Below, one piece after another: positions 1 to 24,203 of a DNA stretch of 24,203 nucleotides. The stretch lies in contig JAYGFR010000011.1 of NCBI GenBank assembly GCA_046581755.1, forward strand, positions 1 through 24,203, written 5' to 3'. Within the stretch, counting starts at the first letter, position 1, and the number at the start of each line of letters is the position of its first letter. The DNA is from Nitrospinota bacterium. GTDB lineage: Bacteria; UBA8248. A program made the position numbers and the translations under genes. Below the pieces are notes generated by a model. It made no database searches, was not told where the DNA came from, and saw only the letters and a program-made list of their open reading frames with translations.

Positions 1-19
1 TTTCGGGCAAAGTGGGTTT

Positions 20-196
20 TTATTCCACGCAGACATTTCTGTGGATTATGAATCTTATTAGATATATTTTCCACAAAAATATGACGTATGTCCGGGGTTT
101 TCCACAGAAATCTGAATAATTTTGGAAGTAATTGATTTTTATTGTGAAAAACAATTCTTTCTCCGGATTGGAACTGAAGGCAAACTTTGTGGTAAA
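20..196. promoter_or_regulatory. oriC-like DnaA-box cluster
   Basis: TTWTNCACA matches: TTTTCCACA 67-75 and 98-106, and TTTTTCACA on the minus strand at 143-151. One-mismatch boxes lie on the minus strand at 40-48 (TAATCCACA) and 188-196 (TTTACCACA). The DNA is AT-rich and sits upstream of rpmH, the canonical dnaA/rpmH origin position. Confidence 0.8.
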
Positions 197-303
197 AGTG
201 ATCCCGCGGCATTGGATTTCGGGCGGCGGTTGAATTCTATAATTAAGAGCATTTCGTGGTTTTTTGCGAAGCGTCCGGGGCGCCCATTTGGGCCCATGAT
301 TTC

Positions 304-332
304 TTGACAACCCCGACCCGCATGGCTATTGT
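304..332 (+). promoter_or_regulatory. sigma70-type promoter of the rpmH operon
   Basis: TTGACA (304-309), 17-nt spacer, TATTGT (327-332), about 85 nt upstream of rpmH. Confidence 0.6.
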
Positions 333-415
333 TTGCACTGCTTTTTGGGGAATCCAGAGAAATAGAGCCGCATCATTCCCTTTTCGGGCAGAGCGCGGAG
401 AAACGGGACAGGAAA

Positions 416-550
416 GTGAAGAGAACGTATCAGCCGAACCGGAACAAGCGGGCAAAATCACACGGGTTTCGACACCGAATGAAGACCAGCGGCGGCCGGG
501 CGATCATTAAGCGCCGGCGCGCCAAGGGGCGGAAAAAACTTTCGGTATAG
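416..550 (+). CDS. rpmH: 50S ribosomal protein L34
   Basis: GTG start; [44 protein letters not shown] is the L34 signature. Confidence 0.97.
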
Positions 551-597
551 GCGCTTGATGTATCGAGGCGCTTTCCCATCCAACCAGAGACGGGGGA

Positions 598-939
598 GTG
601 AGCCAAAAATTCCAGCCGGACATGCGCATTCGGCGGGGTCCGGATTTTAAACGGATTTTAAGCAAGGGCGCGAAACGCCAATGTCGGCATTTTGTTTTAT
701 TTTTGTTGCAAGGCGTCGGCGATCAGGTTCGAATGGGCGTTATCGCTTCCCGTAAATTCGGAAATGCCGTTGAACGCAATCGCGCCAAAAGAATAATTCG
801 AGAAATATTTCGCCGAAATCGATGCAGGATGCCGGCAGGGGCGGAGGTGGTAGTTGTGGTTCGCCACCCGATGGTTGGCGCGGAGCAAAAAGAAATTGAA
901 AAGGCGTTTATGGATGCCCTTGAGCCAGGCCGGCGCTGA
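598..939 (+). CDS. rnpA: Ribonuclease P protein component
   Basis: RNR motif ASRKFGNAVERNRAKRIIRE; directly follows rpmH. Confidence 0.95.
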   Translation: MSQKFQPDMRIRRGPDFKRILSKGAKRQCRHFVLFLLQGVGDQVRMGVIASRKFGNAVERNRAKRIIREIFRRNRCRMPAGAEVVVVVRHPMVGAEQKEIEKAFMDALEPGRR

Positions 940-952
940 AGGGTTGCTTGCG

Positions 953-1177
953 ATGGTCCGCAGTATCATTTCATTTGGCGCAACCGTATTGATCCGGGGC
1001 TACCAACTCCTGATTTCTCCTGTTATTCCGGGAAGTTGCAGGTTCCACCCGTCATGCTCCCAGTATGCCAAGGAGGCGTTCCGCCGCCATTCGCCCGGCC
1101 GGGCGCTTTGGCTCGCCGTTCGCCGGCTTGCCCGATGTCATCCCCTTCACCCGGGTGGAATAGATCCGGTTCCTTAA
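953..1177 (+). CDS. yidD: Membrane protein insertion efficiency factor YidD
   Basis: YQLLISP..CRFHPSCSQYA..RLARCHPLHPGGIDPVP; start uncertain (alternative ATG at 914). Confidence 0.92.
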   Translation: MVRSIISFGATVLIRGYQLLISPVIPGSCRFHPSCSQYAKEAFRRHSPGRALWLAVRRLARCHPLHPGGIDPVP

Positions 1178-1200
1178 CGGGCCGGACGGAGACGCAATGA

Positions 1201-2844
1201 ATGGATAAAAATGCAATTCTCGCCGCGGTTCTTTCGATTGGCGTTCTGGTCGCGTGGGATTATTTTTATATTCGGCCGATACAGAAAAAAAACGCCGCGA
1301 AAAGCCAGGCACGCGCGGAAAAAGAAAAGGCCGCGAAAGCCAAAATGCGCGCCGTGAATCCGCTTGTCCGCGCCGCCCCAGCGTCGCCCCAGCCGGCCAT
1401 GCCGGCCCAGAAAAAACCTGAAACAAAGGCGGTAAGGGAGGTCCGGGTCCGGGTGGATGTGGGTCCCGCCATTTATGAATTTACGAACCGGGGTGCGGCC
1501 ATGGTTTCGGCGCGCCTGAAAAAGTATCTGACCGACGACCTGAAAAGGCCGATTGACCTAATCTCGGAATTGTCCCCGGCGATGATGCCGCTCTATTTCA
1601 AGGGGGGGGATACCGCGGAGCTCCTGAACGGTGCGTCCTTTCAGGTCGAGGGCGGAGACATCACCCTCACCCCCTCCCGGCCCGAGGGCAGGCTCCGGTT
1701 TTTCTACCGCGATAAATCCGGCCTTTTTGCCGAGAAGATTTTGACTTTTCGCTACGACAGGTACGTTATCGGAATGGCTTTGCGGGTGGACCAGCCGAGG
1801 AGCCCGAAACCCATCGGCATCGCCTGGGGCCCCTCTGTGGGCGGCGCCGCCGGGAACGTCTATGGCGGCATCGTCGAGGGGCCGATGAGCTTCATCGACA
1901 AAAGCCTGGAATACGACACTCCCGAACTAGATAAGCCGACCGTCCATGCCAGCGGAACCCGGTGGACCGCCCTCCAGACGAAATATTTTGTTGCGGCCCT
2001 GATCCCCAGGGGTGGAAACGGGCGCTCGGAGATCCGGCGGCTGGGCGGGAAAGACAATAAAATAGACTACGCGGTCATCGGATTCATGCCGGAGGGGGCC
2101 AGAAGCGCGGCCGGATTCGATGTTTATGTAGGCCCGAAGGAAACCGGGAGACTCGCAAAGCTGAACGCGAGCCTCGAAGAGGCACTTGATTACGGAATAT
2201 TCTCTTTTATCGCCAAACCGCTGATGGCCGTGCTCCGGATCTCGAATGCGGTCCTGGGAAACTGGGGCCTGGCCATCATCCTTCTCACCGTTTTGATCAA
2301 GCTGGTTTTTTACCCCCTGACCCAGTACGGCATGCGCAACATGCGCAACATGCAAAAACTCCAGCCGAAGATGACGCAGCTCAAGGAAATCTACAAAGAC
2401 GACAAGAACAGGATGAACCAAGAGGTAATGGCGCTCTACAAGGAAAACAACGTCAATCCCATGATGGGCTGCCTCCCGATGATCGTTCAGATCCCGGTTT
2501 TCTTTGGCCTCTACAATGCCCTGTTGGTTTCGATCGAGCTTCGGCACGCGCCGTTCTTTTGGATTGCGGACCTTTCGGCGCGCGAGCCCCGGCTTTTTCC
2601 CATCCTCACTCTTCTCATGGGCGCTTCCATGTTCGTTCAACAGAAAATGACGCCCTCCGTGGCGGATCCGGCGCAGGCCAAGATGATGATGTTCATGCCC
2701 GTGATGTTCACGGGGATGTTCCTCTACTGGCCCGTTCCCGTGGGGCTGGTGATTTACTGGCTGATGAACAACATTCTTTCGGTCATTCAGCAATATTTCG
2801 TGAACAAATCCGTAACGCCGCCGAAGCTGGCGGAGGAAAATTGA
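1201..2844 (+). CDS. yidC: Membrane protein insertase YidC (with periplasmic domain)
   Basis: N-terminal TM helix, large soluble domain, GNWGLAIILLT, NPMMGCLPMIVQIPVF and QQKMTP motifs; synteny. Confidence 0.97.
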   Translation: MDKNAILAAVLSIGVLVAWDYFYIRPIQKKNAAKSQARAEKEKAAKAKMRAVNPLVRAAPASPQPAMPAQKKPETKAVREVRVRVDVGPAIYEFTNRGAAMVSARLKKYLTDDLKRPIDLISELSPAMMPLYFKGGDTAELLNGASFQVEGGDITLTPSRPEGRLRFFYRDKSGLFAEKILTFRYDRYVIGMALRVDQPRSPKPIGIAWGPSVGGAAGNVYGGIVEGPMSFIDKSLEYDTPELDKPTVHASGTRWTALQTKYFVAALIPRGGNGRSEIRRLGGKDNKIDYAVIGFMPEGARSAAGFDVYVGPKETGRLAKLNASLEEALDYGIFSFIAKPLMAVLRISNAVLGNWGLAIILLTVLIKLVFYPLTQYGMRNMRNMQKLQPKMTQLKEIYKDDKNRMNQEVMALYKENNVNPMMGCLPMIVQIPVFFGLYNALLVSIELRHAPFFWIADLSAREPRLFPILTLLMGASMFVQQKMTPSVADPAQAKMMMFMPVMFTGMFLYWPVPVGLVIYWLMNNILSVIQQYFVNKSVTPPKLAEEN

Positions 2845-2928
2845 TTTGGAGTTTTCGTTTCGGGCGAGAGCCTTGGATGATTCGCCAAAAGACTTTGGGC
2901 AGTTTTACGAAGCAGCGGGAGGCGGCTT

Positions 2929-4044
2929 ATGGCTATGAGATGGAACCCCCGTCGAGGCGGCGATGGCTTTTTCGGGCCGGAGGGATCGGCCGAGGAAGGG
3001 TTTTTGGATGATCGCGAATCCGCCGATTTTTCCGACCTGACTCTTATTTTCCGAATGCCGGACCGCTCGCTTCGCCGCGTCATCGAACGGATGGACATGG
3101 AAACCCTTTCGTTGGCCCTGCGGGACGCGGACCAGGGCATCGTGGACCGTGTCCTGAAAAATGTTTCCGTGCGCACGTCGGTTTCGCTCATGGCGGAAAC
3201 GGAAGCGGGCCACCTGGCCGGACCGGACGATACCGCGGAAGCGCGCGCGTATCTCGTCCGGATGATTTTATCCATGGAAAAAAGCGGAGAGGTGTCTCTG
3301 GATGGCCCGGAGGGGGATCCGGCGCCGCCGATCGATCCGGATCTAAAAAGAATGGCGGGAAGCTTCGCCCAGGAAGAGACCGGGCCGGAGCGGGCGGTCC
3401 GCATGATGATCGCTCTCGCGGCGCGCGCCCACGGCCACGGGCTTATTTCGCTGGAGCCCGTCCTGGAAAGCGTTCCGGAGGGGATCCTGGCCACGGGGAT
3501 TCGCGCCCTCGTGGATCAGATTCCCGTCGAGGAAATCGAGACCGTCATCGGCCGCCAGATCGATTCTTGTTTGTATGCATACGAGCGAAACAACGACATC
3601 GTCATGGAGGGCATCCTCTCCATCGCCGAGGGGTGGGGCGAGGATCGGACCCGCCAGAGGCTGGTTTCCTTTTTGCCGGAAGGGGAGGCGGATTTTCAAA
3701 AACTTCCCGAGATTCGCATGACCCCGTCGGTGCAGTCGGCGAACGATTTAATCCTGGCGTGTTGCCGGCTGGCGGAGCAGATTCGCAGGGAGGGATTCGA
3801 CGAACTGGAGGCCGAAATCCCCGAAGCCGGCGACCCCCTCCTCCGGCGCAGCCTGAAGTGGCTTTGCGACGGTTATCACATCGGCGAGGTCGAGAGAATG
3901 CTCACGCGGCGAACCAGGACGCGGGCCGACAGGGAGCGCCGCAAGCTGGAGATTTTGCTGGAGGGCCTGATCCTCATCCGGGAAGGAAGCGAATCCGCGC
4001 ATATCCAGGAATCGCTCGAGGGATTCCTGGAAGACGAGGCGTGA
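2929..4044 (+). CDS. Soluble fusion protein: FliG C-terminal domain + two MotA cytoplasmic-domain-like repeats
   Basis: aa ~34-124 resemble FliG_C (DRSLRRVIERMD..LSLALRDA..KNVSVR..ILSMEKSGEV). aa ~156-249 and ~273-367 resemble MotA cytoplasmic segments (GLISLE/RREGFDELE, DPLLRRSL..DG, EGILSI..RLVSFL). No TM helix is visible. RBS GGAGG upstream. Confidence 0.75.
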   Translation: MAMRWNPRRGGDGFFGPEGSAEEGFLDDRESADFSDLTLIFRMPDRSLRRVIERMDMETLSLALRDADQGIVDRVLKNVSVRTSVSLMAETEAGHLAGPDDTAEARAYLVRMILSMEKSGEVSLDGPEGDPAPPIDPDLKRMAGSFAQEETGPERAVRMMIALAARAHGHGLISLEPVLESVPEGILATGIRALVDQIPVEEIETVIGRQIDSCLYAYERNNDIVMEGILSIAEGWGEDRTRQRLVSFLPEGEADFQKLPEIRMTPSVQSANDLILACCRLAEQIRREGFDELEAEIPEAGDPLLRRSLKWLCDGYHIGEVERMLTRRTRTRADRERRKLEILLEGLILIREGSESAHIQESLEGFLEDEA

Positions 4045-4706
4045 AATCCACGCCCCCCGAAAACACTGGGTCATTCCGCCGGGCCGGATGCGTCTTCTTG
4101 TCAGCCGGCGGCGCCACCGGATCATGCCTCCCACGAAAGCGCTCCGCGCGATGGGCCTCCGGCGGGGGATGGCGCTCTTGGACTTGGGGTGCGGCCCCGG
4201 ACCCTTTTCCCTGCCGGGTGGTCGGGAAATCCGGCAGGGTCCTGGCCAGCGACACCTCGCCGGCGATGCTGCGGGCGCTGCGGAAAAAATCCAAAGAAAT
4301 CGGCCTTAAAAACCTGCACCTGAAAAAATCGGCCGACCCGGAATTTCTCTTTCCGGACGGTTGCGCCGACATGGCGATGCTCGGGTTTGTTCTTCACGAA
4401 ACTGCCCGGACGGATCGGTTTCTGAGCGAAACGATGCGCACGCTCCGCCCCGGGGGCCGCGCCGTTATCCTGGAGCGGCCCCCGGTGCTCACGGAATACG
4501 GCCCGCCCCTCTGGGCGCGGCTGGACGCCGGGGAGACAAAGCGCATGGTCCGCAAGGCGGGCCTTGTGGTGGAGCGGTCCTGGAGCTTCGACGACGATAC
4601 CTATTTCGTCGTGGCGCGCCGCCCAAGCGGGAAAAAGGCGGCGGGCCCGTTTTCCGGTGCGGCCGAGGCAATCGAAAGGCGCGTTCCCGGAGGCAAAAAG
4701 GCATGA
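4041..4706 (+). pseudogene. Class I SAM-dependent methyltransferase, frameshifted
   Basis: Motif I LDLGCGPG is in the 4088 frame, while VGKSGRVLASDTSPAML..FVLHE..LRPGGR is in the 4041 frame; the switch is near 4214-4217. Confidence 0.75.
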
Positions 4707-5464
4707 GCGAGAGATCTTCCATCCGGGGACAGGTGGCCATCGTCACCGGTGGCGCCGCCGGAATCGGCGAGGCGGTGGTGCGCCGGTTCGCCGAAGAGGG
4801 CGTCCGGATCGCGCTCGTGGACAAAGACCCCAACAACGGAAATTCGGTCGTGGAAAAAATTAAATTCGCCGGGGCGGACGCCATCTACCTCCAGGCGGAC
4901 GTGGGGTCTTCCGCCGACGTGAAGGAGGCCTTCCGCAAAACGGACGAGCGGTGGGGAAGGCTGGATATATTGGTGAATTGCGCCGGCGGGTTTTTCGAGA
5001 CGGTCCCGATCGAGGATCTCGAAGAAGACGACTGGGACGCCATTCTCGCCTGGAACCTGAAGAGTGTTTTTCTTTGCTCCAAGGCGGCGGCGGTCCCGAT
5101 GAAAAAGGCGGGCTATGGGCGCATCGTCAGCATCTCCTCCCTGACCGGCCGCACGGGAATTCTCGAAACCGCGCTCCATTACGGATCGGCGAAGGCGGGA
5201 ATCCTCGGATTTACCCGGCGGCTGGCCGTGGAGCTCGCCCCGCACGGAATCACCGCCAATGCCGTGGCGCCGGGCGTGGTGCTCTCCCCCCGCGTGGCGA
5301 TCATGCACAAGGACCGCCTGCCCGAGATCAACAAATCCATTCCCATGGCCCGCCCCGGCGAGGCCGAAGAGATCGCCGACGGCATCTGGTATCTCGCGAC
5401 GCCGGGATCGAGCTATATCACCGGCGTGACGCTCGACATCAACGGCGGCCGATGGATGGCGTAG
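4703..5464 (+). CDS. SDR family oxidoreductase (FabG-like)
   Basis: TGGAAGIG, NCAG, YGSAK (YxxxK) and NAVAPG motifs; ATGA overlap with the upstream gene. Confidence 0.92.
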   Translation: MSERSSIRGQVAIVTGGAAGIGEAVVRRFAEEGVRIALVDKDPNNGNSVVEKIKFAGADAIYLQADVGSSADVKEAFRKTDERWGRLDILVNCAGGFFETVPIEDLEEDDWDAILAWNLKSVFLCSKAAAVPMKKAGYGRIVSISSLTGRTGILETALHYGSAKAGILGFTRRLAVELAPHGITANAVAPGVVLSPRVAIMHKDRLPEINKSIPMARPGEAEEIADGIWYLATPGSSYITGVTLDINGGRWMA

Positions 5465-5501
5465 AGAATTAAGGCGGGCGGGTAGGTTTCATTCCTTGGC
5501 A

Positions 5502-6506
5502 CTAAAAAGAAATTTCCCGCAGCGTCTCCGCGGCCCGTTCGGGCGCCATCTCGTTAATGTGCATCCCCGATCCGATCTCCAGCCCCGCGATGTCGGCGAG
5601 GCGGGGAAAAATCTCGATGCGCCACCGGTGGGCCGGCGTGTTTTCTCCGGGCTCCGGGCGCGTTTCGACATGAAAAAAGACGTTGAGCGGCGGATCGCCC
5701 AGGAGATTTTTGATTCGCCTCAAGGAGCGGGCGAGGGCGCCCCCCACGGCGGCGATCGCGCCGGGAGGCGATTCGGCGAAGCGCTCTTGTGTGGGCCAGG
5801 GCGAGATCGCCACCTGGAAGGGAAACCGCGACGCAAAGGGACAATAGGCCACCGCTCCCCGTTCGCCGGTTTCTATCGTCCTGCGGTTTTGTTTAGTCTC
5901 CCACTCAACCATTTCGTCCAGCAGGGTTTTGCCGGTGTCCCGGTGGAAGTGCTCGGCCGCCTCACGCTCGAGGGCGATATACGGGGGGATTGCGGGGAGC
6001 CCGACGACTTGTAGATGGGAGTGCTCGAGCGAGGCCCCGGCGGGGGCTCCGTGGTTTTTGAACGGGGCCACGGAGCGGATGGAAGGAACGGTGTAGAGTT
6101 CACGGACCCGGCGCTGGAGCATCCGGAGGACCTCTCCCGCGTGGGCGTCTGGAAGGTCGGCGAGGCCAAGGAGATGATCGGGAGAATCGACGATGACCTC
6201 GTGGCGGCCGCCGCCGGACATGGAATCGAACAGGCCTCCGGACAGCGATTCCGAAAGAGGGTCCGCGCCGATGGCGGGATACAAATTCGGAATGACCCGG
6301 ATCCGCCAGCTGGATACGGATTCATCCTCGCGGATGGCGTCGATTTCGGGAGGGGTGTCTTCCTCCCGGCCGGGACAAAAGGGACACTGGTCATTGGGTT
6401 TCGCCGGGGTCGCGGGGGCATGGCGGTGATCCCGGGGCCGCCCGGACCGCTCGGCGGCGATCAGCGTCCAACGGTCGAGAAATGGGTCGCGGCGCAATTC
6501 TGCCAT
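5502..6506 (-). CDS. galT: Galactose-1-phosphate uridylyltransferase (GalT/HIT family)
   Basis: ELRRDP..RSGRP, CPFCPG, PNLYPA and GASLEHSHLQ (HxHxQ catalytic motif). Confidence 0.88.
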   Translation of the reverse strand: MAELRRDPFLDRWTLIAAERSGRPRDHRHAPATPAKPNDQCPFCPGREEDTPPEIDAIREDESVSSWRIRVIPNLYPAIGADPLSESLSGGLFDSMSGGGRHEVIVDSPDHLLGLADLPDAHAGEVLRMLQRRVRELYTVPSIRSVAPFKNHGAPAGASLEHSHLQVVGLPAIPPYIALEREAAEHFHRDTGKTLLDEMVEWETKQNRRTIETGERGAVAYCPFASRFPFQVAISPWPTQERFAESPPGAIAAVGGALARSLRRIKNLLGDPPLNVFFHVETRPEPGENTPAHRWRIEIFPRLADIAGLEIGSGMHINEMAPERAAETLREISF

Positions 6507-6559
6507 ATAATCCTCGTAGCGGGTTGACGAAAATCACCATACAGAAATTGAGGACGGCT

Positions 6560-7987
6560 ATGCCAACAAGGACCGGCGATGAGGGGGGCCATGTTCAGCG
6601 GGACACCATCGTTGCGCTTTCGTCTGCCCCCGGAAAAGGGGCCATCGCGATTGTCCGCCTGAGCGGAGCCAGAGCGGCGGAGATCGCGGGAAAAATTTTT
6701 CACCCCAATAACGCCGCCACTCCTCCCGAGAATCGAAAGCTTCGGGTCGGAAAATTCGCCGCGCCGGGGGGCCGCGCGTTCGACGAGGGGATGGCGGTTT
6801 TGATGACCGGCCCGGATTCGTTTACGGGCGAGGATATGGCCGAACTTTACTGCCACGGCGGGCCGGCGGTTGTCCAGGCTCTTTTATCGGCGGCATGCGA
6901 TGCGGGAGCGAGGCCGGCAGCTCCGGGAGAATTTACCCGGCGCGCATTTCTGGAGGGCAAAATCGATCTGGTGCAGTGCGAGTCGGTCGCCGATCTGATT
7001 TCGGCCGAAACTACGCGGGCTGCGCGGGCCGCCTTGGGCCACCTCGAAGGCGGGCTCACGAAAGCGCTTGAGGCCATCTGGGGGAAAATCATAGAGGTGG
7101 GCGCGCATCTGGAGGCCGCCATCGATTTTCCCGATGAATTCGAGCCCGGGGCGGGTCCGGCCCCACCGGGGGGCCCCATGGGCCAGAGTGAGCTGGCCGG
7201 GCGGTTCTCCGTCATCGCGGGGGACCTCGCGGCACTGGAGAAAACCTATCGATCCGGGCGGATTCTCCGCGAGGGGGGCCGGGTGGCCATTTTAGGGCGG
7301 CCAAACGCCGGAAAATCCACCCTGCTGAATTATCTTTTGGGAACGAAGAGGGCCATCATGAGTCCGATTCCGGGCACCACCCGGGATACCGTGGAAGAAG
7401 TGTGCGATATCGGGGGAATTCCGGTCCGGCTGATCGATACCGCCGGCCTTCGCGATACGGGCGATCCGGTCGAACTCGAGGGAACCGACCGGGCGCGCCG
7501 CGCCGCCGCCTCGGCCGACCTTTGTTTGGTGGTGATAGACGCCGCCGCCGGGCCGGAGGAAGTGGAATGGGCCGCGCGCGAGATTGGCGGGCTGGACGCC
7601 CCCGTGATCTTGGCGGCGAACAAGATGGATCTTCCCCGGGCGAACCTGGTGGGGGAAAACGAGATTCCCGCCAGGATATGTGCCATATCGGCTCTAACGG
7701 GCGAGGGGATGGACCGCCTCAGGGACCTTATCGCCGCCTCGTTATCGGGAGAAGATGGCGGCGGAGACGATCAGAGACTTCTCACCCGGGAGCGCCACCG
7801 GGATTTGGTCGTGAGATGCCGGAAAGCGGCCGAAAACGGGCGAGCCGCCCTGGAGCGCGGTCTGTCGCCCGAACTCATCGCCGTCGATCTGAACGAAGGA
7901 CAAAGGGCTCTTTCGGAACTTCTTGGCCGCGATTACGGCCAGGACCTCCTCGATAAAATCTTCTCTACTTTTTGCATCGGAAAATGA
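6560..7987 (+). CDS. mnmE: tRNA modification GTPase MnmE (TrmE)
   Basis: DTIVALSS, SFTGED..HGG, GRPNAGKS, GTTRD, DTAG, NKMD and C-terminal FCIGK; start uncertain. Confidence 0.96.
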   Translation: MPTRTGDEGGHVQRDTIVALSSAPGKGAIAIVRLSGARAAEIAGKIFHPNNAATPPENRKLRVGKFAAPGGRAFDEGMAVLMTGPDSFTGEDMAELYCHGGPAVVQALLSAACDAGARPAAPGEFTRRAFLEGKIDLVQCESVADLISAETTRAARAALGHLEGGLTKALEAIWGKIIEVGAHLEAAIDFPDEFEPGAGPAPPGGPMGQSELAGRFSVIAGDLAALEKTYRSGRILREGGRVAILGRPNAGKSTLLNYLLGTKRAIMSPIPGTTRDTVEEVCDIGGIPVRLIDTAGLRDTGDPVELEGTDRARRAAASADLCLVVIDAAAGPEEVEWAAREIGGLDAPVILAANKMDLPRANLVGENEIPARICAISALTGEGMDRLRDLIAASLSGEDGGGDDQRLLTRERHRDLVVRCRKAAENGRAALERGLSPELIAVDLNEGQRALSELLGRDYGQDLLDKIFSTFCIGK

Positions 7988-8067
7988 TAGGCTACCCCCC
8001 TTTTTGGGGAGCTTGATTCGATCTCCCCGGAAGTTTCGGCAAAACAATACGGAAAAGGAATTTCTTC

Positions 8068-9990
8068 ATGAACTCCCGTTACGACGTTATCGTCATCGGG
8101 GGCGGGCATGCCGGAAGCGAGGCGGCGATGGCCGCCGCCCGCATGGGAATGCGAACCCTGCTCTTCACTATGAACCTCGATACGGTGGGCCTGATGTCGT
8201 GCAATCCGGCGATTGGCGGGCTGGCCAAGGGGGTTTTGGTGCGCGAAATTGACGCCCTGGGGGGAGAGATGGCCCGCGCCATCGATGCGACCGGGATTCA
8301 GTTCCGGATGCTCAACATGAAAAAAGGCCCGGCAGTACGAGCCCTCCGCGCCCAGGCCGACAAGCAGATGTATCGGCTGTATATCAAGCGGGCCGTGGAA
8401 AACCAGCCCGGCCTGTTTCTCAAGCAGGGTGCCCTCGGGCGGCTTTTGATAGAAAACGGGCGCATCGCCGGGGTGGAATCCGGCCTGCGGGAAGAATACC
8501 GCGCGCCGGCGGTGATTCTGACTCCGGGCACATTCACAAGGGCCCTTCTCCACTATGGCGACAGGAAGGTGGAGGGAGGGCGCGCGGGCGAAGGGGCCGC
8601 CAAGGGCCTCAGCGAGGAACTGTCCAACCTCGGTTTTCGCATCGGCAGGATGAAAACCGGAACGCCGCCGCGCCTCGACGGAAAATCAATCGATTTCGAG
8701 GGGCTCAAAGTTCAGCCGGGGGACGATCCGCCGCTCCCCTTTTCATACCGGACCACTTCCATCGATCAGGAGCAGATTCCCTGCTACGTCACCTACACCA
8801 ACGAAGCCTCGCACAATCTGATACGCCGGAATATCGCGCGCGCGCCCATGTTCAACGGCCAGATCGAGGGCACGGGCGTGAGGTACTGCCCCAGCATCGA
8901 GGACAAGGTGATGCGCTTTCCGGACAAGAGCGCCCACCAGATTTTTCTCGAGCCCGAGGGCCGGGACACCCAAGAGATATACGTCAACGGCCTCTCTACG
9001 AGCCTTCCGGCCGAAGTTCAGCTGGGGGTGATCAGGACGATTCCAGGCCTGGAGCGGGCGGAGATGATGCGCGCGGGCTATGCCGTGGAGTATGACTACG
9101 TGGATCCGGCCGAACTCTTCCCCAGCTTGATGACCAAGCGGGTCTCCGGCCTGTTTCACGCGGGACAGGTGAACGGGACGACGGGATACGAGGAAGCCGC
9201 CGCCCAGGGGCTGATAGCCGGCATCAATGCCGCCCGGTTTGTCCAGAATCGGGAGCCAGTGGTTCTTGGCCGCGATCAGGCTTTTATCGGAGTGTTGATT
9301 GACGATCTGGTGACGAAGGGGGTTCAGGAGCCCTATCGGATGTTCACCAGCCGGGCCGAGCATCGCCTTCATCTTCGGCACGACAACGCCGACGCGCGGC
9401 TGATGGCGCTGGGGCATGAGCTGGGATCGCTCGAAGAAGCCCCCTGCCGCGAATATTTGCAAAAAACCCGAAAATGCTCACAACTTATTGATTATATTGA
9501 AGATATGAGCATTCATCCAAAGGCCGGCGTGGTTTCCATCTTTGAGTCCTCCGGATCGGCGCCTCCTCGCAAGGCATTGACATTGGGCGAGTTAATTCGA
9601 CGGCCCGAAATGACGCCAGAGCTGGCGGCCGATGTGGACGATCTCATGGAGGGAAAATTTCGCCGGATGTGGAACGATCTGGGCCAAGAAGCCCGGCGTT
9701 TTGTCATGGCGGAAGTAAAATACAAGGACTACTTTGAGCGCGAGGCCCGCCAGGTCGCCGTCATCCGCCAGGCGGACCGGGTCCGGATCCCCGATAATTT
9801 TTCTTACTCCCAGGTCAACAATCTCACCGCCGAGGTCCGCCAGCGCCTGGATGAGATCCGGCCCGAAACACTTGGACAGGCCGGGCGCATCTCGGGCGTC
9901 ACCCCCGCCGCCGTTGCCGTCCTCGAGATCCATCTCCGAAAAGCACGCCCGTCAGACGGTAACGGCAAAGCCCGTCGGAAAACCTCCTAG
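8068..9990 (+). CDS. mnmG: tRNA uridine 5-carboxymethylaminomethyl modification enzyme MnmG (GidA)
   Basis: [32 protein letters not shown] and [16 protein letters not shown]. Confidence 0.98.
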
Positions 9991-10100
9991 AGCGGAAGTT
10001 TTTTACCGGGGGGGGTCTTTCTCCCTGCCTTTAGCGGTTGGCCTGGAATACCAGTTGACAAATCCTTTTCCCAATCGATTTCGCAATCAACCCCGCAGAA

Positions 10101-10116
10101 TGTTCCACATGGAACA
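10101..10116. promoter_or_regulatory. parS centromere site 1
   Basis: TGTTCCACATGGAACA versus consensus TGTTNCACGTGNAACA; upstream of parA. Confidence 0.88.
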
Positions 10117-10129
10117 GTGCCGGTGATTT

Positions 10130-10145
10130 TGTTCCATGCGGAACA
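10130..10145. promoter_or_regulatory. parS centromere site 2 (degenerate)
   Basis: TGTTCCATGCGGAACA; palindromic arms with two central mismatches. Confidence 0.7.
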
Positions 10146-10162
10146 ATGGGCTACGTGTTTTT

Positions 10163-10178
10163 TGTTTCACCTGGAACA
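10163..10178. promoter_or_regulatory. parS centromere site 3
   Basis: TGTTTCACCTGGAACA; one central mismatch. Confidence 0.85.
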
Positions 10179-10266
10179 ATGTCTTGAATTTCGGGCTTCC
10201 GTATGCGAAAATTAAAAAAAGAAATCCCCCCTCGTTTCTAGCGATAGACAATTCTAGCGAGAGGCA

Positions 10267-11105
<839 letters not shown>

Positions 11106-11106
<1 letters not shown>

Positions 11107-12035
11107 TGGCAACGTCAAAAAAACGGGGGCTGGGCCGGGGGCTCGATGCGCTTTTATCGGCCGATCTCCCCGAGGCGCCGATCCCGGGGTCCGGACCGGC
11201 CGGTGCGGCAATACCTCGCGAACCCGAAGGAAGCCGGATTTTGATGATTTCGTTGGATCGGCTCCGCCCCGGAATTCATCAGCCCCGGTCCGAGTTCGGA
11301 GACGATGAGATGGAGGAATTGGCCGATTCCCTCCGGCTTCACGGGGTGCTCCAGCCGATACTGGTGAACCGTGCGGGGGAGGGCTATGAAATAATCGCCG
11401 GCGAGCGCCGTTGGCGGGCCGCCCAACTGGCCGGTCTCGCCGAGATTCCGGCGATTGCCGTGGATGTGGCGGAGAAAAATTCTCTTGAAATCGCGGTCAT
11501 CGAAAATATTCAACGATCCGATCTGAACCCCATGGAAGAAGCGGCGGCCTACGAAAGCATGATGGAGCGGCTCTCCCTCACCCAAGAAGAAGTCGCCTCG
11601 CGGGTGGGCAAGGAGCGCTCCACGGTGGCAAACTACATCCGCCTGCTTCGCCTGCCCGATTCGGTCCGCGAAAGTGTGGCGGCGGGAGCCCTGTCCATGG
11701 GACATGCGCGGGCGCTCCTGGCCCTTCGTAACGATGAGGAAATCGTCAAGCTGGCCCGGGCGGCGGAAAAATCGGCCCTCTCCGTCCGCCAGCTCGAGGC
11801 GCGCATCCGGAAAGCGCTTGCGGGACCGGCGGCGAAAAGAGGAAGATACGCGGTAACGTCATCGAGCGATCGGATTACCGGACCGCAGGCCGTTTTCCTT
11901 CGCGGAATCGGCGAGCGGCTGCGGGTTGCGCTCGGAACCAAGGTATCGATGCAGGGCGATGAGAAGGGTGGAAAAATCGTCATCGAATACTACTCGGCCG
12001 AAATGCTCGAAGGCATTGTCGACCGGCTTTCATAG
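11106..12035 (+). CDS. parB: Chromosome partitioning CTPase ParB/Spo0J
   Basis: LGRGLDALL, AGERRWRAA (GxxRxxA), ENIQRSDLNPMEEA and HTH TQEEVASRVGKERSTVANYIRLL. Confidence 0.97.
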
Positions 12036-12080
12036 GAACGGTTTGGGTTGGGCGGTTGGCCGGCTGGCGGGAGGTGATGA

Positions 12081-12473
12081 ATGGCCCGAAACGATAAGAA
12101 TTACGATAAAAGCATCCGCGCGTTCCTGGGAGAGGGGACCGAGTTCAATGGCGTGATTTCTTTCGAGGGAACGGTGCGCGTGGACGGCGTTCTCGAGGGC
12201 GAGGTCATCACGGAAGATACGTTTATCGTCGGCGCCGCTGCGCATGTCACCGCGAACATCCAGGCCGGGGTCGTGATCATCATGGGCCACGTGGAAGGCA
12301 AAATCGAAGCCAAGGAAAAATGCGAAATTCGTTTGGGCAGCCACGTCAAGGGAGAGGTCCACACGCCGAGCATTTATATCGAAGAGGGCGCCGTGTTCGA
12401 GGGCGCTTGCTACATGACGGGAGAAAACGCCCGGTCCGAAGACCAGCTGGCCCCCTCGGTCGAATCCGCTTGA
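12081..12473 (+). CDS. Bactofilin (polymer-forming cytoskeletal protein)
   Basis: Beta-helix repeat pattern FLGEGTEFNGVI..VRVDG..GHVEGKI..IEEGAVFEG; RBS GGAGG. Confidence 0.9.
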   Translation: MARNDKNYDKSIRAFLGEGTEFNGVISFEGTVRVDGVLEGEVITEDTFIVGAAAHVTANIQAGVVIIMGHVEGKIEAKEKCEIRLGSHVKGEVHTPSIYIEEGAVFEGACYMTGENARSEDQLAPSVESA

Positions 12474-12506
12474 TCGGGCCGGCCCGCCTTGCCGGTCCCC
12501 CCTAAA

Positions 12507-13097
12507 ATGAAACGATACACAGGCTCCGTTTTTATTTTCGCATTTTGCGCCATTCTCCCGGCGTTGACGGGAGGGTGCGGCAAGGCATCCCGAATCACCG
12601 TTCCCGGGAGCGCGGCCAAGCCGGCCGTCTACAGTCCGCATCCGGCCAGCGCGGCGTTCAAGGCCCTGCGGCTGGAAAAAGCCGGTTCCATCGTCGTCCT
12701 GAATATCGAGGGCGCGGATCCGCATTCCATCATGACGATCATATACGAATTACTGCTGAGAAAGGGATATGCCGTCCGGGACGTTGGAAAGACGTTCCAA
12801 ATTCTCGTGGACAAAGGCATCTTCCGGTACGGGCCCACCGATTCCAGGATGCTCGAAGAGGCCGCCGGAGCGTTCACCGAGGATATCGGCATTGCCGGCA
12901 GCGTCGAAACGGTACAGGCGAATCCGTTGAAAATACTTCTTGAGTTGTATTGGTACGACCTGAAAAAAAGAAAAAGAATCTGGACGATGAAGGCATCCAG
13001 CACGGGAGCGATTTTCATCGGTGCGCAAAAATATGAGGCCGTGGTCCGGCAGGCCCTGCGCCAGGCGATGGCGGCCGTCCCGCGCGCCGCACCCTGA
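12507..13097 (+). CDS. Putative lipoprotein of unknown function
   Basis: MKR + hydrophobic stretch + LTGGC lipobox-like site; alpha/beta pattern loosely like LpoB/CsgG-type lipoproteins. Confidence 0.6.
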   Translation: MKRYTGSVFIFAFCAILPALTGGCGKASRITVPGSAAKPAVYSPHPASAAFKALRLEKAGSIVVLNIEGADPHSIMTIIYELLLRKGYAVRDVGKTFQILVDKGIFRYGPTDSRMLEEAAGAFTEDIGIAGSVETVQANPLKILLELYWYDLKKRKRIWTMKASSTGAIFIGAQKYEAVVRQALRQAMAAVPRAAP

Positions 13098-13106
13098 GGC
13101 GGACGG

Positions 13107-13349
13107 ATGGACATAAAACCGGGGGCGGCGATTGCGGGATTTTTATTCTGGTTTCTGATGGCCGGGCTGATCTATACCCACAACTACTGGTGGAGCCTGA
13201 TCCTCGGGCTGGGGTCGCTTATGGCGGCGTTGGCCTGGGGCGGCCTGCGGTGGATTTGGATGTGCCGGCCGCCTCGCCCGGAGCCGCCGCCGAAGTCGGA
13301 TTTGCCCGTAATCGATTTTAAAGACGTCAAGCCCGGTGATTTTGAATGA
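13107..13349 (+). CDS. Small two-TM membrane protein
   Basis: Two hydrophobic helices and a Pro-rich tail; ATGA overlap with the next gene. Confidence 0.65.
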   Translation: MDIKPGAAIAGFLFWFLMAGLIYTHNYWWSLILGLGSLMAALAWGGLRWIWMCRPPRPEPPPKSDLPVIDFKDVKPGDFE

Positions 13350-14200
13350 AGCGGATTGCCGCTTTGATCTTGCTCGCCGTCTCGGGGATCTCCGGGTGTG
13401 GGGGATCCGCCTCGGGAGGCAGGCTTCCGCCGCTTCCGGCCGGGGCGGCGAATCGGTCGCCCATGGTTTTCATCGCGGCCGGAAAGTTTTTCCGGGGCCG
13501 CGATGCAGCGCGGGGCCTGAAAAAGAAGAAGAAGAAGGACAGCGCCTCGCCCCGGCGGCGGATATTTGTGGGCGCTTTTGAAATCGATAAGTTCGAGGTG
13601 ACCCATTCGGCATACGAACGGTTCGTGCGATCCGCCAACCGCCGGCCTCCGGGCGCGGCGGGCAAGGGGCGCGGGGGACCCTGGGAACGGTTCGTCTGGG
13701 ATGGCAAAAAAGCACCGCCGGGAACGGGAGACATTCCGGTGACGCTTATTACCTGGTTCGAGGCCGAGGCGTATTGCGCATGGGTCGGCAAGCGCCTCCC
13801 GACCGAGGCCGAGTGGGAAAAAGCCGCCCGGGGCACGGACGGACGAATCTACCCGTGGGGCGATTCGGCGGCGCCGGAAGCGGCGAACTTTGGAAAACGG
13901 CACAGTGGCCCGCTGCCCGGCGGAAATTTTGCTCTCGACAAAAGCCCTTACGGGGTCATGGACATGGCCGGCAACGTCGCCGAGTGGGTTAACGATTATT
14001 TCGGCCCCGGCTATTATGCGGACCCGCCCGCCCGGAATCCGAAAGGCCCCCGGCGGGGCAATCACCGTTCGGTGCGGGGCGGATTCTGGGACAGTCCGGA
14101 AAAGGAAATTCGAACCGACTGGCGATGGCATGGCGCGCCTTCCAAGTCCCACGGGGGCGTCGGCGTCCGGTGCGCCCGATCGGCGGAGGCGGGGCGGTGA
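13346..14200 (+). CDS. FGE-sulfatase (SUMF1-like) domain lipoprotein
   Basis: ISGC lipobox; FEVT, RLPTEAEWEKAARG, DMAGNVAEW, RGGFW and GVRC motifs. Confidence 0.88.
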   Translation: MKRIAALILLAVSGISGCGGSASGGRLPPLPAGAANRSPMVFIAAGKFFRGRDAARGLKKKKKKDSASPRRRIFVGAFEIDKFEVTHSAYERFVRSANRRPPGAAGKGRGGPWERFVWDGKKAPPGTGDIPVTLITWFEAEAYCAWVGKRLPTEAEWEKAARGTDGRIYPWGDSAAPEAANFGKRHSGPLPGGNFALDKSPYGVMDMAGNVAEWVNDYFGPGYYADPPARNPKGPRRGNHRSVRGGFWDSPEKEIRTDWRWHGAPSKSHGGVGVRCARSAEAGR

Positions 14201-14613
14201 GCAAATCCCTGTTCGTCATCTTCGCCCACAGCGGAGACTACGACCGCCTTTATCAGGTGGCGACGCTGGCCGCGAGCGCGACGGCGAACGGAGAGGATGT
14301 CCGGGTCATTCTTTTTTTCGGGGCGCTGCGGCGTTTCGTGGCCGACGATCTGGACGATACGGCCCTGCCCGCTTCGTATGGGGACGAGGGCCCGGCGCTC
14401 GAGGCCCGGATGAAAGAGGCGCGGGCGCATTCGGTGGGCGATCTCATCGACACCGCGCGCCGGACGGGGCGGCTGAAGCTCTATGCCTGCGCGGCCCAGG
14501 TGAAGTTCCTCGGGCTCACGGCTGCGGACGTCGAGGGCATCGTCGATGAGGTGATCAGCCTGCCGGTTTTTCTTCGGGAGACGGCCGGGGCGCAAACGAA
14601 GCTGTTTATCTGA
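14197..14613 (+). CDS. DsrE/DsrF-like (DrsH) family protein
   Basis: GTGA overlap; pattern VIF..LAASATANGEDVRVILFF..KLYAC..VDEVISLPVFL..LFI with a single Cys. Confidence 0.7.
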   Translation: MSKSLFVIFAHSGDYDRLYQVATLAASATANGEDVRVILFFGALRRFVADDLDDTALPASYGDEGPALEARMKEARAHSVGDLIDTARRTGRLKLYACAAQVKFLGLTAADVEGIVDEVISLPVFLRETAGAQTKLFI

Positions 14614-14628
14614 TACATTCCGGATGCG

Positions 14629-14680
14629 GCGGGGATTTCCCGCCGGGATTTCCTGCCGGGGTTTTGCGCCGGATAATTTT
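14629..14680. repeat. Degenerate 13-bp tandem repeat, about 4 units
   Basis: GCGGGGATTTCCC / GCCGGGATTTCCT / GCCGGGGTTTTGC / GCCGGATAATTTT. Confidence 0.55.
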
Positions 14681-14704
14681 TTTCGTTTTCATTCGGAGTC
14701 ACGC

Positions 14705-15568
14705 ATGAGATTTCAGGTCGGTCTGTCCCAGATGGGCCCCACGCTGGGCAACCTCGAGGCCAACGCGAAGATCATTCGCGGCGAGGTGAAAAAGGCCATC
14801 AAAAAAGGGGTAGATCTTTTGGTATTTCCCGAACTCTCCGTCACGGGATATTTCCTGAAAGACATCGTGCCCGAGGTGGCCCTGAAAAAAAACGCGCCCC
14901 TGCTCAAGGAGATCGCCGCGATGAGCGCGGATATTTCCATCGTCGCGGGGTTCGTCGAGGAATCCTCCCGGCACGGGTTCTACAACGCGGCCGGATATTT
15001 CGAGGGAGGGAAACTCCTCCACCTCCACCGAAAGCTCTACCTTCCGACCTACGGGCTGTTCGATGAGGGGCGCTATGTCGGCGCGGGGAAACGGGTGCGC
15101 GCCTTCGATACGCGTTTCGGGCGGGTGGCGATGTTGATCTGCGAGGACGCCTGGCACCCGAGCCTGGCCTACATCGCCTCCCAGGACGGGGCCGACATTC
15201 TCATCTTGCCCTCATCGAGCCCGGCGCGCGGGGTCAAGAAACAAAACGGCGGCAAGGCGAGCCTCGCCATCGAGCGCCAGTGGAACGCGCTGTGCCGCGC
15301 CCATGCGGCGGCCTTCAATCAGTTCGTGTTTTTCTGCAACCGCATCGGCTATGAGGACGGGATCAGCTTCTGGGGCGGATCGGAGATTATCCTGCCCACG
15401 GGCGAGGGGCTCATCGCTGGGCCCCGGTGGAAGCCCCGGCTCGTTATCGCCGAGGTGAATACGGCCGATGTGCGCCGGGCCCGGATCGCATCGCCCACCC
15501 TCCGGGACGAGGATCTCCACCTCACCCTGCGCGAGCTCCGCCGGATTCAGGCCGGGCGAAACGAGTAG
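14705..15568 (+). CDS. Carbon-nitrogen hydrolase (nitrilase family), probable glutaminase partner of NAD synthetase
   Basis: E-K-C triad: FPELSVTGY, HRKLYLPTYGLFDEGRY, ICEDAW. Confidence 0.88.
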   Translation: MRFQVGLSQMGPTLGNLEANAKIIRGEVKKAIKKGVDLLVFPELSVTGYFLKDIVPEVALKKNAPLLKEIAAMSADISIVAGFVEESSRHGFYNAAGYFEGGKLLHLHRKLYLPTYGLFDEGRYVGAGKRVRAFDTRFGRVAMLICEDAWHPSLAYIASQDGADILILPSSSPARGVKKQNGGKASLAIERQWNALCRAHAAAFNQFVFFCNRIGYEDGISFWGGSEIILPTGEGLIAGPRWKPRLVIAEVNTADVRRARIASPTLRDEDLHLTLRELRRIQAGRNE

Positions 15569-15698
15569 AGCGGGGCCTCCCCCTCATCCCAGGCAGGAAT
15601 CCCCTCCTGCTGGCGCCGGCGATCCTTTTTAAGTATAGTGATCTCAATCGATTACGAAACTTAGCCATTCTGCCGAAAGGACAGACCGCCCGAGAGCC

Positions 15699-16538
15699 AT
15701 GCCCACCGCCCGAACCACAGCCAAAGCGTCTGCGCGCCCGTTCATCAAATGGGCGGGCGGCAAGGGAAGGCTCCTCGCCCAGTACGCTCCCCTTTTTCCG
15801 GATGAGATCAGAGATTATCACGAGCCCTTTTTGGGCAGCGGCGCGGTATTTTTCCATCTCAGGCAGCGAATCGGGGGCCGGGCCTTTCTTTCGGACCGGA
15901 TCGGCGAGCTGGTCCGGTCCTTCGGGGCGGTGCGAGATGACCTGGAAGGGGTGATTCGCCACCTCGGGCGGCATGTCTACGAGCGGGGCCACTACTACCG
16001 CGTCCGGTCACAAAACCCCGCTCGGCTTTCGGTGGCGGGCCTGGCCGCGCGCTTTATCTACCTGAACCGGACCGGCTTCAACGGGCTCTACCGGGTAAAC
16101 CGCAGCGGGCGCTTCAACGTCCCCTTCGGCCGGCACACGAACCCCACCATCTGCGACGCGGAGGGCCTCCGGCTGGCCTCCCATGCCCTGGCCGGGGCCG
16201 AGATCGAACAACGCGGCTATCAGAAGCTATCCGGATGGGCCGAGGCAGGCGATTTCGTCTATCTGGATCCGCCCTACCATCCGCTCACCAAGACAGCGAA
16301 CTTCACCTCCTACACGGCCGATCGTTTCGGAGAGGCCGACCAGCGCACCCTGGCCCAGGCCTGCCGGGAGCTAGACGCCATCGGAGCGCGGTTCATGCTC
16401 TCGAACTCGGCCACCCCCCTCATCCGCGATCTCTACAAGGATTTCGACATCCGGCAGGTCTTCGCCGCCCGTGCCATCAACTCCCAGTCCTCAAAACGCG
16501 GCAAAATCCCCGAGGTGGTGGTGCGGAACTACGCCTAG
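15699..16538 (+). CDS. dam: Dam-family (D12 class) DNA adenine methyltransferase
   Basis: KWAGGK, EPFLGSGAV, FNGLYRVN..FNVPFG and YLDPPY; GATC specificity is inferred, not shown. Confidence 0.9.
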   Translation: MPTARTTAKASARPFIKWAGGKGRLLAQYAPLFPDEIRDYHEPFLGSGAVFFHLRQRIGGRAFLSDRIGELVRSFGAVRDDLEGVIRHLGRHVYERGHYYRVRSQNPARLSVAGLAARFIYLNRTGFNGLYRVNRSGRFNVPFGRHTNPTICDAEGLRLASHALAGAEIEQRGYQKLSGWAEAGDFVYLDPPYHPLTKTANFTSYTADRFGEADQRTLAQACRELDAIGARFMLSNSATPLIRDLYKDFDIRQVFAARAINSQSSKRGKIPEVVVRNYA

Positions 16539-16562
16539 CGGCGGGAAAAATCATTTTAAATT

Positions 16563-17146
16563 TCAGCCCTCATCCCTCTGCAGCTCCGGCAGCGCCACTT
16601 TTTCCGGATCGTATCCATCGCTCCTGATGCGGGCGGTGTGCTGTTCGCAGTCGAACACCCCGTCCTCGCCGACAATGGCCATGTCGCAGAATATTTCGAT
16701 GTTGTTTCCGTCCGGGTCGCAAAAATAGAGCGCCCGGTTCTCGCCCCACAGGCCGTCCCCGTCCGGATGGGTGGGGCTGTGGACGACGGGACCGTGGGTC
16801 AGCTCGACACCGTTCTCGCGGAGGTGCTTTTCCCAGGCGTCGAAGGTGGCCTTGTCCTCGACCTCGAAGGCGAAATGGGCGAGGCCGTATTCGACCGAGG
16901 AGCGCGAGTCCACCACCGGCGGTTGCGGGTCGGGCTGGGCCTCGGGGACGTTCATGGCCAGGTTGATGACGTGGTGCAACCCGGTACAGGTCATGAAGTT
17001 TTGCGCCGTGCGCTGCCCCCTGGGGGTGGCGTACGGATGCGCTCGTTCGTCCGGAATCCCAGGATGTCGGTGTAAAAGTGGACCGCCGTTTCGATGTCGC
17101 GCACTTTCAGGCCGACGTGCTGCAGGCCCTTTAGTTCCGGTGGCAT
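16563..17146 (-). pseudogene. VOC family protein (extradiol dioxygenase/glyoxalase-like), 1-nt frameshift
   Basis: ATG 17146 with RBS gives MPPELKGLQHVGLKVRDIETAVHFYTDILGF, which stops at 16991. The remainder (HHVINL..HFAFEV..YFCDPDGNNIEIF) is in another frame. Total length is 584 nt, 1 short of a multiple of 3. Confidence 0.8.
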
Positions 17147-17178
17147 GCCGGCTTCCTCTTTGAATATGGAGCCGCCGA

Positions 17179-17574
17179 TCAGGCTTTCGGCTCGATCAGC
17201 TCGATAACGACCCCGTCCGGCCCCGCCACATAGGCGGCGCGGTTGCCGCTCGGGAGCTCGAACAGGGGCTCGGGAATCTCCCCTCCTTTGGCCGTAACCT
17301 CCCGGAGCATCCCCTCGAGGCCGCCGACCTCAAGGCAGAAATGATCGATGCCGAAGCGTTGTTTTCCGGTGATGGATTTATCGATGGTGTCGCTCTCGCG
17401 CTCCCCGCGGATGTTGAGCATGCACTCGCCCAGGCGCACCCGCACGTTGCGCGCTCCTCGAAGCTCTTCATCCTTGAAAATATTTCCCCCCAGGAATTCG
17501 ACGAACCATTCGGCCGCCGCTCGCGGGTCCGGGCTGATGAGATGAACGTGGTGATAGTGTCCGACTACAGGCAT
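17179..17574 (-). CDS. VOC family protein (glyoxalase-like)
   Basis: HHVHL, GIDHFCLEV and GPDGVVIELIE. Confidence 0.9.
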   Translation of the reverse strand: MPVVGHYHHVHLISPDPRAAAEWFVEFLGGNIFKDEELRGARNVRVRLGECMLNIRGERESDTIDKSITGKQRFGIDHFCLEVGGLEGMLREVTAKGGEIPEPLFELPSGNRAAYVAGPDGVVIELIEPKA

Positions 17575-17642
17575 TTTGCCTCCTTTCCGCCGGGGCCGAT
17601 GTGCCCGGGCGGGGTGCGTGGATATATACCGTTCCTGCGGGA

Positions 17643-18034
17643 TTATTCTTTCAGTTCCAAAATTTCCATAATCACCCTTCGGGTCCCGCGATATAGGCGC
17701 CGCGGTTGCCGTTTGGAAGCTCGAAAAGAAGCTCGGGGATCTCGCCCCCCTTGGCCGCGAATTCCTCCAGCATCTTTTCGATACCGGTGACCTGGAAGCA
17801 TATGTGATCGATGCCGTACCGCTTGCCGGTTTCCGGGGGCGCGACGCTGTCCTCGGGGCGCTTTCCCCGGATGTTGAGGAGGCACTCCCCGAGTTTCACC
17901 TGCAGGTTATGAAACCCGCGCAGCTCCCCGTCCCGGGCGATCTAGCCACCCAGAAATTCGGCATACCATTCGGCGGTCCCGCGGGGGTCCTGGCTGAGGA
18001 GATGAACGTGGAGATAGTTTCCGACGATGGCCAT
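17643..18034 (-). pseudogene. VOC family paralogue with nonsense codon and frameshift
   Basis: MAIVGNYLHVHLLSQDP.. with an in-frame TAG at 17942-17944, then ..GIDHICFQV..GPEG and a -1 shift at ~17675 before VIMEILELKE. Confidence 0.85.
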
Positions 18035-18048
18035 GGACGGTTCCTCTT

Positions 18049-18438
18049 CTATTTATCCTGAATGAGTTCGAACAAAACGTTTTCGGGACCCACGACGAAG
18101 GCGGCCTCGCTGCCGCCCGAGTGATCGAAAATCTCCTCGTCGATCTCGACCCCGTTCGAGCGCATGTGCTCGACCATGCCGGCCAGGTCATCCACGAGAA
18201 AGCAGATGTGATCCAGCCCCGTGGGCTTGGAGCCGCCGGTCTCGATGGGCTTGTCCGTGGGCCGGGGGGTGCGGACGCTTAGTACTGCCTCGCCGATCCG
18301 CACGATGACGTTCCGCGCCCCGCGGGGCTCCTCGCGGCCGATGACTTCTCCGCCGAAAAATCTTCCGAACCAATCGGCGGCCGCCTCGGGGTCCGGGCTG
18401 ATGATGTGGACATGATGGTAGCCGCCGACGATAGCCAT
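18049..18438 (-). CDS. VOC family protein (glyoxalase-like)
   Basis: HHVHII, GLDHICFLV and GPENVLFELIQ; paralogue of its neighbours. Confidence 0.9.
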   Translation of the reverse strand: MAIVGGYHHVHIISPDPEAAADWFGRFFGGEVIGREEPRGARNVIVRIGEAVLSVRTPRPTDKPIETGGSKPTGLDHICFLVDDLAGMVEHMRSNGVEIDEEIFDHSGGSEAAFVVGPENVLFELIQDK

Positions 18439-18671
18439 GAAAATCCTTTCCGCAGCGCGGAGCTCAGCTTTTCCATTCGGTATTGGAGGGAAGCTGGCCG
18501 CCCCGGAAATGGAGAACGATGAGATCCCCGCCCCCGATATTCCCGATGAGCGGCATGGCGGCCCCCCGAACAGAGCCGGTCCGTATTCCCTCGGCCCGGC
18601 ATGAAGTTGTGTTCTCTGAAATTATGCGGCGACTCTCATCATTTACCCCCCCCCCAATCCCCCCTAAATAT

Positions 18672-19031
18672 TTACCACACTCCCGAGAAGGAATCTGCAA
18701 AGACAACGAAACTGTTTGGGTTTTGGCTCCGGGGAACATGGCGAGTTGCACAACCGCCATGGTTGGTCAGGAATTGCTCTAACTTAACTTCGCCTCCCGA
18801 TAGCGAAAAGGCTTATTCCGATGCCACCTTTTTCCGGTCCAGACGATCTTACGAAGAAAGTAGAGCGATCTGTAATTCAACTTCATGGATTGAAGATGAC
18901 GATTTGTCATAATCTCAACCCAGCACCAATGAGACCCAGCATTCGATATGGTCTCCCAAGTACCCACATCTGTTTGAACGAAGGCGCCCTGACCGTAAAT
19001 TCAGGTCCCACCACCTCTCGTAGGATTCCAT
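18672..19031 (-). pseudogene. Possible decayed gene downstream of tetR
   Basis: Strong GGAGG RBS (19039-19043) and ATG 19031 follow an operator-like palindrome. The frame is interrupted by stops and the family is not recognisable. Confidence 0.3.
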
Positions 19032-19062
19032 CTCTTTTCCTCCATTTTTGTTGAGTATTATT

Positions 19063-19078
19063 TTGAACAACCGTTCTA
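19063..19078. promoter_or_regulatory. Putative TetR operator
   Basis: Imperfect palindrome TTGAACAACCGTTCTA, similar to the NemR-type TAGACCnnnnGGTCTA box. Confidence 0.55.
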
Positions 19079-19095
19079 ATATAAATGAAAAAAAC

Positions 19096-19674
19096 TCATT
19101 CCACCGAGGAAAGGGCCACTTCTACAAAGTTTCGAATCATCGTATTTCCGGGCATCAGCCGTGCCACCGCCCGCATACCGTGAAAGGCGACCGTCAGGAA
19201 ATGGGCTAGCGCCCGAATATCCCGATTTGGGGACACCTCCCCCCGATCCTGTGCGCGGTGCAAAGCTGTTTCAAAGGCCTTCTCTAGACGTCTCATTATT
19301 CGCTGTAAGCGGGCAGCGGTTTGTTGGCAGTGAGGAGCCATCTCTACCATAGCGTTGGTAACCAGGCAGCCGCTTTTTCCCGGGGGAGGATTGGCTGGAT
19401 CAAGGGAATTCAAAAATACGGTCCGGATAGCTTTTTTTCCTGAACCTGTCCCTTCCAAGACGCGGAAGATTTTCTGATATTTTTCGCTGTAGCGCTCAAG
19501 GACAGAAAGGTATAATTCATGTTTGCCCCCAAAGGTGTCGTAGAGACTTCCTCGATTAAGTTCCATTTGATCGAGAAGATCTTGAATCGATGCCCCTTCG
19601 TAGCCCTTGCTCCAAAATACATCGGCGGCTCGATCAAGTGTTATTTCAACGTCAAATTCTTTTCTCCGTGGCAC
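19096..19674 (-). CDS. TetR/AcrR family regulator (NemR/ComR-like)
   Basis: GTG 19674 after AAGGAG; MPRRKEFD..FWSKGYEGASIQDLLDQMELNRGSLYDTFGGK HTH; GCLVTN motif. Confidence 0.92.
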   Translation of the reverse strand: MPRRKEFDVEITLDRAADVFWSKGYEGASIQDLLDQMELNRGSLYDTFGGKHELYLSVLERYSEKYQKIFRVLEGTGSGKKAIRTVFLNSLDPANPPPGKSGCLVTNAMVEMAPHCQQTAARLQRIMRRLEKAFETALHRAQDRGEVSPNRDIRALAHFLTVAFHGMRAVARLMPGNTMIRNFVEVALSSVE

Positions 19675-19723
19675 CACCCATCTCCTTGAAACGATATTGA
19701 CCACGAAACGCTATCAATGAATC

Positions 19724-19748
19724 ATAATTGGAACGAACGGTCAATTAT
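19724..19748. promoter_or_regulatory. Putative TetR autoregulatory operator
   Basis: ATAATTG-GAACGAACGGT-CAATTAT inverted repeat; the core matches the 19063 site at 11/16 in reverse complement. Confidence 0.6.
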
Positions 19749-19965
19749 TAATTTGAGTGGCCTGCCCCCGCCGGTGGAGCTACTTCATGTGTAATTACAG
19801 AAGCAGTTGCGGGAAATGGCCTATGCATGGCGAATTACTAATTCACTGCCCAAAAGTCCGAAGCCCAATATGTCTTCCATCTCCCCGTGATGGCAGTCGT
19901 AGATTGCGCGCGGCCCCCGGCCTTTGTTGCGGCCACCGGGGACACTCGGCATGATAGAGGACGGC

Positions 19966-20017
19966 CAACTTGAAATCATGGCCTGAAAACGTGGCCTGAC
20001 AACTTGGCCGGAAATCA
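19966..20017. repeat. Degenerate 13-bp tandem repeat, about 4 units
   Basis: CAACTTGAAATCA / TGGCCTGAAAACG / TGGCCTGACAACT / TGGCCGGAAATCA immediately before the nadE RBS. Confidence 0.55.
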
Positions 20018-20029
20018 TGGAGGAAGCGG

Positions 20030-20890
20030 ATGGCTCCGGCGCAAACGAAAAACTTGGTGAACGAGAGCCTGGCCGGGCTGATCCTGGACGGGCGGCTGAC
20101 GACGGACCTCCTAGTCGGCTTCCTCCGCAACGAGGTGCACAAGGTTGGGGTCAAAAAAATCGTTCTGGGCCTCTCGGGCGGCATCGACAGCGCCCTGTCC
20201 GCCTTCCTGGCGGCGTGCGCCATGGGGCCGGAGAACGTCCACGCCATCTGCATGCCCTACCGGCTCTCGAATCCCCAGAGCGAGGCCGACGCCCGGGAGG
20301 TGGCCGCCGCCTGCGGGATCGAATACGAGGTGGTGGAGATCACCCCCCAGGTAGACGCTTATTTCGAGCGGTTTCCGGATGCGGACAATTTAAGGCGCGG
20401 GAACAAGATGGCCCGCGAGCGGATGACCATTCTCTATGACCAGTCCGCCGCCCACGGGGCGCTGGTGGTGGGAACGAGCAACAAGACCGAGCTCCTCCTG
20501 GGCTACGGGACCCTGTTCGGGGACATGGCCAGCGCGGTCAACCCCATCGGAGACCTTTTCAAAACCCAGGTGCGCCAGATTTCCCGCCATGTGGGCGTGC
20601 CGGGGGACGTCATCGAAAAGGCGCCGAGCGCCGATCTCTGGGTGGGCCAAACGGATGAAGAAGAGCTGGGCCTGACCTACGCGGAAGTGGATGCCATCCT
20701 CCATTATCTGATCGATCACCGCTACAACCGCCTGGAAATTATCGAGCTCGGATTCCCCGAAGAGGTCGTGGACGGGATTCTCCGCCTGATTCAACGCAGC
20801 CAATACAAGCGGCGGCTGCCCCTCATCGCCAAGGTCAGCCACCGGACCATCGACCGCGACTTCCGGTATGCGCGCGACTGGGGGGTTTGA
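20030..20890 (+). CDS. nadE: NAD(+) synthetase, single-domain (NH3-dependent type)
   Basis: [32 protein letters not shown] and APSADLW.GQTDE. Confidence 0.96.
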
Positions 20891-21018
20891 GCCCCCTCCC
20901 TCCCTCACCAAGCCCGGCCTTGAATCTTCGGGGAGCCTGTGGCATAATCCCATAGAATACAGTGAGTTTTGGGAACGGCGGAATGGGCTGCTTTCGGTGC
21001 TGCGTAAAGGGATTGGCC

Positions 21019-21660
21019 GTGGCGAAGGTTGCAAAGAAAGCAAAAACAAAGGCTAATGGGAATCCAAAATCCAAGGCCAAATCCGCCTCAAAATCCAGCG
21101 CGAAAAGCAAAAGTGAAGCGAAGAAAAAGCCTGCCCCGAAAACCAAAGCCAAGCCAAAAACCAAGGTGTCCCTCAAAGCCAAAACGGTGTCCAGGGCAAA
21201 ACGCAGGGGGGTGAGCCCCGGGGCTAAGGCGCCCGATTTTCGCCTTCGGGATGGAAACGGAAAAATCCACCGCCTGATTCAGTATCAGGGAAAAAAGTTG
21301 GTTCTCTATTTTTATCCCAAGGACGACACCCCGGGGTGTACGCTCGAGGCGGGCGATTTTAACAAGCAAAGCAAAAAAATGGCGGCCAAGGGAGCCGTCA
21401 TTCTGGGCGTGAGTCCGGACAACGAAGTAAGCCACAAAAAGTTCAGCGAAATTTTGGAGCTGAATTTTTGTCTCCTCGCGGATCCCGATGGGCTCGTGGC
21501 GGCGAAATACGGGGCTTACGGCGAAAAAACGCTTTTCGGGACAAAATTCAATAGCGTATTCCGCACGACCTTCATCATCGACGAGGAAGGCACCATTAAA
21601 AAAGTGTTCCGGGATGTTCATGTCAAAGGCCACGCGATGGAAGTCCTCAAAGCCCTCTAG
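21019..21660 (+). CDS. bcp: BCP/PrxQ peroxiredoxin with Lys/Ala-rich N-terminal extension
   Basis: YFYPKDDTPGCTLEA, GVSPD and RTTFIIDEEG; GTG start after AAAGGGA (alternative TTG at 21013). Confidence 0.9.
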   Translation: MAKVAKKAKTKANGNPKSKAKSASKSSAKSKSEAKKKPAPKTKAKPKTKVSLKAKTVSRAKRRGVSPGAKAPDFRLRDGNGKIHRLIQYQGKKLVLYFYPKDDTPGCTLEAGDFNKQSKKMAAKGAVILGVSPDNEVSHKKFSEILELNFCLLADPDGLVAAKYGAYGEKTLFGTKFNSVFRTTFIIDEEGTIKKVFRDVHVKGHAMEVLKAL

Positions 21661-21851
21661 GCTCTCCGCCACCTCCCCCCGGCCGAATCGCCGCAAGCCC
21701 GGTTTTAGATTCCGAATATCCGGGGATTGTCCGCCGATTTTTTGGTTGTATGTGCCATTGCGGTGTGGGATAAGTTAATCCGCTTTGAATCAACGAGATA
21801 GCCTTCACCCTCCTCCGGGCGGGCGGATGGGCCGGAGTTGGGAAACGAAAG

Positions 21852-24203
<2,352 letters not shown>

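Follow-up and report, generated by a model that had tools for sequence, protein, structure and literature searches.

Motor brakes and clutches such as YcgR, MotI, and EpsE are soluble proteins that act at the FliG-MotA interface of the flagellar motor; they use PilZ or glycosyltransferase folds and need a motor. In a cryo-EM study of C. sporogenes MotAB-FliG_C, FliG's C-terminal domain (FliG_C) is reported to be held in a "pincer grip" only between two adjacent MotA cytoplasmic domains (PMC11302681). Work on PomA places R88 and K89 on the positive face of one subunit and E96 and D114 on the negative face of its neighbor, with R88 described as indispensable for motility (10.1101/2022.11.25.517900). 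The partners on the FliG side are given as R281, D288, and D289 (10.1101/2021.01.07.425829).

Here, we analyzed a gene that encodes one FliG_C domain and two MotA-derived units in a single soluble chain of 371 amino acids (P0001). The gene lies in a stretch of 24,203 nucleotides, the whole of which was analyzed and is referred to below as the window. Among described objects, an engineered fusion of C. sporogenes MotA with FliG_C comes closest (8ucs; PMC11302681); in it, FliG_C is tethered to MotA in the same 1:2 arrangement. That fusion is a laboratory construct of the full membrane stator whose heads are ring neighbors, whereas P0001 is natural and soluble, with heads predicted to form a swapped pair. 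Unlike YcgR, MotI, and EpsE, P0001 consists of FliG and MotA copies, has no PilZ or glycosyltransferase match in Pfam, and is encoded by a gene that persists without a motor.

Full-text searches of the open literature, at title and abstract level, returned no description of this natural architecture, in agreement with the preliminary description of the locus, which knew of no characterized protein of the kind. Our claim of newness covers the architecture, for which no known system was found, and not the function. The database name carried by homologues is a label derived from one Pfam hit; it misses the MotA units and says nothing of function. A Leptospira paralogue bearing a name of this kind is listed in a transcriptome table (PMC13066512).

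Architecture of the gene and its product

The gene and its immediate surroundings comprise the following features:
2929..4044, + strand: gene for the soluble FliG_C-MotA(cyt)-MotA(cyt) protein of 371 aa (P0001), from the ORF, Pfam, NCBIfam, and an AlphaFold2 model
2918..2922, + strand: Shine-Dalgarno-like GGAGG, 6 nt before the ATG of the 371-aa ORF, read from the sequence
2929..3024, + strand: N-terminal arm, aa 1 to 32, acidic, weakly conserved in the alignment, and predicted to be disordered (pLDDT <50)
3025..3306, + strand: FliG C-terminal domain, aa 33 to 126 (Pfam; VIA match to 9n49_G)
3376..3678, + strand: MotA-derived unit M1, aa 150 to 250, cytoplasmic loop plus C-terminal tail (NCBIfam and profile matches)
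3721..4041, + strand: MotA-derived unit M2, aa 265 to 371, with the same excision as M1 (NCBIfam; profile and PomA alignment)
1201..2844, + strand: yidC, the upstream neighbor, context only (named from its translation)
4041..4706, + strand: class I methyltransferase gene, downstream, frameshifted in the assembly, context only

The preliminary description had proposed a FliG_C domain at aa ∼34 to 124 followed by two MotA-like units, and both assignments were borne out. Pfam PF01706 matched aa 39 to 124 with an E value of 7.6e-13 (49.1 bits against a cut-off of 23.3), and phmmer aligned the 371-aa protein with the FliG_C of T. maritima (1qc7) at an E value of 4.4e-7. An AlphaFold2 model of P0001 built on a 23-row alignment (mean pLDDT, 84; pTM, 0.78) superposed on FliG_C chains with a VIA Z score of 16 and an rmsd of 1.4 to 1.6 Å over ∼90 residues; on Salmonella FliG (9n49_G), model residues 36 to 125 were placed on chain residues 235 to 324 (90 aligned; rmsd, 1.5). 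The profile and structure checks proposed earlier gave these HMM and VIA matches; Foldseek with the whole model returned no match at an E value of ≤0.001, with FliG and MotA at the top of its list.

P0001 therefore shares the C-domain fold of FliG (PF01706, TIGR00207; 1qc7, 1lkv, 9n49). The torque helix is aa 81 to 93, in which R82 is equivalent to FliG R281, A89 to D288, and E90 to D289. R82 and E90 keep the R281 and D289 charges, whereas the R297 site, G98 in the source copy, is R or K in only 2 of 27 orthologues and has been lost. The D288 site, alanine here, is E in 24 of the 27. FliG_N and FliG_M gave no Pfam match in the 371-aa protein at E values up to 10, and TIGR00207 matched only over model positions 244 to 329 of 338 (31 bits against a cut-off of 226.7). 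Lacking these domains, it is not expected to bind FliF or FliM; it is fused instead to MotA heads. The genome's true fliG sits between fliF and fliH elsewhere, whereas this gene sits after yidC.

The NCBIfam MotA/PomA/MotP matches span aa 144 to 237 and 267 to 337 (best E value, 9.4e-16) and lie far below whole-protein cut-offs; no Pfam model covers either unit. The P0001 model aligned with MotA/PomA chains at VIA Z scores of 14 to 15. Profiles of the units matched the genome's own MotA in two pieces, residues ∼70 to 136 and ∼204 to 243, and B. subtilis MotA and Vibrio PomA gave the identical two-piece split; MotA residues 137 to 203 are missing from both M1 and M2. Each unit therefore runs from the MotA cytoplasmic loop straight into the C-terminal tail and lacks the excised TM3-TM4 hairpin. 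The earlier view of the units as MotA cytoplasmic loops was thus correct for the loop but has to be extended by the tail and the excision. The cytoplasmic helix bundle of MotA/PomA (NF005997, PF01618; 6ysl, 6ykm, 8brd) is the same, and the RxxG-hydrophobic-LE motif and the tail are kept, as seen in NCBIfam and in the PomA alignment. Unlike those proteins, which have four TM helices, P0001 has none, as had been noted (maximum 19-residue Kyte-Doolittle value, 1.03, versus 2.05 for the same genome's own MotA). It also differs in carrying two units per chain and in needing no MotB, which is lacking in genus g3 (see below); no motB was found beside the gene in the window or in relatives' loci. P0001 cannot conduct ions or form a MotA5B2 motor.

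A single MotA chain (residues 70 to 249) spans model residues 149 to 371 in the VIA comparison, with ∼150 aligned residues. Since this is more than the length of one unit, we infer a swapped pair: M1 and M2 are predicted to fold such that each head consists of one N-half and the other's C-tail. In the single AlphaFold2 model of P0001, an unbroken helix runs through the join of each unit (200 to 234 and 318 to 351), and the swapped pair is joined by two long helices, as read from helix lengths and aligned ranges. P0070, a single-unit protein with a MotA head followed by FliG_C (pLDDT, 93; pTM, 0.82), has a turn at the join, between helices 68 to 82 and 86 to 103, and its residues 16 to 131 hold a whole MotA cytoplasmic domain (chain 70 to 255; rmsd, 2.1 Å). 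P0049, another single-unit homologue, has a continuous helix instead and would be predicted to require a dimer. With G for FliG_C and M for a MotA-derived unit, Gly or Pro occurs in the join columns of 82% of 45 M-G units and 21% of 28 G-M units, and of 50% and 38% for the two units of 42 G-M-M proteins. In a tree of 91 MotA-head rows over 105 columns, the soluble units lie opposite 18 true MotAs with a support of only 54; 41 of 88 forks are open, and a single origin of these units is possible.

By the names given to its translations, the window is a rnpA-yidD-yidC ... mnmE-mnmG-parA-parB region, and its ORF list and translations contain no flagellar gene, as described before; flagellar genes lie elsewhere in the genome. 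Of 27 relatives' loci, 26 have yidC upstream and in the same orientation, though its adjacency is not constant; the methyltransferase lies 3' of the gene in 23 of 27, and an SDR gene follows in 26 of 27. In both of the two relatives checked, DsbA-like and MauE/DoxX genes intervene between yidC and the gene, so that the yidC link is positional, and we rejected a functional one. A promoter and terminator scan gave 3 and 10 sites, none of them informative, where chance would give 1.5 and 7.8. Among 11 metatranscriptome runs listed, chosen for containing the gene, 4 (from four studies) yielded contigs that cover parts of it with few differing letters; in 3 of those 4, a control stretch including intergenic bases was covered too. 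The protein had no match among plasmids or phages, PADLOC models of antiphage systems (including Zorya, with its MotA-like ZorA) gave 0 families at an E value of ≤0.1 for P0001 and P0021, and no further soluble FliG_C/MotA paralogue was found in the source genome.

Several other features of the window were recorded. The glycine-rich motif of the downstream methyltransferase is in a different frame from the remainder; one RNA-library contig inserts at 4209, and another skips 4444 to 4619. A bactofilin gene (12081 to 12473; Pfam E value, 1.1e-26) lies directly 3' of parB and is followed by a 202-aa ORF without a Pfam match (12489 to 13097). A Dam-like adenine methyltransferase gene (15699 to 16538), with no restriction partner nearby by eye, precedes three glyoxalase-like ORFs on the minus strand (16563 to 18438).

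Homologues and distribution against the flagellum

A word-based search returned 22 close homologues of 44 to 58% identity (46 to 57% in the search itself), all of the same architecture and uniform length and named in their source as Nitrospinota or Nitrospinae bacterium. When 1.84 billion representatives were searched with a profile, 211 proteins reached an E value of ≤1e-10, of which the best 150 were listed. Both domains were present in 153 of 173 retrieved proteins (G-M-M, 59; M-G, 44; G-M, 28), a count favored by a query that itself held both domains; longer arrays reached five M units. In a Pfam scan of 91 of the 149 new homologues, AraC was found in 4 and an ECF-type sigma factor in 2, so that just 6 of 91 carry a transcription-factor domain; TPR was found in 3 and LRR in 2. 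By names and records, the distant homologues come from Treponema, Spirochaetales, Leptospiraceae, Latescibacterota, and Gemmatimonadaceae, with many of the named ones from spirochaetes, and Atlas clusters with few labeled members add Bacillota and Thermodesulfobacteriota. A locus search with a narrower alignment, in which 24 of 64 parts were scanned, gave at least 80 loci, 10 of them with soluble units; these 10 are solitary genes, with no shared or flagellar neighbors and none beside yidC by eye. Atlas leads of 140 to 192 aa suggest that MotA heads without FliG_C also occur, and lone FliG_C proteins of 99 to 107 aa were found.

Further arrangements of these domains were seen among the homologues. 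Many distant homologues (P0056, P0061, L051 to L053, and L081) begin with a common 80-aa N-terminal domain that has no confident Pfam match and a weak Glyoxalase_8 match in two. In genome G055, a membrane MotA-like gene with hydrophobic segments carries a C-terminal FliG_C fusion (L142:495-1794); it is read in two frames, with one frameshift near 860 to 880, and is a naturally occurring equivalent of the engineered MotA-FliG_C fusion that may represent an evolutionary intermediate. Genomes G051, G053, and G054 (L130 to L158) have 12 to 15 FliG_C matches each; G053, a Latescibacterota record, has several full-length-looking FliG paralogues and a weak, partial flhA match. In G058, a FliM domain is fused to FliG_M and FliG_C in a single frame (L166:1-1845).

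The source genome (G000) is flagellated: fliF, fliH/I/J, flhA, and two motAB sets lie outside the window, together with two copies of fliG that are broken by the assembly, one of them between fliF and fliH. Our sample comprised 51 genomes of the class, and a search of the phylum gave the same 51. The FliG_C-MotA gene was present in 28, all of one taxonomic family, and intact in 27, and 6 of the 9 genomes with flhA carry it. Profiling against flagellar genes, as suggested in the preliminary description, divided the carriers: 6 of 28 have flhA, but 22 lack it, and 21 of these also lack motA, motB, full fliG, and PilZ. Of the 23 genomes of genus g3, 21 carry the gene, in one case frameshifted; several of these genomes are single contigs. 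Within g3, flhA, motA, the MotB plug, and PilZ were each found in 0 of 23 genomes, and no full fliG was found, the sole fliG match being the gene's own domain. Median pairwise dN/dS in g3 was 0.16 (190 pairs, 20 intact genes), with values of 0.17 for G, 0.15 for M1, and 0.11 for M2. Judged by these ratios, purifying selection acts on the gene in genomes without motor genes, and this selection in flagellum-free relatives argues for a product that is likely a self-contained clasp or switch and not a motor part. By its pattern of occurrence the gene is dispensable, being absent from 4 of 4 drafts of the source genome's own genus (90 to 98% complete), and it is frameshifted in G024. Among five distant carriers, three had flhA over the cut-off and one had a partial gene.

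The same genomes yielded observations on motor genes outside the window. Near-identical fliG copies broke the G000 assembly at contig ends (C172, C173, the start of C77, and C78; L008, L009, L011, and L012), and the second copy is an orphan that follows, by eye, a protoporphyrinogen-oxidase-like gene. Two fliG copies or pieces are also present in G037, G038, and G042, and G039, G040, and G048 keep fliG without flhA. An orphan motA-motB pair followed by one or two PilZ genes lies at C303:24698-27465 of G000 (L004; order from match coordinates) and in G008, G010 to G013, G040 to G042, G047, G048, and G050; it is kept without flhA in G040, G041, G047, G048, and G050, and may be a non-flagellar stator system. 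The motA of the G000 flagellar cluster (C240:4486-5246; L005) matches in two frames (1 to 213 and 210 to 255), so it is frameshifted or misassembled; two motB-like genes follow it.

Charges at the torque contact

The ratio of one FliG_C to two MotA heads in P0001 is the stoichiometry of the stator-FliG_C contact in the solved structure. Structure and sequence mapping placed the PomA R88, K89, E96, and D114 sites at H168, G169, E176, and D196 in M1 and at R286, R287, E294, and D314 in M2, where all four are charged in the source copy. Together with the anatomy, this mapping upholds the earlier statement that both torque faces lie in one soluble chain. The R82 site is basic in 26 of 27 orthologues, and the E90 site is acidic in all 27. 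In M1, E176 and D196 are each kept in 27 of 27, but R occupies the R88 site in 4; in M2, R287 is kept in 26, but E294 in 9. The torque charges are divided, with the acidic face on unit 1 and the basic-face arginine on unit 2.

A wider set comprised 38 distant G-M-M homologues with the close family removed, gathered by a profile that itself holds the torque residues. In this set the R88 site was basic in 26 M1 versus 35 M2 units (discordant pairs, 1 versus 10; sign test P = 0.012), the E96 site was acidic in 32 versus 17 (17 versus 2; P = 0.0007), and the D114 site was acidic in 35 versus 27 (9 versus 1; P = 0.02), with all P values overstated because kin are not independent. No asymmetry was seen at the K89 site (24 versus 24 of 38). 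M2 is somewhat less conserved than M1 (mean, 22.1 versus 25.7 of 38 over 31 columns), which accounts for part of its loss at E96 and D114. Single-unit proteins retain the positive as well as the negative face (R88, 25 of 28 and 42 of 45; E96, 24 of 28 and 43 of 45).

Within the close family, M2 R286, the PomA R88 equivalent, is present in every flagellated orthologue (6 of 6) and in no non-flagellated one (0 of 21). In all 21 of the latter, the R88 equivalent is gone from both units, and only R287 is left. Complex prediction of FliG_C (aa 30 to 127) with the MotA units (aa 132 to 371), run with no controls, scored 0.36, 0.02, and 0.02, giving a median below the mark of 0.32, and was weighed neither for nor against the contact.

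Candidate roles and their meaning

Taking the sequence, model, and comparative analyses together, we tentatively favor a flagellum-independent FliG_C-MotA clasp that serves as a self-association switch. The protein would reproduce, free of the membrane, the smallest unit of rotor-stator contact and likely works without a flagellum as a reversible clasp; head 1 with its acidic face and head 2 with its basic face are predicted to hold the FliG torque helix between them. Because the swap would line up the heads end to end, closure of the grip would occur mostly from one molecule to another, giving dimers, rings, or short polymers. The output would be the opening and closing of a salt-bridge clasp on a cytoplasmic cue; in the AraC and sigma fusions, the state of the clasp would control the DNA-binding domain. 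The member in the source genome carries no fused output domain. Several observations weigh against the clasp reading: non-flagellated orthologues have lost the R88 equivalent from M1 and M2 alike, the K89 site is not split, M2 is less conserved overall, the R297 site is gone, the gene is dispensable, MotA heads seem to occur without FliG_C, few homologues have a transcription-factor domain, and the 10 distant loci have no obvious neighbor in common. Of the roles listed in the preliminary description, a putative repurposed self-assembling module fits best.

The strongest alternative, though we consider it unlikely, is that the protein is a scaffold or adaptor for an unrelated partner, a stable helical platform in which no FliG-MotA-like contact forms and the charges are retained to serve folding or a new ligand. 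Selection that persists without any motor gene is consistent with such a platform, as are the many invariant positions away from the torque sites (in the linker preceding M1 and at the M1 end, for example), the loss of the R88 site in non-flagellated orthologues, and the TPR and LRR fusions among homologues. However, a scaffold does not predict that the R88 and E96 sites, opposite in sign, should be split between M1 and M2, nor that both domains should occur together in many orders in most retrieved proteins, a count biased by the two-domain query.

A role for the protein as a decoy or brake of the motor, or as a sensor of motor state, appears quite unlikely in flagellated cells. Its MotA heads would bind the C-ring or free FliG, or its FliG_C would cap idle stators, and non-flagellated lineages would retain the gene for a secondary reason. 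The flagellum, two fliG copies, and two motAB sets of the source genome agree with this proposal, as do the flhA matches of distant carriers, the many spirochaetal homologues, and the retention of R286 with the flagellum, a contrast based on few independent lineages. Yet flhA is absent from 22 of the 28 carriers, and 21 offer no motA, motB, or full fliG as a binding target; the gene is missing from 3 of the 9 flhA-positive drafts, and it lies outside flagellar operons in the source family and at the 10 distant loci. That the protein serves as a sink for MotA- or FliG-binding c-di-GMP PilZ effectors is very improbable: several PilZ genes are present in all 7 carriers outside g3, and the orphan motAB-PilZ cluster is conserved in the taxonomic family, but g3 keeps the gene with no PilZ match, and the PilZ-rich relatives G047 to G050, G039, and G040 do not have it. 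A stator-assembly chaperone working with YidC is hardly credible despite the upstream yidC in nearly all loci, as g3 has no stator genes, other genes intervene in relatives, and distant homologues are not beside yidC. Since g3 retains the gene without motor or PilZ genes, none of these three roles, all raised in the preliminary description (the first as a decoy, clutch, or brake), can be the sole one. A non-functional relic hitchhiking in the conserved rnpA-yidC-mnmE region, as the loss from same-genus drafts and the frameshift in G024 might suggest, is largely refuted by dN/dS values of 0.11 to 0.17 in every domain and is also opposed by intact genes in 27 genomes and uniform length over the 22 close homologues.

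In flagellated carriers, the source genome among them, the protein may bind the motor as a side role, given that R286 is kept in flagellated orthologues only. It is possible, although on balance doubtful, that the FliG-MotA torque contact has been lifted from the motor to become a widespread soluble signaling module and that this module forms self-assembling rings or filaments that gate AraC or ECF sigma factors and, in motile cells, relays the state of the motor's own free FliG or MotA to the transcription machinery.

The contact between rotor and stator is transient and membrane bound and is reported to have been solved only through an artificial FliG_C-MotA tether. The gene described here provides a soluble version from nature, likewise 1:2 in composition, whose charged faces are split between the heads; with it, the torque step would become measurable in vitro in its affinity, its geometry, and its salt-bridge code. 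The TM-excised MotA head is a domain without a Pfam model. Its multi-phylum spread with FliG_C, its retention without flagella, and the transcription-factor fusions point to an undescribed non-motility use of motor parts.
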